A program made the position numbers and the translations under genes. Of a DNA stretch of 64,000 bases, positions 1-64,000 are shown piece after piece. Origin of the DNA: Alphaproteobacteria bacterium (lineage in GTDB: Bacteria; Pseudomonadota; Alphaproteobacteria; Bin95); contig CBDBGH010000003.1 in assembly GCA_965205265.1 (NCBI GenBank), positions 2,240,001 to 2,304,000 of the forward strand. Reading direction: 5' to 3'. Below the pieces are notes generated by a model. That model ran no database searches, had not been told where the DNA came from, and saw only the letters and a list, made by a program, of their open reading frames with translations. Positions within the stretch are counted from its first letter, which is position 1. Every line of letters starts with the position of its first letter.

Positions 1-1624
1 CCCGCGACGCTCGGTCCAGATCGTCGAGGCCGTGCGCGACGGCGGCAAGGTCCGACAGCGCATCGTCCGCCATGTCGGCGTGGCCATGGACGAGGACGAG
101 CTCGAGCGCCTGAGGCAGCTCGGCGAGTACGTCAAGGCGAAGCTGGAGGACGAGCGTCAGCCGGCATTGTTTGCGCCCGAGAAGATCGCTGAGCAGGCGA
201 TCCGTGTCGGCCGCCGGGGGGACGGCAAGGAGGAACTCCCGGTCGACCTCAAGCAGCTTGAAGAGGAGCAGCGCCTGATCACAGGCATCCACGAGGTCTA
301 TGGCGAGATCTACCGGCTGCTGGGCCTCGACGCGCTGCTGCCGCGCTCGCGCTACCGGGCCTCCCATGACGCGCTGTTCCATGTGGTGATGGCGCGGGTA
401 GCCAACCCCGACAGCAAGCGGGGCAGCGTGCGCCGGCTCGAGGAGGACTTCGGCGTGAGTCTTCCGCTCGAGAAGGTCTACCGGATGATGGATCAGCTCG
501 ACGCGACGGTGATCGAGCGACTGCGCACGCGCGTCGGCGAGGCGAGCCGGTCGCTGCTGCCGGAGCCGGTCGCGATCCTCTTCTTCGATTGCACCACGCT
601 CTACTTCGAGACGGCCGCCGAGGACGAGCTTCGCCAGCACGGCTTCAGCAAGGACGGCAAACACAAGGACTCGCAGGTTCTGCTGGCGCTGATGGTGACG
701 CGCGAAGGGCTGCCGATCAGCTACGAGGTCTTCCCCGGCGCCACCTACGAGGGACACAGCATGGTCCCGGTCCTGCAGGACATGCAGCGCCGCCACCAGG
801 TGGAGCGCACGGTATGCGTGGCCGACCGGGGCATGCTGAGCGCCGACAACCTCGACGCCATGGACGCCATCGGCGGCGAGTATGTCGTCGGCGCGCGGCT
901 GCGCAAGCTGCCGCTCGCGCTGCTGGGGCAGGTTCTCGACCCCGGGACCTATGCCCCGCTGGAGGGCTCACAGGACCGCCGGGTCGGCGAGTGGGAGTAC
1001 AAGGGCCGTCGCCTGATCGTCGTCTTCTGCCCCCAGCGCGCACGCAAGGACGCGCACGAGCGCCGCCATCAGGTGGAACGCCTGCTCGACAGGCTGGCCC
1101 GCAGCGACAATCCCAGGGAACTGCTCTCCAATCACGGGGCGAAGCGCTTCATCGCCGTCGAGGGCGACGCACGGCTCACGGTGAACCCGGAGAAGATCGC
1201 CGAGGCCGCACGATGGGACGGGCTCACCGGCGTCATCACCAATCTGCGCGACGCGCGCGTCACCGAAGTGATGGCTCACTACCAGGGGCTCTGGCAGGTC
1301 GAGGAGAGCTTCCGGATCACCAAACACGACCTGAAGATACGTCCCATCTGGCACTGGAACCCGGACCGGATCCGCGCTCACATCGCCATCGCCTTCCTGG
1401 CCTTCGCCTGCGTTCGACACCTTGCGTACCGCGTCGCCATCCAGAAGCGGCGGATGTCCCCGGAGGTCATCCGCTCCGCCCTCGTCCACCGCCAGTGCTC
1501 CCTGCTGCGCTGTCGGCAATCGGGCAACCGCTACGTCATCCCCTCGAAGCCGACACCGGCGGCGGAGCAGATTTACGCAACCATGGGGCTGCCCCTGACG
1601 ATCACCCCGTATCAACTCGCCTGA
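1..1624 (+). CDS. IS1634-family DDE transposase (5' end cut by window edge)
   Basis: Same protein as 1951-3606; motifs FFDCTT, VADRGM, YxxxWQVEESFRxxK. Confidence 0.93.
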   Translation, partial: PRRSVQIVEAVRDGGKVRQRIVRHVGVAMDEDELERLRQLGEYVKAKLEDERQPALFAPEKIAEQAIRVGRRGDGKEELPVDLKQLEEEQRLITGIHEVYGEIYRLLGLDALLPRSRYRASHDALFHVVMARVANPDSKRGSVRRLEEDFGVSLPLEKVYRMMDQLDATVIERLRTRVGEASRSLLPEPVAILFFDCTTLYFETAAEDELRQHGFSKDGKHKDSQVLLALMVTREGLPISYEVFPGATYEGHSMVPVLQDMQRRHQVERTVCVADRGMLSADNLDAMDAIGGEYVVGARLRKLPLALLGQVLDPGTYAPLEGSQDRRVGEWEYKGRRLIVVFCPQRARKDAHERRHQVERLLDRLARSDNPRELLSNHGAKRFIAVEGDARLTVNPEKIAEAARWDGLTGVITNLRDARVTEVMAHYQGLWQVEESFRITKHDLKIRPIWHWNPDRIRAHIAIAFLAFACVRHLAYRVAIQKRRMSPEVIRSALVHRQCSLLRCRQSGNRYVIPSKPTPAAEQIYATMGLPLTITPYQLA

Positions 1625-1727
1625 CCGTCGACGAAGCACGGCTCGAAGAAATGCCGGATGTAGTGCCTAGCCGAAATGAGAACCAGGCAATATCAACTAC
1701 TTATGCGAATCAACCGTCGAAGTCAGG
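1..1727 (+). mobile_element. IS1634-family element, copy 1 (left end outside window)
   Basis: Reads identically to copy 2; ends in right IR CAACCGTCGAAGTCAGG at 1711-1727. Confidence 0.93.
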
Positions 1728-1793
1728 ATACGTTCGCGACAGAATCCTTCGGCAAACCCGTCATTCCCGCGGTCAACAGCACGTTCCCCGGCG
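1728..1793 (-). pseudogene. 66-bp internal fragment of the PemK/MazF toxin gene trapped between two IS copies
   Basis: Minus strand encodes APGNVLLTAGMTGLPKDSVANV, continuing the frame of 3705-3929. Confidence 0.9.
1743..1793 (+). repeat. 51-bp target-site duplication of IS copy 2 (partner at 3710-3760)
   Basis: AATCCTTCGG...TTCCCCGGCG occurs exactly on both sides of the element; 53 bp if the shared terminal G and C are counted. Confidence 0.95.
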
Positions 1794-3709
1794 CCTGACT
1801 TCGACGGTTGGGCTGACTTCTGACCGATCTCGCGTCTGGAGTTTTCAGTAAAGCCAATGAGTTGGCAGTTGCGGTGCGGTCAAGCTGCGTTGTAGTGCCT
1901 AGTAAATCTTTGAGACTGTCAATGCCTCCGCCACGCGCTACACTCCCCCCATGTTCGTGCGCATCAAGACCTCCCCCAACAGCCCGCGACGCTCGGTCCA
2001 GATCGTCGAGGCCGTGCGCGACGGCGGCAAGGTCCGACAGCGCATCGTCCGCCATGTCGGCGTGGCCATGGACGAGGACGAGCTCGAGCGCCTGAGGCAG
2101 CTCGGCGAGTACGTCAAGGCGAAGCTGGAGGACGAGCGTCAGCCGGCATTGTTTGCGCCCGAGAAGATCGCTGAGCAGGCGATCCGTGTCGGCCGCCGGG
2201 GGGACGGCAAGGAGGAACTCCCGGTCGACCTCAAGCAGCTTGAAGAGGAGCAGCGCCTGATCACAGGCATCCACGAGGTCTATGGCGAGATCTACCGGCT
2301 GCTGGGCCTCGACGCGCTGCTGCCGCGCTCGCGCTACCGGGCCTCCCATGACGCGCTGTTCCATGTGGTGATGGCGCGGGTAGCCAACCCCGACAGCAAG
2401 CGGGGCAGCGTGCGCCGGCTCGAGGAGGACTTCGGCGTGAGTCTTCCGCTCGAGAAGGTCTACCGGATGATGGATCAGCTCGACGCGACGGTGATCGAGC
2501 GACTGCGCACGCGCGTCGGCGAGGCGAGCCGGTCGCTGCTGCCGGAGCCGGTCGCGATCCTCTTCTTCGATTGCACCACGCTCTACTTCGAGACGGCCGC
2601 CGAGGACGAGCTTCGCCAGCACGGCTTCAGCAAGGACGGCAAACACAAGGACTCGCAGGTTCTGCTGGCGCTGATGGTGACGCGCGAAGGGCTGCCGATC
2701 AGCTACGAGGTCTTCCCCGGCGCCACCTACGAGGGACACAGCATGGTCCCGGTCCTGCAGGACATGCAGCGCCGCCACCAGGTGGAGCGCACGGTATGCG
2801 TGGCCGACCGGGGCATGCTGAGCGCCGACAACCTCGACGCCATGGACGCCATCGGCGGCGAGTATGTCGTCGGCGCGCGGCTGCGCAAGCTGCCGCTCGC
2901 GCTGCTGGGGCAGGTTCTCGACCCCGGGACCTATGCCCCGCTGGAGGGCTCACAGGACCGCCGGGTCGGCGAGTGGGAGTACAAGGGCCGTCGCCTGATC
3001 GTCGTCTTCTGCCCCCAGCGCGCACGCAAGGACGCGCACGAGCGCCGCCATCAGGTGGAACGCCTGCTCGACAGGCTGGCCCGCAGCGACAATCCCAGGG
3101 AACTGCTCTCCAATCACGGGGCGAAGCGCTTCATCGCCGTCGAGGGCGACGCACGGCTCACGGTGAACCCGGAGAAGATCGCCGAGGCCGCACGATGGGA
3201 CGGGCTCACCGGCGTCATCACCAATCTGCGCGACGCGCGCGTCACCGAAGTGATGGCTCACTACCAGGGGCTCTGGCAGGTCGAGGAGAGCTTCCGGATC
3301 ACCAAACACGACCTGAAGATACGTCCCATCTGGCACTGGAACCCGGACCGGATCCGCGCTCACATCGCCATCGCCTTCCTGGCCTTCGCCTGCGTTCGAC
3401 ACCTTGCGTACCGCGTCGCCATCCAGAAGCGGCGGATGTCCCCGGAGGTCATCCGCTCCGCCCTCGTCCACCGCCAGTGCTCCCTGCTGCGCTGTCGGCA
3501 ATCGGGCAACCGCTACGTCATCCCCTCGAAGCCGACACCGGCGGCGGAGCAGATTTACGCAACCATGGGGCTGCCCCTGACGATCACCCCGTATCAACTC
3601 GCCTGACCGTCGACGAAGCACGGCTCGAAGAAATGCCGGATGTAGTGCCTAGCCGAAATGAGAACCAGGCAATATCAACTACTTATGCGAATCAACCGTC
3701 GAAGTCAGG
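1794..3709 (+). mobile_element. IS1634-family element, copy 2, complete (1916 bp)
   Basis: Perfect 17-bp terminal IRs CCTGACTTCGACGGTTG (1794-1810 and 3693-3709), single transposase, long flanking direct repeat. Confidence 0.96.
1951..3606 (+). CDS. IS1634-family DDE transposase, 551 aa
   Basis: N-terminus MFVRIKTSPNSPRRSVQIVEAVRDGGKVRQRIV, GFSKDGKH motif, DDE triad with YREK-like motif. Confidence 0.95.
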   Translation: MFVRIKTSPNSPRRSVQIVEAVRDGGKVRQRIVRHVGVAMDEDELERLRQLGEYVKAKLEDERQPALFAPEKIAEQAIRVGRRGDGKEELPVDLKQLEEEQRLITGIHEVYGEIYRLLGLDALLPRSRYRASHDALFHVVMARVANPDSKRGSVRRLEEDFGVSLPLEKVYRMMDQLDATVIERLRTRVGEASRSLLPEPVAILFFDCTTLYFETAAEDELRQHGFSKDGKHKDSQVLLALMVTREGLPISYEVFPGATYEGHSMVPVLQDMQRRHQVERTVCVADRGMLSADNLDAMDAIGGEYVVGARLRKLPLALLGQVLDPGTYAPLEGSQDRRVGEWEYKGRRLIVVFCPQRARKDAHERRHQVERLLDRLARSDNPRELLSNHGAKRFIAVEGDARLTVNPEKIAEAARWDGLTGVITNLRDARVTEVMAHYQGLWQVEESFRITKHDLKIRPIWHWNPDRIRAHIAIAFLAFACVRHLAYRVAIQKRRMSPEVIRSALVHRQCSLLRCRQSGNRYVIPSKPTPAAEQIYATMGLPLTITPYQLA

Positions 3710-3929
3710 AATCCTTCGGCAAACCCGTCATTCCCGCGGTCAACAGCACGTTCCCCGGCGCGTCGGCCCACCGCAGATTGCTTGTGAGCGGCACGCAGAC
3801 TGCCGTGGCCAGCCGGCTTCGATTCAGGGCATCCCCCTGGACGATGACGACCGGCCGCCGGAATCCCGGTCCCGAACCTGCGGGCTCAGGCAATTCGGCC
3901 CAGCACACGTCACCCTGGGAGATCACCAT
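3705..3929 (-). pseudogene. PemK/MazF-family toxin truncated by IS1634 insertion
   Basis: ISQGDVCWAELPEPAGSGPGFRRPVVIVQGDALNRS is the PemK/MazF N-terminus; the stop codon is supplied by the IS end. Confidence 0.9.
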
Positions 3930-4159
3930 TCGACGCGATCGAACACCTGCCGGCCCGCCGCGTTGAGGAAGGCGTCATCGGCCTCGCCAACCTCGTCGCA
4001 TACGCGGTTCATCGTGTCGGTGATCTCCTCACGCGCATGGCGCGCAAGATATTCGTCGAGCGCCGCCGCATACACTTCGCTTCGCGATTTCCGCTCTTGC
4101 AAAACCAGGCGTTCGGCGCGTTCGAAAATGTCGTCGGGAATCGATACTGCTGTTTTCAT
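3923..4159 (-). CDS. Ribbon-helix-helix antitoxin (ChpI/MazE-like)
   Basis: MKTAVSIPDDIFERAERL...SRSEVYAAAL RHH pattern; overlaps the toxin start. Confidence 0.88.
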   Translation of the reverse strand: MKTAVSIPDDIFERAERLVLQERKSRSEVYAAALDEYLARHAREEITDTMNRVCDEVGEADDAFLNAAGRQVFDRVEW

Positions 4160-4283
4160 ACCGATAGTATAACCGCTTCATCCGGCCGGCGGTCAAATGG
4201 CTCCGCGCATGAAGTTCTCTTCGGCGAGCGGCTGCACTATCCTGCTCCCGGAGGGGCATCGGGGAAGAGAGGGAACGCGGTCC

Positions 4284-5168
4284 ATGGAACTCGGATATGT
4301 CGGCCTCGGCAATATGGGCGGGGCGCTGGCGCGCCGGCTGCTGGTCGGCCGCGGGCTCAGGGCCTTCGACCTGCGCCCGGAGGCCGTGCAGGACATGGCG
4401 GCGGCGGGCGCGCAGCCGGCGCAGAGCCTGGACGCGCTCGGCCGGTCCTGCGATGCGGTGCTGCTCTGCCTGCCGACCTCGAACGAGGTGCGCGAGGCGA
4501 TCTTCGGCGAGGGCGGGCTGGCCGCGGGCATGGCGCCGGGCGGCATCATCGTGGACCAGACGACCGGCGACCCGAGTGCCACCCGCGCCATGGCCGCGGA
4601 ACTGGCGGAGCGCGGGCTGGAGCTGATCGACGCGCCGGTCTCCGGCGGCCCGCACGGCGCGCTCGCCGGCACCATCGCGATCATGGCCGGCGGCACGGAG
4701 GCACAATTCGCCCGCATGCGCGCCACTTTCGAGGCGATCAGCCCGAATGTCTTCCATTGCGGCGATGTCGGCGCGGGCCACGCGATGAAGCTCGTCAACA
4801 ATGTCATCGCCGCGAGCGTGCGCGCCGCCACCTTCGAAGCGGTGGCGATGGGCGTGAAGAACGGCCTCAGCCTCGCCGCCTGCGCCGAGGTGCTGCACAA
4901 GGGCTCCGCGCGCAGCTACACGACGGAATTCACCCTGCCGCGCCTCGTGGACGGGTCCGGCAAGTCCAATTTCGCGCTGGAGCTCATGCTGAAGGACGTG
5001 CGCCTCGCCACCCAGCTCGGCGCGGACAGCGGCGCGCCGATGTTCATGGCCAATGTGGCGCGCAACCTGTTCCAGCAGGCCGTGAACGAGCATGGCGGCG
5101 CCGAAGACGTGAACGCGCTGATCCACACCGTGGAGCGCAACGCCGATGTAAAGGTCGTCGGCGGCTGA
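4284..5168 (+). CDS. NAD(P)-dependent oxidoreductase, 3-hydroxyisobutyrate dehydrogenase family
   Basis: GYVGLGNMG Rossmann motif, DAPVSGG, MKLVNN catalytic Lys motif. Confidence 0.9.
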   Translation: MELGYVGLGNMGGALARRLLVGRGLRAFDLRPEAVQDMAAAGAQPAQSLDALGRSCDAVLLCLPTSNEVREAIFGEGGLAAGMAPGGIIVDQTTGDPSATRAMAAELAERGLELIDAPVSGGPHGALAGTIAIMAGGTEAQFARMRATFEAISPNVFHCGDVGAGHAMKLVNNVIAASVRAATFEAVAMGVKNGLSLAACAEVLHKGSARSYTTEFTLPRLVDGSGKSNFALELMLKDVRLATQLGADSGAPMFMANVARNLFQQAVNEHGGAEDVNALIHTVERNADVKVVGG

Positions 5169-5199
5169 CCCCGGACCGGACAAGGAGAGGAAAACGAGA

Positions 5200-5517
5200 A
5201 TGGCTCTCTACGAATTACGGACCTACACGCTCTATGTCGGCAAGATGGGCGAGGCGGTGGAGGTCTATTCCCAATACGGATGGCCGGCGCTGGAGCCGCA
5301 CAGCGACAAGCTGGTGGGCTATTTCCAGTCCGATGCGGGCGCGCTGAACCAGCTCGTCCATCTCTGGAAGTTCGACGACGACGCCGACCGCCGCCGGCAC
5401 TGGGCGGCGCTCTATGCGGACGATGCCTTCAGGACTTTCGCCGGCAAGATCCGCCCGCTCATCATGTCGCAGCAGAACCAGCTCCTCCTCGCCGCCCCCT
5501 GGGGCCCACACCCCTGA
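5200..5517 (+). CDS. NIPSNAP-family protein
   Basis: YELRTYTL...LNQLVHLW; good RBS (GGAGAGGA). Confidence 0.88.
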   Translation: MALYELRTYTLYVGKMGEAVEVYSQYGWPALEPHSDKLVGYFQSDAGALNQLVHLWKFDDDADRRRHWAALYADDAFRTFAGKIRPLIMSQQNQLLLAAPWGPHP

Positions 5518-5625
5518 GGATTGAGAGATAACAGGAGGGACCGTTGTGGCGAGCGGAGAACAGCTAAGCCAGCCTGAAATGACGGCTGCACTTGCCGATC
5601 TGGAAGCCCGGTTATCGAGGAGGCT

Positions 5626-5817
5626 CTATTCGGCCGCGGCGGTCTTCGCCGGACTGACGGTCGCACTGGAATTCTTTCCCTGACCAGTCCGGTGCTCTTC
5701 GCGAAAACGTCTTGTCTCCTCGACAGCGAGGTTCATCGCCTCAGCTTCACTCAAGCCGGACACTTTTCGCGCCCGAGCAGCGATTTCGCGGGAGGAGTTA
5801 ATGTTGTCTCCGCTCAC
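5626..5817 (-). CDS. Small hypothetical protein, possibly an orphan antitoxin fragment
   Basis: GTG start overlaps the hemB stop; helical LSEAEAMNLAVEET segment; lower GC than neighbours. Confidence 0.35.
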   Translation of the reverse strand: MSGDNINSSREIAARARKVSGLSEAEAMNLAVEETRRFREEHRTGQGKNSSATVSPAKTAAAE

Positions 5818-6860
5818 TTCTCATCCAACAGACGGCACGCCTCCATGGCCGCGTAGGTGAGGATGGCGTCGGCGCCGGCGCGCTTGAAGGCCATCAGGCT
5901 CTCCATGAGCACGAGGTCGTAGTCGAGCCAGCCGCGCTCGCCGGCCGCCTTCAGCATCGAATATTCGCCAGAGACATTGTAGGCCACGGTCGGCACGCCG
6001 AAGCGCTCCTTCACCCGGCGGATGACATCCAGATAGGGCAGGCCAGGCTTGACCATCACCATGTCGGCGCCTTCGGCGAGGTCGGCCGCGATTTCGCGGA
6101 GCGCTTCCTCGGTGTTCGCCGGGTCCATCTGGTAGGTCTTCTTGTCGGCCGCGCCGAGCGCGCCGGCGGAGCCGACCGCATCCCGGAAGGGCCCGTAAAA
6201 AGCCGAGGCGTATTTCGCCGAATAGGCGAGGATCGAGGCGTCCTCGCGCCCTGCCGCGTCGAGCGTGTCGCGGATGGCGCCCACGCGCCCGTCCATCATG
6301 TCGGAAGGCGCGATCATGTCGCAGCCAGCCTCGACCTGCACCCGCGCCTGCTCGCAGAGCGCATGCACCGTCTCGTCGTTCAGAATCTGCCCGTCGCGCA
6401 CGATGCCGTCCTGGCCGTGGGTGGTGAACGGGTCGAGCGCCACATCGCACACCACGCCCATCTCCGGCACGGCCGCCTTCACCGCCCGGATCGCCCGGCA
6501 GACGATGTTCTCCGGGTCGAGCGCATGTTCGCCGTCATGCGTCTTCAGCGCCGGATCGACATAGGGGAAGAGCGCTACAGCCGGAATGCCGGCGTCCTGC
6601 GCTTCCCGGACCCGCTCGACCAGCAGCTCCACCGACCAGCGGCACACGCCCGGCATGGAGGGCACAGGCTGCGACACGCCCTCGCCGTCCACCACGAAGA
6701 GCGGCCAGATGAAATCCTGCGGGCCCAGGCGGCTCTCGGCGACCAGGGCGCGCGTCCAACCGGCGCGGCGGTTGCGCCTTGCGCGCAGGCGCGGATACGC
6801 CCCAAGCGGACGCCCCGGCGCGGCATAGCGCGGCAGTTCGGTTTCACGGTCCCTCGGCAT
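5814..6860 (-). CDS. hemB: Porphobilinogen synthase (ALA dehydratase)
   Basis: DVALDPFTTHGQDG, APSDMMDGR, KYASAFYGPFRDA, MVMVKPG; start codon uncertain. Confidence 0.96.
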   Translation of the reverse strand: MPRDRETELPRYAAPGRPLGAYPRLRARRNRRAGWTRALVAESRLGPQDFIWPLFVVDGEGVSQPVPSMPGVCRWSVELLVERVREAQDAGIPAVALFPYVDPALKTHDGEHALDPENIVCRAIRAVKAAVPEMGVVCDVALDPFTTHGQDGIVRDGQILNDETVHALCEQARVQVEAGCDMIAPSDMMDGRVGAIRDTLDAAGREDASILAYSAKYASAFYGPFRDAVGSAGALGAADKKTYQMDPANTEEALREIAADLAEGADMVMVKPGLPYLDVIRRVKERFGVPTVAYNVSGEYSMLKAAGERGWLDYDLVLMESLMAFKRAGADAILTYAAMEACRLLDEK

Positions 6861-7011
6861 GGTCTGCTCCCCCATGCGGCAAGAGCGCCAATACGCCATG
6901 CCCGCCGCCGCCGGTCAACGCTGCGAAAGCGCGCGGCCCGCAGCCGGCGGCTTGACCCCGGCCGGCCCTGCGTTTCATCTTGGCCGTTCCGGCCAGCATG
7001 GGAGGCGCGTC

Positions 7012-7611
7012 ATGTCGGGGCTTCGGACCATCCCCGCGCGGAGCGGCAAGGCGGCGTTCGTGCGCAAGGGGCAGAAGGTGAAGGTCGTCAACACGCATGG
7101 CGAGCAGGTGGTGGACACCTGGGCCTTCGCGCGCCACGACCTGCGCGAGTTCATGTCGATGGAGCACACCCGCGCGACGCTCACCAAGATGCGCCCGGAG
7201 GTCGGCGACGCGCTCTACAGCAATCGCCGCCGGCCGATCCTCACCCTCGTCGAGGACACCTCGCCCGGCGTCCACGACACGCTGATGGCGGCCTGCGACA
7301 ACTACCGCTACGGCCTGCTCGGCTGCACGGAATACCACGACAATTGCACGGACAACCTCGCCGCCGCCCTCTACGAACTCGGCCTGACGCCGCCGGAAAC
7401 GCCCTCGCCGCTCAACCTCTTCATGAACATTCCCTGGGAGGAAGGCGGCGGCCTCGCCTTCGCCGCGCCGGTGACGAAACCGGGCGACCATGTGCTGTTC
7501 GAGGCCAATCTGGATGTCGTCGTCGCCTTCTCCGCCTGTCCGCAGGACATCCTGCCGATCAACGGCGTGGGACGCGAGCCGACGGAAGCTCATTTCGAGA
7601 TTCTGGACTGA
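7012..7611 (+). CDS. Urea carboxylase-associated family protein (DUF1989)
   Basis: GEQVVD, HDTLMAAC, NCTDNL, LNLFMNIP, SACPQD; GGAGG RBS. Confidence 0.88.
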   Translation: MSGLRTIPARSGKAAFVRKGQKVKVVNTHGEQVVDTWAFARHDLREFMSMEHTRATLTKMRPEVGDALYSNRRRPILTLVEDTSPGVHDTLMAACDNYRYGLLGCTEYHDNCTDNLAAALYELGLTPPETPSPLNLFMNIPWEEGGGLAFAAPVTKPGDHVLFEANLDVVVAFSACPQDILPINGVGREPTEAHFEILD

Positions 7612-7617
7612 CGCCTT

Positions 7618-8799
7618 TCAATCCAGCTGCAACACCATCGCCTTGAGATAGGCGGATTCGGGCAGCATGGGATGCACCGGATGGTCGGGGGCAGCCCCGG
7701 CCGTGCGCAGCACGCGGCCCGTCCGCCCGGCCTGCGCCAGTCCCCGCGCGACCTCCAGCGCGAACGCCTCCGGCGCCACATTGTGCGAGCAGGAGGCGGC
7801 GAGCAGGAAACCGCCCGGCGCCACCAGACACGCGGCGAGGCGGGCCAGCTTGCGGTAGCCGCGCAACCCCGCGCCCAGGTCCTTGCGCGAGCGCACGAAG
7901 GCCGGCGGGTCGGCGATGACGAGGCCGAAGCTCTCCGGCTCCGCCGCTTCCAGATAGGCAAAGGCATCGGCGCGCTCGGTCCGGACCCGTTCGCCGACGC
8001 CGTTCAGCTCCGCCGCGCGGGCGGCGAGCTCCAGCGCGGGCCGGGATCGGTCCACCATCACGACCTCACGCGCGCCCGCCAGCGCCGCCCTTGCGCCGAA
8101 GCCGCCGAGATAGGCGTAGAGGTCCAGCACCCGCGCGCCGTCGGCGAGGCCCGCCGCGAAGGCGCGGTTGTCGCGCTGGTCGTAGAACCAGCCGGTCTTC
8201 TGCCCGCCGAGCGGGTCGCAGAGGAAACGGCAGCCGCCCTCGACCAGATCGACCGGCCCGGAGACTTCGCCGAAGACGAGCCGGGTCTCCGTCTCCAGCC
8301 CCTCCAGGCCGCGCTGGGCGCTGTCATTGCGGAAGACCAGCGCCTCCGGTTGCAGTGTCTCGCGCAGCGCCTCGACCAGCGGCGCCTCGAGCCGGGCCAT
8401 GCCGGCGCTGTTGAGCTGCGCCACCGCCACGGGGCCGAAGAGATCGACGATAAGGCCGGGCAGCCCGTCCGCCTCGGCATGGACGGCCCGGCACCAGGGC
8501 GCGAGGCCGAGCCGCTGCCTCAGCGCAAGCGCGGCCCGCAGCCGTTCCGCGAGCCACTCCGGACCGATCTCCCGTTCCGGATCCGGGTCGAGGCGGCGGA
8601 CCGCTGCGAGCGCGCGGGGATTGAACACCGCCGCGCCTAGCGCCCGGCCGTCGGCGCTCTCCAAGCGTACCAGCGTTCCGGGCGGCAGTGCGCGCGCCTC
8701 CGCCGACATCGCGATTTCGTTGGCATAGGCCCAAGGGTGCCCCGCCCGGAGGCGCTTCTGCCGGCCGGGCAGGAGCCGGACGACGGGTCGCGGTTCCAT
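7618..8799 (-). CDS. SAM-dependent rRNA m5C methyltransferase, RlmI family
   Basis: GHPW PUA start, GQKTGWFYDQRDNR, VLDLY, DPPAF, SCS. Confidence 0.9.
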   Translation of the reverse strand: MEPRPVVRLLPGRQKRLRAGHPWAYANEIAMSAEARALPPGTLVRLESADGRALGAAVFNPRALAAVRRLDPDPEREIGPEWLAERLRAALALRQRLGLAPWCRAVHAEADGLPGLIVDLFGPVAVAQLNSAGMARLEAPLVEALRETLQPEALVFRNDSAQRGLEGLETETRLVFGEVSGPVDLVEGGCRFLCDPLGGQKTGWFYDQRDNRAFAAGLADGARVLDLYAYLGGFGARAALAGAREVVMVDRSRPALELAARAAELNGVGERVRTERADAFAYLEAAEPESFGLVIADPPAFVRSRKDLGAGLRGYRKLARLAACLVAPGGFLLAASCSHNVAPEAFALEVARGLAQAGRTGRVLRTAGAAPDHPVHPMLPESAYLKAMVLQLD

Positions 8800-8862
8800 A
8801 AGCGGCGAGAGTCCCACATCCCCGCTTGCCGGGCCAGACGCTTTGGGGAATCTTCCGGCGCC

Positions 8863-9708
8863 ATGCTCACCGCCCGTACCCTCCCGGACCTGCGCCGCCT
8901 CGTCAGCGCCTGGCGCCGGGCGGGTTCCAGCATCGGCGTCGTGCCCACTATGGGCGCGCTTCATGCGGGTCATCTGAGCCTCGTTGCAGCAAGCCGGGAG
9001 CGCGCCGACCGCTCCATCGTCACGCTCTTCGTCAACCCGAAGCAGTTCAACGACGCGGCCGACCTCGCCCGCTATCCCCGCACCGAGGAGAGCGACCGCG
9101 AGAAGCTCGCGCCGCTCGGCATCGACCTCCTGTTCGCACCGCCGCCCGAGGCCATGTATCCGGCCGGCTTCGCGACGAACATCTCCGTCTCCGGCATCAC
9201 CGACGGCCTTTGCGGGGTGGACCGGCCGGGCCATTTCGACGGCGTGGCGACGGTCGTATCCAAGCTCCTGATCCAGACGGGCGCGGATTTCGCCTTCTTC
9301 GGCGAGAAGGACTACCAGCAGCTCGCCGCGATCCGCCGCATGGTCCGGGACCTCGACCTTCCCGTCGAGATCGTCGGCTGCCCGACCGTGCGCGACCCGG
9401 ACGGCCTCGCGCTCTCCTCCCGCAACGCCCTCCTCAACGCAGAGGAGCGCGCCTGCGCCCCGGCGCTCCACCGCGCGCTCGTCACGACCGCCGGGCGCTT
9501 GCGGAACGGCGAGGACGCAGCCTGCCTCGCCGATGCCGAGGTCGAAATCGCCGCTGCCGGCTTCTCCTCCATCGATTATGTCGAGCTGCGCGACGCGGAA
9601 GACCTGGCGCCCATGCAGCGCCTCGACCGCCCCGCAAGGCTTCTCGCCGCCGCCCATATCGGCCGCGCCAGGCTGATCGACAACATTCTTGTCGAGCCCG
9701 CTGCCTGA
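8863..9708 (+). CDS. panC: Pantoate--beta-alanine ligase
   Basis: VPTMGALHAGH, FVNPKQF, RPGHFDGV, FGEKDYQQ, GLALSSRN, RLIDN. Confidence 0.96.
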   Translation: MLTARTLPDLRRLVSAWRRAGSSIGVVPTMGALHAGHLSLVAASRERADRSIVTLFVNPKQFNDAADLARYPRTEESDREKLAPLGIDLLFAPPPEAMYPAGFATNISVSGITDGLCGVDRPGHFDGVATVVSKLLIQTGADFAFFGEKDYQQLAAIRRMVRDLDLPVEIVGCPTVRDPDGLALSSRNALLNAEERACAPALHRALVTTAGRLRNGEDAACLADAEVEIAAAGFSSIDYVELRDAEDLAPMQRLDRPARLLAAAHIGRARLIDNILVEPAA

Positions 9709-9740
9709 GACTGTCAGAACCGCCGAAATCATCGGGGCGA

Positions 9741-9769
9741 TTGACAAGGTCGCTACAGGTTGCCACCAT
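9741..9769 (+). promoter_or_regulatory. Sigma70-type promoter of the TA operon, probably leaderless
   Basis: TTGACA-N17-CACCAT ending 7 bp before the ATG at 9777; no SD sequence. Confidence 0.55.
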
Positions 9770-9776
9770 CCGGCGC

Positions 9777-10076
9777 ATGAGATCGGTTGGCATCAAGGCG
9801 CTGAACAGTCGGCTGAGCGAATATGTGCGCTTGGCGGCTTCCGGCGAGACGGTGCTGGTGACGGACCGCGACCGGGTGGTTGCGGAACTCGGCCCGCCGA
9901 GGGAGACCCGCAGCCCGATCCTCGCCGACGCATTTCTGGCCGATGCGGTGCGCAAGGGCTGGCTGACGCCGCCTCTCACCGTCAATAGAGACGGGAAGCC
10001 GCCGCCGCGGCCGCCTCCCGTCGCCACGCTGGCTGAAATCCTCGACGAACTGGATGCCGACAGAAGCGACCGGTGA
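9777..10076 (+). CDS. Phd/YefM-family antitoxin
   Basis: MRSVGIKALNSRLSEYVRLAASGETVLVTDRDRVVAEL. Confidence 0.9.
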   Translation: MRSVGIKALNSRLSEYVRLAASGETVLVTDRDRVVAELGPPRETRSPILADAFLADAVRKGWLTPPLTVNRDGKPPPRPPPVATLAEILDELDADRSDR

Positions 10077-10474
10077 TCTACCTCGATACGTCCGTGATAC
10101 TGGCGCATCTCATGGCGGAGGATCGCAGCCCGCCGGAGTCGCTTTGGCGCGAGACGCTGACTTCCAGCAGATTGATGGAGGTCGAGACATGGAACCGGCT
10201 GCATGCGCGCGGGCTTGTCGACACACGCGGCGAACACGCCCGCGCATTGATCGCGCAGGTCGCAATGCTGGAACTCATCCAACCGGTAATATTGCGGGCG
10301 CTGGAGCCCTTCCCCGGTCCCCATTTCCCGCGCACGCTCGACGCGCTCCATCTGGCGTCATGCGCCTGGCTTCGCGACAACGGCCGGGCGGTCTTGCTCG
10401 CGAGCTACGACCGCCGGATGACCGCCACGGCCCGCGCGATGGATATCCCCGTTTTCGATCTGGATGCTTCGTGA
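10073..10474 (+). CDS. PIN-domain (VapC) toxin
   Basis: IYLDTS, RTLDALHLA, SYDRRM; GTGA overlap with the antitoxin. Confidence 0.9.
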   Translation: MIYLDTSVILAHLMAEDRSPPESLWRETLTSSRLMEVETWNRLHARGLVDTRGEHARALIAQVAMLELIQPVILRALEPFPGPHFPRTLDALHLASCAWLRDNGRAVLLASYDRRMTATARAMDIPVFDLDAS

Positions 10475-10575
10475 CCGCGCCGTCCGGCCGCTTCCCCTCC
10501 CCCGCCTTGTCAAGCTAGGCTGCGCTTCGTAGGAGACGGCCTGGGGGGCCGAAGTTCTGGAGGCGACAGGCAAGG

Positions 10576-11919
10576 ATGAAGATTACCGGTATTCGCACGG
10601 CGACGGCCGACGTGCCGCTGGAGGAGCCCGTCGCCACCGCGATTCATGACGTTCGTTCCATCGGCTATGTGCTGGTCTTCGTCGATACCGATGCGGAGGT
10701 GACGGGAGAGGGCCACCTGTTCTCGATTTCCGCAAAGCATCTGGAGCCGCTGGAGGCGATGGTGGCAGGCCTCGGCGGCTTGCTTGTCGGCGAGGACGCG
10801 CACCGGGTCGAGGGCCTCTGGCACAGGCTCTGGAGCGAGGTGAATTTCTTCGGCCACAAGGGCATCTCGCTGTTCGCGCTCTCGGCGCTCGACATGGCGC
10901 TCTGGGATGCGCGCGGCAAGGCGCTCGGCCAGCCGGTCCATCGCCTGCTCGGCTCCTGCCGCGAGGCCGTGCCGGCCTATCACAGCGGCGGGCTCTGGCT
11001 CTCCCGCTCGCAGGACGAGCTGGTCGCCGAGGCGAAAAAGTTCCTCAGCCAGGGCTTCCGCGCCATGAAGATGCGGCTCGGCAAGCCGCGCTGGCAGGAG
11101 GATGTCGAGCGCGCCGAGGCGATCCGCGACGCCATCGGCCCCGATATCCGGCTGATGGCGGATGCCAATCAGGGCCTCGACGTCACCCATGCGCTCCGGC
11201 TCGGCCGCGCGCTGGAGCCGGTCGGCCTCGACTGGTTCGAAGAGCCCGTGCCGGCCTACGATATCGCCGGTCACGCCACGCTTGCGGCCGCACTCGACAC
11301 GCCCATCGCCACCGGCGAGACCGAATACACCCGCTACGGCTTCCGCCCGCTGATCGAGGCGAAGGCGGCCGATGTGCTGATGCCGGACCTCGGACGCATC
11401 GGCGGCGTCACCGAGTTCATGCGCGTCGGGCATATGGCGCAGGCCTGGGACCTGCCGGTCTCGCCGCATCTCTATTCGGAGCCCTCGTTGCAGCTATGCG
11501 GCGCGCTCCAGAACTGCGCGCCGCTGGAATACATGCCCTGGTCCGCCCCGCTCTTCTCCGAGGCGATCGAATTCGAGGACGGCCGGGCCCGGATTCCCGA
11601 GAGGCCGGGCCTTGGCTTCTCCTTCGACCTCGACGCGCTGGAGCGCTACCGGGTCGGACCTGCCGCCGACAGCGCGGCAAAGCCGGCGCCGAAACGGCCC
11701 GCGCGCCGCGCGGCGGCGAAGAAGGACGAACCGCCCGCGCCGAAGACCGAGGCGAAGGCGGAGCCCAAGCCGCGCGCGGCGCCGAAGGTCGGGGCGAAGG
11801 CGAACGCGAAGGCCGCGCCCGAGCCGGCCCCGGAACCGCCGCCGAAACCGGTTCGCCGGCGGCGGCGCCAGCCGGGCAAGACGCCCTGGTACTTGCGCGG
11901 CGAAGCGGAAAGCGCATAA
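10576..11919 (+). CDS. Mandelate racemase/muconate lactonizing enzyme family protein with a low-complexity C-terminal tail
   Basis: ALDMALWDARGK, KMR, DANQG, WFEEP, GE, MPD; about 90-aa Ala/Lys/Pro/Arg tail. Confidence 0.9.
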   Translation: MKITGIRTATADVPLEEPVATAIHDVRSIGYVLVFVDTDAEVTGEGHLFSISAKHLEPLEAMVAGLGGLLVGEDAHRVEGLWHRLWSEVNFFGHKGISLFALSALDMALWDARGKALGQPVHRLLGSCREAVPAYHSGGLWLSRSQDELVAEAKKFLSQGFRAMKMRLGKPRWQEDVERAEAIRDAIGPDIRLMADANQGLDVTHALRLGRALEPVGLDWFEEPVPAYDIAGHATLAAALDTPIATGETEYTRYGFRPLIEAKAADVLMPDLGRIGGVTEFMRVGHMAQAWDLPVSPHLYSEPSLQLCGALQNCAPLEYMPWSAPLFSEAIEFEDGRARIPERPGLGFSFDLDALERYRVGPAADSAAKPAPKRPARRAAAKKDEPPAPKTEAKAEPKPRAAPKVGAKANAKAAPEPAPEPPPKPVRRRRRQPGKTPWYLRGEAESA

Positions 11920-11950
11920 CGGGCAGGCAGGAATTCAGGGAGCAACAGGC

Positions 11951-12778
11951 ATGCAGGTGAAACCGCTTTCCGGGTCTTGCGGGGCCGAGGTGCGCGGCAT
12001 CGATCTCGCGGCGCTCAACGACAAGGGCTTCGCAGCGGTCAACGAGGTCTTCCTTCACCACAAGGTGCTTTGCTTCCGTGACCAGGAGTTGGACGAGGAA
12101 GCGCTGATGGCGTTCGGCCTGCGCTTCGGCCCGCTGATCGTGCATCCCAACCTGCTGGCGGAGGGCAGGCATCCCGAGGTCATCGCGATCCGCAAGGAGC
12201 CGGAGGACAAGGCGGCGGTCGGCGAGAACTGGCACACCGACACGACCTGCCTGGAGCGGCCGCCGCTCGCTTCGGCGCTCTACGCCCTTGAGGTGCCGCC
12301 GGCGGGCGGCGACACGCTGTTCGCCGACCAGCAGGGCGCCTGGGAGCTCCTGTCGGACGGCATGAAGGAGACGCTGTCCGGCATGCGCGCCGTGCATAAC
12401 GACACCCGCGTTGCCGGGCCGGCGACGAACTTCAACGCGCTTCGCTCGACCAGGAACCGCGAGGACGACGCCTGGCGGCCCACGGAGAGCGTGCATCCGG
12501 TGGTGCGCACCCATCCCGAGACCGGGCGCAAGGGCCTGTTCGTCAACCGCGCCTACACCATCCGCTTCGAAGGCATGACGGAAGCCGAGAGCACGCCGCT
12601 GCTGGACTATCTCTACGCGGCGGGCGAGCGCGTGGAGCTGACCTGCCGCGTCTCCTGGGAGCCGGGCACCCTGACCCTCTGGGACAATCGCTGCCTCAAG
12701 CACGCCGCCATCAACGACTATCCCGGCCACCGCCGCGACATGCGCCGCATCCAGATAGAGGGCGACCGGCCGGTATAG
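11951..12778 (+). CDS. TauD/TfdA-family Fe(II)/2-oxoglutarate dioxygenase
   Basis: WHTD, GGDTLF, HPVVRTHPETGRK, WDNR..KH, R.MRR. Confidence 0.92.
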   Translation: MQVKPLSGSCGAEVRGIDLAALNDKGFAAVNEVFLHHKVLCFRDQELDEEALMAFGLRFGPLIVHPNLLAEGRHPEVIAIRKEPEDKAAVGENWHTDTTCLERPPLASALYALEVPPAGGDTLFADQQGAWELLSDGMKETLSGMRAVHNDTRVAGPATNFNALRSTRNREDDAWRPTESVHPVVRTHPETGRKGLFVNRAYTIRFEGMTEAESTPLLDYLYAAGERVELTCRVSWEPGTLTLWDNRCLKHAAINDYPGHRRDMRRIQIEGDRPV

Positions 12779-12816
12779 AGAGCGTATTCTTGGCGACGGA
12801 AGCAGGCGAAGACGCC

Positions 12817-12970
12817 ATGCATACCGTCATCGCCGACAAGAAGGAGGAAGTGGCCGCGCTCTGCCGGCGTCACGGCGTTGCGCGGCCGGGGGAGTTCGGT
12901 TCGGCGGCGCGCGGCGCGGATTTCGACCCCGAGACGAGCGACGCCGATTTCCTCGTGGAATTCAGCCCTG
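12817..12970 (+). pseudogene. Minimal nucleotidyltransferase (MNT antitoxin) remnant
   Basis: FGSAARGADFDPETSDADFLVEF, after which similarity is lost; no HEPN partner follows. Confidence 0.7.
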
Positions 12971-13276
12971 CCGCCGGCCCCGGACGCTGTGGGGTGAGCC
13001 CCATGGTCCGGACAGTTTCAAGCAGCGTTTTTGACAGGAATGGGCTCTCCGGGCGAAAGGTTGCCCCTCTTGCGTGACGCCCCCCGGATCGGGTCCCCCG
13101 CTTTCGCGAGGGCATGCCGGGGCGGCACAAAGGGAAGGCCGCGGCTGCATCCCGGGCAGTTACGACATTCCATGACATGCAGGGGGCCGCCGGAACATGT
13201 GTAAATCCAACCGCCCGCTGGCCGGGGTTCGCCCCGTCCGGGGCCATGCGGCGGGTGCACGTCGCATTTGTGAGAT

Positions 13277-14620
13277 TCATGGTATTGCGCCGGCTCGTCG
13301 TTCCCAGAAGTCGTCGAAGCGATTGCTCTCGACGGCGCAGCGCAGGGCGATGATGGCGTTGGCGCCGTTGACGGTCCAGCGCATGCCTCCCTGCTTGAGG
13401 CGGGCGCCGACGATGTTCTTGCAGCCGCCCTCGACCACGCCGCTGGCCACGCACAAGCCCATCGCGCGGAACTTCGGGTAGTTCATGCGCTCGCGGTTGT
13501 TGGTGAAATACTCGGCGTTCTTGCGGGCGTTCTCGCAAGTTTCGGCATGGCCCTTGAGGGCGGCGATCACCTCGTCGACGCGGCCCTCGTCGAGTTCCTC
13601 GCGCCGCTTCCCGGCCCATCGCTCACCGATCTCGCTGCCGGTCCCGTAGATCGCCTTGGCTGCGTCGAACAGGTGGCCCTTGGCATGGAAGATGTCGACG
13701 ATCTGGATGGCGTCGGGGAAGTGCTCATCGGCGAAGTTCCAGATCCACGGCGCGCCGTCGCCGAGGATGACCCGGCGCTCGGCCGTGTCGAAGCCGCGGC
13801 GTTCGGCCTCGCGGATGACACGCCGGGCGAAGGGCGCGGGCTCGGGGTCGAACTCGCGGGTGGCGATGGATTCGATGGCGGCGTTGTAGGTGGCGGAGCC
13901 GGGGTCGCGCACCGGACGCCCCTCCCTGTCGACGGTCTCCGCCGACCACACGACGGCGAGCTTGGCCTCGCGGGTGCTGGCGGAGCCGTCGGGCTGCTTG
14001 CCCGCGCGGCCCTCGACCTCGGTCTTGCGCGCCGGCACGCCGGTGCCGTCGAGGCCGAGATAGAGGGTGGGGGCGTCGGACGGCTCGGGTTCGATCACGC
14101 GGCATTCGTCGCCTGCGATCTCTCGCCCGAGCGCCTCGGCATGGCGTTCGACCGTCTTCGGCGCGACAGCCAGGCCTGCCAGTTCGCGCAACAGGGCGCT
14201 GGAGCCCTCGAAGCTGGTACGGGCAGCAGCAACGCCGATCATGCGCAGCGCCGCCGGTGAGAGGAAAGTATCTTGCATGCCGAGGGTTCGATCACGCGGG
14301 CTGAAGCCGCGGTGGCAACGGTCGCAGTGATACCAGGCGCGCTCCAGCGTCAGAGGGCCGAGAGCGGTGGTGAAGGTCTTGGGCCGGCGGCCGGCGAAGC
14401 GCGCCTCGCCGCCGCACGCACACGACAGCCACGGTCCCCGGTTGTCGGAACGGTCGGCATTGAGCCTGTGGGCGACGGCCTGCCCCATGATCTGCAACGC
14501 AACCCGCCGCGCTTCGATCTCGATCGCCTGGAAGTCATCGACGACGCCCGCGCCGATCAGCCACTCGACCTCGGCCTCGACCTCCTCCGCGATCGCTGCG
14601 TCGAGACCCCCCTTTTTCCC
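13277..14620 (-). CDS. ISKra4-family transposase, probably fused to the upstream ORF by -1 frameshift
   Basis: CACG/YHCDRC zinc motif, LGLDGTGVP, LGDGAPWIW, DIFHA, SGVVEGGCK; no convincing start of its own. Confidence 0.85.
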   Translation of the reverse strand, partial: GKKGGLDAAIAEEVEAEVEWLIGAGVVDDFQAIEIEARRVALQIMGQAVAHRLNADRSDNRGPWLSCACGGEARFAGRRPKTFTTALGPLTLERAWYHCDRCHRGFSPRDRTLGMQDTFLSPAALRMIGVAAARTSFEGSSALLRELAGLAVAPKTVERHAEALGREIAGDECRVIEPEPSDAPTLYLGLDGTGVPARKTEVEGRAGKQPDGSASTREAKLAVVWSAETVDREGRPVRDPGSATYNAAIESIATREFDPEPAPFARRVIREAERRGFDTAERRVILGDGAPWIWNFADEHFPDAIQIVDIFHAKGHLFDAAKAIYGTGSEIGERWAGKRREELDEGRVDEVIAALKGHAETCENARKNAEYFTNNRERMNYPKFRAMGLCVASGVVEGGCKNIVGARLKQGGMRWTVNGANAIIALRCAVESNRFDDFWERRAGAIP

Positions 14621-14976
14621 GGCGCGGCCGGCTTGTCCGCGTCCAGCCTGGCATCGCATATCCGGCCGCTGACCTCGACAAGCGCGCGCACCAGACCGCG
14701 AAGCCGCTGGTATTCCGCGATCTGCGCCCGCGTTCCCTCAATGGCGTCGGCGGGAACGGTGCGGCCGCGGGACTTCCCTGTCTCCCTGTCCGGCCAAGTC
14801 AACAACCAGTAGGGGCCATGCCCCTGCGCCCCCTCGACCGCGCAATGGCAGTTCGGTTTGCCGCACTTGCGGTACTGTGCCCTGAGCGAACCCTGACGGA
14901 GGTCGCCGATGCCCGCAATCTCCCGCAGCAGCTCGCCACGCTGTTCGACGAGGCCGTCGTGATCGGTCCTGGCCAT
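14557..14976 (-). CDS. ISKra4 orfA (DUF6788-like zinc-binding protein)
   Basis: GSL...YRKCGKPNCHC...GHGPYW; GGAGG RBS; slippery GGGAAAAAGGGGGG at 14607-14620. Confidence 0.8.
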   Translation of the reverse strand: MARTDHDGLVEQRGELLREIAGIGDLRQGSLRAQYRKCGKPNCHCAVEGAQGHGPYWLLTWPDRETGKSRGRTVPADAIEGTRAQIAEYQRLRGLVRALVEVSGRICDARLDADKPAAPGKRGVSTQRSRRRSRPRSSG

Positions 14977-15181
14977 GTCCGCCTCCATCTGTCCCCAAAT
15001 ATAAGAAACAGATATCGTGGCGAAACCATGGCATTTCTCAACCTCGCAAAATCAGGACGTGCACCCCCATGCGGCGACCGGCTTGCAGTTGCGCACCCGG
15101 ACTTGCTATGGTGGAAGGTCAGCGGGCAGGCCAACGGGGCGCAGCCCGCTTGAGGGGAAACACGACCAAGGGAGTGCAAAC

Positions 15182-16216
15182 ATGAAGATCGTGCGTCTGG
15201 CATGCGGCGTCGCCGCAGCGGCCATGGTGGGAGGCGTCGCCATGTCCGCTTCCGCCGCAGATGAGGTGCTCTGGAACTTCTCCGCCTGGGGCAAGCCGCG
15301 CGCCTTTACCAAGGGCATCGATGCGATGAGCGAGTACCTTGCCGAGAAATCGGGCGGCAATTTCAAGCTCAAGATTCACTATGGCGAGGCGATCTCGCCC
15401 TCGAAAGAGAACATCGACGGCATCAAGATCGGCAGCCACGAAGCTGCGATGATGTGCACCTCCTACCATCCCGGCAAGAACCCGGCCGGCACGGTGCTGG
15501 ACCTGCCGTTCCTGCCCATCTCCGACCTGACGGTTCAGGCGAAGGTGCATGAGGACTTCATCCAGCATCCGGAGTTCAAGAAGGAGATGAAGCGCTGGAA
15601 CGCCATTCCGGTCTTCTCCGGCATCCTGCCGCAATACGAGGCGATGGGCGTCGGCGAGCCGGCCAGGAGCGCGGCGGACTTCAAGGGCCTGCGGGTCCGC
15701 GGCCTCGGCGGCATCGGCCAGTTCTTCGACAAGCTGGGCGCGGTGCCGACCACGGTGACGGCGTCGGAAAGCTACACGGCGCTCGAGCGCGGCACCATCC
15801 AGGTCATGACCTTCCCCTACAGCTACGCCTTCGGCGCCTACAGGCATCACGAAGTCGCCAAGTGGTACACGGAAGGCATGGCGCTGGGTTCGGTCTTCTG
15901 CCCGCAGATCATGAGCGTCACCGCCTACAACGCCCTTCCGGACGAATACCGGGCGCTGTTCAACGACGAGATGAAGTGGAACTCGTACAACACGCTGATC
16001 GACGCCTACAAGGAAGCCGACAAGAAGTGGATTCCGATCTACGAAAAGGCCATGGAGCGGGTGGAATTCACCAAGGAACAACGCGACGAGTTCGTGAAGA
16101 TCGGAGCGGAGCCGGTCTGGAACGAGTGGGTGGAAAACAACAAGGACAAGCTTCCTGCCCAGGAGCTCCTGGACTTCGTTCTCGAGCGCGCGGCGCACCA
16201 CAACAAGGAAGCGTAG
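15182..16216 (+). CDS. dctP: TRAP transporter substrate-binding protein
   Basis: Signal peptide, SGGNFKLKIH, LDLPFL, DFKGLRVR, YTALERG. Confidence 0.9.
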   Translation: MKIVRLACGVAAAAMVGGVAMSASAADEVLWNFSAWGKPRAFTKGIDAMSEYLAEKSGGNFKLKIHYGEAISPSKENIDGIKIGSHEAAMMCTSYHPGKNPAGTVLDLPFLPISDLTVQAKVHEDFIQHPEFKKEMKRWNAIPVFSGILPQYEAMGVGEPARSAADFKGLRVRGLGGIGQFFDKLGAVPTTVTASESYTALERGTIQVMTFPYSYAFGAYRHHEVAKWYTEGMALGSVFCPQIMSVTAYNALPDEYRALFNDEMKWNSYNTLIDAYKEADKKWIPIYEKAMERVEFTKEQRDEFVKIGAEPVWNEWVENNKDKLPAQELLDFVLERAAHHNKEA

Positions 16217-16240
16217 AGGCCTGAGTCCTCGTAAGTATGG

Positions 16241-16280
16241 GTGGGGCCGTTCCGTCGCGAACGGCCCCATTCTGTTGTTT
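16241..16280 (+). terminator. Hairpin after dctP (terminator or mRNA stabiliser)
   Basis: Stem GTGGGGCCGTTC/GAACGGCCCCAT followed by TCTGTTGTTT. Confidence 0.7.
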
Positions 16281-16305
16281 GCCGTAAGGGGAGGAAGCGG
16301 ATTCT

Positions 16306-16962
16306 ATGGCTCAGGCTGAGACGCAAAACGGGCGCCGGAACAGCGCCTTGTCGGGTATAGATCGCTTTTTCGGCCGCATAGAGGATGCCGTCACGCTTTT
16401 CGCGTCGGGGGCCATCTTCATATTGATGCTGTTCGTGGTCTGCGAAGTCATAGGCAGATATGTCTTTAACAGGCCGATCCCCGGAGCGATCGACTGGATC
16501 GAGGTCTATATGGCGATCTTCGCCTTCCTCCCCGCGGCCTACGCGCAGCGGCTGGGCGTGCATGTCCGCATGGAACTCGTCGTCGCCAAGATGCGCGGCA
16601 GACTGTTGTGGGGCGTTGAATGTTTCGCCGTCTGCATCGGTGTCGTTTATTGCCTCATCATCATCGACAAGAGTTGGGAGCATTTTCTGAGGTCCATTAT
16701 CGATGGAGACAGCACAATCGACGTGCAACTCCAGACCTGGCCCGGAAAATTGGTCGTTCCCGTCGCGCTCACACTGCTTTGCATACGGCTCATCATCCAG
16801 GTCTGGGGTTACGGCCGGCTGGCGCTCGATCCCGGCAAGGCTCCGCAGGCGGTGCCGATCATCATGGACGCCGCGGAGCATGCGAGGGCCGAGATCGAAG
16901 AGGTCATGGGACGAGAGAGCCAAGACCCGACGGACCCGCCCGACGGCGGCTCCAGGGCTTAA
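16306..16962 (+). CDS. dctQ: TRAP small permease
   Basis: Four TM segments, GRYVFNRPI, HVRMEL. Confidence 0.88.
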   Translation: MAQAETQNGRRNSALSGIDRFFGRIEDAVTLFASGAIFILMLFVVCEVIGRYVFNRPIPGAIDWIEVYMAIFAFLPAAYAQRLGVHVRMELVVAKMRGRLLWGVECFAVCIGVVYCLIIIDKSWEHFLRSIIDGDSTIDVQLQTWPGKLVVPVALTLLCIRLIIQVWGYGRLALDPGKAPQAVPIIMDAAEHARAEIEEVMGRESQDPTDPPDGGSRA

Positions 16963-16977
16963 AGGGGGGCGGTTATT

Positions 16978-18294
16978 ATGGATCCGTTCAATGCAGGTCT
17001 CGTATCGGTCGCGGTCATCATCGGGATGGTCGTGCTCGGCGTTCGCGTCGCCTACGCCTCCGGAATTGCCGGCGTTGTCGGGCTGATCATGCTGCGGGGT
17101 TACGACCCCGGCGCCGGCCTCGCGGGCCTGCTCGCCCATTCGCAGGTCAGCCATGTCACCCTCTCGGTGCTGCCGATGTTCATCCTCATCGGCTTCCTGG
17201 CCTTCTATGCCGGGCTGACCCGAAGCGCGTTCTACGCGGCGCGTTGCTGGCTCGGCACCCTGCCGGGCGGCCTCGCCGTCGCAACCGTTTTCGCGACCGC
17301 CGGCTTCGCTGCGGTGTCCGGCGCTTCGACGGCGACGGCCGCCGTGTTCAGCCGCGTCGCCATCCCCGAGATGCTGAAATACGGCTACGAGCGCAGCCTG
17401 GCTGCCGGCGTGGTCGCGGCGGGCGGCACGCTTGCATCGCTCATCCCGCCGAGCGCCATTCTGGTGATCTACGCCATCATCGTCGAGGAATCGGTCGGCG
17501 CCCTGCTGCTGGCGGGCTTCATACCGGGCGCGCTTTCGGCGGTCATCTATGCGGTGCTGATCGTCTTCCGCTGCAAGCTGAATCCCAAGCTGGGCGCGCC
17601 GGTCTCGGCGGTTCCGCTGGCCGAGAAGTTCCGCTCCCTGGCCGGCGCCTCGGGTATCTTCTTCGTGATCTTCATCATCCTGGGCGGCATCTACACGGGC
17701 GTGATGACCCCGACCGAGGTCGGCGGCGTCGCCGCATTCGTGATCTTCCTGATCGCGCTTGCGAAACGCAATATGAACCTCGCGAACCTGCGCGAATCGC
17801 TCATGGAGACCGCGAAGCTCACGGTCTTCATCTTCACGATCATCTGGTCGATCCTGATCTATGTGCGCTTCCTCGGCTTCTCGGGCCTGCCGGAGGCGTT
17901 CGCCAATTTCGTCGTCGGCCTCGACGTGCCGCCGCTCGTGGTGATGATCCTGATCCTGCTCGCCTATGTCGTGCTCGGCATGTTCATGGACGGCATCGGG
18001 ATGCTGCTCTTGACCCTGCCGGTCGTCTATCCGGCGGTCACGGCGCTCGGCTACGACCCGGTCTGGTTCGGCATCATCATCGTGAAGATGGTGGAGGTGT
18101 GCCTGGTCACGCCGCCCATCGGCCTCAACTGTTTCGTGGTCAACGGCGTGCGCCCGGACATTCCGCTGGAGGAAGTCTTCAAGGGAATCTGGCCGTTCTT
18201 CGTGGCCGACATCATCACGGTCGCCGTGCTCGTCGCCTTCCCCGGCATCGTGCTCTGGCTGCCGCGATTGATGATCCAGAACATCACCGCATAG
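16978..18294 (+). CDS. dctM: TRAP large permease
   Basis: LPGGLA, AVSGAS, LIPPS, TPTE, VTPPIGLN. Confidence 0.93.
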   Translation: MDPFNAGLVSVAVIIGMVVLGVRVAYASGIAGVVGLIMLRGYDPGAGLAGLLAHSQVSHVTLSVLPMFILIGFLAFYAGLTRSAFYAARCWLGTLPGGLAVATVFATAGFAAVSGASTATAAVFSRVAIPEMLKYGYERSLAAGVVAAGGTLASLIPPSAILVIYAIIVEESVGALLLAGFIPGALSAVIYAVLIVFRCKLNPKLGAPVSAVPLAEKFRSLAGASGIFFVIFIILGGIYTGVMTPTEVGGVAAFVIFLIALAKRNMNLANLRESLMETAKLTVFIFTIIWSILIYVRFLGFSGLPEAFANFVVGLDVPPLVVMILILLAYVVLGMFMDGIGMLLLTLPVVYPAVTALGYDPVWFGIIIVKMVEVCLVTPPIGLNCFVVNGVRPDIPLEEVFKGIWPFFVADIITVAVLVAFPGIVLWLPRLMIQNITA

Positions 18295-18318
18295 AGCGGG
18301 GCCGGCGCGGTTTTCCGT

Positions 18319-19875
18319 TCAGGAAAGCCGCGCCGCCAGCCCCATCGGCTCGTCGCGGAAGAGAGCCGCCGGCATTTCGTGAAGATCGTCGGCAATGCGG
18401 GGCCGGAAGGCCATTCGCGCCAGCACGTCGCGTTCGAGATCGACGCCCGGCGCAATTTCGACGACCACCGGCCCGGCCTCCCCGATGCGGAAGACGCAGC
18501 GCTCCGTCACCGCCATGATCGTTTGCCCGCGCGCAAGACCGGCGCGGGCGTTGAAGCTGATCTGCTCGACCGCTTCGACAAATTTAACCGGATCGCCATC
18601 CTGCCGGATGTCGAGACGACCGTCCGCGGCGCGGATATCGGATTCTCCCGCAGAGAACTGACCGCAGAAGACGACCCGCTTCGCGCCCTGCGTCACATTG
18701 AAGAAGCCGCCTATGCCGGGAATGCGCGTACTGAGCTTCGACACATTGACATTGCCGGCGGCATCGAGCTCCGCCATGCCGACGAAGGTTATGTCCAGCC
18801 CGCCGCCGTCGTAGAAGTCGAACTGGTAGGTGTTGTCGATGACCGAACTCGGATTGACCGCCGCGCCGAAGGAAAGCCCATAGGCCGGATAGCCGCCGGT
18901 TGCGCCCGACTCCACCGTGAGCGTGAAGGCGTCGCCGCAGCCCTCTTCGCCCGCCACCGTCGCCACATATTCGGGCGCGCCCACGCCGAGATTGACCACA
19001 TCGCCCCGGCGGAGCTCCATCGCCGCGCGCCGCCCGATCACCTTCTTGACCGACAGCGGCTGCGGCGGACGCGCGCTCAGGTCCGCGCGCACCTCGCCGG
19101 AGAACACCGGGTCGTAGGCCGTTGCGAAGGTCTGCGGGTGGTTCTCCGGCCGCGCGACGACGACCCGGTCCACGAGATGGCCGGGAATCACGACCTTTCT
19201 CGGGTCGAGCGAGCCGCGCTCCGCAATGCGCTCGACCTGCGCCAGCACGGCGCCGCCGGAATTCCGCACCGCCTGCGCGAAGCTGGGCCCTTGGAAGGTT
19301 CCGATCTCGCGCTCCATGGTGATATTGCCGTCCGGGTCCGCGGTCGTGCCTCTCAGCAGGCCGGCATCGAGCCGCATGGAGGGATAGAACAACCAGTCCC
19401 GCCCGCTGAGCCGCACGCGCTCCACATAGTCCTCGACCGTGCGCGCGTTCACCTTGCTGCCGCCATGTTCGGGATCGACGAAGGTGCCGAGGCCGACATG
19501 GGTCACGAGGCCCGGCCGTCCCGCCGCAATCTCCCGGTAGAGCTGGACGATGACGCCGAGCGGCAGCAGGTAGCCTTCGATCTCGTTGTCGATCAGCCGG
19601 CGCTGGAGCATCCGGTTCAGGTTGAGATAGGAGGTCATGAGCCGGCGGATCATCCCGTCATGGCGCAGGCGGTCGAGGCCGCGCCCGCGCGTGTCTCCGG
19701 AGCCGGTGGAGGCGATGACGGTCAGCCCACCGGGCTCGCCCGTCTCCAGGAACCGCGCCTCCAGGGCCAGCAGCAGCTCTTCCGGGCAGACCGAGCCGAC
19801 GAATCCGTCCACGCCCAGCACCGCCCCCGAAGGCACCAGCGCCGCCGCCTCGGCAGCCGTGACGATCTTGCTCAT
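18319..19875 (-). CDS. Acyl-CoA:acetate/3-ketoacid CoA transferase (YdiF/Pct type)
   Basis: VGLGTFVDP, VNLGVGAP, TVESG, FDFYDGGGLD, GNVNVS. Confidence 0.92.
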   Translation of the reverse strand: MSKIVTAAEAAALVPSGAVLGVDGFVGSVCPEELLLALEARFLETGEPGGLTVIASTGSGDTRGRGLDRLRHDGMIRRLMTSYLNLNRMLQRRLIDNEIEGYLLPLGVIVQLYREIAAGRPGLVTHVGLGTFVDPEHGGSKVNARTVEDYVERVRLSGRDWLFYPSMRLDAGLLRGTTADPDGNITMEREIGTFQGPSFAQAVRNSGGAVLAQVERIAERGSLDPRKVVIPGHLVDRVVVARPENHPQTFATAYDPVFSGEVRADLSARPPQPLSVKKVIGRRAAMELRRGDVVNLGVGAPEYVATVAGEEGCGDAFTLTVESGATGGYPAYGLSFGAAVNPSSVIDNTYQFDFYDGGGLDITFVGMAELDAAGNVNVSKLSTRIPGIGGFFNVTQGAKRVVFCGQFSAGESDIRAADGRLDIRQDGDPVKFVEAVEQISFNARAGLARGQTIMAVTERCVFRIGEAGPVVVEIAPGVDLERDVLARMAFRPRIADDLHEMPAALFRDEPMGLAARLS

Positions 19876-19941
19876 GGTTGCATCTGCATCGATTCAATCT
19901 TCCAGGGAGCCGGGGCGCTACTCCGGAGCGCAGTTCCCCGC

Positions 19942-20367
19942 TCAGTCACCATCGCGGAACGGGTTGACGATTTGCAAATCGTCGATCCGCTGGCCGTGCT
20001 GGAGGTCCTCCGTAAAGAGTACGCCCGCGCCAGCACTCAACGCCGCCTCGACGATCAGCGAGTCCCAATAGGACAGCCGCATCGAACGGCTCCGGCGGAT
20101 GGCGGCGTTCACCGTCTCGGGATGGACCGGCTGGACGCGGAACCGGCTGAATGCATCGACGGCCTGCGCTGCCGTTTCCAAGCTCATCGATTCGGCAAAT
20201 TTCCGTGTCACCGTCACATAGAACTCGCCGAGTACCTGTATGCTGAAAACGATGCAGTCCCTCTCTCTGCGCAGGAGTTCCTGCGCACGCGTTCGCTTTT
20301 CCGGCGCATCCGCATCGAACAGATAGACCAGTACATTCGTATCGACGAATTTCCATTCAACGCTCAT
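19942..20367 (-). CDS. PIN-domain (VapC) toxin
   Basis: FVDTNVLVY, QVLGEF, SYWDSLI, TEDLQHG. Confidence 0.92.
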   Translation of the reverse strand: MSVEWKFVDTNVLVYLFDADAPEKRTRAQELLRRERDCIVFSIQVLGEFYVTVTRKFAESMSLETAAQAVDAFSRFRVQPVHPETVNAAIRRSRSMRLSYWDSLIVEAALSAGAGVLFTEDLQHGQRIDDLQIVNPFRDGD

Positions 20368-20584
20368 GAAGATCGCTGCGCGTCCAGACCGCGCCACCAC
20401 GCCGGGAATCGCTCGACCGCGACAAAGCCAGTAGCGAATCGCAGGCATCGGCGCGTCGGCGACCGATACCCGCATAAGCATGCAGATATTCCCGCACGAC
20501 CGCATTCACGGACGTTCTTTCCCGAATTGCCCGAATCCGGGCGTGCTCGAGAACATCGTCGTCGATGGAGATCGTCAGATTCAT
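20357..20584 (-). CDS. RHH/CopG-like antitoxin
   Basis: MNLTISIDDDVLEHARIRA...TSVNAVVREYL...WTRSDLHER; overlaps the toxin start. Confidence 0.88.
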   Translation of the reverse strand: MNLTISIDDDVLEHARIRAIRERTSVNAVVREYLHAYAGIGRRRADACDSLLALSRSSDSRRGGAVWTRSDLHER

Positions 20585-20650
20585 CTTCGAGCTCCTTTTA
20601 CACGGATTCTCAATTACACGGGATCCGTGTGCAAATCGACTGGAATAATT

Positions 20651-21448
20651 TCACTTGGCTGTATTCGGAAACCCCTGCGCGGACCCGGCGGTGAAGCCGA
20701 CCCGGCCGAGCGGGCCGAAATCCGCGAGGACCTGCGCGCCGGGCCGGATGGCGGCGACGCCGGTGCAGGTGCCCGTGTTCACGCGGTCGCCGGCCCGGAG
20801 CCCGTCGCCGCGCTCGCGCAGATGGTTGGCGAGCCATAAGAGCACCAGCGCCGGGTCGCCGAGCGCGAGCGCCCCGGTTCCCTCGGCCAGCGCTTCGCCA
20901 TCCACCGAGAGCGACACGCCGGCATCCCGCAGGTCCCGGTCCCGCCAGTCGGGCCGCAACTCGCCCTCGACGAAGGCGATATTGGCGCCGAAGTCGGCCG
21001 TCACGCCTTCCCGCCCGAGCCCGGCCAGACCGCCCTCGAAGCGCGATCCGACGACCTCTATGCCGCCGGCGACACCCATGACCGCCGCCATGACGTGTTC
21101 GCGTTCGAAGGGCGCCTCGCGCGGCGGCAGGCCCTCGCCCATCACGAAGACGAACTCGCGCTCCACGGCCGGCGCATGCGCCGCGAAGATGGGCACGTCC
21201 GCCCCGCTCTCGAAGCAGAAAGGTTCGAGCAGCGCACCGGCACCGGGCCGGTCGGTGCCGAGCTTGCGCCGTGCTTCGGCGCTGGTCGATCCGACCTTCC
21301 AGCCGGAGCGGGAACAACCCGACGCCCGCACCGCCCTTTCCTGGACCCGGTAGGCGTCGTCCAGACCGGAGAGGTCCTGCCTCGCTTCCGCCTCGACCAG
21401 GGTTCCGGCCCGCCGGGCCTCCCACAAGCGCCCTGCCAGATCGGCCAT
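20651..21448 (-). CDS. 2-keto-4-pentenoate hydratase / FAH-family protein
   Basis: AYRVQ, GWKVGST, IEVVGSRF, LGDP, WLANHL, TGTCTG. Confidence 0.85.
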   Translation of the reverse strand: MADLAGRLWEARRAGTLVEAEARQDLSGLDDAYRVQERAVRASGCSRSGWKVGSTSAEARRKLGTDRPGAGALLEPFCFESGADVPIFAAHAPAVEREFVFVMGEGLPPREAPFEREHVMAAVMGVAGGIEVVGSRFEGGLAGLGREGVTADFGANIAFVEGELRPDWRDRDLRDAGVSLSVDGEALAEGTGALALGDPALVLLWLANHLRERGDGLRAGDRVNTGTCTGVAAIRPGAQVLADFGPLGRVGFTAGSAQGFPNTAK

Positions 21449-21598
21449 CCGGTGCCTGCCTTTCTTCCGCTTCGACGAATTTGGCAGCAACCCTATCCCG
21501 CCCGACTGCCGTGCGAAAGGATGTCCCCGTTCCGCCCGGGGTCTTTCCCCGCGCCTGAATCTCTTTAGGCTTCCCCGGCACGACGAAGGGGGACGGCG

Positions 21599-22447
21599 AT
21601 GAAGCTCGGCATTTTCAGCTACAACACGGAATACGGGACCCGGCCCGACGAGCTGGCGAAGGCCGCCGAGGAGCGGGGCTTCGAATCCCTCTGGGTCGGC
21701 GAGCACACCCACATTCCGGCGAGCCGCGAGACGCCCTATCCGGGCGGCGATCCCCTGCCGAAACCCTACTACCACATGGCCGACCCGTTCGTGTCGCTGA
21801 TGGCGGCGGCAGGCGCGACCTCCACCATCAAGGTCGGCACGGCCGTCTGCCTCGTCATCGAGCGCGACCCCATCGTGCTGGCGAAGGAGGCGGCGACGCT
21901 CGACTACCTCTCGGGCGGGCGCCTGCTGCTCGGCATAGGCGGCGGCTGGAACCGGGAGGAGATGGCCAATCACGGCACCGACTTCGCGCGCCGCTGGCAG
22001 GTGCTGCGGGAGCGCGTCGAGGCGATGAAGGCGATCTGGACGGAAGAGGAGGCGAGCTATGAAGGCGAGTTCGTCCGCTTCGAGCGCATCGTCTCCTATC
22101 CGAAGCCCGTCCAGCAGCCGCATCCGCCGGTCATCTATGGCGGCGCCACACCGCTCGGGCTGAAGCGCACCGTGCGCTATTGCGACGGCTGGATGCCGAT
22201 CGACGTGCTGCTGGCCGACTTCCCCGCCGCCGTCGCCGAGCTCGACCGGCAGGCCGAGGAAGCCGGGCGCGACCCGGCGTCCATCTCCGTCTCGGTTTTC
22301 GCCTTCAACGGCGCCAATGAGGAGGCGCTCAGGCGGCTCGCGGAGAACCCGCGCATCGAACGCGCCGTGCTGGTGGCGCCCCGCTACACGGAGAAGGCGC
22401 TGCCGTTCCTCGACGCGTTCGGCGCGCTCATCCCCGCATTGGCCTGA
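21599..22447 (+). CDS. LLM-class (putative F420-dependent) oxidoreductase
   Basis: GFESLWVGEHTHIP, LAKEAATLDYLSGGR, GGGWNREE, PKPVQQPHPP. Confidence 0.88.
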   Translation: MKLGIFSYNTEYGTRPDELAKAAEERGFESLWVGEHTHIPASRETPYPGGDPLPKPYYHMADPFVSLMAAAGATSTIKVGTAVCLVIERDPIVLAKEAATLDYLSGGRLLLGIGGGWNREEMANHGTDFARRWQVLRERVEAMKAIWTEEEASYEGEFVRFERIVSYPKPVQQPHPPVIYGGATPLGLKRTVRYCDGWMPIDVLLADFPAAVAELDRQAEEAGRDPASISVSVFAFNGANEEALRRLAENPRIERAVLVAPRYTEKALPFLDAFGALIPALA

Positions 22448-24071
22448 GGCCGGCCGCGAGCTCGCGCAGGCGGTATTTCTGGATCTTCCCGGACGCCGTG
22501 CGCGGCATGGCGTCGATCAATTCCAAGCGTTCCGGCAGGTAAGGCTTCGCCAGCCGGCGCTCCAGCAGGAAGCCGCACATCGCCTCGAAGGTCAGCGCGT
22601 CCGCCTCCGGGTGGAGCGTGACGAAGGCGCAGGCGCGCTCGCCCAGGCGCTCGTCCGGCATGGCGACGATGGCGCAGTCCGCCACGCCCGGATGGCGGTA
22701 AAGCAGCTCCTCCACCTCGACCACGGGAATGTTCTCGCCGCCACGGATGATGATGTCCTTCGACCGTCCGGAGATCCGGATATAGCCGTCGGCGTCCATC
22801 CGGGCGTTGTCCCCGGTCTCGAACCAGCCGTCCTCGTCGGTGTCATAGCGCTCCGGGCGCTTCAGGTAGCCGACGAACTGGCCCGCGCCGCGCACCTGCA
22901 GGCGCCCTTCCTCCTCGTCCGGAACCGGCAATCCGTCCTCCCCGACCACGCGCACTTCCAGGCAGGAAACCGCGCATCCGTCCGTGCCGAACACGCGCTC
23001 CGGCGGGTCCGATTTCCGCGTGCCCGAGCCGAAGCCGTTCTCGGTCATGCCCCAGCCGGAATGGACGAAGCAGCCGAGGCGCTCGCTCGCCCGCTCCACC
23101 AGCACGCGCGGGATCGGCGCGCCGGCGGAGACGAAGGTTTCCAGCGTCGAGATGTCGTAGCGGTCCAGCACCGGGCTGTTCGTGAGATCGGCCAGGAAGG
23201 GCGTCGCCCCCATGGTGAAGGTCACCGCCTCGTCCCGGATCAGCCTCAGTGCCGCCTCCGGGTCCCAGATGTCGAGATAGCAGGTCTTGGCGCCGAGCAC
23301 GGGCGAGAGAATAAGGCCGTACATGAAGCCCGTCTGGTGGGCGAGCGGCGAGCCCATCAGGATCGCCGTGTCCTCGCCGAGCCCGATGCGCTCCACATAG
23401 CTCATCACCATGGCGAGCAGCGTGTTGGAGGTGTGCATCACGCCTTTGGGCTCGCCGGTCGTGCCGGAGGTGTAGAGAAGCTGGATCACCTCGTCCGGCT
23501 CCGGCCTGCCGGCCGCGAACACCGCTCCGGCGTCCACGTCCCGCTCCAGCCCGGGGTCCAGCAGCGCCGCCTCGAAATTGTCGCCGATGACGAACAGGTG
23601 CTCCAGCTTCGGCAGGGACGGGCAGAGCTCCCGCGCCATCGCCGCATGGTCGTGCCCCCGGAAGACGCCCGGCGTCACCAGCGCCTTCGCGTCCGCGAAA
23701 TCGAGCATGAAGGAGAGCTCGCGCTCGCGGAAGATCGGCATCAGCGGATTGGAGCAGACGCCGAGGCGCAGGCAGGCGATATGCAGGCAGTAGAACTGCC
23801 ACCAGTTGGGAAGCTGGAAGGCGAGCACATCCCCGCGCCCGAGCCCGTGCGCATGGAGGCCGAGCGCCATCCTGTCGGACAGCCGCCTGAGCTGGCGCCA
23901 GGAGAGGGTCGTCTCGCCGCCGTCCCCCACCCGCCGGGCGACCACCGCGACGGCGTCCGGCTTGCGCGCGACCGCCTCGTCGAAATAGTCGAGCAGGGTG
24001 CGGTCGCGCCAGTGGCCTTCCGCGCGGTGCGTCTCGCCCCTCCAGACGGGCAGGATCGGATCGAAGATCAT
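22428..24071 (-). CDS. Acyl-CoA synthetase, cyclohexanecarboxylate-CoA ligase (AliA)-like
   Basis: YTSGTTGEPKG, HQTGFMYG, WGMTE, TGD, GRSKDIIIRGGENIP, SGKIQK. Confidence 0.9.
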   Translation of the reverse strand: MIFDPILPVWRGETHRAEGHWRDRTLLDYFDEAVARKPDAVAVVARRVGDGGETTLSWRQLRRLSDRMALGLHAHGLGRGDVLAFQLPNWWQFYCLHIACLRLGVCSNPLMPIFRERELSFMLDFADAKALVTPGVFRGHDHAAMARELCPSLPKLEHLFVIGDNFEAALLDPGLERDVDAGAVFAAGRPEPDEVIQLLYTSGTTGEPKGVMHTSNTLLAMVMSYVERIGLGEDTAILMGSPLAHQTGFMYGLILSPVLGAKTCYLDIWDPEAALRLIRDEAVTFTMGATPFLADLTNSPVLDRYDISTLETFVSAGAPIPRVLVERASERLGCFVHSGWGMTENGFGSGTRKSDPPERVFGTDGCAVSCLEVRVVGEDGLPVPDEEEGRLQVRGAGQFVGYLKRPERYDTDEDGWFETGDNARMDADGYIRISGRSKDIIIRGGENIPVVEVEELLYRHPGVADCAIVAMPDERLGERACAFVTLHPEADALTFEAMCGFLLERRLAKPYLPERLELIDAMPRTASGKIQKYRLRELAAGLRPMRG

Positions 24072-24184
24072 CGGCGCTCCCCGATAGCCGTGAATGGCAT
24101 CCTTCGCATCGTCGAATCCTTCCCCGAATGCCGGGCCGCTCGCTTGACCCGCCGGCGCGGAGCGGCTAGAAGCCGCCCCTTGTC

Positions 24185-24260
<76 letters not shown>

Positions 24261-24288
24261 TTCCCTTCCCCGCTGTCGACCCGCCCTG

Positions 24289-24600
24289 TCAGGCGTCCGT
24301 CAGCACGTGGATCGTCCGGCTGGCGAGCAGGTCCTTCACCTTCGCCGCATAGGCGGCCATATGGGCGGACGCGCCATGCGCGCGGAGCGCCTCCAGGCTC
24401 GCCCATTTCTCCACCACGACGAAGGTGTCCTCGCCGTATTTCGTCTGGATCGCGCCCGCTTCGGCGTCCACGGCCGCGCCGTATTCGATGCAGCCGTCCT
24501 CCGCATGCACCGCCGGCACATTGGCGTTGAAGGCTTCCAGCACCTCGGCGCGGCAGCCGGGCTTGGCCTGGATGACGGCGATGACATGGACCCTGGACAT
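24289..24600 (-). CDS. ABM-domain putative quinol monooxygenase
   Basis: HVIAVIQAKPG, EDGCIEY, FVVVEKW, HGASAHM. Confidence 0.85.
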   Translation of the reverse strand: MSRVHVIAVIQAKPGCRAEVLEAFNANVPAVHAEDGCIEYGAAVDAEAGAIQTKYGEDTFVVVEKWASLEALRAHGASAHMAAYAAKVKDLLASRTIHVLTDA

Positions 24601-24715
24601 TCGTCTTCTCCTCTCTCCGCCGCCCTCGCGGCAACGGTCGTCGGGGCGTTATTGACCGCTTTCGGCCGCCGGGGTCAAGATTGGGACAGTTCCCGGTTCC
24701 CGGAGGCCATGTCCG

Positions 24716-26860
24716 ATGCCCGAAGCGCGCGCCCTCTGCTCTTCCTGCGACATCTACTGCCAGGTCACGGTCGAGACCGCAGGCGGAGAGGTCGCCCGGG
24801 TCAAGGCGATCGACCCGAGGCCGGGCCGGGCCAATATCTGCATGAAGGGCGTGCATGCGCCCGCCGGCTTCGCCCATCCCGACCGGGTGCTGCATCCGCT
24901 CCGCCGCAAGGGGCCGCGCGGGTCCGGGGAATGGGAACGGGTCGGCTGGGACGAGGCGCTGGACGACATCGCCGAACGCCTTCACCGGGTCGTGGACCGC
25001 TACGGGCCGGAAGGGTTCGCGGTCTCGACGAGCTCCTGGAACACGCAGACCGACCAGGGCATGTGCCGGCGCTTCATGAACCTTGTCGGCTCGCCGAACT
25101 GGATTTCCGGCGTGGCGCTCTGCGCCGGCAATACGGCCGCCGTCAACCGGCTGGTCTATGGCTGGTTCCCCTATCCGGATTTCACGAAAACGAACTGCAT
25201 CGTGCTCTTCGGGCACAACCCGAAGCCGCATTCCTGGACGCCGGAATACAACGCCATCCGCCGCGCGCAGGAACGCGGGGCCAGGCTGATCGTGCTGGAC
25301 CCGCGCCGGTCGGAAAACGCCGGGCTTGCCGACATCTGGCTGCCGCTCAAGGTCGGCACCGACGCCGCCATGTGTTTCGGCTGGCTCAAGGTCATCATGG
25401 ACGAGGGCCTCTGGGACCGGGATTTCGTCAGGCGCTGGACGGCGGGGTTCGACGAGCTCCGGGCGCGCGTGGACGAGTTTCCGCTGGACCGGGTCGCGGA
25501 GATCACCGGCGTCGCGCCGGACCGGATCGCCGAGGCCGCGCGGCTCTATGCACAGTCAGGCCCGGCGGTCATCCCCTGGTCGCCGATCACCGACCAGCAG
25601 CGCAACTCGACCTCCGCCATCCGCCTGCAGGCGATCCTGCGCGCGATCTGCGGCAATCTCGACGTGCCGGGCGGCGAGGTGCTGCACGGCTTCCACCCGC
25701 GCATCGTGCCGGAGACGGACCTGGAGTTTCACGACGCGCTGCCCGAGGCGCAGAAGGCGAAGCAGCTCGGGTCCGATACGCACCCCGTTTTCACCTATCG
25801 CGGCGCGGCGCCGCTCGAAGAGCCGACCTTGCGCGTCTGGGGCCGGCGCTACGCCAACATCGTGTCGGGCTGCTACATGGCCACGCCCTCGGCCGTGTTC
25901 CGCGCCATGGCGGACGGCGAGCCCTATCCGGTCAAGGCCTTCTTCGCGCTCGGCAACAACACGCTGCTGAGCTTCGCCAACATGCAGCTGATTCACAGGG
26001 CGCTGCTGAACCAGGACCTGCTCGTCGCCTTCGAGCACATGAAGACGCCGACGGCCGCGCTCTCGGACTACATCCTGCCGGGCGATGCCTGGACGGAGCG
26101 CAAGGCGCTGGCGGACGGCTTCGGCTGGACCGCCATCTGCCGCACGTCGCAGCAGGCCGTCGAGCCGCCCGGCGAAGCGCGCAGCGTTTACGATTTCTGG
26201 CGCGGCCTCGCAGTCCGGTTCGGCCTCGGCAATCATTTCCCGTGGGAGACGGCCGACGCCCTGCTGGACCACCGCGTCGCGGGCCTCGGCATGGATTTCG
26301 ACAGCTTCGCCCGGGAGCACGCCGCGCATACGGACGGCCTGCGGTTCCGGAAATACGAACGGACGGGTTTCGCGACGCCTTCCGGCAAGGTCGAGCTTTC
26401 CTCCTCTGTGCTCGCCGGGTTCGGCTTCGACCCCCTGCCCTACTGGCGCGAGGAGCCGGCGGGACCGGAGGACATGCCGCTTCGCCTCTTCACGGGGCTA
26501 CGCGAGGACGCCTATTTCCAGACCGGCCACCGCCATATCGCGGCGCTCAGGGCGCGCGCGCCCGAGCCGCTGCTGTTCCTGCATCCCGAGGATGCGATGG
26601 AGGCCGGCATCGCCGACGGCGAGCCCGCGGTCGCCCGGACGGCTCAGGGGCAGGTCCGCATGAAGGCGGCGGTTCGCGACGACATGCAGAAGGGCCTGGT
26701 GCGGATACCGCATGGCTGGTGGCTGCCGGAAGTCGGGCTGGAGAGCGCCTGGGAGATGGCCGACGCCCAGCTCTGCCCCGACGACGAGGACTTCCTCGAC
26801 CGCGAACAGGGCATCCCCCACTTCAAGGGCATCCCCTGCCGGGTCGCGCCGGCGGCTTAG
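24716..26860 (+). CDS. Mo/W-bisPGD enzyme, acetylene hydratase-like
   Basis: CSSCDIYC...CMK [4Fe-4S] motif with Asp, RRFMNLVGSPNW, LCAGNT, GTDAA, PYPVKAFFAL; no Tat signal. Confidence 0.85.
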   Translation: MPEARALCSSCDIYCQVTVETAGGEVARVKAIDPRPGRANICMKGVHAPAGFAHPDRVLHPLRRKGPRGSGEWERVGWDEALDDIAERLHRVVDRYGPEGFAVSTSSWNTQTDQGMCRRFMNLVGSPNWISGVALCAGNTAAVNRLVYGWFPYPDFTKTNCIVLFGHNPKPHSWTPEYNAIRRAQERGARLIVLDPRRSENAGLADIWLPLKVGTDAAMCFGWLKVIMDEGLWDRDFVRRWTAGFDELRARVDEFPLDRVAEITGVAPDRIAEAARLYAQSGPAVIPWSPITDQQRNSTSAIRLQAILRAICGNLDVPGGEVLHGFHPRIVPETDLEFHDALPEAQKAKQLGSDTHPVFTYRGAAPLEEPTLRVWGRRYANIVSGCYMATPSAVFRAMADGEPYPVKAFFALGNNTLLSFANMQLIHRALLNQDLLVAFEHMKTPTAALSDYILPGDAWTERKALADGFGWTAICRTSQQAVEPPGEARSVYDFWRGLAVRFGLGNHFPWETADALLDHRVAGLGMDFDSFAREHAAHTDGLRFRKYERTGFATPSGKVELSSSVLAGFGFDPLPYWREEPAGPEDMPLRLFTGLREDAYFQTGHRHIAALRARAPEPLLFLHPEDAMEAGIADGEPAVARTAQGQVRMKAAVRDDMQKGLVRIPHGWWLPEVGLESAWEMADAQLCPDDEDFLDREQGIPHFKGIPCRVAPAA

Positions 26861-26961
26861 GGCGCGGTCCGCTTCGGGCCAACCGACGGTCGTTCGGCGG
26901 GCGGCCGCCCGTCGCCCGTTTCGGGCCGAGGCGGCGCGGCAGAGCGGCAGGGTCCCCTGCG

Positions 26962-27043
26962 ATGTGTCATGCGATGTCATGTTCTGTCATGCAGCGCGCT
27001 GCACCTTCCCCGCAATGTGTCATGCGATGTCATGATCTGCATG
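26962..27043. repeat. Two blocks of TGTCATG repeats with a 10-bp period
   Basis: TGTCATG at 26965, 26975, 26985, 27018 and 27028; exact 20-mer at 26962-26981 and 27015-27034. Confidence 0.85.
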
Positions 27044-27208
27044 CGCAGGTCTTATGTCCTGTCGCCGTTTCGAGCATGAGGTTCATCCTTCCCTGCCCCC
27101 CTTCCGTCGCCTGCGAAGGAGAGCCTGCCCCGGACCACGATCCGGGGGTCGGGGCGGGAGGCTGTCTTTCGTCCTGCCAGGGCCTTGCCAAGCCGCACAG
27201 CCGCCGGG

Positions 27209-27243
27209 CCCTCTCCCGGCCTCTCCCGCGAGCGGGAGAGGGG
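27209..27243. repeat. REP-like palindrome (CCCTCTCCC...GGGAGAGGG type)
   Basis: CCTCTCCCGCGAGCGGGAGAGG hairpin; related to 36248-36380. Confidence 0.7.
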
Positions 27244-27573
27244 ATTTGCGGCGGCAAACCCTTCCTTCCGAAGCTCCGTCCCCCTGCATCCTGAATATCG
27301 TTCCGTCATCCCGTTTCGTTCCATTCTGTTCCGTCCGCCCCGCCGCCGGCCGGGCCGTGCAGCGGGACCCTAATTCGCGCGTATCCTGCGCGGGCGCCCG
27401 CGCCCGTGGGCGCACGTTTCGCGGCGGCGCGGTTCGCGCGCCCGATTGCCCGCGTGCGCATGCGCGCACGGGCCGAACGCAGGGTGCACCTCGCCCGTCT
27501 GTTTCTAGGGCATTTTTTCGCGCCGGCGCCGACGCGGGAGACGGCGCAACCTCCAGATCACTCCGCCCGACCC

Positions 27574-27601
27574 AATATAGCTTATGATTCCTATATATCA
27601 A
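27574..27601 (-). promoter_or_regulatory. Sigma70-type promoter facing an ORF-less region
   Basis: Minus strand TTGATA-N16-TATATT (GCTATATT); AT-rich upstream DNA with palindrome AGAAATATTTCT at 27611-27622. Confidence 0.55.
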
Positions 27602-27723
27602 TTTATACTAAGAAATATTTCTAATTTCTTACGAACAAATATTTCTTTCGATCCTGTCACTGTGCGGACAGTCCGTTAAGCCGGGTCGAATCCCGCCCCG
27701 AGTACAGAACCCCCTTTTGATAG

Positions 27724-27830
27724 AGTTACATTCCCATCCGAGCCCGAAATCGCCGCCCCGGCCCGCGAGCCGGGTCCATCCACAACTGTTTCGGTCCGGT
27801 GGAAAGGCCGGGAGATGGACCCCGGATCGT
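27724..27830 (+). repeat. 107-bp target-site duplication of IS copy 3 (partner at 29747-29853)
   Basis: AGTTACATTCCC...CCCGGATCGT is identical on both sides; 109 bp counting the shared G and C. Confidence 0.95.
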
Positions 27831-29746
27831 CCTGACTTCGACGGTTGATTCGCATAAGTAGTTGATATTGCCTGGTTCTCATTTCGGCTAGGCACTACAT
27901 CCGGCATTTCTTCGAGCCGTGCTTCGTCGACGGTCAGGCGAGTTGATACGGGGTGATCGTCAGGGGCAGCCCCATGGTTGCGTAAATCTGCTCCGCCGCC
28001 GGTGTCGGCTTCGAGGGGATGACGTAGCGGTTGCCCGATTGCCGACAGCGCAGCAGGGAGCACTGGCGGTGGACGAGGGCGGAGCGGATGACCTCCGGGG
28101 ACATCCGCCGCTTCTGGATGGCGACGCGGTACGCAAGGTGTCGAACGCAGGCGAAGGCCAGGAAGGCGATGGCGATGTGAGCGCGGATCCGGTCCGGGTT
28201 CCAGTGCCAGATGGGACGTATCTTCAGGTCGTGTTTGGTGATCCGGAAGCTCTCCTCGACCTGCCAGAGCCCCTGGTAGTGAGCCATCACTTCGGTGACG
28301 CGCGCGTCGCGCAGATTGGTGATGACGCCGGTGAGCCCGTCCCATCGTGCGGCCTCGGCGATCTTCTCCGGGTTCACCGTGAGCCGTGCGTCGCCCTCGA
28401 CGGCGATGAAGCGCTTCGCCCCGTGATTGGAGAGCAGTTCCCTGGGATTGTCGCTGCGGGCCAGCCTGTCGAGCAGGCGTTCCACCTGATGGCGGCGCTC
28501 GTGCGCGTCCTTGCGTGCGCGCTGGGGGCAGAAGACGACGATCAGGCGACGGCCCTTGTACTCCCACTCGCCGACCCGGCGGTCCTGTGAGCCCTCCAGC
28601 GGGGCATAGGTCCCGGGGTCGAGAACCTGCCCCAGCAGCGCGAGCGGCAGCTTGCGCAGCCGCGCGCCGACGACATACTCGCCGCCGATGGCGTCCATGG
28701 CGTCGAGGTTGTCGGCGCTCAGCATGCCCCGGTCGGCCACGCATACCGTGCGCTCCACCTGGTGGCGGCGCTGCATGTCCTGCAGGACCGGGACCATGCT
28801 GTGTCCCTCGTAGGTGGCGCCGGGGAAGACCTCGTAGCTGATCGGCAGCCCTTCGCGCGTCACCATCAGCGCCAGCAGAACCTGCGAGTCCTTGTGTTTG
28901 CCGTCCTTGCTGAAGCCGTGCTGGCGAAGCTCGTCCTCGGCGGCCGTCTCGAAGTAGAGCGTGGTGCAATCGAAGAAGAGGATCGCGACCGGCTCCGGCA
29001 GCAGCGACCGGCTCGCCTCGCCGACGCGCGTGCGCAGTCGCTCGATCACCGTCGCGTCGAGCTGATCCATCATCCGGTAGACCTTCTCGAGCGGAAGACT
29101 CACGCCGAAGTCCTCCTCGAGCCGGCGCACGCTGCCCCGCTTGCTGTCGGGGTTGGCTACCCGCGCCATCACCACATGGAACAGCGCGTCATGGGAGGCC
29201 CGGTAGCGCGAGCGCGGCAGCAGCGCGTCGAGGCCCAGCAGCCGGTAGATCTCGCCATAGACCTCGTGGATGCCTGTGATCAGGCGCTGCTCCTCTTCAA
29301 GCTGCTTGAGGTCGACCGGGAGTTCCTCCTTGCCGTCCCCCCGGCGGCCGACACGGATCGCCTGCTCAGCGATCTTCTCGGGCGCAAACAATGCCGGCTG
29401 ACGCTCGTCCTCCAGCTTCGCCTTGACGTACTCGCCGAGCTGCCTCAGGCGCTCGAGCTCGTCCTCGTCCATGGCCACGCCGACATGGCGGACGATGCGC
29501 TGTCGGACCTTGCCGCCGTCGCGCACGGCCTCGACGATCTGGACCGAGCGTCGCGGGCTGTTGGGGGAGGTCTTGATGCGCACGAACATGGGGGGAGTGT
29601 AGCGCGTGGCGGAGGCATTGACAGTCTCAAAGATTTACTAGGCACTACAACGCAGCTTGACCGCACCGCAACTGCCAACTCATTGGCTTTACTGAAAACT
29701 CCAGACGCGAGATCGGTCAGAAGTCAGCCCAACCGTCGAAGTCAGG
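27831..29746 (-). mobile_element. IS1634-family element, copy 3, complete (1916 bp), inverted
   Basis: Same 17-bp IRs, length and transposase as copy 2. Confidence 0.96.
27934..29589 (-). CDS. IS1634-family DDE transposase
   Basis: Translation identical to 1951-3606. Confidence 0.95.
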   Translation of the reverse strand: MFVRIKTSPNSPRRSVQIVEAVRDGGKVRQRIVRHVGVAMDEDELERLRQLGEYVKAKLEDERQPALFAPEKIAEQAIRVGRRGDGKEELPVDLKQLEEEQRLITGIHEVYGEIYRLLGLDALLPRSRYRASHDALFHVVMARVANPDSKRGSVRRLEEDFGVSLPLEKVYRMMDQLDATVIERLRTRVGEASRSLLPEPVAILFFDCTTLYFETAAEDELRQHGFSKDGKHKDSQVLLALMVTREGLPISYEVFPGATYEGHSMVPVLQDMQRRHQVERTVCVADRGMLSADNLDAMDAIGGEYVVGARLRKLPLALLGQVLDPGTYAPLEGSQDRRVGEWEYKGRRLIVVFCPQRARKDAHERRHQVERLLDRLARSDNPRELLSNHGAKRFIAVEGDARLTVNPEKIAEAARWDGLTGVITNLRDARVTEVMAHYQGLWQVEESFRITKHDLKIRPIWHWNPDRIRAHIAIAFLAFACVRHLAYRVAIQKRRMSPEVIRSALVHRQCSLLRCRQSGNRYVIPSKPTPAAEQIYATMGLPLTITPYQLA

Positions 29747-29887
29747 AGTTACATTCCCATCCGAGCCCGAAATCGCCGCCCCGGCCCGCGAGCCGGGTCC
29801 ATCCACAACTGTTTCGGTCCGGTGGAAAGGCCGGGAGATGGACCCCGGATCGTCACTGGCGTGCCGTCCGGGGTGACGGCTAGGACT

Positions 29888-31010
29888 CTACCCTCCCTCC
29901 GCCGACCGGTCCGCCCCCACCCTTGCGGCCAGGGCGGCGCTCAGGAAGTCGTCGATATTGCCGTCGAGCACGCCCTGGGCGTTGCCCTTTTCGACGCCGG
30001 TGCGCAGGTCCTTCACCATCTGGTAGGGCTGGAGCACATAGGAGCGGATCTGGTTGCCCCAGCCGATGTCGGCCTTCGCCGCCTGCTCGGCCGCGGCTTC
30101 GGCCTCGCGCCGCTGGAGTTCGTGCTCATAGAGCCTGGCCTTCAGCATCGCCATGGCCGTTGCCCGGTTGCGGTGCTGCGAGCGGTCGTTCTGGCACTGG
30201 ACGACGATGTTCGTCGGCAGATGCGTGATCCGGACGGCGCTCTCGGTCTTGTTGACATGCTGCCCGCCGGCGCCAGAGGCGCGATAGACATCCACCCGGA
30301 GCTCGCTCTCGTCGATCTCGACCTCGATCCGGTCGTCCACCACCGGATAGACCCAGGCCGAGGCGAAGCTGGTATGGCGGCGCGACTGGCTGTCGAAGGG
30401 CGAGATGCGCACCAGGCGATGGACGCCGCTCTCGGTCTTCAGCCAGCCGTATGCGTTCTCGCCCTTTATGCGCACGGAGGCGGACTTGATGCCAGCCTCC
30501 TCGCCCGGGCTTTCCTCCAGCCATTCCAGCTTGTAGCCGCCGGCGTCGGCCCAGCGGACATACATGCGCAGCAGCATCTCGGCCCAGTCCTGCGCCTCCG
30601 TGCCGCCCGCACCGGCATTGACCTCCAGATAGCAGTCATTGCCGTCGGCCTCGCCGGACAGCAGGCTTTCCAGCCTGCGGCGCGCGGCCCGGTCCCGAAT
30701 CGATTCGAGTTCGGCTTCGGCTTCCGCTTGCGCGCCCTCGTCCTCTTCCGCCTCGCCGAGCTCGTAAAGCGTGACCGCGTCTTCCAGCGCGCCTTCGAGC
30801 GCGCGGTAGCCTTCCAGCCCGCCGGCCAGCCGCGTCCGTTCGCGCATCACCTCCTGGGCGCGCGCCGGGTCGTTCCAGAGTTCGGGCGCTTCGGCCTCGG
30901 CATTCAGCGCCTCAAGGCGCGCCGTGGATGCGTCCCAGTCAAAGATGCCTCCGGATGAGGGCAAGGCTGTCGCGAATATCGTCCACAAGGGCCTGCGCTT
31001 CGGCACGCAT
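29888..31010 (-). CDS. prfB: Peptide chain release factor 2 with programmed +1 frameshift
   Basis: MRAEAQ...LIRRHL then CTT-TGA-C (30938-30944) preceded by GGAGG; SPF and GGQ motifs in the second frame. Confidence 0.97.
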
Positions 31011-31041
31011 CGAACGGTCTCCAACGAATCCGGAAGTCGGG

Positions 31042-33429
31042 TCAGTATATACCGGAAACGCCTTCGCCGCTTCCCGCCGGCAGGCGGCCGGGCTCTCCGG
31101 GGCGGGGCTCGGTTCCGGGCTTGAAGGCCTCCAGGATGATATCGGCCTCGCCGGGCGCCGCGGGCTTGCCGCTGGTGCGCCCGACCCGCACGAAAGACAT
31201 GCCGGGCGGAATCCGGAAGGGCGCCGCCGGGGCCTTGTCGAGGGCCTCGCGCATGAAGGCGCCGAACACGGGCGCCGCCACCGAGGAGCCCGTTTCCGCA
31301 TGGCCGAGCGTGCGGGGCCGGTCGAAGCCGACATAGACGCCGACCACAAGGTCGGAGGCGAAACCGACGAACCAGGCATCGACATAATCGCTCGTCGTGC
31401 CCGTCTTTCCGGCAAGCGGCTTGCCGACTGCCCTGAGCCGGCGTCCGGTGCCGCGCAGCACCGCGCCTTCCAGCATGGACACCACCTGATAGACGCTTTG
31501 CGGGTCGGCAATCCGTTCGCGCGGGTCCGGCGGATAAGGCACTTCCGGCCTCAGCTCCTCAAGCGCATTGCAATCCGCGCAGACCCGGCGTTCATGGCGG
31601 AAGACGGTTAGCCCGTGGCGGTCCTGGACGCGGTCGATGAGCGTCGGCGAGATGCGCCGGCCGCCATTGGCGAGCATGGCGTAGGCGGCCGTCATCCGGG
31701 AGAGCGTCGTCTCGCCCGCGCCGAGCGACATCGACAGCACCTCGGGCATTTCGTCCTGGATGCCGAACCGGCCCGCAATGGCCGCGACATCGCCCATGCC
31801 GACGGCCTGCGCGAGGCGCACCGTCATCAGGTTGCGGGATTTCTCAATGCCGATCCGCATCGGGACGATGCCGTGGAAGGAGCCGGAGTAGTTTTGCGGC
31901 CGCCAGAGGCCGAGGCCGGCGCCCTGGTCGATGACAATGGGCATGTCGGCCAGCAAGGTCGCCGGCGTGTAGCCCTCCTGCAGCGCCGCCAGGTAAACGA
32001 ACGGCTTGAAGGCGGACCCCGGCTGGCGCATTGCCTGGGTTGCGCGGTTGAACTCGCTGCGCTCCGCGTCATAGCCGCCCACCATGGCGAGCACATGCCC
32101 GGTATGCGGGTCCATCGCGATCAGCGCGCCCTCGATTTCGGGTATCTGGCGCAGCGCCCATCCGCCCCCGGAAGCCGCCGGCTCCACCGCCACCAGGTCG
32201 CCCGCCTCCAGGACCCGGTCCATGCGCTTCGGCTCCGCGCCGACCCTGCCGTTCGTGAGCGCGCGCCTGGCCCATCGGGCTTCCTCCAGCGGGATGCGCC
32301 CGGTGCTGCCGTCCTTCAGCAAGATATCGGCGGCCTTTGCCGAAACGCCGGTGACGGCGGCCAGGCGGTAGGGACTGAGCCCCGGCGGGCGGGGCGCGGA
32401 TTTCAGCGCCGCTTCGAGGTTGTCCCCGTCCAGCCGGGCGAGGGGGCCGCGCCAGCCGTGGCGGCGGTCATAGGTCTGCAGGCCCGTGCGCAAGGCCCGT
32501 TCGCCTGCCCGCTGCAATCCCGGGTCGATGGTGGTGCGGACCGACAGCCCGCCGGAATAGAGCTTCTCCTGTCCGAAGACCTCCATGAGCTCCCGGCGGA
32601 CTTCCTCCGAGAACCACTCCGCCTCGAAGAACTCCGTTGCGTCGCGGGAGCGGAGCTCCAGCGGCGCGGCGATGGCCTCCTCGGCCTCGACCGGCGATAT
32701 GCGCCCGTCTTCCAGCATCCGGCGCACCACCCAGTTGCGGCGCGTGAGCGCCTGCGCCCGGCGGCGGACGGGGTGGTAGTTGTTGGGCGCCTTGGGCAGG
32801 GCGGCGAGAAAGGCCGCTTCGGCGATCGTGAGGTCGTCGAGCGAGCTGTTGAAATAGTTGAGCGCCGCCGCGGCGACGCCGTAGGAGCCGAAGCCCAGAT
32901 AGATCTGGTTCAGGTAAAGCTCGAGTATGGCGTCCTTGGGCAGCGCCTTTTCAAGCCGGAGCGCCAGGATCGCCTCCCTGATCTTCCGCTCGACGGTGGC
33001 TTCCGGGCTCAGCAGGAAATTCTTGGCGACCTGCTGCGTGATCGTCGAGCCGCCTACCGGCCGGCGGGCGGATTCGGACAATTTGCTGCGCGCGAAGGTG
33101 TAGCCGGCGCGAAACAGGCCGGCGGGATCGAGGCCGGCATGGCGGTAGAAGCTCTTGTCCTCGGCGGCCAGGAACGCATCCACCACCCGCTTCGGGATGG
33201 CATCGACGGGCACGAACAGCCGGTGCTCGACGGCGAACTCCGCCAGCAGGCGGCCGTCGCCGGCATGCACGCGGGTGGCGACCGGCGGCTCGTAGTCCGC
33301 AAGCCAGCCATAGGCGGGAAGGCCGCGGGAGAAATGGTCGGCCGCGACGAGCGCGGCGCTTCCGGCCGCCACAACGCCCGCGGCGCCAAGCCAGAACAAC
33401 CAGGAGAAGATGCGCCGCAGCCGCCTCAT
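31042..33429 (-). CDS. mrcA: Penicillin-binding protein 1A
   Basis: [39 protein letters not shown]. Confidence 0.95.
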
Positions 33430-33792
33430 GAACCCCGGAAAAAGAACAACTTCATGGCAAAATCAAGGCCGGTTTCCCGCGCCGGGATTAGCGCCAGGAT
33501 TAGCGATTGCCGCCAGGCGGTTACCGGGCTAATATAGGGAGTGCTTGCCGGCCTGCGTTCCTGTGCCGAGCGGCCCGTTCCTGTCGCCATCCGAATAGCT
33601 TTTTTCGTTTGCGCCGCCAGTGAAAATCCGGCCGGCCGGGGTCTGCGCGGAACGGCAATGCGCGTTCAATGTCCCATCCACGGCGCGCCCGGGCGGTCGA
33701 GCCCGCGCGATCAGAGGCCGGAATGAGTGTTACGAGCCTGCCGGATCGCCGCCCCCGCCCCTGCGCTGCCGCATACCCGGAGCCCTACCTTA

Positions 33793-36168
33793 ATGACCAG
33801 GAGCATGCTCATCGACGCCGCGCATCCGGAAGAAACCCGGATCGCTGTCGTAAACCAACGCCGGCTTGAGGACTTTGACTACGAAGCCGCCGCCCGGACG
33901 ACCCTGAAAGGCAATATCTATCTCGGCAAGATCGCCCGTGTCGAAGCGTCGCTGCAGGCGGCCTTCGTCGATTACGGCGGCAACCGGCACGGGTTCCTGC
34001 CCTTCGCGGACATCCACCCCGACTATTACCGGCTGCCGCAGGAAGACCGCCAGGCGCTGATCGAGGAGGAAGCGGCCGCGCGCCGCGAAAGCGACCTCGA
34101 AGGCGGCGATGTCGAGGATGACGACGCCGACGAGGCCGAGGCTCAGGCCAATGGCCGCGACGACGCGCAGGAGGACCGGCGCCGGGCCGGCAGGCTGCGC
34201 CGGCAATACAAGATCCAGGAGGTCATCAAGCGCCGCCAGATCGTGCTGGTGCAGGTCTCCAAGGAAGAGCGCGGCACCAAGGGCGCGGCGCTGACCACCT
34301 ATCTCTCGCTCGCCGGACGGTATTGCGTGCTGATGCCGAACACCGGGCATGGCGGCGGCATATCGCGCAAGATCACCAATGCCACCGACCGGCGCAAGCT
34401 GAAGACCATCGTCGAGGGGCTGGAGGTGCCCGACGGCATGGCCGTCATCATGCGGACCGCCGGCGTGAAGCGCACCAAGACCGAGATCAAGCGCGACTAC
34501 GACTTCCTGACGCGCACCTGGGAAGGCATCCGCGAGGACACGCTGTCGAGCACCGCGCCGGCCCTCATCTACGAGGAGGCCGACCTGGTGAAGCGGGCGA
34601 TCCGCGACATCTACGGGCGGGATATCGACCAGGTGCTGGTCGAGGGCGACCGGGCCTATCGCAGCGCCAAGGATTTCATGAAGGCGCTGATGCCGAGCCA
34701 TGCGAAACGGGTGCAACAGTACAAGGACCGGCCGGAGCCGCTGTTCGTCGCCCACGGCATCGAGGACCAGCTCTACGACCTGCACACGGCGCGGGTGGAG
34801 CTTCCGTCCGGCGGCTATCTGGTCATCGATTCGACCGAGGCGCTGGTCGCCATCGACGTGAATTCGGGCCGCGCGACGCGCGAGCGCAATATCGAGGAGA
34901 CCGCCGTCAAGACCAACCTCGAAGCCGCGGACGAAGTGGCCCGCCAGCTTCGCCTGCGCGACCTCGCCGGCCTCATCGTGATCGACTTCATCGACATGGA
35001 CGAAAGGCGCAACAACGCCCAGGTCGAACGCCGGCTCAAGGATGCGCTGAGCAGCGACCGGGCCCGCGTCCAGGTCGGGCGGATCAGCGCGCTCGGGCTG
35101 CTGGAGATGTCGCGCCAGCGGCTCAGGCCGAGCATTCACGAAAGCAGCACCGTCGCCTGCCCGCATTGCGACGGCAGCGGCTTCATGCGGTCCGTCGAAT
35201 CGAGCGCGCTCCAGACCGCCCGCGCCATCGAGCAGGAGGCGCTGAGCGGCGGCCACGGCGTGCTGTCGGTGTATCTCTCCACCGACACCGCGCTCTATCT
35301 GCTCAACTACAAGCGGAACCTGCTGAACCGCCTTGCCGGCGACCATGGGGTCGAAGTCCTGCTTCAGCGCGACGATTCGCAGCCGCCCGGCACCTGGCGT
35401 TTCGAGAGCCTTGCGCCGAAACCCCGGGAGGAGGAGGACGCAGCCGGGCCGGCCCCCGCCGGCGCCGCCGCCGGAGAAACGGCGCCCGAGGCCGAAGACG
35501 ACGACGAGGAAGGCGGGACGAAGCGCAGGCGCCGCAGCCGGCGGGGCGGCCGGCGGCGGCGGAACGGCGCGGCCGAGGAGGCTGCGGCCGTCGAAGCAGC
35601 CCCCGCTTCCGTGTCCGGCGAGGCCCAAGCCGCCGGCGAACCGGCCGCCGAGGAGACGCCGAAACCGCCGCGCCGGAGACGCCGCGCCGCTGCCGCGCCA
35701 GACGCGGCGAACGTTACGAATGGCGGCGCTCGCGCCGCTGCGAGCGCCGCGCCGGAGCCCGAAGCGCAGGAGGCCGAGGCCGTTCCCGCCGCCGGGGCGG
35801 AGGCCGTCGAGGAGGCGCCGAAGCCGAGGCGCCGCCGCACCCGCCGCAAGAAAGAGGAAGCGCCGGCCGAGGCTGCCGCGGAGCCTGCAGCGGAAGAGGC
35901 CGAGGCCGCTCCCCCGGCGGAAACGGACGGTGCGGAAGCGCCGGAGGAGGCCCCGAAGCCGAGGCGCCGCCGCACCCGCCGCAAGAAGGAAGACGCCCCC
36001 GAGGCCGCCGCTGCCGATGCGCAGCAGCCGGAGGCGCCCGCTGCCGAGCCTGCGGCGCAGGAACCGCCTTCGCAGGAACCGCCGCCGGAACCGGCCCCCG
36101 CTGCGGCCGGCGAGCCGGAGGCCCCCCGCCGGGCCGGATGGTGGCGCCGGCAGCTGAGCCGGGTCTGA
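33793..36168 (+). CDS. rne: Ribonuclease E
   Basis: MLIDAAHPEETR, LQAAFVDYG, AIDVNSG, IDFIDM, CPHC zinc link, disordered charged C-terminus ending GWW. Confidence 0.96.
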   Translation: MTRSMLIDAAHPEETRIAVVNQRRLEDFDYEAAARTTLKGNIYLGKIARVEASLQAAFVDYGGNRHGFLPFADIHPDYYRLPQEDRQALIEEEAAARRESDLEGGDVEDDDADEAEAQANGRDDAQEDRRRAGRLRRQYKIQEVIKRRQIVLVQVSKEERGTKGAALTTYLSLAGRYCVLMPNTGHGGGISRKITNATDRRKLKTIVEGLEVPDGMAVIMRTAGVKRTKTEIKRDYDFLTRTWEGIREDTLSSTAPALIYEEADLVKRAIRDIYGRDIDQVLVEGDRAYRSAKDFMKALMPSHAKRVQQYKDRPEPLFVAHGIEDQLYDLHTARVELPSGGYLVIDSTEALVAIDVNSGRATRERNIEETAVKTNLEAADEVARQLRLRDLAGLIVIDFIDMDERRNNAQVERRLKDALSSDRARVQVGRISALGLLEMSRQRLRPSIHESSTVACPHCDGSGFMRSVESSALQTARAIEQEALSGGHGVLSVYLSTDTALYLLNYKRNLLNRLAGDHGVEVLLQRDDSQPPGTWRFESLAPKPREEEDAAGPAPAGAAAGETAPEAEDDDEEGGTKRRRRSRRGGRRRRNGAAEEAAAVEAAPASVSGEAQAAGEPAAEETPKPPRRRRRAAAAPDAANVTNGGARAAASAAPEPEAQEAEAVPAAGAEAVEEAPKPRRRRTRRKKEEAPAEAAAEPAAEEAEAAPPAETDGAEAPEEAPKPRRRRTRRKKEDAPEAAAADAQQPEAPAAEPAAQEPPSQEPPPEPAPAAAGEPEAPRRAGWWRRQLSRV

Positions 36169-36201
36169 TACCAGTGGTCGTCGATTGGAACTTGCGCCGA
36201 C

Positions 36202-36247
36202 GGCCGCCGGAAACCTCCTCCCCCGTTTCTGGGGCGGCCTTCTCTTT
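36202..36247 (+). terminator. Intrinsic terminator after rne
   Basis: GGCCGCCGGAAAC...GTTTCTGGGGCGGCC followed by TTCTCTTT. Confidence 0.6.
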
Positions 36248-36380
36248 CCCCTCCCCCGCTTGCGGGGGAGGCCGGGTGGGGGGCCGCTTGCGCGCCAGCG
36301 TAAGCGGCGGGCGAAGCCCGATTAAGGACCCGTCACGCCGAGAGGCTCTCCCCCAACCCCTCCCGCCCAGCGGGAGGGGA
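36248..36380. repeat. Inverted pair of REP-like palindromes
   Basis: CCCTCCCCCGCTTGCGGGGGAGG...CCCCAACCCCTCCCGCCCAGCGGGAGGGGA. Confidence 0.7.
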
Positions 36381-36463
36381 GGCGGAACGAAAGGCCCCCG
36401 AAACATGGGGCCTGCTTTGAGCGCCTTGGTCTGAATCCCCAAGCGAAAGGACCCGACTGCGCC

Positions 36464-37264
36464 ATGACGAGCAATGGCAAGATGGAACTGCGCTTCGACG
36501 GAAGCGTGGCAATCCTCGCCTTCAACGACCCGGCGGTGCTGAACGCGATAGGCCACCGCATGCGCGAGGATTTCTCCGCCGCGCTGGACCGCATCGAGGC
36601 GAGCGGCGCGCGCTGCATCCTGCTGACGGGCAATGGCCGCGCCTTCTGCTCGGGCGCGAACCTGAACGATCCCGACCGGCCGCCGCGCGACCGGAAGGCG
36701 GAGGCGCGCGGCGAGCAGAAGAGCGACCTGGAGGGCTGGTACAACCCGACCCTGGAGCGCCTGCGCGCGTCTCCCGTCCCGGTCGTCTCCGCCGTCAACG
36801 GCGCCGCCGCCGGCATCGGCATGAGCTTCGCGCTCTCGGCCGACATCCGCATCGCCGCGAGGTCCGGCTATTTCCTCCAGGCCTTCGCGCGCATCGGCCT
36901 CGTGCCCGACGGCGGGGCAACATGGATCCTGCCGCGCCTTGTCGGCATGGCCCGCGCGATGGAGCTCTCCATGCTGGCGGAACGGCTGCCGGCGGAGACG
37001 GCGCTCGAATGGGGCATGGTCAACCGTGTCGTGGACGACGAGACGCTGATGGACGAGGCGATGGCGATGGCGCGCCGGCTCGCCGACGGCCCGGCTTCGC
37101 TCGGCCTGATCCGCCGGCTCTACTGGCAGAGCCTGGAACAGGGCTACAGCGCGCAGCTCAAGGCGGAGGCCGACACCCAGACCGTCGCCGCCCGGACGCG
37201 GGATTACGAGGAGGGCGTGGCCGCTTTCCGCGAGAAGCGCCCGGCGGTTTTTGCGGGCCGCTGA
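36464..37264 (+). CDS. Enoyl-CoA hydratase/isomerase (PaaG-like)
   Basis: GRAFCSGA, AVNGAAAG, AFARIGLVPDGG, EGVAAFREKR. Confidence 0.92.
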   Translation: MTSNGKMELRFDGSVAILAFNDPAVLNAIGHRMREDFSAALDRIEASGARCILLTGNGRAFCSGANLNDPDRPPRDRKAEARGEQKSDLEGWYNPTLERLRASPVPVVSAVNGAAAGIGMSFALSADIRIAARSGYFLQAFARIGLVPDGGATWILPRLVGMARAMELSMLAERLPAETALEWGMVNRVVDDETLMDEAMAMARRLADGPASLGLIRRLYWQSLEQGYSAQLKAEADTQTVAARTRDYEEGVAAFREKRPAVFAGR

Positions 37265-37265
37265 G

Positions 37266-37365
37266 AGGGGCCGTTTGAGAATAGCGGCGGCGCCCCTGCT
37301 GCGTCGCCCCGGCCCGGTCGCCGTTCGCCCGAATACCGCGAGGCGCCCATTCTCAAACGGACTCT
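37266..37365. repeat. MITE-like element of about 100 bp
   Basis: IR CCGTTTGAGAAT (37271-37282) / ATTCTCAAACGG (37349-37360); no coding capacity. Confidence 0.6.
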
Positions 37366-37557
37366 GGAGCAGGACCCGTTCAAGTTGAACCGGAAGTCCC
37401 GCCGTCCTTCGATACGCGCCGGCCTTCGCAGGACGAAGGCCGGCGCTACTCAGGATAAGGGGGGAGATGAAGGCCGGTCGCTCGTGCGCGCCGCTACTCG
37501 GGATGAGAGGAAAGCGGCGCTGAGAGGCGTCGGGGGCAATGTGTGAGTCCAGCAGCT

Positions 37558-38712
37558 CTATCCCGCCCGGCTCACAAACGAGGCGAGCCGGTCCATCGCC
37601 GCTTCGACATCCTCCGTCGCGGCGCAGTAGCTGAGGCGGACGGTGCGGCTGCCGCGCTCCCGGTCGAAATCGACGCCGGGAGTGATCGCCACGCCGGTTT
37701 CGTCCAGCAGCCGCCGGCAGAAGGCCATGCTGTCATTCGTCAGGCGGCCGATATCGGCATAGACGTAGAAGGCGCCGTCCGGCGTCGCGAAGTCGGAAAT
37801 ACCCATGGCCGGCAGGGCGGAGAGCAGGATCTCCCGATTGCGGGCATAGCGCCGGACATTGCCCTCCAGTTCCTCGCGGCAGTCGAAGGCGGCGAGCGCG
37901 GCGTATTGGGACACTGTCGGCGTGTTCAGGAACAGGTTCTGCCCCAGCCGCTCCACCGCAACCGTGAGGTCCTCCGGCAATATCAGCCAGCCGACCCGCC
38001 AGCCGGTCATGGAAAAGTATTTCGAGAAGCTGTTGACCGTGATGGCGGAGGGCGAGCCGGCCGCCGTCGCCTCCTCCATGCCGTATGCAATGCCGTGGTA
38101 GATCTCGTCCGAGACCAGGCGAACGCCGCGGTCGTGGCACCAGGCCGCCAGGCGGGCGAGCGCGTCCGGCGGCAGCATGGAGCCCGTCGGATTCGACGGG
38201 CTCGCCACCACCAGCCCGTCTATCGGCCCCTCGACCCGTTCCAGGAGTTCGGGCGTCGGCTGGAAGCGCGTATCCGGCCCCGTCGGCACCTGCACGGTCT
38301 CGATGCCGAGCGCCCCCAGCATGTTGCGGTAACAGGGATAGCTCGGGTCGGTGAGCACCACCCGCGCGCCGGCGTCGAAGGCGGCGAGAAAGGCGAGCAC
38401 GAAACCGCCGGACGACCCCGTTGTGACGAACACCCGCTCCGGGGCGACCTCCTCGCCGTAATGCTCGCGGTAGTGAAGCGCGATACGCCGGCGCAGCGCA
38501 TCGATGCCCGGCGCGTCCGTATAGCCGAGCACCCGGTCGTCGATCGCGGCCTTTGCCGCCTCCCGGGCGCCGGCCGGTGCGGGCGTGCTCGGCTGCCCGA
38601 TCTGGAGGGGGAATACCGCCTTGCCGGCCGCCGCGCGCTCGCCGGCCGCGCGCAGCACCTGCAGGACGATGAACGGGTCGATTCCGCCCCGCCGGGACAC
38701 GTGAAAGGGCAT
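37558..38712 (-). CDS. PLP-dependent aminotransferase class I/II
   Basis: SPSNPTG, SDEIYHG, NSFSKYFSMTGWRVGW. Confidence 0.93.
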   Translation of the reverse strand: MPFHVSRRGGIDPFIVLQVLRAAGERAAAGKAVFPLQIGQPSTPAPAGAREAAKAAIDDRVLGYTDAPGIDALRRRIALHYREHYGEEVAPERVFVTTGSSGGFVLAFLAAFDAGARVVLTDPSYPCYRNMLGALGIETVQVPTGPDTRFQPTPELLERVEGPIDGLVVASPSNPTGSMLPPDALARLAAWCHDRGVRLVSDEIYHGIAYGMEEATAAGSPSAITVNSFSKYFSMTGWRVGWLILPEDLTVAVERLGQNLFLNTPTVSQYAALAAFDCREELEGNVRRYARNREILLSALPAMGISDFATPDGAFYVYADIGRLTNDSMAFCRRLLDETGVAITPGVDFDRERGSRTVRLSYCAATEDVEAAMDRLASFVSRAG

Positions 38713-38719
38713 CGGCGTC

Positions 38720-39967
38720 TTACTCTTCGAAGACCTGGACCGCCAGTCCCGCGCCGCGCGGGTCCGCATGGGCCCGGCAAGCCGGTCCGGGATTGCCCGG
38801 GTCCCAGGCCTGGCAGAGAATCGCCGCGGCAATGCCGGTCCGCCCGGAGCCGATCCCCGACGCCGCGCCGGCAAGGCGGATGTCGCCGCCGGACTCCAGG
38901 GTCACCAGAAACGGCGCAATCGCGGGGCCGGCCCGTCCCGCGCGCGCCGGAGCCGCAATCGCCATGCCGGCGCCCGCAGCCGCGCGGCCCACCCCGAAGG
39001 GCGCGTTCATGGTCAATCCGCAGGCGACCGCAAGCCCGTCGGCGTCCACCACAGCAAAGCCGGTCCCGTCCTCCGGCATGTCCTGCGCCCCGCCGTCCGG
39101 CGCGGCCGGGCCGCCGTCATCCTTGAGGAGCCGGCGCCAGAAGGCGGCCCGCTCCGGCCCCGCGCTCGCTTCCTCTGTGGCGAACCAGGCCCGCCACGGA
39201 TCGTCCGCGACGGGAACCGGCTCGCGCGCCGAGGGGACACCGCGTGCCAGCGCCGCCCCGTCGAGACGGTATCCGGCAGCCGTCGTGCCCCGCATCAGCC
39301 CTGCCGCTAGGGAGCCGGACCGGAGGGCAGCCGGACCGTCGAGGCGTATCCGTTGCAGCGCCCGCCCGAGTTCCGCCTGAACCAGCAGCGCCCCTTCCGC
39401 CAACGGCCGGCCGGGCAGCACCGCCCGCGCCCTGGCCGGGGCGGCCTCGATGTCCCGCGCGAAAGCCCGCGACACCCGGTGGCCGAGCAGCGCCAGCCGC
39501 TCCGCCGCCACCGGCACGGCACCCCAGCGCAGCTTGCCATGCGCGGCGTGCATGAGCGCCAGCCCTCTCACCAGCATGGGCGGCGGCGCCTCGCCCTCCC
39601 GGCTCTCGGGGTGAATGAAGGAATAGGCCCATCGATCGCCGTCTTCCGAATCGTTCACGAGGCAGACGCCGCCCGCCCACAGGCTGGCGCGGGACGGCAA
39701 GGTCACGGCAAGCGCCATGGCCAGCGCCGCCGCCGCATCGACGGCGGAACCGCCGGCTCTGAGAACGTCGCGCGCCGCGAGCGCGGCATTGGGCTCGCCG
39801 GCCGCGACGCTGCCGAGCCAGGTCTGGCGCGGCACGGCGGCCTGCTCGACGCCGGGCACGACCCCGCAGGCGCCCAGCAGAAGCGGGAACAGAAGCGCCG
39901 CCGCCGATTGACGACGGGGGAGCCGACGCCTAGCTTGCCCGCGACGCCTTGCGAGGTCGCCATCCAT
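38720..39967 (-). CDS. Gamma-glutamyltransferase-like lipoprotein (divergent)
   Basis: LLLGAC lipobox, GGSAVDAA, HGKLRW, FAVVDADG...TMNAPFG; start uncertain. Confidence 0.7.
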   Translation of the reverse strand: MDGDLARRRGQARRRLPRRQSAAALLFPLLLGACGVVPGVEQAAVPRQTWLGSVAAGEPNAALAARDVLRAGGSAVDAAAALAMALAVTLPSRASLWAGGVCLVNDSEDGDRWAYSFIHPESREGEAPPPMLVRGLALMHAAHGKLRWGAVPVAAERLALLGHRVSRAFARDIEAAPARARAVLPGRPLAEGALLVQAELGRALQRIRLDGPAALRSGSLAAGLMRGTTAAGYRLDGAALARGVPSAREPVPVADDPWRAWFATEEASAGPERAAFWRRLLKDDGGPAAPDGGAQDMPEDGTGFAVVDADGLAVACGLTMNAPFGVGRAAAGAGMAIAAPARAGRAGPAIAPFLVTLESGGDIRLAGAASGIGSGRTGIAAAILCQAWDPGNPGPACRAHADPRGAGLAVQVFEE

Positions 39968-41318
39968 GAGGCCCATGCGATCCCTTCTCTGCGGCCTCTT
40001 CGCCGCTTTGCTTGCATTTTCGGCTGCTGCGCCTTCCGAAGCCCGGTCCGTCGAACTGGTCCGCGACGCGGAGATAGAGGAAACGCTTCGCGTCTTTGCG
40101 GGTCCGGTCTTCGAAGCCGCCGGTCTTTCGCCGGAAAGCATACGCCTGCATCTCGTGAATAGCGACCAGGTGAACGCCTTCGTTTCCAACGGGATGCGCA
40201 TATTCCTGTACACGGGGCTGTTGCGGATCAGCGAGAGCCCCGGCCAGGTCATCGGCGTGATCGCGCATGAAACGGGCCATATCGTCGGCGGCCACCTGGC
40301 CCGGCTCAGGAAGGAGGCCGAGACGCGCACGACGCAGGCGATCCTCTCGACGGCGCTCGGCGCGGCTGCCGGCATCGCGACGGGGGACCCGCGCATCGCG
40401 CAGGCGCTGATATCGGGCGGCATCACGCTGGCCGAGCACGGCCTGCTGCGTCATTCCCGCACCGAGGAGTCGGCGGCCGACCAGGCGGCCTTGCAGTATC
40501 TCGACCGGGCGGAAGTCTCATCGCGGGGCTTCGCGGAATTCCTCGGGATTCTCGAGCACCGCGAAACGATCGCAGGAGGCGGCGGGGATATCTATCGACG
40601 CACCCACCCCCTCACCGAAGACCGTATCCGGATCGTGCGCGACCATGCGGCGCAATCCCGCTGGACCGGGAGGAAACTGCCGGACGACTTTCACCGCCGC
40701 CATGCCAGGATGGTCGCCAAGCTCGACGGATTTCTCAGTCCTCCCGAGGAGACGCTTGCGCGCTACGATGCCTCGGACAAGGGCGTTGCGGCGCGTTACG
40801 CCCGCGCCATCGCCTACTACCGCATCCCGAAGCTCCGCGAGGCGCTCGCCCTGATCGACGGGCTGATCGCCGAAGCGCCGAAAGACCCCTATTTTCGCGA
40901 ACTCCGGGGCCAGATGCTGTTCGAGAACGGGCGCGGCGCAGAGGCGCTCGAAGCCTACCGGCAGGCGGTTCTGCTCTCTCCCCATGCAGGCCTCATCCGC
41001 GTCGAGCTGGGCCGGGCCGCCATCGAGGTCGGTACGCGGGAGACGCTCGGGGAGGCTGTCCGCAACCTGCGCGAGGTCGTCCGCCGCACGCCCCGAAGCG
41101 CCAGCGGCTGGTACTGGCTCGGCATCGCCGAGGGCCGTTCGGGCCGACCGGACTTCGCAGACCTTGCGCTGGCCGAACACGCCATTCTCACGGGCGATGT
41201 CCACCGCGCCGCTTCGCTTGCCGGCCGCGCGGTCCGCAAGCTCCCGGAAAACTCCGCCGACTGGCACCGGGCGCAGGACATTCTCAACCGCATCAGGCCC
41301 GGCAAGGCGAAGAATTAG
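39966..41318 (+). CDS. M48 metalloprotease with TPR repeats (BepA-like)
   Basis: Signal peptide, VNAF, HETGH, ESAAD, THP; TPR-like C-terminus. Confidence 0.92.
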   Translation: MRPMRSLLCGLFAALLAFSAAAPSEARSVELVRDAEIEETLRVFAGPVFEAAGLSPESIRLHLVNSDQVNAFVSNGMRIFLYTGLLRISESPGQVIGVIAHETGHIVGGHLARLRKEAETRTTQAILSTALGAAAGIATGDPRIAQALISGGITLAEHGLLRHSRTEESAADQAALQYLDRAEVSSRGFAEFLGILEHRETIAGGGGDIYRRTHPLTEDRIRIVRDHAAQSRWTGRKLPDDFHRRHARMVAKLDGFLSPPEETLARYDASDKGVAARYARAIAYYRIPKLREALALIDGLIAEAPKDPYFRELRGQMLFENGRGAEALEAYRQAVLLSPHAGLIRVELGRAAIEVGTRETLGEAVRNLREVVRRTPRSASGWYWLGIAEGRSGRPDFADLALAEHAILTGDVHRAASLAGRAVRKLPENSADWHRAQDILNRIRPGKAKN

Positions 41319-41367
41319 TACTGGCGGCCCCCGCGTTCGCGGGGGCAGACGCACAAGACAAGGAGGG

Positions 41368-42450
41368 ATGATGGGCAACTCCGGGAAGGCGATGGCGCGC
41401 GCTCGCGAGTTCGCCGATGCGCATGGCCTTCAGGCGCCGATATTGCTGGCGCCGATGGCCGGAGCCTGTCCGGCTTCATTGTCGATCGCCGTAGCGAACG
41501 GAGGCGGAATGGGCGCCTGCGGCGTGTTGATGATGAGCGCCGGGCAGATTGCCGACTGGGTCCGTGAAATGCGCTCGGGGTCGAACGGCGCCTTCCAGCT
41601 CAACACCTGGATTCCGGACCCCGATCCGGAGCGGGATCCAGACCATGAGCGCTCGGTCCGCGAGTTCCTGTCCTGCTGGGGTCCGGCGGCGCCGGAAGAC
41701 GCGGCCGACACGCCGCCGCCCGACTTCGCCGGTCAGTGCGAGGCGATGCTCGACGCCGGGCCCGCCGCGATCTCGTCCATCATGGGCCTTTATCCTCCGG
41801 AATTCGTCTCCCGAATGAAGCAGCGCAAGATCCGCTGGTTCGCGACCGCCACCACCGTCGCCGAAGCGGTCATGGCCGAAGAGGCCGGCGCCGACGTCAT
41901 CGTGGCGCAGGGCATGGAGGCGGGCGGTCATCGGGGCGCATTCGACGGAGCCGATGCCGGGCCGAACATGGTCGGCCTGTTTTCGCTCGTGCCGGCTGTT
42001 GTGGACGCCGTCCGGACGCCGGTTGTCGCCACCGGAGGCATCGCCGACGCCAGAGGGGTTTCCGCCGCGCTTCTTCTCGGCGCTTCCGCCGTCCAGATCG
42101 GCACGGGGTTTCTGCGTGCGCCGGAAGCGAAACTCCCGTCGGCATGGGCGGCTGCGCTCGGCGATGTCCGGCCTGAGGACACCATCGCCACCCGCGCGTT
42201 TTCGGGACGCCTCGGTCGAAGCATCCGTACCCGATACGCGATCGCAGCGGCGTCTCCGGAAGCGCCGGCGCCGGCGCCATATCCGATCCAGCGGCATCTC
42301 ACACAGGCGATGCGAAGCGAAGCCGCCAGGACCGACGACCTTGCCGGCATGCAGGCCTGGGCCGGTCAGTCAGCCAGGCTTGCGCCCACAGCTTCAGCTA
42401 CGGATACGACCATCGCTCTCTGGGAGGAGGTCCAGTCCATTCTCGATTGA
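41368..42450 (+). CDS. Nitronate monooxygenase family flavoprotein
   Basis: APMAG, AQGMEAGGHRG, GGIAD, AVQIGTGF. Confidence 0.9.
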   Translation: MMGNSGKAMARAREFADAHGLQAPILLAPMAGACPASLSIAVANGGGMGACGVLMMSAGQIADWVREMRSGSNGAFQLNTWIPDPDPERDPDHERSVREFLSCWGPAAPEDAADTPPPDFAGQCEAMLDAGPAAISSIMGLYPPEFVSRMKQRKIRWFATATTVAEAVMAEEAGADVIVAQGMEAGGHRGAFDGADAGPNMVGLFSLVPAVVDAVRTPVVATGGIADARGVSAALLLGASAVQIGTGFLRAPEAKLPSAWAAALGDVRPEDTIATRAFSGRLGRSIRTRYAIAAASPEAPAPAPYPIQRHLTQAMRSEAARTDDLAGMQAWAGQSARLAPTASATDTTIALWEEVQSILD

Positions 42451-42523
42451 GTGCGCCTGAACGGGGCGCGGGCCTTCGCAATGCCACAGCCGGCTTTCAT
42501 CGCCGCCGCGGCTCCGCCGGGCG

Positions 42524-42883
42524 TCACCCGCGCGGCGCGCCCCCGAGCTGCCGGCCGCCGACTATGTGCGCGTGCAGATGCGGCACTTCCTGGTTGCCGT
42601 GGCGGCCGTTATTGACGGTCGCCCGGTAGCCGCCGTCGGTGACGCCCTCGGCCTCTGCGACCGCCGCCATGGCGCGCACCCAGTCGGCCAGTTCGGCGTC
42701 GCTGCCCTTCTCGGCGAACTCGTGCAGCGTCTCGTAGCGGCCCCTGGGGATCACCAGCACATGGGTCGGGGCCTTCGGCGCAATGTCGCGAAAGGCGAGC
42801 GCCCGGTCGTTCTCATACACCTTGTCGCAGGGAATCTCGCCCCGCAGGATACGCGCAAAGATATTGTCGTCGTCATAGCTCAT
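42524..42883 (-). CDS. HIT-family nucleotide-binding protein
   Basis: NIFARILRGEIP, HLHAH triad. Confidence 0.93.
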   Translation of the reverse strand: MSYDDDNIFARILRGEIPCDKVYENDRALAFRDIAPKAPTHVLVIPRGRYETLHEFAEKGSDAELADWVRAMAAVAEAEGVTDGGYRATVNNGRHGNQEVPHLHAHIVGGRQLGGAPRG

Positions 42884-43194
42884 GGGGATCGCTCGCTTGC
42901 ATCGGGTTTGCCTTCTCGCCGGGCCAGCGCGGCGCGCACATCGTCCGGCGCGATGCCCGCATCGGCCCAGAGCACCAGCAGGTGGTAAAGCAGGTCGGCG
43001 CTTTCCTCGACCAGCCGGTCCCGGTCGCCGCGCACCGCTTCGATGACCGTCTCGACGGCTTCCTCGCCCACCTTCTGCGCAATCTTCCCGCGTCCCAGCA
43101 GGAAGTAGCGCGCGGTGCGCGAGGTTTCCGGGTCGGCGCCGCGCCGGCTTTCGATGACCGCGTAAAGCCGGTCGAGAATATCCGTCTCGTTCAT
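42880..43194 (-). CDS. hisE: Phosphoribosyl-ATP diphosphatase
   Basis: [16 protein letters not shown]. Confidence 0.95.
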
Positions 43195-43961
43195 GCGCGG
43201 GGCTCCGGGCGCACCGGGATGCCGGCCGCCGCCATGGACCGCTTGGCGTCCGCGATGCTGTAGATGCGGTCGTGGAAGATCGAGGCGGCAAGCACGGCCG
43301 AGGCGCGGCCGTCGGCCACGCCCTCCGCCAGATGGTCGAGCGAGCCGACCCCGCCCGACGCAATGACAGGCACCGGCACCGCATCGGCGACCGCGCGCGT
43401 GAGCTCCAGGTCGTAGCCGTCCTTCGTGCCGTCCCGGTCCATGGAGGTCAGCAGGATTTCCCCAGCGCCGAGCGAGACCATGCGCTCCGCCCAGCCGACC
43501 GCCTCTATGCCGGTCGGGCGGCGCCCGCCATGGGTGAAAACCTCCCACCGGCCGGGCCCTGTGCGCTTCGCATCGACCGCAACCGTAATGCACTGCGTGC
43601 CGAACTTGCGCGCGGCCTCCCGCACGAATTCCGGGCGGGCGACCGCGGCCGTGTTTATGGAGACCTTGTCCGCGCCGGCCAGCAGCAGGTTGCGGATGTT
43701 CTCCACCGTGCGGATTCCGCCGCCCACGGTCACCGGCATGAAGCAGCGGTCGGCGGTGCGGCGCACCACGTCGAGGATCGTGTCGCGCTGCTCGTGGCTT
43801 GCGGTGATGTCGAGGAAGCAGAGCTCGTCCGCGCCCGATGCGTCGTAGAACTGCGCCTGCTCCACGGGATCGCCCATATCGCGCAGGTCCACGAAATTGA
43901 CGCCCTTCACCACCCTGCCGGCGTCCACGTCCAGGCACGGGATGACGCGCACGGTCAGCAT
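43191..43961 (-). CDS. hisF: Imidazole glycerol phosphate synthase cyclase subunit
   Basis: [29 protein letters not shown]. Confidence 0.97.
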
Positions 43962-44689
43962 TCGCCGCCCGCCGCAATGCGCAGCGCCGTCGCCGGGTCG
44001 ATCCGCCCGTCATAGAGCGCGCGCCCGCAGATCACCCCTTCTATGCCCGAGTCCCGCTCGGCGTAGATCGCCCGGAGGTCGTCATGGTCCGCCACGCCGC
44101 CCGAGGCGATAACCGGGGTGGTCAGCGCCCAGGCCAGGTCCACCGTCGCGTCCATGTTGACGCCGCCGAGCGCGCCGTCGCGGGCGATATCGGTGAACAC
44201 GATGGCCGCGACGCCGGCGTCCTCGAAGCGGAGCGCGAGATCGAGTGCGGGGGTTTCCGAGGTCTCCGTCCAGCCCCTGGTAGCGACCATGCCGTCGCGC
44301 GCATCGATGCCCACGACAATCCGGTCCGGGAACCGGCGGCAGGCGGTGCGGACGAGCTCCGGGTCGTTCAGCGCCACCGTGCCGAGCACGACCCGGCGCA
44401 CGCCCTTGCCCAGCCACATCTCGACCGTCGCCATGTCGCGGATGCCGCCGCCGAGCTGGACCGGCAGATCGACGGCGCCGAGCACGGCCTCGACGGCCTC
44501 GGCATTGACCGGCTCGCCTTCGACTGCGCCGTTCAGGTCCACCAGATGCAGCCAGGCGAATCCCGCCGCCGCGAACCGTCCGGCCTGGTCGGCAGGATCG
44601 TCGTTGAACACCGTCACCCGGCCCATATCGCCCTGGACGAGGCGCACGCAGGAGCCGTCCTTGAGGTCGATGGCCGGGTAAACGATCAT
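43955..44689 (-). CDS. hisA: ProFAR isomerase
   Basis: [30 protein letters not shown]. Confidence 0.97.
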
Positions 44690-45228
44690 CAGTCGCGCCG
44701 TTTTCCCGGAGGCGGCACGTCCTTGTAGAAGTAGATGCCCGGCACCCATTCGCCGCGGACATGGGCGTATTTCGGGTGGACCCCCCAACGCCGGTAGCCG
44801 AGCGTTTCATACATGGCTATCGCCTGGGTCTGGGTTTCCCGCACATCGAGATTGATGACCCTGAAGCGGCGCCGCCGCGCCTCCTGTTCCACGGCGTTCA
44901 TCAGCAGGCTGCCGACGCCCAGGCCGCGCGCCCAGGGGGCCACGAAAAGATGCTGCACGGCGGTAATGGACTTCTGGGCCTCGTTGTTGCGCGGCGGCGC
45001 CACCATCTGCACGGAGCCGCAGATCGCGCCCGACCGCCGGGCGACGAACAGGCTGCGTTCCGGCACCAGCAGCACGCCCTCCCAGTAGCGCTCGAGCCAG
45101 TCGCGTTTCGGCGGGGACACGAAGCCGAAGCCGCCGCCGTCCAGTATCGCCGCGTCGGTCGCCTCGCAGAGATCGAACAGGTCGGTCCCTTCGAGCGACT
45201 TGAGGAGTTCTACCCGAATGTCCTTCAT
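44689..45228 (-). CDS. GNAT N-acetyltransferase
   Basis: [12 protein letters not shown] acetyl-CoA motif; [10 protein letters not shown]. Confidence 0.88.
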
Positions 45229-45229
45229 C

Positions 45230-45871
45230 TCAGGGCCGCCAATCGAGGAAGTTCGCGATGAGACGCAATCCATATACCTGGCTCTTCTCGGGATGGAATT
45301 GCGTGCCGATCAAATTGCCGCAACCGACAACGGCGGCGAAGCGCCCGCCATGGTCGCTCTCGGCCAGCATGTGGTCCTGCTCTGCCGGCTCGAACCGGTA
45401 GGAATGCACGAAATAGACATGGCCGCCGTTTTCGAGGCCGGCCAGCACGGGATGGTCGGCCACCGCCGACAGGCCGTTCCAGCCCATATGCGGCACCTTG
45501 AGGGCCGGGTCGCCGGGCTCCAGCGCCACGACGCTGCCGGGCAGCCAGCCGAGGCCCTCATGCACGCCGTGCTCCAGCCCCCGCTCGGCCATCAGCTGCA
45601 TGCCGACGCAGATGCCGAGGAAGGGCCGGCCGCGCGCGACCACAGCCTCCTCGAGCGCCTCCACCATGCCGTCGAGGCCGAACAGGCCCGCGCGGCAGTC
45701 GCCGAAGGCGCCGACGCCGGGCAGCACGATCCGGTCGGCGGCGGCCACCCTGTCGGGGTCGGCCGTCACCGCCACCGGGCCCCGGCCGCCGTTTTCGTCG
45801 AGCGCACGCGCAAACGCCTTTTCCGCCGAGCGGAGATTGCCGGACCCGTAATCGACAATGGCGGTGCTCAC
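45230..45871 (-). CDS. hisH: Imidazole glycerol phosphate synthase glutaminase subunit
   Basis: DYGSGNL, PGVGAF, GICVGMQ, QFHPEKS. Confidence 0.96.
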   Translation of the reverse strand: MSTAIVDYGSGNLRSAEKAFARALDENGGRGPVAVTADPDRVAAADRIVLPGVGAFGDCRAGLFGLDGMVEALEEAVVARGRPFLGICVGMQLMAERGLEHGVHEGLGWLPGSVVALEPGDPALKVPHMGWNGLSAVADHPVLAGLENGGHVYFVHSYRFEPAEQDHMLAESDHGGRFAAVVGCGNLIGTQFHPEKSQVYGLRLIANFLDWRP

Positions 45872-46230
45872 GGCGCCGACCGGGCGCGGAACCGCGCCTC
45901 GGCCTCGCCGGCATTCCGCCCGGCCGCGAGCGCGGTTTCGGCGAAGCCGCGCCTGGCGAGGCGCCGCCGCGCGAATTCGTTGCCCTCGAAACCGGCCGTC
46001 AGCGCAATGAGCAGCAGCAGCGGCAGCGACAGCCAGAAGGACGCGCCCGGAAGAAGGGCCGCAGCACCAAGCGCCGCCAGCAGCGCCGCCGCAACCGCCC
46101 AGTCGCCGCGCCAGGCCGCCCAGAGCGGCCCGAAGAGGAGCGCCGGCCAGCAGAAGCCCTCCTTGACGGCGCGAATTTCGGATTCCTCGAGGACGCCCCG
46201 GCTGCGGCGGTGGATCGTGTAGATGCGCAT
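45868..46230 (-). CDS. DUF2628-like membrane protein
   Basis: VKEGFCWPALLFGPLW; usual position between hisB and hisH. Confidence 0.8.
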   Translation of the reverse strand: MRIYTIHRRSRGVLEESEIRAVKEGFCWPALLFGPLWAAWRGDWAVAAALLAALGAAALLPGASFWLSLPLLLLIALTAGFEGNEFARRRLARRGFAETALAAGRNAGEAEARFRARSAP

Positions 46231-46238
46231 TGCGGCGC

Positions 46239-46826
46239 TCAGAGGCTGCCCTTGGTGGAGGGCACGGCGTCGCTCCGGCGCGGATCGATCTCCACGGCCG
46301 CCCTGAGCGCGCGGGCCAGCGCCTTGAAGCAGGCCTCGACGATATGGTGCGTATTGGCGCCGTAAAGGCACTCCACATGCAAGGTGGCGCCGGCATGCTG
46401 CGAAAAGGCCTGGAACCATTCCCGGAACAGCTCCGTGTCCATGATGCCGAGCTTCTCGGTCGGCATCTCCACATGCCAGATGAGGTAGGGCCGGTTGGAC
46501 AGGTCGAGCGCGACCCGCACCAGGGCCTCGTCCATGGGCACATAGGCATGGCCGTAGCGCCTTATGCCCTTCCGGTCGCCGAGCGCGGCGGACACGGCCT
46601 GCCCGACGGCGATGCCGGTGTCTTCCGTGGTGTGGTGGGCGTCGATGTGCAGGTCGCCCTTCGCGGCGATGTCGAGATCGACAAGGCCGTGCCGGGCCAG
46701 CTGTTCCAGCATGTGGTCGAGGAAGCCGACGCCGGTCGAGACGCTGTAGCGGCCCTCGCCGTCCAGGCGGACCCGGACATCGATCTCGGTTTCGGTCGTT
46801 TTCCGCGCTATCGACGCTTCGCGCAT
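46239..46826 (-). CDS. hisB: Imidazoleglycerol-phosphate dehydratase
   Basis: [28 protein letters not shown]. Confidence 0.97.
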
Positions 46827-46898
46827 GGGAGCCGGCCCTCGGGGATGTGCGTTGCCGCGTCCTTTTAGAGCATGGGCCCCGCGTTTTGAACCGGGGCC

Positions 46899-48446
46899 TC
46901 AGGCCATGCCGACGGGTTCGTCGAACGCTTCCAGAACCTCGCCCGGCCGCGCATGCAGCATCTCCTCCAGCTCGCCCCGGAGCGCGGCCGCGCCCGGATC
47001 GTCGAAGCGGTTGTCCATTTCATGCGGATCGCCCGAGAGGTCGTAAAGCTCGCCCGCGCCGGAACCCAGCTCCAGGGTCAGCTTCGCGGTCTTCGTGCGC
47101 ACCGTGCGCAGTTCCAGCGGCACGCCGCAGCGGCTCGCATTCACACTCCACTCGCTGTAGGCCACCTCGCGCCCGGCGCCGGGCGCATCCTCGAACAAGC
47201 CGCGCAGGCTCTCGGACTGGGCGCGCTCGTCGAGCGCCGTGCCGCCGTAATCGCAGAAGGTGGCGGCGAGGTCGAGCGTCGAGACCGGATCCGCCGCCTT
47301 GCGCCCGGCGGGAATGCCGGGGCCGCGGGCGATGAGGCCGACGCGCAAGAGCGCTTCGTAGGGAGTCGGCCCCTTCAGGTAGAGGCCGTGGTCGCCCAGC
47401 AGGTCGCCGTGGTCGGTGGAATACACGACGACGGTATTGCCGCGCATGCCCAGCCGGTCGATCTCGATCAGGATGCGCCCGACGGAATGGTCGATCAGCG
47501 AGACCATGCCGTAATAATTCGCCGTCATCTCGCGCAGTTGCGCTTCGGTCTGGTCCGGCACGCGCGAGAGCTTGGCGCGGAAATCGCGGAGGCCGGGGTC
47601 AGCGAGCACGGGCTCGCTCTCCAGCGAGGCGCGGTGCCACCAGGGGCGGCGGTCGAGGTCCTTCCGGCCTTCCACCGGCAGCTCCACCTCGTCCGGATGG
47701 TGGAGCAGGCTCCAGGGTTCCGGGCAGTCGAACGGGTGGTGCGGGTCCGGGAAGGACACCCAGGCGCAAAAGGGCGTCTCCGGCTTGCGGTTCTGCAGCC
47801 ATTCGATGGTGCGGTCGGCGCACCAGGCGCTGCTGTGCGCCGCGGCCGGCATGCCGGAGCTCCATGTCTGCGCCGCGCCCGCGCCCGGCCGGGTCTCGGC
47901 CGCCCAGAGGTCGAAGATGTCGGGATAGCCCGACTCCTCGAACGCCCAGCGCTCGAAATGCTGGCCGCTCGGCGGTGTCACCGCGGCCCTGCGGTGGTGG
48001 AACCAGTGCCCCAGCACCATCAGCTCGACATGGCTGAAACCCATATAGGGCCCGAACCAGGACGGGTCGAAATCCGCCGTGCTGTGGGCGCATTCCGGCG
48101 TGCCGGTCGGCGCGAAGGTGCTGCTGGTCGCGAAATGAGCCTTGCCGATGAAGGCCGTGTCGTAGCCTTGGGCGTTCAGCGCCGTCGCGAAGCCGCGCTC
48201 GCCCGTCTCCGGGCGCAGGTCGATGCCGTTGTCGGCGACGCCGTGGGTCAGCGGCAAAAGCCCCGTCAGCATGGAGGCCCGCGAGGGCTGGCACACCAGG
48301 TTCGGCGTGATGCAGGCGTCGAAATGCGTCCCTTCCGCCGCCAGCCGGTCCAGATGCGGCGTCTTCACGCGCCGCCCGGCAAAGCCGTAGCAGTCGGCGC
48401 GCTGCTGGTCGGAGGTGATGAAGAGGATGTTCGGCCGGTCGGACAT
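46899..48446 (-). CDS. Formylglycine-dependent sulfatase
   Basis: PNILFITSDQQR, CQPSR (CxPxR), GKAH, DHGD. Confidence 0.93.
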   Translation of the reverse strand: MSDRPNILFITSDQQRADCYGFAGRRVKTPHLDRLAAEGTHFDACITPNLVCQPSRASMLTGLLPLTHGVADNGIDLRPETGERGFATALNAQGYDTAFIGKAHFATSSTFAPTGTPECAHSTADFDPSWFGPYMGFSHVELMVLGHWFHHRRAAVTPPSGQHFERWAFEESGYPDIFDLWAAETRPGAGAAQTWSSGMPAAAHSSAWCADRTIEWLQNRKPETPFCAWVSFPDPHHPFDCPEPWSLLHHPDEVELPVEGRKDLDRRPWWHRASLESEPVLADPGLRDFRAKLSRVPDQTEAQLREMTANYYGMVSLIDHSVGRILIEIDRLGMRGNTVVVYSTDHGDLLGDHGLYLKGPTPYEALLRVGLIARGPGIPAGRKAADPVSTLDLAATFCDYGGTALDERAQSESLRGLFEDAPGAGREVAYSEWSVNASRCGVPLELRTVRTKTAKLTLELGSGAGELYDLSGDPHEMDNRFDDPGAAALRGELEEMLHARPGEVLEAFDEPVGMA

Positions 48447-48625
48447 GGCGCCTCGCCTCGGGGGAGTGGGATGGATCCTATATACACGACTCGGCCTATG
48501 GCTCCGTATTCGCTCTAACGCCGGGTCCGATGGCGTATCGCACCGCTGCAATCCGGACAGGCATTGACGAAACAGACGGTATAGACCAATATCGGAGTGG
48601 AGCTTCCTTGCCCTGGAGGACTGCC

Positions 48626-49225
48626 ATGGCCCGGACCGGCAAAGAGAAGGTGCACGTGCTGGAGGGCGTGCTGCATGAGGCGGCAAGCCATCTGAGGCCC
48701 GCGCATGTGGCGGCGTTGGTCGCCCATCCCGATGCCGTGCGCTCGGCGCTGGCCGTTGCAGCCGACGTGCTGACGATGGACGACGAGGCGCGGTCCGGAG
48801 TCGAAACGATCGCGGGCGTCGAGCCTGTCCGCGTGGGAGCCGAAGAAGCGGCTTGGCGGATGGCGGAGCGCACGCGTGCGGGTGCGCCCGAGACGCTGCT
48901 GACCTCGGACGAGATGGCCGAGCGGGTCGGGCTCAAGACCCGCCAGTCGGTGCATGATTGGCTGAAGAAGGGCCGGATCGTGGGCTGGCGGCGCGCCAGG
49001 CGCGGCCATATCTTTCCGGCGAGGCAGCTCGATGAACGGGGCCGGCCGCTTGACGGCCTCGACCGCGTGATGGGGCTGTTCAACGACGGCTATGCCGCCT
49101 GGGTCTGGCTCACGACGGAACTCCCCTCGCTCGATGGCGCGACGCCGCTGGCGCTGCTGTCCGGGGGCGAGGTCGACCGTGTGGCAAAGGCTGCGGAGGG
49201 AGACCGGCAGGGCGACTTTGCGTGA
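48626..49225 (+). CDS. Xre/MbcA/ParS-type antitoxin with HTH
   Basis: HTH segment TRQSVHDW; C-terminal WLTTELPSLDGATPLALL. Confidence 0.82.
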   Translation: MARTGKEKVHVLEGVLHEAASHLRPAHVAALVAHPDAVRSALAVAADVLTMDDEARSGVETIAGVEPVRVGAEEAAWRMAERTRAGAPETLLTSDEMAERVGLKTRQSVHDWLKKGRIVGWRRARRGHIFPARQLDERGRPLDGLDRVMGLFNDGYAAWVWLTTELPSLDGATPLALLSGGEVDRVAKAAEGDRQGDFA

Positions 49226-49815
49226 CCGGGGGCTACGATCTGGACCGGTTGCGCTCACGGCTGTCCGTCATCCGTCTCGGGCGTGTTTTCCGCGCGATCC
49301 ATTGCGACCGCCGCTCGACCCCGTTGGGGGCGGCGCCTGCGCCGAGCCGGTTCAGCGACCCGCGGGGATGCTATGCGGTCATGTATGCGTCGGATGCGGT
49401 GTGGTGCGTGTTCTGGGAGACTCTGGGGCGCAACCGCTTCGCGCGCCGGCGGCGGCGCGAACTCCCGCGGGCCGAAGTCGAGGTCCGGCTGGTGGTGTCG
49501 ATGTCCTCGACCGAACCGCTCGCCCTGGTTGACCTGCGCGGCGACGGGCCGGTGCGTATCGGGGCGCCAAGCGCGGTGGCGCATGACGGCAACCACGCGG
49601 CGGGCCGCGCCCTGTCGGCGGCCGTCTATGCAGGCGTGCCGGAAGCGGATGGATTGGTGTACCCGTCGCGATTCACCGGCGATACCTGTGTCGCTGTATT
49701 CGACCGGGCTTTCGGCAAATTGAGGCTGCTCGGCATCGACGAGCTTGTCCGCCACGCGGCGTTTCTGAATGCCCTCGAAGACTACGGTATCGTGCTGACG
49801 GAACCGCCGGGATAG
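49222..49815 (+). CDS. RES-domain toxin (NAD+ phosphorylase family)
   Basis: SRFSDP, MYAS...WE, LVDLR, DGLVYPSR. Confidence 0.88.
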   Translation: MTGGYDLDRLRSRLSVIRLGRVFRAIHCDRRSTPLGAAPAPSRFSDPRGCYAVMYASDAVWCVFWETLGRNRFARRRRRELPRAEVEVRLVVSMSSTEPLALVDLRGDGPVRIGAPSAVAHDGNHAAGRALSAAVYAGVPEADGLVYPSRFTGDTCVAVFDRAFGKLRLLGIDELVRHAAFLNALEDYGIVLTEPPG

Positions 49816-49833
49816 CGGGGATAGGAGTGCCGA

Positions 49834-51384
49834 TCAGTCGGATACCGCGTCGGTTTCCCTGGCGGCGGCGCGCTCGCGTTTCTGGCGGAGGGGCACGCGG
49901 ACGCCGAAATGCCAGACGAAGAACAGCGTCAGCAGCAGGAAGGCGAGCGAAATCGGGTTCGTCAGCAGCACGGTCAAATCCGCCTTGTTGATGAGCACCG
50001 TCTGCCGGAGATAGATCTCGAAATTCTCGCCCAGCAGGAAGCCGATCACAAGGCAGACGATGGAGAAGCCCGCCTTGCGCATCAGGTAGCCGACGCCCGC
50101 GAACAGGAACAGCATGCCCACGTCGAACATGGAGTTGGTCGGGATATAGACCCCGACCACGCAGAGCAGCACCACCGTCGGCAGGACGATGTGCTTTGGG
50201 ATCCTGACGAACTGGACCCAGATGCGGATGCCCACCCGCCCGATGATGAGATGGGCGAGATTGGCCATCAGCATGGACGCGAAGATGGAATAGATGAGCT
50301 CGGCGTGGTTCACCATCATCAGCGGCCCCGGCACGACGCCGTGGATCATGAACGCGCCGATGAGCAGCGCCGCCGCCACATTGCCCGGAATGCCGAGCGC
50401 GATGGTGGGAATGAGGTTGGAGCCGACCACGGCGCTGTTCGCGGCCTCGGTCGCCTGGATGCCTTCGAGCTCGCCCTTGCCGAAATTGTCGCCGCGCGGG
50501 GAGGCGCGGCGGGCGGCGCCGTAGCCGAGGAAGGCGGCCAGCGTAACGCCGAGGCCCGGCAGGATGCCGACGCCCGTGCCGATGCAGGCGGAGCGGATCA
50601 GCGTTTTCCAATTGCCCCAGAATTCCCGGGGCGCGATGCGGTTCTCGGCCCGGAACTGGGTGGCCGGCGGCAGGGGCGGCGGGGGCGGCTTGCCCCTGTC
50701 GCGGCGCATATCGTAGAGCTGCGAGAGGACGGAGCTCAGCGCCAGCGTGCCGATGGCGAAGGGCAGCAGCGGAATGCCGTCATAGAGGTAGATGGTGCCG
50801 AAGGTCATGCGCTCCGTGCTGTCCACCGGGTCGAGGCCCCAGGTGCTGAGGAACAGCCCGAGCGCCGCCGCGATCAGCCCCTTTACCAGCGAGCGGCCGG
50901 CCAGCGCCGCGATCATGGTGAAGGAGAAGAGGATGATGGTGGTGAGCTCGTTCGGCCCGAATGTCAGCGCGATGGCCGCGAAGGGCGCGGCGAGCAGGAT
51001 GAGCACGATGTCGGAAAAGGTGTCGCCGAAGACGGAGGAGTAGAGCGCCGTCTTCATCGCCTTTTCCGGCCTGCCCTGCCTGGCGAGCGGATAGCCGTCG
51101 AGCGCGGTCGCCGCCGCTTCCGGCGTTCCGGGCGCATTGATGAGAATGGCCGGGATGGCGCCCCCCGAGGTGCCGCCCTTGTTGATGCCGACCAGGAAGG
51201 CGATGGCGGCGAGCGGCGTGAAGTAGAAGGTGATCGGGATCAGCATGGCGAGCGCGGTGACGCTGCCGAGCCCCGGCAGCACGCCGAAGATGATGCCGAG
51301 CACGATGCCGACGCAGATATAGGCGAGGTTGACGAGCGTGAAAGCGGCCTCGAAGCCGCCGAGCATGCTGTTGAGTATGTCCAT
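49834..51384 (-). CDS. tctA: Tripartite tricarboxylate transporter large permease
   Basis: GVLPGLG, AILINAPGTP, LDGYP, EAANSA, LGIPG. Confidence 0.93.
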   Translation of the reverse strand: MDILNSMLGGFEAAFTLVNLAYICVGIVLGIIFGVLPGLGSVTALAMLIPITFYFTPLAAIAFLVGINKGGTSGGAIPAILINAPGTPEAAATALDGYPLARQGRPEKAMKTALYSSVFGDTFSDIVLILLAAPFAAIALTFGPNELTTIILFSFTMIAALAGRSLVKGLIAAALGLFLSTWGLDPVDSTERMTFGTIYLYDGIPLLPFAIGTLALSSVLSQLYDMRRDRGKPPPPPLPPATQFRAENRIAPREFWGNWKTLIRSACIGTGVGILPGLGVTLAAFLGYGAARRASPRGDNFGKGELEGIQATEAANSAVVGSNLIPTIALGIPGNVAAALLIGAFMIHGVVPGPLMMVNHAELIYSIFASMLMANLAHLIIGRVGIRIWVQFVRIPKHIVLPTVVLLCVVGVYIPTNSMFDVGMLFLFAGVGYLMRKAGFSIVCLVIGFLLGENFEIYLRQTVLINKADLTVLLTNPISLAFLLLTLFFVWHFGVRVPLRQKRERAAARETDAVSD

Positions 51385-51408
51385 GCGACGCGCCCGTTCC
51401 CGCCGCGC

Positions 51409-51903
51409 TCAGCGCCAGAAGGCCGGGAGTTCGGTGTTGAAGAACTGGTAGGCCGCCTGCGAAAGCACGATGGGCGTGGCAAGCGAGACCAGCGCGATGG
51501 TCCAGGGGTTGCGCGCGCCGACGAACAGCATGGTCGCCACCATGAAGAGCGCCATGGCCGGCTCGAAGCCCACATGCTCGATCAGGAACCAGGAGGCGCA
51601 GGCGACGGCGAACCAGATGAACAGGTTCAGCAGCACATGACGGCTCGCGCCCGTCGCGTCTTCGCCGAATTCTTCGTCCAGGTGGTCCTCGCCGGCCTCG
51701 ACCTTCCTGCCGCCGAAAATGGCCTGCACCGCCATGACCGCCGCCAGGACCAGGCAGGCCCCGATGGCGATGGACGGCACCAGGGACGGCGCCAGGTCGA
51801 GTTCGCTGTCGGGCGGGTAGGTGTTGTCCGGAATGACCCAGAACAGGCACCAGACCGACGCCAGCACCAGCAGCACTCCCGCCCATATGTGGGTCGTTCT
51901 CAC
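51409..51903 (-). CDS. tctB: Tripartite tricarboxylate transporter small permease
   Basis: Four TM helices, GFEPA, C-terminal ELP; directly upstream of tctA. Confidence 0.82.
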   Translation of the reverse strand: MRTTHIWAGVLLVLASVWCLFWVIPDNTYPPDSELDLAPSLVPSIAIGACLVLAAVMAVQAIFGGRKVEAGEDHLDEEFGEDATGASRHVLLNLFIWFAVACASWFLIEHVGFEPAMALFMVATMLFVGARNPWTIALVSLATPIVLSQAAYQFFNTELPAFWR

Positions 51904-51982
51904 CGAAGCGGCCTCATGCGGCTGCGCTCCCCTCCGTTCGTGCCCGGAACGAGTCCATCGCCATCCGGTCGATGCTCCTTCT

Positions 51983-52073
51983 CGTCGCCCCGGCCCCCGA
52001 GCCGGGGCCTTGGGCGGCTTGCGGCGGTGTTGAAGGGCTGTGCGCCGGCGTCGCGAGGCCCCGGCTCGGGGTC
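51983..52073. repeat. REP-like inverted pair with the right arm split by IS4 (continues at 53513-53532)
   Basis: Arm CGTCGCCCCGGCCCCCGAGCCGGGGCCT; removing the IS restores its exact reverse complement. Confidence 0.8.
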
Positions 52074-53512
52074 CTACCGGATTCACACATTTCCGGCTCT
52101 TTCCAGAGCGAGGTTATAGCCGAGCTGTATGGCCCTGAACTCGTAGAGCCCTTTCAGCATGACCACGGGCCCGGGTTTGCCGTAGTAGCCGGTCCAGCCT
52201 CCCAGGCGTGCGCAGACCCAGGCGGCGAAGGCCAGCGAGCCCGGCGTATGTGGGTTCTTCTGCCTTTCGGTGCCACCCTCGAGCGTGGCCGAGACAGCTT
52301 CGAGGGCGGTCCTGTCGGCCTCGTCGAAGACGTCGCTGAGCGGGCGGGCGCCCTCGCCGTCCCTGTCCTGAACGAGTTGCAGGCAGGAGACGCCGGCGAC
52401 GAGCGTCATGGCGCACAGGACCCGGAACGGGGCGGTCTCCATGGAGACGGCCTCGATGTCGAAGCCCTTGGTCTTGACGGTGCGGAACAGCTGCTCGATC
52501 GTCCAGCGCCTGCGGTAGAGCCGGGTGATCCACCGGGCCTGGTCGTGCGTTTCGACCCGGTGGCTGGTCAGCAGCCGCCAGTGCGCAGGCGGCACCCCCG
52601 CAGGCGGGTCGCGTTCGCGCGCCTCGACGAGGAAGACGGGCTGGGACTCCGGCGTGCCGGGCTCTGCGGCCCGGTGCCTCGGACGCCGGAGCGTGACCGC
52701 GCCGAAGCGCACCGAGATGCGGGCCGTGCGCGCCTTCTGGCCGGGCCGCGCCGGCAGGTCCACCGCATGCTCCTCCTCCGGCCTGCCTTCCAGGCCGTCG
52801 AAGAGCTTGCCCCCGCCGTCGGCGAGGACGCGGTCCTGCGCGGCCCGGACCAGGACATCCATGCCCTCGGGCCGGCAGGCGAACATCTCGTAGATGTCGC
52901 CTTCCCGGTCCGCCACCGCCGTCACGCGCGCCGCCCCCGCTTCCAGCAGGCGCGCGCTCTCCTGCATGCCGTCGAGCCAGCGCCGGCTCTGCTTGTCGCA
53001 GGGCGGCGCCGGCTTCGACGCCTTCTGGCCGCCGGACCGCGCGATCACCTGCGTGGCAACCAGGCCGAGAAGGGCCCCTGCCTCGGCCTCCACCGCGATC
53101 GTGGCGTGGCCGACCACACCCGTGCCGCCGCCGCTGTTGCGGAAGTTCGTCGTGTCCTGGATCGCCAGCACATGCAGGCCAGCGACACGGCCCGCCGTGC
53201 CCCGCGCGGCCTGCGCCACCACCTTCTCCACCGTGACCCTCCCGTTTCGCAGGAACCGCCCGATGCGTACCTCGCCCGCGCGGGTCCCGCCCACGCTGCG
53301 AACGGAGATGCCCCGGGGACCGCGCCTGACAAGCCGGTCGTGCAGGAACCGGCCCGCCTCGTCAATCCGGCGGTCCCCGAAATGCGAAGCCTCATTGTCC
53401 ATGTCCGACCCTCCCGGTTCCCGTCAGCTCCGGAGAACCGGAGAATCACAGGACACCGACAAGGGAAACACCCCGTTCAACACTCTCCATGGCAGATGTG
53501 TGCATACGGTAG
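52074..53512 (-). mobile_element. IS4-family element (about 1439 bp)
   Basis: Imperfect 19-bp IRs CTACCGGATTCACACATTT / CTACCGTATGCACACATCT; 10-bp DR GCTCGGGG(T/G)C with one mismatch. Confidence 0.88.
52083..53402 (-). CDS. IS4-family (IS50-like) transposase
   Basis: FGDRR, IQDTT, VADREGD, YRRRWTIEQLFRTVK, ARLGGW. Confidence 0.92.
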   Translation of the reverse strand: MDNEASHFGDRRIDEAGRFLHDRLVRRGPRGISVRSVGGTRAGEVRIGRFLRNGRVTVEKVVAQAARGTAGRVAGLHVLAIQDTTNFRNSGGGTGVVGHATIAVEAEAGALLGLVATQVIARSGGQKASKPAPPCDKQSRRWLDGMQESARLLEAGAARVTAVADREGDIYEMFACRPEGMDVLVRAAQDRVLADGGGKLFDGLEGRPEEEHAVDLPARPGQKARTARISVRFGAVTLRRPRHRAAEPGTPESQPVFLVEARERDPPAGVPPAHWRLLTSHRVETHDQARWITRLYRRRWTIEQLFRTVKTKGFDIEAVSMETAPFRVLCAMTLVAGVSCLQLVQDRDGEGARPLSDVFDEADRTALEAVSATLEGGTERQKNPHTPGSLAFAAWVCARLGGWTGYYGKPGPVVMLKGLYEFRAIQLGYNLALERAGNV

Positions 53513-53540
53513 GCTCGGGGGCCGGGGCGACGGTTCTTGC

Positions 53541-53579
53541 AGAAAGAGGGCCGGAGCGCCCGGAGGCGCCCCGGCTCCC
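53541..53579 (-). terminator. Hairpin/terminator after tctC
   Basis: GAGCCGGGGCGCC-TCC-GGGCGCTCCGGCCCTC followed by TTTCT on the minus strand. Confidence 0.6.
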
Positions 53580-53590
53580 GGCCTTCCGGC

Positions 53591-54511
53591 CTACTGCGAC
53601 GTCGCCTTTACGACGTCCTCAAGGCTCTTCGTGACCTTCGCCGCGAAGTCGGAGATTTCGGACGACGGGATGTAGCGCTTCGGGAACTGGATGTTCGCCA
53701 GCACCTGCGTGAAGTCCGGATCGTCCATCGCCGCCTTGGCCGCCGCCTCCAGCTTCATGGCGATCTCGTCGGAAATCCCCGCCGGGGCCGCCAGCACGGA
53801 ATTGCCCGGCATGGCGATTCCGTAGAGGTCCTGGGTGGTGGGCGCGTCGGGGTCCTGCGCCAGGCCGCCCGCAAGGAACGACGCGAGCACGACCATCTTG
53901 TCGCCGTGCTTCTGGTGGATGCCGCCGCTGAAGGCGAAGTCGATCTTGCCGCCGAGCAGGAACGGCACCATCTCGCCGCCGCCGCGCGTCGGGATCGCCG
54001 TCCACTGAACGCCTTCCTTGGCCGCGATGTAGTTCAGGAACACTTTCGACATACCGCCCATGTCCGCGACATTGAGCGGATTGGTCTTCGTATATTCCAG
54101 CAGCTCCTTGAGCGTCTTGAACGGCTTGTCCGGCGTGGTGATGAGCGCCATCTGGTATTCGCTGATGCCGGCGATGAGGCGGATGTCGTCCACGCTGTAG
54201 GCGACATCCTTCTTGGTCATCGGGTTCCAGATCATGTTGCCGAGATCGGTATAGGCGATGGTGTGGCCGTCGGGCTTCGCCTTGGAAAGGAAGGTCACGC
54301 CCACGGCGCTGCCGGCCCCCGGACGGGTCTTGACCACGACCGTGCCGCCGAGCTCCTTGCCGAGCGCCTTGGAGAGCACCATGGACATGGTGTGCGTGGT
54401 GCCGCCGGCCTTGTAGGGCACGATCAGCGTGATCGGCTTGTCCGGATACGCGGCGGCCGTGCCGGCCGCGAACGACGCCGCCAGCGCGGCCAGTGCAACT
54501 CTCTTGAGCAT
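53591..54511 (-). CDS. tctC: Tripartite tricarboxylate transporter substrate-binding protein (Bug/TctC)
   Basis: Signal peptide, YPDKPITLIVPYKAGG, PGAG, PDGHT. Confidence 0.9.
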   Translation of the reverse strand: MLKRVALAALAASFAAGTAAAYPDKPITLIVPYKAGGTTHTMSMVLSKALGKELGGTVVVKTRPGAGSAVGVTFLSKAKPDGHTIAYTDLGNMIWNPMTKKDVAYSVDDIRLIAGISEYQMALITTPDKPFKTLKELLEYTKTNPLNVADMGGMSKVFLNYIAAKEGVQWTAIPTRGGGEMVPFLLGGKIDFAFSGGIHQKHGDKMVVLASFLAGGLAQDPDAPTTQDLYGIAMPGNSVLAAPAGISDEIAMKLEAAAKAAMDDPDFTQVLANIQFPKRYIPSSEISDFAAKVTKSLEDVVKATSQ

Positions 54512-54565
54512 GATGTCTCCCTTGCTTTTCAGGTTGCTCCCGTTACCGGCCGCCCTGCCCGCGTG

Positions 54566-55702
54566 TCAGGCATCGACGACCAGAATTTCCTCATTGTCGA
54601 AATAGTCGGAGCGCAGCACGGGACCGTTGTCGGTCACCTCGAGCAAATCCTCCATGTGGTAGCCGCACTTCCCGACCCAGCGCACGCGCGTCTCGATCGT
54701 GCTCATCATGCCCGGCTCAAAGGCCATGTCCTCATGCGGGCCGATGAGCGGGCGCTCATGCACCAGCAACCCGAGCCCGTGGCCGTTATGCGCGTAAGGG
54801 AAAGGAATGCCGTGGCGCTCATGCAGCGCGGTCGCCCGCTCGAACAACTGCCGCCCGGTGTTCCCCGGCCGGACCATGTCGATCAGTTCGTGGTGGATTT
54901 CGCGCAGCCGCGACCACCAGGACCGGTCCTCACCGTTGAGCGGCCCGAGCTTGGCCGTGCGCCCGACATTCGAGTAGTAGCGCCCGTAGCGCCCGCCTGC
55001 ATCCGCCTTCAGGATGTCGCCGCGCTTCACGCGGTAGTCGGACGGGTCCTTGTGCGGAAAGCCGGTGTTGGGCCCGCCATTGATATGCGTGAACGCCACC
55101 GACTCCGCGCCGTGGCGCAGGATGCCGTCGGCGAGGCGGAAGCACATGTCGCGCTCCGTGTCGCCCGGCCGCGTCGCGAGAAAGGCCTCTTTCAACGCCC
55201 GCTCGGTGCCCCGGAAGCCTTCGGCGAGGCGGTCGCGCTCGCGCGGCGTCTTGATGACGCGCGCGCGGTCGAAGACGGGCTCCGCCCTTCCGAACCGCGC
55301 ATTCGGCAGCAGCGCGCGCAGGCGTTCGTAGTAGATCGCCGGCAGGTAATCGAGCTCCAGCCCGACAAGCCCGCGCGACGCCCCCAGTTCGTCGACGACC
55401 TCCGCCAGCATGTCCACGGGCGAGGTGACGAACTCCTTGTAGGCGCGGATGTCAGTGATCCAGCCTTCCTCCCGCGCGAAGCCCTCCTCAACCCGGCAGA
55501 GGATGAAGACCGGCTCGCGCACCCCGTCCCAGACGACCAGCGCCAGCCGGTCGCGGATATCGACCTGCGTCGAGATGAACACGTCGCTGGTGTAGAGGAC
55601 GTTCTCGGGCGATGCGGCGACGACGAGGTCGAACTCGCTCGCCTGGATAAGCCGCTTCAGCCTGGGCAGGTCGCCGAGCGCATCCTCGAAGCGTTTCGCC
55701 AC
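54566..55702 (-). CDS. M24 (Xaa-Pro peptidase/creatinase-like) family protein
   Basis: ARVIKTPRE, KADAG, GHGLGLLVHE, STIE, HMED. Confidence 0.88.
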   Translation of the reverse strand: MAKRFEDALGDLPRLKRLIQASEFDLVVAASPENVLYTSDVFISTQVDIRDRLALVVWDGVREPVFILCRVEEGFAREEGWITDIRAYKEFVTSPVDMLAEVVDELGASRGLVGLELDYLPAIYYERLRALLPNARFGRAEPVFDRARVIKTPRERDRLAEGFRGTERALKEAFLATRPGDTERDMCFRLADGILRHGAESVAFTHINGGPNTGFPHKDPSDYRVKRGDILKADAGGRYGRYYSNVGRTAKLGPLNGEDRSWWSRLREIHHELIDMVRPGNTGRQLFERATALHERHGIPFPYAHNGHGLGLLVHERPLIGPHEDMAFEPGMMSTIETRVRWVGKCGYHMEDLLEVTDNGPVLRSDYFDNEEILVVDA

Positions 55703-55760
55703 CGCCCCCCTCCGGAAGGTCGAACCGAGCACGGACCTTAGCCCGGATGCCCCGCCGATG

Positions 55761-56162
55761 TCACGCCTGCGTCGGGACCATGAAAGTGCATTTCGGGCCG
55801 GGCGCGCGAGCGAGCTTCCCGTCCAGCGTCACGAGCGGGTAGTCCAGCGCTTCGGCCAGCGCCACATACCAGGCGTCGTAGCTCGTCAGATTGCTGCGGA
55901 GTTCCCAGACCCGGCGGGCGAACGGAGCGAAGGGAAACAGTTCGATGGCCATTCCAAGCAGGTCGGCCTGCGCGCCGTTCGCCTCGATCCGGGATACGAT
56001 GTTCGCCCGCTCCATGCGGCGCAGGATATTGGTGGCTTCCGCCAGCACCAGTTCCGGCGCGGCCAGCGCATTCGCAGCCACAACCGATTCCGCCCATTCG
56101 CCGTGGGGCCCGGAGTCGACCAGCGCCGCGACCACCGCCGACGCATCGACGACAGCGTTCAC
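55761..56162 (-). CDS. PIN-domain (VapC) toxin
   Basis: VVDASA, NLTSYDAWYVALAE, VTLD. Confidence 0.92.
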   Translation of the reverse strand: MNAVVDASAVVAALVDSGPHGEWAESVVAANALAAPELVLAEATNILRRMERANIVSRIEANGAQADLLGMAIELFPFAPFARRVWELRSNLTSYDAWYVALAEALDYPLVTLDGKLARAPGPKCTFMVPTQA

Positions 56163-56395
56163 TTACGGTCCGCGTCCCGGGCCCGCAGAATGTCCGAAGG
56201 CCGCACGCGGCTGCCGGCAGCATCCTTGCGCCGCCGCACGCCCCGGAGCCAGCTCTCGACGGACGGCCGGGACGCTATGCGCTCCAGTTCGCAGCGCAGG
56301 AATTCCTGCATGGACTGCCGACGCTCCGCCGCCCGCAGCGCGAGCTCGTCGCGAACCTCCTCGGCAACGCCCCTTATCGTGATCTGCACCGCCAT
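56159..56395 (-). CDS. FitA-like RHH antitoxin
   Basis: QITIRGVAEEVRDELALRAAERRQSMQEFL. Confidence 0.88.
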   Translation of the reverse strand: MAVQITIRGVAEEVRDELALRAAERRQSMQEFLRCELERIASRPSVESWLRGVRRRKDAAGSRVRPSDILRARDADRK

Positions 56396-56459
56396 GACCG
56401 CATTTTGCCATTGCAGACAGCATATTGCAAGCACGCGGCTCCGTGCGAGATTGCCGGAT

Positions 56460-56885
56460 TCACGCACCTCTCTGCGGCCGGGACTTCCGGAGCAGGTTTG
56501 CGGCGGCGAGGCGTTTGCTGCGCTCCAGGCCGTGGCGCTTCAGGAAGCGTTGCACGGTCGCGAAGCTGAAGGCGAAGCCCTCCGCGGCGAGCGCCTTGCG
56601 CAGCCCGTGGATGGACAGCGCCGGCCGCGCCTCCAGAATGCGGAAAATCCGCTCCCGCTCCGGCTCGATCCGCGAGGTCCCGCCGCCACCCTGCCTGTCG
56701 GGCCGGACATGGCCGCGCTCGCGAAACCGCCGCACCCAGAGCCAGACGCTGCTCTCGCTCACCTCGTAGAGCTGCGCCGCCGCCCGCATGCTCATCCCCC
56801 TCTCCAGCACCGCCGCGACCGCGCGCCGCCTGAGATGCTCGCCGATCGCATGGCCCCGCCTGCTCACCACCGTCATGTCGCTCAT
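56460..56885 (-). CDS. IS630-transposase-derived HTH protein lacking a DDE domain
   Basis: LRRRAVAAV...SMRAAAQLYEVSESSVWLWVRRFRERG, SFATVQRFLKRHGL; RBS GGGAG. Confidence 0.7.
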   Translation of the reverse strand: MSDMTVVSRRGHAIGEHLRRRAVAAVLERGMSMRAAAQLYEVSESSVWLWVRRFRERGHVRPDRQGGGGTSRIEPERERIFRILEARPALSIHGLRKALAAEGFAFSFATVQRFLKRHGLERSKRLAAANLLRKSRPQRGA

Positions 56886-57103
56886 GTCTCCCTTCCCGGA
56901 TGCGGCCTGTCCGGCCGCGATGAAGATTGCGCCCGCCCGGCCCCGGCGGTACTCGAACCCGGATGAATAGCCGCGATCCGGTGCGCGCACCTCGCCTGTT
57001 GTGCAGCCGCTGCGCCGCCGCGCGGCCTGCCGGTTCGCGTGTCGAAGGAGCGGCATCGCCGCTTTTGCTGTCAGGTCATGGTCTCCCTCGCTCGCCCTGT
57101 TGA

Positions 57104-57118
57104 GAACTAATATAGAAC
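57104..57118. promoter_or_regulatory. Alphaproteobacterial LexA (SOS) box
   Basis: GAAC-TAATATA-GAAC (GTTC-N7-GTTC on the minus strand) in an AT-rich patch. Confidence 0.65.
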
Positions 57119-57277
57119 ATTATCGGCAGAACACAACCTTGTATAGGAAAAAATATCGAGAACGGCGGCGGCGCGCGGCCCGTGACCTCGGCGGAGAATG
57201 TGGGCTAGTATGCCGGAACCGAAGTGCGTATCGCATTGTCCGGAGCGTCCGGCCGCTCCCGCGTCATGCCCTCATAT

Positions 57278-57363
57278 CGTCATGCCCGGACTTGTTCCGG
57301 GCATCTCCCTCGGGGTTATCGCGGCGGCCGAAACGGATGCCCGGAACAAGTCCGGGCATGACG
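57278..57363. repeat. REP-like inverted pair
   Basis: Perfect 28-bp IR CGTCATGCCCGGACTTGTTCCGGGCATC at 57278-57305 and 57336-57363. Confidence 0.85.
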
Positions 57364-57423
57364 GGACGGGAGCGCCGGGCGGACCGGGCGGCCGGGGGGA
57401 AATTGCATGAGCGGGGTCGGAGC

Positions 57424-57476
57424 GTGAATAGGCCTGGGGCCGGGTCCTGGATCGTCGGGGTGGATGTGGGCGGCAC
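57424..57476 (+). pseudogene. 5' stub of an ASKHA-fold gene (hydantoinase/oxoprolinase or ROK), candidate island junction
   Basis: GGAG RBS and GTG start; encodes WIVGVDVGGT, then switches abruptly to A-rich sequence. Confidence 0.55.
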
Positions 57477-57701
57477 ACATATAAAAGCAAAAAGGGCCAC
57501 TCGGTACCGGTTAGTGCCACAGGGTGCCTAACCGGACCATAACGCTATATATTTTCTAGGATTTTTGCCTCCCCACGGGCTTGACCTAGTGTCAGTCGGG
57601 ACCTATCCTGGGTCACCGAGTTACTCCCGGTTGCTTGCGCTACGCTTACGCTTATGGCACGCAGAATCGGTCGGGCTCGCCAAATCCGCCGGAGGCATCG
57701 C

Positions 57702-58892
57702 ATGGCCAAGCTTCAATACCGCAACATCTCCAAGCGCACCGTCGACGGGCTCACCGTCGAGGACAAGGACGCCGTGTTCTGGGACCGCGAGCTGCCGGGC
57801 TTCGGGGTCAGGGTCTATCCCTCCGGCTCGAAGGTCTTCGTTGTTCAGACCCGGACTGGAGGCAAATCCAAACGGATCACGCTCGGACGCTACGGCGTGC
57901 TCACTGCCGACCAGGCCCGCAAGATGGCGATCAAGAGCCTGATGGCGCTCAAGAGCGGCCAGGACCCGCAGGCCAGGCCCGCGAGCACGGTCACTGTGAA
58001 CGAACTCGTGGCGCTCTACTTCCGGGACCATGTCGCACATCACTGCAAGGCGAGCACGGCGAAGGCCTACCGGCGCCTCGTCGACCGCTTCATCCTGCCG
58101 GCCTACGGCCGCCTGCCCGTGGAGAAGGTTGACCGCGAACACATCGCCAAGCTCCACCGTAAACTCGGCGACCGGCCCTGCCAGGCCAACCGGGTGCTGG
58201 AGATCGCCGTCAAGCTGTTCAACCTTGCCGACGAATGGAAGCTGCGCACCGGCGGCAATCCGTGCCGGTTCGTTCGCAAATACCCGGAACAGCGGCGGGA
58301 GCGGTTCCTGACCGACGCGGAGTTCCGCCGGCTGGGCGACGTGCTGAACGAAATGGAGGCTGACGGCTCCCTGCCGACATATCCGGCAGCGGCGATCCGC
58401 CTGCTGATGCTGACCGGGTGCCGGCGCAACGAGATCGTGACGCTGGAATGGAAGAACGTGGATCTCGAAGCCGGCGAGCTCCGCTTGCCCGATTCGAAAA
58501 CGGGGCCGCGCATGGTGCCCCTGTCGCCGGTGGCGGCGCAGCTGCTGAGAGAACTGCCGCGCGTCCAAGACAATCCCCATGTGATCCCGGGTTTCCGGCC
58601 CGGCAAGCACCTTGCCGACCTCAACCACTATTGGGACCGGGTGCGCGAGAAGGCCGATCTGGCGGAAGTCCGGCTGCATGACATCCGACACAGCTTTGCG
58701 TCACGGGCGCTCGCGCTCGGGGAGTCGCTGTCGATGATCGGCAAGCTACTCGGCCACAGCAAGATCGACACCACCTCGCGCTACGCGCATCTGGCCCGGG
58801 ATTCGATCAAGGCCTCGTCCGCGCGAGTCGCCGACAGCATCGGAGCCGACATCCTCGACCGGCCATGCCCGCGCGAGACCGCCTCCGCCTGA
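57702..58892 (+). CDS. Tyrosine integrase with N-terminal arm-binding domain
   Basis: WDRELPGFGVRV, LTGCRRNE, SKTG, HDIRHS, LLGH, TSRY catalytic set. Confidence 0.95.
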   Translation: MAKLQYRNISKRTVDGLTVEDKDAVFWDRELPGFGVRVYPSGSKVFVVQTRTGGKSKRITLGRYGVLTADQARKMAIKSLMALKSGQDPQARPASTVTVNELVALYFRDHVAHHCKASTAKAYRRLVDRFILPAYGRLPVEKVDREHIAKLHRKLGDRPCQANRVLEIAVKLFNLADEWKLRTGGNPCRFVRKYPEQRRERFLTDAEFRRLGDVLNEMEADGSLPTYPAAAIRLLMLTGCRRNEIVTLEWKNVDLEAGELRLPDSKTGPRMVPLSPVAAQLLRELPRVQDNPHVIPGFRPGKHLADLNHYWDRVREKADLAEVRLHDIRHSFASRALALGESLSMIGKLLGHSKIDTTSRYAHLARDSIKASSARVADSIGADILDRPCPRETASA

Positions 58893-58968
58893 GCGGTCGC
58901 GCCGCCGGCGCCGATTTCCCTGGACGGCCAAACGTTGGGCCGTCCATCCGGCATCGGGGGACCCTGGC

Positions 58969-59152
58969 CATCCACGCCATTCTTCCCTCCTTCGCCTCGC
59001 GGGCGCTCGCGCTCGGAGAGGGCTGCCGGTCACCCGCCGGCTGCTCGGTCGTCACCGCGGAGTCGAGACGACCGCGCCATATGAATCTCGCGCGCGACTC
59101 GGTGCGGAAATGCGCAAACAAGATGGCGGTCAGCATCGCAGCCGACATTCTG
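58969..59152 (+). pseudogene. Degenerate 3' end of a paralogous integrase
   Basis: IHAILPSFASRALALGE...LARDSVRKCANKMAVSIAADIL versus LHDIRHSFASRALALGE...LARDSIKASSARVADSIGADIL. Confidence 0.8.
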
Positions 59153-59359
59153 TTGGTTCCGCAGTTCAGGTCATGCCTCGTTCAGAGCCGCGGCAAGTTG
59201 GAAAGTGATATCTCCGGAAGCTCGTCCTCGGAAGTGAAACGTTTCTCCGCCATGCGACGGATCATTCTCTTCACCGCCCGTTCGAGAAATTGACGCTCAT
59301 CGCTGCTCAATTCATTGCTTACGCCCTCTGCCTTCCGCGCATCCACGCCACCCGTCCGC

Positions 59360-59462
59360 CGCCGCCAGCGACACCGCGCTCCCGCCCACCGTCACCGTGA
59401 AGGCCGACGCCGCGGGCACGGCATTCCCGTCCAGGCCCCCGTCGAAGGCCACCGTCAGCGCC
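59360..59462 (-). pseudogene. Fragment of a SwmB-like surface-protein repeat
   Basis: LTVAFDGGLDGNAVPAASAFTVTVGGSAVSL; no start or stop context. Confidence 0.55.
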
Positions 59463-59514
59463 GCCTCGCGCGCGGGGCCCTCCCATGGACTATGGGGACA
59501 AGCGACTGCCGTGC

Positions 59515-59568
59515 CCGTGGTACATTTTTTGCACCGCCGCGCCGGTGCATTTTGCTCCGCCGTTGACA
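59515..59568. mobile_element. Orphan IS21-family terminal repeat
   Basis: Minus strand TGTCAACGGCGGAGCAAAAT...GGCGGTGCAAAA: TG terminus with a repeated subterminal box. Confidence 0.65.
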
Positions 59569-59757
59569 CATCCTATCCTTGCTGAGCATCGAAACGCGCT
59601 AGCACACGGCGATCCATTTGATAAATTGCCCACGCGCGGGATGCTCGAACTGATCAGGGATCTCATGATTCTTGCTTATCGGCACTACATCGCCGAGGCC
59701 GAAAATCCTGTCCCAGCTCTGCCGGGAGACCCCCTGTACCTCCTCGTGAAAAGATAG
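59569..59757 (+). pseudogene. 3' remnant of a HEPN-like gene
   Basis: RNALAHG (R-x4-H) followed by an amphipathic helix; stops 9 bp before the next ATG. Confidence 0.55.
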
Positions 59758-59766
59758 AAACGCTGC

Positions 59767-61698
59767 ATGGAGACTTTCACCCTAGACGCTCGCCAACTTG
59801 CTCGTATCGAATCGGTTCACCGCGGCTTTCTCTATCAGCACCTCTACGCTGCGGCGTGCTTGTTCCACGCCGCGAGCTCGGGCGTCACACACGTCATCGT
59901 CGAGAACGACGAAGACATTGAGCTAGTGCTCCCCGAACGGCGCATCTATGCGCAGATCAAGACGCGCGGATCGCGCCTTAGCTTCAGCGATATTGAAAGC
60001 GCCCTCACGAGGTTCGATCAGATTCGCACAGAGCACGTCGAAGGCCGACGAAACGGCGCCTGCCAATTCGTTGTCGTGTCGAGCGCGGCACCCGGTCCAG
60101 ATCTCGCTGAACGAGCGGTAGGTGCGGACTGGCCGAACGACGTAACTCTCTTGCACCCCGGGTCTGCCTCTGCGGACGCTGCGCTCCCCGAGCCGTGGGA
60201 GACGGTTAGCGAGGCCTTCGAAGCATGCCGGGCGGCGGCGGAGACACTGCCGTTTTCCATCCTGGCGCCCGAAACACTCGTTTGGAAACTCGCGGGGCGA
60301 ATATTCGCGGCGGCAGCGGGTATCGAACCCAACCCAAGCCACACTTTTGCTGCCGAGGATCTTCCAGACCTCTTTGAGCAACTGGTCGTTCAACTGCAGG
60401 ACTTTCCCACGCCGCCGCTGCGATACCGGCCACAGGATAGGGAGCCGGCGCTCGTCAGCCCGCAACGCGTGCGGCTCGTCGTCGGCTTCTCGGGCGCTGG
60501 CAAGACCTCATGGGTTTCCCAAGCCGCTCTGCACGCGACCGACAGACTCGCCTATTACGACGTTGCAGACCTGTCTGGTCCCGCGCTGGCAAGCGCCGTC
60601 GCTCGTGAGCTTGCGGCTCGAATGTTCGGCTCACGCGGCGGCACCCTAGGGGAAATTCTGTTGCCCGGAGCGAACGGAGCCGAAATCCTCGTCGCGATCG
60701 GTCACCACCTTGCGAAAGATGGCCTCACTGCGACCGTGGTCTTGGACAACGCCCACCGCGTTGCCGCCGCCGACATTGCTTCCCTCATTGCCGCGTCCCC
60801 GCAATTGCGCTTCGTCCTGCTCGCTCAACCAAACGCTTCGATTGCCCGCCTCGAAGCCACTCTCGGGATTTCAGCCGAACCTCTTCTCGGTTGGTCGAAC
60901 GAGACCGCCGCGGAGGAAGGGTCATCGCTTGGATGTCGCGGTGGCTATGCGGACTATGAGCGTTTGCTGACGCTCACAGGTGGCTTGCCGCTGTATGTTC
61001 AAAACGCTCTCAAGATTGCCGCCAAGTCTTATGGCGGTAGCGTCGGTCGTCTCTGCGTAGCGCTTGAGGAGCGGACGCACATCGTCGAAACGGCACAGGA
61101 ACTCATCCTCGCGGATGTTTTCGATACCTACACTGACAATGAGCGCCGTACGGTCGCCGCACTCAGCCTGAGTGATGTTCCGCTCTCACAAGCCGAGGCC
61201 AGCACTGTACTGAAGCGGACGTTCGGCTTGGAGGCAGCCGACGCAGCCGCAGCGTATCGCCGTCTTCGATCAAGTGGCTCTATTCAGATCTTCGGCGTCG
61301 ATCGCTTCAAGATTCACGATGCGATCCGTCCGATCGGGTGCGCGTACCTCAACGATTGTGGTGTCGCCACGCTAAAGACGGCGCAGCAGACAATTCGCGA
61401 TCTCATGATGGTCGCGCTGCCGAAAGAGCATGATCGCCAACGGGTATTCCTTCTCCTTCGGATGTTCGTGACTCTCGGCAATGTGAAGCCTTTGGTCGAG
61501 ATGGCTACCGACGAGCTGTTTCATGAACTTGGTTACATGGAAGAGATTTCTGCGTTCCTGTCCCAGGCCGCTGCGTCTGAACACATGCCCGCCGAAGACC
61601 GATTCTGGGCTCTCGACGGACTCGTCTTTGCTCACTTCAAGGCCGGTGACGATACTGACGTCCGAAGCAAGCTCGATCACATTGTTAGCGACGGTTAG
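59767..61698 (+). pseudogene. Cap4-like nuclease plus P-loop (STAND-like) NTPase protein, C-terminally truncated by IS21
   Basis: RGFLYQ...ENDEDI...YAQIK; GFSGAGKT; VVLDN; TGGLPLY; lower GC; frame runs into the IS end at 61683. Confidence 0.75.
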
Positions 61699-61776
61699 GA
61701 AGGGCGTTTATTTGCTGGCGCGGAACGGCCGGTTTGTGCGGCTTGCGAGCAGCGTCGCATGGGTTAGGTGTTGCGT

Positions 61777-62670
61777 TCATCTGATTGGGCGGTCATCGGT
61801 TTCGAGCGGCTCGCCGTCGCGGTCACAGATGAGCATGTCGTTCCAGTCCTGGTTTTCGAGGGCCGGTCGCATTCGGACGATTCTTGTGTCGTTGTCTTGC
61901 ATGCGGCGGGCGGCGTGATCGCCGTATCGTGTAGCGTCCCAGGCACAGAAGATACGGCGCGGGTTCCAGGCCTCGACCCATTTGGGGATTCTGGCCGTGA
62001 TGGCGCCGGTGGAGACGACGGCGCATTTGCTGCGTTTTTCCGGGACGAGGTGGAGGGAGAGGATCGACAGGGCGTCGAGGGCGCTGCCGGTGAGGATGAC
62101 GGTGCCGGGCCAGTCGGGCTCCCATGACATCCAGAAGCCGCCGTCTGCGGCCGGCTCCTGCGCTGCGGGGAGGGTCTCTATGCCGACCACCTTGCTGGCG
62201 GCGTTTCGGCGGAGGAACACGGGATTGCCGCGCCGGTCGGCACGGATCAGGCCGAGGCCTCGGCATAGCTCGACGAGCGCGTCGGCGAGGCCGCGCTGCT
62301 CGATGAGGTATTGCCGCAGCGCCGGCCAGCGAGGGTCCTGGCACGAGGGCTCCGCCTCACAGCGACTGTTCGGGAGCCGTGAGTGGCGCGGCAGTTGGGC
62401 GAGGAAGTCGAGGGCTTCGGTCGTTGGGCATCCGAGCGCATGAACCGCCAGCTGGATGGCCCCGGCGCCTCCCTCTCCGCGCAGATGGTCGTAGAACATG
62501 AAGCGGTTGATGGAGAGGACCGAACCGGCTCGTCTCCAGCGCGCGGCATCGGCGGGATCGCGGCGATAGCCGAGGGCGTGGACCACGTCTTCGAGGGGGC
62601 AGCTTCGCAGCCCCTCGGCCCGCAGGCGGCGATCCCATGGATGCAGATGCTGCACGGCTGGCTCAGGCAT
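61777..62670 (-). CDS. DUF3991/TOPRIM-like protein carried within the IS21
   Basis: [14 protein letters not shown]...[47 protein letters not shown]. Confidence 0.75.
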
Positions 62671-63448
62671 CCCCCGTGTCTTGCGCCGTGCTCTTGCCCG
62701 CTCCTTTTGCCGATCGCCGCCGGCGGCGATCGGCGCTGCGCTGCTTCTGGCGTTCCTCGGCCTCCTTGCGGCGGTATGAGTCGCCGTCGATGGCGAGGAT
62801 CTCGGCATTGTGGACGAGCCGGTCGACAAGGGCCACGAGGCAGGCGGCGTTGGGGAAGGCCTCGCTCCACTCGGCGAAGGGGCGGTTTGTGGTGATGATG
62901 GTGGAGCGCTGCTGGCTGCGGCTTGAGACGATATTGAACAGCAGGTCGGCATGACGGTTGGAGTAGGAGAGATATCCGACTTCGTCGATGACCAGGAGGT
63001 GCTGGCGGGCGTAGAAGCGCAGCCTGCGCTGGAGCATTGTGTCGGAGTCGATGGCGGCGAGCTCGCCGAGCAGGCTGGCGGCGGTTGCGAAGCGCACGGT
63101 GTGGCCTTCGAGGACGGCGCGGTGTGCGATATTGGCGGCGATTGTGGACTTGCCGACGCCGTTGGGGCCGATGAGGACGACATTGGCGCCCTCGCGGAGG
63201 AAGTTGAGGGTCATGAGGTCCTCGACGGCCATGCGGTCGCATCGCCTTGGCCAGTCCCAGTCGAAGTCGGCGAGCGGCTTGAACTGTCCGAGGCGGGCGG
63301 CGGTGAGGCGTCGCCTGAGGCTTCGGCTTCGCCTCTCTTCCTCTTCCCATGCGATCAGGGGCGGGAGCCAGTCGCGCTCCGCAACCTCGCTCCAGTGGGC
63401 GAGGAGGCCGTGCAGTCCGAGCGCCGTGGCGCGGTCCTTGAGGGTCAT
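62663..63448 (-). CDS. istB: IS21 helper AAA+ ATPase
   Basis: [40 protein letters not shown]. Confidence 0.95.
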
Positions 63449-64000
63449 TCTTCGCTGTCCTCCTCGTGGTGGCTTGCGAGCCCGTCGTATCCGCCGAGGT
63501 CGTGATCGCGGACCGCGATATCGCGCAGTCTTGGATCGCCGGGCAGGTCGATGGGGATGGGTGGTGGCTCGTTGCGCTGTTCGCGCCGCCGGTTCAGGCT
63601 GAAGCGCACCGCATTGGGATGGGGGACGCCGCGCTCAAGGGCTTCATCGATGGCGGCTTCGAGTTCGACGGCTCCGTAGTCGTCGAGCAGGCGCAGCAGG
63701 GAGGCGACGGTTGTGCCGATATTGCCGCCGCGCCTGGCGGTCTCGGCAAGCAGGCGCTCGCTGTCGGGGGCGGCCTGGAGAAGGCGGCTCTGCCCGCGCA
63801 GGCGGTGGGCGTGACGTTTGAGCCTGACCAGCTCCTCGATGTGCTCGGGGGTCTCGATGCGGGCCGCCTTGTCGAAGCTGCGCGGATGACGGGCGACGGT
63901 GTCGGCGCCGTCGAGGATGCGTACCTCCTCCAGTGTCGCGACCACGGTGAGGGTGCGCCGCGTATGGGTATGCGGGACGCTATAGTCATTGAGGTCGAAC
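63445..64000 (-). CDS. istA: IS21 transposase, C-terminal part
   Basis: FDLNDYSVP...VARHPRS beta-barrel, helical tail; overlaps the istB start. Confidence 0.9.
   Translation of the reverse strand, partial: FDLNDYSVPHTHTRRTLTVVATLEEVRILDGADTVARHPRSFDKAARIETPEHIEELVRLKRHAHRLRGQSRLLQAAPDSERLLAETARRGGNIGTTVASLLRLLDDYGAVELEAAIDEALERGVPHPNAVRFSLNRRREQRNEPPPIPIDLPGDPRLRDIAVRDHDLGGYDGLASHHEEDSEE

Follow-up and report, generated by a model that had tools for sequence, protein, structure and literature searches.

The window analysed here, a stretch of 64,000 nucleotides, ends inside an insertion sequence. An IS21-family element of 4,086 bp lies there on the minus strand; its right-hand 2.3 kb fill positions 61683-64000, and it continues past the window end as far as the point equivalent to position 65768 (whole element, G000:C3:2301683-2305768, 4086 bp). 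It carries four co-oriented genes in the order orf0-istA-istB-orf3. The preliminary description had counted three, having missed orf0, which lies upstream of istA outside the window, and with it the true length. The orf0 gene (equivalent to 64952-65386, beyond the window) encodes a Cys-rich protein of 144 aa, for which a profile search found no Pfam family, and precedes istA. The 3' part of istA occupies 63445-64000 (minus strand), the whole gene (501 aa) reaching the equivalent of window position 64950. IstA contains HTH, rve and Mu-transpos_C_2 (82.9 bits) domains, of which rve (26 bits) stays under its cut-off of 32.6 and the HTH matches are weak, and it shares about 60% identity with transposases annotated as IS21 family. 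An ATGA overlap joins istA to istB (62663-63448, minus strand), which encodes the 261-aa IS21 helper AAA+ ATPase (PF01695, 193 bits; NF038214 equivalog, 212 bits, cut-off 200). At its C-terminus the protein bears a basic extension that is conserved (mean column identity in the alignment, 88%). The last gene, orf3 (61777-62670, minus strand), encodes 297 aa comprising a ZBD-like domain, DUF3991 and Toprim, a homologue of DnaG/T7-gp4-like primases.

Element ends and copies in the source genome

The end at 61683 is a real terminus, since 100% query matches occur at 16 places in the genome and every one of them stops there. The source genome contains 14 full and several partial copies, all near-identical; 12 of the full copies are uninterrupted, each 4085-4087 bp long with both ends in common, and the other 2 are composite. 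The element ends in TG..CA with imperfect inverted repeats of about 38 bp, the two ends being alignable over some 38 nt with scattered identity out to about 75 nt. At the right end (61683-61776, minus strand), the terminal inverted repeat begins TGTTAGCG on the plus strand and contains a 21-nt motif, AAGGGCGTTTATTTGCTGGCG, at 61700-61720, after which the resemblance to the left end continues. The left inverted repeat (equivalent to 65731-65768) and the second target duplication, both expected beyond the window by the preliminary description, were located there. For this copy the duplication is ATCACAT at 61676-61682, with its partner just past the left end, outside the window; read in element orientation, atgtgat stands on either side. 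Target duplications of 5-7 bp flank 9 of the 12 uninterrupted copies and both composite ones (11/14 full copies). These duplications are GC-rich but have no motif in common beyond genome composition. The element has transposed many times, and recently, in its source genome, and at 16-26 copies per genome such elements are strong shapers of their hosts' genomes.

IS21 elements typically measure about 2-2.7 kb and produce target duplications of 4-8 bp. As in that family, IstA has a Mu-type C-terminal domain, istB follows directly and TG..CA ends are bordered by short duplications. However, the two ORFs of the usual compact form are replaced here by four ORFs of one orientation within 4,086 bp; the element is therefore a variant of the IS21 family and not its canonical form.

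Linkage of orf3 to istB

The placement of orf3 inside the element, first proposed from a candidate terminus, is borne out: its stop lies 94 nt inside the 61683 end, and no inverted repeat separates it from istB, a scan of the element having found none of the 21-nt terminal motif between the two genes (2 matches, at the ends only, against 0.01 expected). The start codon of orf3 (ATG, 62668-62670) and the stop codon of istB (62663-62665) overlap as ATGCCTGA. The GGGGG run described as a ribosome-binding site does precede this ATG, but it abuts it without a spacer and is badly placed as a Shine-Dalgarno site, so that termination-reinitiation coupling to istB appears the more plausible route of orf3 translation. 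In 7 lineages, orf3 starts at -8 to +12 nt relative to the istB stop. In three genomes, orf3 follows all 55 full-length istB copies (G000, 16; G005, 22; G010, 17); one of these pairs is interrupted by an insertion, and the G000 copy at C3:5286699 is frameshifted by a 1-bp deletion. The order orf0-istA-istB-orf3 is retained in a further 6 genomes of the genus, and 19 of 24 other assemblies show the istB-orf3 adjacency. These assemblies come from the genome collection, where MAG-bin labels of short repeat contigs are unreliable and cross-phylum spread is firm for a few long contigs only. A search for istAB followed by DUF3991/Toprim thus speaks against a one-off capture, and the gene is integral to the element, as its position within the terminal repeats, its overlap with the istB stop and its complete linkage in the 55 copies indicate. 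Moreover, a metatranscriptome contig about 91% identical runs across orf3 into the 3' end of istB; this is weak support for transcription, as such contigs are assembled from an RNA library that may hold DNA and the contig comes from a relative.

Fold, active site and selection on orf3

The Pfam match of orf3 to DUF3991 (PF13154) scores 27.8 bits (cut-off, 24.5) and spans residues 120-165, that is, the first 46 of 74 profile positions. Toprim_3 (PF13362) scores 13 bits, below its cut-off of 27.2, whereas catalytically intact relatives clear Toprim_2 (27.3 and 38.1 bits against 22.1). The AF2 model is confident (pLDDT 83.8, pTM 0.82), and Foldseek returned 22 matches with E<=1e-3, those listed all being DnaG, T7 gp4 or Twinkle primases, the best among them 2au3 (E 5e-7). 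TM-scores of 0.3-0.4 are low, so the likeness holds domain by domain and not as a rigid whole chain. In this model, orf3 folds like a small DnaG/T7-gp4 primase.

Pfam, Foldseek and alignments of 26 IS-borne sequences and 18 relatives uphold the earlier reading that orf3 is primase-like and its Toprim site degenerate. The G of TGSALDALS does occupy the catalytic Glu column, which is E in 17/18 relatives; in the IS-borne sequences this column holds K in 13, G in 7, and A, D or N in 2 each, with Glu in 0/26, a freedom to vary like that of a decaying site. DAT is indeed a degenerate DxD, the second Asp, present in 17 of the 18 relatives, being replaced by T (24), S (1) or P (1) and found in 0/26. 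The GSRK loop of the relatives is deleted. DWND is retained, with W and N in 26/26, one D in 23 and the other in 24. The absence of zinc cysteines from the N-terminal region, also pointed out before, is real but is a family trait and no part of the decay of this lineage: the alignments show no Cys ligands at the aligned N-terminal positions either in orf3 or in the intact relatives. In the tree, the dead clade forms a single branch (support 100/100, stem 0.63), and an acidic C-terminal tail (GEP..TDDR) has been gained. We consider it highly improbable that orf3 is still an enzyme, a primase or a Toprim nuclease of altered chemistry with a metal site built from D199, D245, D251, D275 and D278. 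These residues are kept in 23-26 of 26 sequences, but the position of the Glu has passed to K, G, A, D or N, the second Asp has gone throughout and the GSRK loop with it.

Loss of catalysis raises another explanation, namely that orf3 is a functionless former primase hitch-hiking between the inverted repeats. The loss of three catalytic motifs and the freely variable former Glu position would suit such a relic. Moreover, the dN/dS of orf3 (0.45-0.68) exceeds that of istA (about 0.3) and istB (about 0.2), related IS21 elements work without the gene, and copies within a genome are so nearly identical that their intactness is little informative. The dN/dS check nevertheless gave values below 1, as under purifying selection, with bootstrap 97.5% bounds of 0.59-0.80, between lineages that diverge by up to 43% in protein. 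In the linker the ratio is about 1 or higher, in the folded domains 0.3-0.8; indels between lineages lie in the linker and are in frame. Among 27 orf3 sequences, 49 columns are invariant and many others nearly so; the tail, although gained after catalysis was lost, conserves D292, D293 and R294 at 90% or more. Together with the confident AF2 model and the lack of a full-length istB without orf3 (0/55 in three genomes), these data make a mere passenger quite unlikely. With a dN/dS roughly double the values of istA and istB, orf3 seems to be under relaxed constraint relative to them. Altogether, orf3 is very probably an integral and functional part of the insertion sequence, a primase homologue that has lost its catalytic activity.

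Intact relatives and the possible role of orf3

Across a large and diverse set of IS21-like elements, the gene that normally follows istB is a catalytically intact homologue. An IstB-like gene lies directly upstream of the intact primase relative in 61 of 73 testable metagenome loci; a closer IstB query brings this to 65 of 80. Of the 80 metagenome relatives, 74 have the DxD. Where enough upstream DNA was available, 30 of 33 loci follow the order Cys-rich ORF, ParB-like, IstA, IstB, primase, a five-gene IS21-like form of about 5 kb. At a few loci the primase relative instead comes after a Mu-type transposase and an AAA_22 ATPase. Overlaps couple the primase gene to istB (GTGA, L142) or to the AAA_22 gene (ATGA, L043), and at L176 it is enclosed by a 52-nt inverted repeat pair. 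Active relatives of orf3 are thus a common and apparently undescribed third gene of IS21-like elements. The idea of a lone co-option by one insertion sequence has to be abandoned, as intact homologues regularly follow both istB and the Mu-type transposase/AAA_22 pairs; the dead orf3 is therefore derived from a module that transposons already had. The closest annotated IS21 relatives, Burkholderia-type elements with IstA about 60% identical, have no orf3 but an unrelated 71-aa ORF in its place, so the gene appears dispensable for IS21 chemistry as such.

The distribution of intact homologues also bears on whether orf3 could be a regulator, braking its own transposition or acting as a dominant-negative against active-primase elements in the same hosts. 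Catalytically dead paralogues are often inhibitors, same-genus genomes do carry elements with intact homologues (35-46% identity), and the long stem branch and new tail would suit a changed function. However, in G000, G005 and G010, which hold 16-26 dead copies, the orf3 query found no intact paralogue, so the supposed target is often absent, and such copy numbers argue against a strong brake. We hold this role to be very unlikely.

Target selection was the leading suggestion of the preliminary description: orf3 would bind DNA of the lagging-strand or conjugation-intermediate type and steer IstB there, as TnsE or TniQ/TnsD do with TnsC in Tn7-like elements. In Tn7/Tn5053-type operons, target selectors occupy the position after the AAA+ regulator, and orf3 directly follows such a gene with translational coupling; the primase fold is built for reading single-stranded template DNA; and 9 of 16 copies lie at 4.67-5.35 Mb beside the skew-inferred origin, where regional targeting or local hopping is possible. 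TnsE, however, directs insertions in one orientation relative to replication, and the steering to replication intermediates proposed on its model finds no support in the 7 co-directional and 9 head-on copies, a small sample (n=16, one genome) in which recombination between copies may have flipped some. Furthermore, the target duplications share no motif beyond composition, and the catalytic residues retained by most relatives point to an ancestral role that was enzymatic and not purely one of recognition. Orf3 is thus unlikely to select targets. On this analysis, the role of a helper for replicative transposition, offered alongside, would fit the intact relatives better than target selection does.

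Taken as a whole, the data would be best explained by a dead-primase subunit of a four-gene IS21 that works as an adaptor, a reading to which we give an even chance. The ancestral module would be a transposon-borne primase, partner of the DnaC-like ATPase at the strand-transfer intermediate arising from 3'-end-only DDE cleavage, where it would help to initiate the DNA synthesis by which transposition is completed. In the window lineage, Orf3 would make no primers but would retain its fold along with many surface positions at which basic or aromatic residues are conserved, and might act as a non-catalytic adaptor that attaches to the transposition intermediate where its DNA is single-stranded or forked. 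Its new acidic tail might contact IstB, IstA or a host replication-restart factor, and through this contact hand the intermediate to host replication or repair. This specific mechanism is tentative and less likely than not. Equally speculative is a wider scenario in which IS21-like and Mu/TniAB-like transposons repeatedly took up a DnaG-like primase and coupled it to a DnaC/MuB-like ATPase, as a 'mini-primosome' starting replication of the strand-transfer intermediate without the host restart primosome; the window lineage would have gone a step further, to a non-catalytic adaptor with a docking tail.

IS21 is a structural model of AAA+ ATPase-regulated transposition and is described as a two-gene system, and our results point to large, diverse IS21-like sets with three to five conserved genes, the primase homologue usually being catalytically intact. 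If this homologue takes part in transposition, it offers a handle on how 3'-end-only DDE intermediates reach DNA synthesis and, if true, would add a self-priming class to the bacterial insertion sequences. The dead orf3 is a natural separation-of-function variant that could part a structural or recruiting role from primer synthesis.

PMC10122671 describes the IS21 family as two-ORF elements. The present element resembles that family in the IstA HTH, rve and Mu C-terminal domains, the IstB equivalog, the istA-istB overlap, the TG..CA ends and the 5-7 bp duplications; it differs in its four genes and 4,086 bp, and a related form has five genes and about 5 kb. With DnaG and T7 gp4, orf3 shares the domain order, that is, a ZBD-like domain, the polymerase N-terminal subdomain (here Pfam DUF3991) and Toprim, and its best structural matches, 2au3, 5w33, 1eqn, 1dde and 1nui, are 10-17% identical in sequence. 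Unlike them, it has no helicase-binding or helicase domain and, in common with its whole clade, no zinc cysteines. Orf3 itself has further lost the Glu of Toprim, the second Asp of its DxD and the basic GSRK loop. Plasmid 'DUF3991 and TOPRIM domain-containing' proteins contain the same module of about 270 residues (24-29% identity over about 90% of orf3), which is also fused to MobV relaxases inside proteins of 400-2400 aa. Those proteins serve replication or transfer, whereas in these transposons the module stands free, immediately behind the gene for the transposition ATPase. Tn7 TnsE, TniQ/TnsD and the Mu MuA/MuB system likewise have accessory proteins beside the genes of a DDE transposase and an AAA+ regulator, but neither a sequence or fold likeness of orf3 to TnsE or TniQ nor an orientation bias was seen. 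Mu-type 3'-end-only chemistry leaves an intermediate that needs replication; for this, phage Mu uses host primosome proteins, whereas the elements described here bring a primase-like gene of their own.

Extent, ends and copies of the element

The extent of the IS21-family element was given by its own copies. A query covering 61500-64000 was found at 100% identity at 16 places in the genome of origin (G000), and BLAST with a longer stretch yielded a unit of 4,086 bp (G000:C3:2301683-2305768, on the contig of the window), running from position 61683 to the equivalent of 65768, with 1,768 bp beyond the end of the window. Twelve copies in this genome are uninterrupted, each of 4085-4087 bp, and several truncated pieces exist besides. 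The termini, TGTCGG... and ...GCTAACA, are imperfect inverted repeats of one another over about 38 nt. Nine of the 12 uninterrupted copies are flanked by target duplications 5-7 bp long. The left end, which the preliminary description had proposed to seek beyond the window, does lie there. The same description had put orf3, the degenerate primase-like gene that follows istB, within the element, and this placement holds: its stop codon lies 94 nt inside the right end, and all 16 matches stop at 61683. An inverted repeat between istB and orf3 can be ruled out, because a 21-nt motif of the terminal repeat is present at the two ends and nowhere else in the element, and because orf3 is found in every copy, inside the right end.

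Two more copies in G000 are split by a nested IS of 1,051 bp (G000:C3:3728904-3729954 and 4998892-4999942, outside the window), which sits just past the orf3 stop, 85 bp from the element's right end; this repeat has seven full copies in the genome. Both composites are flanked by target duplications, each with its own 6 bp, indicating that the 5.1-kb composite has itself transposed. Two other copies (G000:C3:5166688-5170773 and 5341828-5345913) are inverted relative to each other and have no matching target duplications; TCCGGG occurs in the left flank of one copy as well as in the right flank of its counterpart, a pattern that would be expected for an inversion of the intervening 170 kb by recombination between the two copies.

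In the window, the element abuts a 643-aa P-loop ORF on the plus strand (59767-61698), which extends 16 nt into the IS end, and the original 3' end of this ORF has therefore been replaced by the IS copy. Its AAA_22 match (26.6 bits) is just below the cut-off and its Cap4-nuclease-like N-terminus is weak (20.3 bits for a cut-off of 26.2); it may be a defence-type NTPase. A 412-aa tyrosine integrase (57654-58892, plus strand; Phage_integrase 86 bits, with an Arm-DNA-binding domain) is encoded 2.8 kb from the IS, which points to an integrated island in this part of the window.

orf3 is an integral, coupled and selected gene

The preliminary description spoke of a three-gene IS21, a count that has to be raised to four with orf0, upstream of istA. 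All genes are on the minus strand, in the order orf0-istA-istB-orf3. The 501-aa IstA, of which the 3' part of the gene (63445-64000) runs off the window end, has HTH, rve and Mu-transpos_C_2 domains. The 261-aa IstB (62663-63448) is an IS21 helper ATPase (Pfam 193 bits; NCBIfam equivalog model 212 bits for a cut-off of 200), and its stop codon is overlapped by the ATG of orf3 (61777-62670, 297 aa) in the sequence ATGCCTGA. The orf0 product is a Cys-rich, very basic protein of 144 aa, whose gene stops one base before the istA ATG; no Pfam family was found for it, a tblastn search against plasmids gave no match, and 56 unnamed relatives are present in the protein collection. The closest annotated IstA proteins, about 60% identical, are on plasmids of Burkholderia, Paraburkholderia, Caballeronia and Cupriavidus, in elements whose annotation consists of istA, istB and a hypothetical gene of 71 aa coupled to them. 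This last ORF has no similarity to orf3 that would mark it as a remnant of that gene. In one such record (L117), an unannotated ORF just upstream of istA is homologous to orf0 (60% over 57 aa, E 2e-18). Taken together, these two observations indicate that orf0 is part of a wider IS21 subgroup and that the position behind istB is variably occupied.

The association of orf3 with istB is recurrent. We searched 60 related genomes (16 of the same genus, 20 of other genera of the family and 24 of other families of the class), and orf3 homologues were present in nine of the 16 and in none of the 20 or of the 24. The four-gene order is retained in six other genomes of the genus, with identities to the G000 proteins of 76-88% for IstA, 80-92% for IstB, 59-86% for orf0 and 57-69% for orf3, and with orf3 starting between -8 and +12 nt from the istB stop. 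In two of the genomes the orf3 query gave 26 (G005) and 21 (G010) matches at 68-70% identity, fragments counted. All full-length istB copies are followed by orf3 (16/16 in G000, 22/22 in G005 and 17/17 in G010); an insertion interrupts one istB-orf3 copy in G005, and G010 also has three istB copies that are truncated. A scan of one genome per species gave 72 loci in 24 assemblies, with istB and orf3 adjoining in 19 and only fragments in the other five. By title these are metagenome-assembled genomes of Alphaproteobacteria, Defluviicoccus, Dehalococcoidia, Chloroflexota, Gemmatimonadota and Pseudomonadales, labels that are unreliable for short repeat contigs; two of the loci are on a 442-kb contig titled Dehalococcoidia. 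The pairing of istAB with a DUF3991/Toprim gene, for which the preliminary description had proposed a search, therefore recurs, and a one-off capture is ruled out.

As for expression, eight of 24 public sequencing runs contain most of the stretch; runs with a small share of it, and the uncovered parts in the RNA run, were left out of the evidence. The metatranscriptome X20 contains a 1,103-nt contig over 61765-62858, with 103 differences, that joins the whole of orf3 to the 3' end of istB. It is consistent with co-transcription in a related element, though weakly so, since the contigs are assembled and an RNA library can hold DNA.

Is orf3 maintained by selection? Pairwise dN/dS (NG86, seven lineages) was 0.45-0.68 for orf3, apart from one near-identical pair at 0.90, and the 97.5% bootstrap bounds for three deep pairs were 0.59, 0.76 and 0.80. 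The corresponding values were 0.23-0.40 for istA, 0.11-0.33 for istB and 0.22-0.70 for orf0. Within orf3, dN/dS was 0.65-2.2 in the disordered linker (residues 93-114), 0.26-0.83 in the folded domains and 0.23-0.80 in the C-terminal tail, for pairs where it was computable. According to these values and bounds, orf3 is constrained, yet with roughly half the strength seen in the transposition genes. That the gene is a relic is thus unlikely in our opinion. One of the 16 copies (G000:C3:5286699-5290783, 4,085 bp) has a 1-bp deletion that splits orf3 into two frames, residues 1-112 and residues 110-297.

A primase fold without its catalytic residues

The orf3 protein passes the Pfam DUF3991 model (27.8 bits for a cut-off of 24.5), and its Toprim_3 match is below threshold. 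An AlphaFold2 model built from 27 sequences was confident (pLDDT 83.8, pTM 0.82), with weakness at residues 1-5 and 96-106 only. Foldseek against the PDB returned 22 matches at E<=1e-3, and all among the matches listed are primases, including the zinc-binding and polymerase domains of Aquifex DnaG (2au3, E 5e-7), DnaG cores from E. coli, M. tuberculosis and S. aureus, a T7 gp4 primase fragment, and Twinkle. As TM-scores are 0.3-0.4, this likeness holds domain by domain. The same module of about 270 residues occurs free-standing and also within proteins of 400-2400 aa.

The preliminary description had read the Toprim site as dead, which a wider alignment bears out. We compared 18 relatives, 36-53% identical to the reference P0246, with 26 IS-borne sequences, the label 'IS' being given to database proteins by sequence and the context being verified for the proteins read from loci. 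The catalytic Glu is E in 17 of the 18 relatives and never in the IS-borne set (K13, G7, A2, D2, N2); at the second Asp of DxD, 17/18 relatives have D and no IS-borne sequence does (T24, S1, P1). The loop (F/W)(R/K)GMAPGSRKA is absent from orf3, and zinc ligands are absent from the N-terminal domain across the whole clade. W276 and N277 of the DWND motif are invariant. A C-terminal tail, GEP..TDDR, is found in the IS-borne clade alone, with D292, D293 and R294 kept in at least 90%. In a maximum-likelihood tree, the 27 degenerate sequences all fall on a single branch with 100/100 support and a stem 0.63 changes per site long, and their closest neighbours are the intact proteins P0103, P0105/P0110 and P0246. 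Thus orf3 combines a primase fold with loss of the catalytic residues; that it works as a residual enzyme is very improbable.

Where do the intact relatives, which keep Glu and DxD, occur? Paralogues in the same genus, 35-46% identical to orf3, were found in three settings. In L043, the gene comes after those for a Mu-type DDE transposase and an AAA_22 ATPase and overlaps the latter by ATGA. In L042 (G014:C30), an AAA_25 (RepA/DnaB-like) helicase-like protein with a C-terminal winged helix (1095-2132) is encoded between such a pair and the primase-like gene; this gene order recurs in the metagenome locus L149 and looks like a transposon with a helicase and primase pair. In L041 (G004:C682) and in the metagenome locus L125, the gene faces a different IS21-like pair in convergent orientation, no more than about 300 nt from the istB 3' end (about 25 nt for L041). 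With P0246, an intact paralogue, as the single query, no match at E<=1e-20 was obtained in an even sample of 400 other genomes of the class, a scope too narrow to imply absence.

A metagenome scan by alignment of intact relatives yielded 485 relatives, and the best 80 of them were retained for analysis. Among these 80, DxD is present in 74 and is independent of the search, while Glu is in part to be expected from the search itself, as one of the two search patterns contains it. An IstB-like gene lies directly upstream on the same strand in 61 of the 73 loci whose upstream sequence reaches 400 nt or more; AAA_22 or AAA_25 is upstream in three of the remainder, and nothing was recognised by the queries in nine. 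With the IstB of metagenome locus L142 as query, an IstB was upstream of the primase gene in 65 of these 80. The order Cys-rich ORF, ParB-like, IstA, IstB, primase was seen in 30 of the 33 loci with more than 3.6 kb upstream. L142 itself encodes a bona fide IstB (192 bits), an IstA-like protein and a primase protein with DUF3991 and Toprim_2 above their cut-offs, whose gene has a GTGA overlap with istB. Such five-gene elements start with a Cys-rich ORF of no Pfam family followed by a ParB-HTH/KorB-like protein (L142 313-1690; L176 1038-2445), and in L176 the primase gene lies within 4.97 kb bounded by a pair of 52-nt inverted repeats that have internal sub-repeats. orf3 therefore belongs to a module habitually placed after the AAA+ ATPase of two-component DDE transposons.

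The L142 primase protein is 33% identical to orf3 (E 5e-32), and IstA and IstB of the window's element are only 25-38% identical to those of the five-gene elements. The Cys-rich first ORF of the latter is a positional analogue of orf0 only, since BLASTP was not significant (E 0.5). P0196 and P0198 are far from orf3 in the tree, and by eye their N-terminal motifs resemble those of the L142 protein; should they be of the five-gene type, the module would be carried by two IS21 lineages or more, probably through separate acquisition.

Possible role of orf3 and comparison with known systems

What could such a protein do? IstA is known to cleave 3' ends, reportedly from work by Reimmann and Haas (1990), which is cited in PMC10122671. 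Intermediates arising in this way would need DNA synthesis for their completion, and a primase encoded beside the DnaC-like IstB could serve that step. In the lineage of the window, primer synthesis would have been abandoned, and orf3 would most likely persist as a DNA- and protein-binding adaptor at the same step, with the new acidic tail as a docking piece. We put forward this mechanism as a whole only tentatively. Complex prediction of IstB with orf3 gave scores of 0.00 in two runs, with no controls folded, and carries no weight either way on binding. A role as regulator or competitor appears quite improbable.

The preliminary description proposed a TnsE-like target selector or a helper in replicative transposition. 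On contig C3, cumulative GC skew places the origin at about 4.4 Mb and the terminus at about 1.5 Mb. Against this map, the 16 copies of G000 showed no orientation bias with respect to replication (seven co-directional, nine head-on), a result that lends no support to TnsE-like selection in this sole test of target choice. Nine of the 16 copies are clustered at 4.67-5.35 Mb. Overall, we consider that a target selector is rather unlikely.

The Introduction of PMC10122671 describes IS21 family members as two ORFs between two TIRs. In the literature searched, no paper was found that connects a primase, Toprim or DUF3991 gene to elements of the IS21 type; such elements may already be listed in ISfinder or TnPedia. 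The module of orf3 is common to plasmid MobV relaxases and 'DUF3991 and TOPRIM' proteins (24-29% identity). With active Toprim primases, orf3 shares the fold but not the catalytic residues, and it falls outside that group. The element agrees with the IS21 family in IstA, IstB, ends and target duplications, whereas it departs from it in size and in having more than two ORFs.
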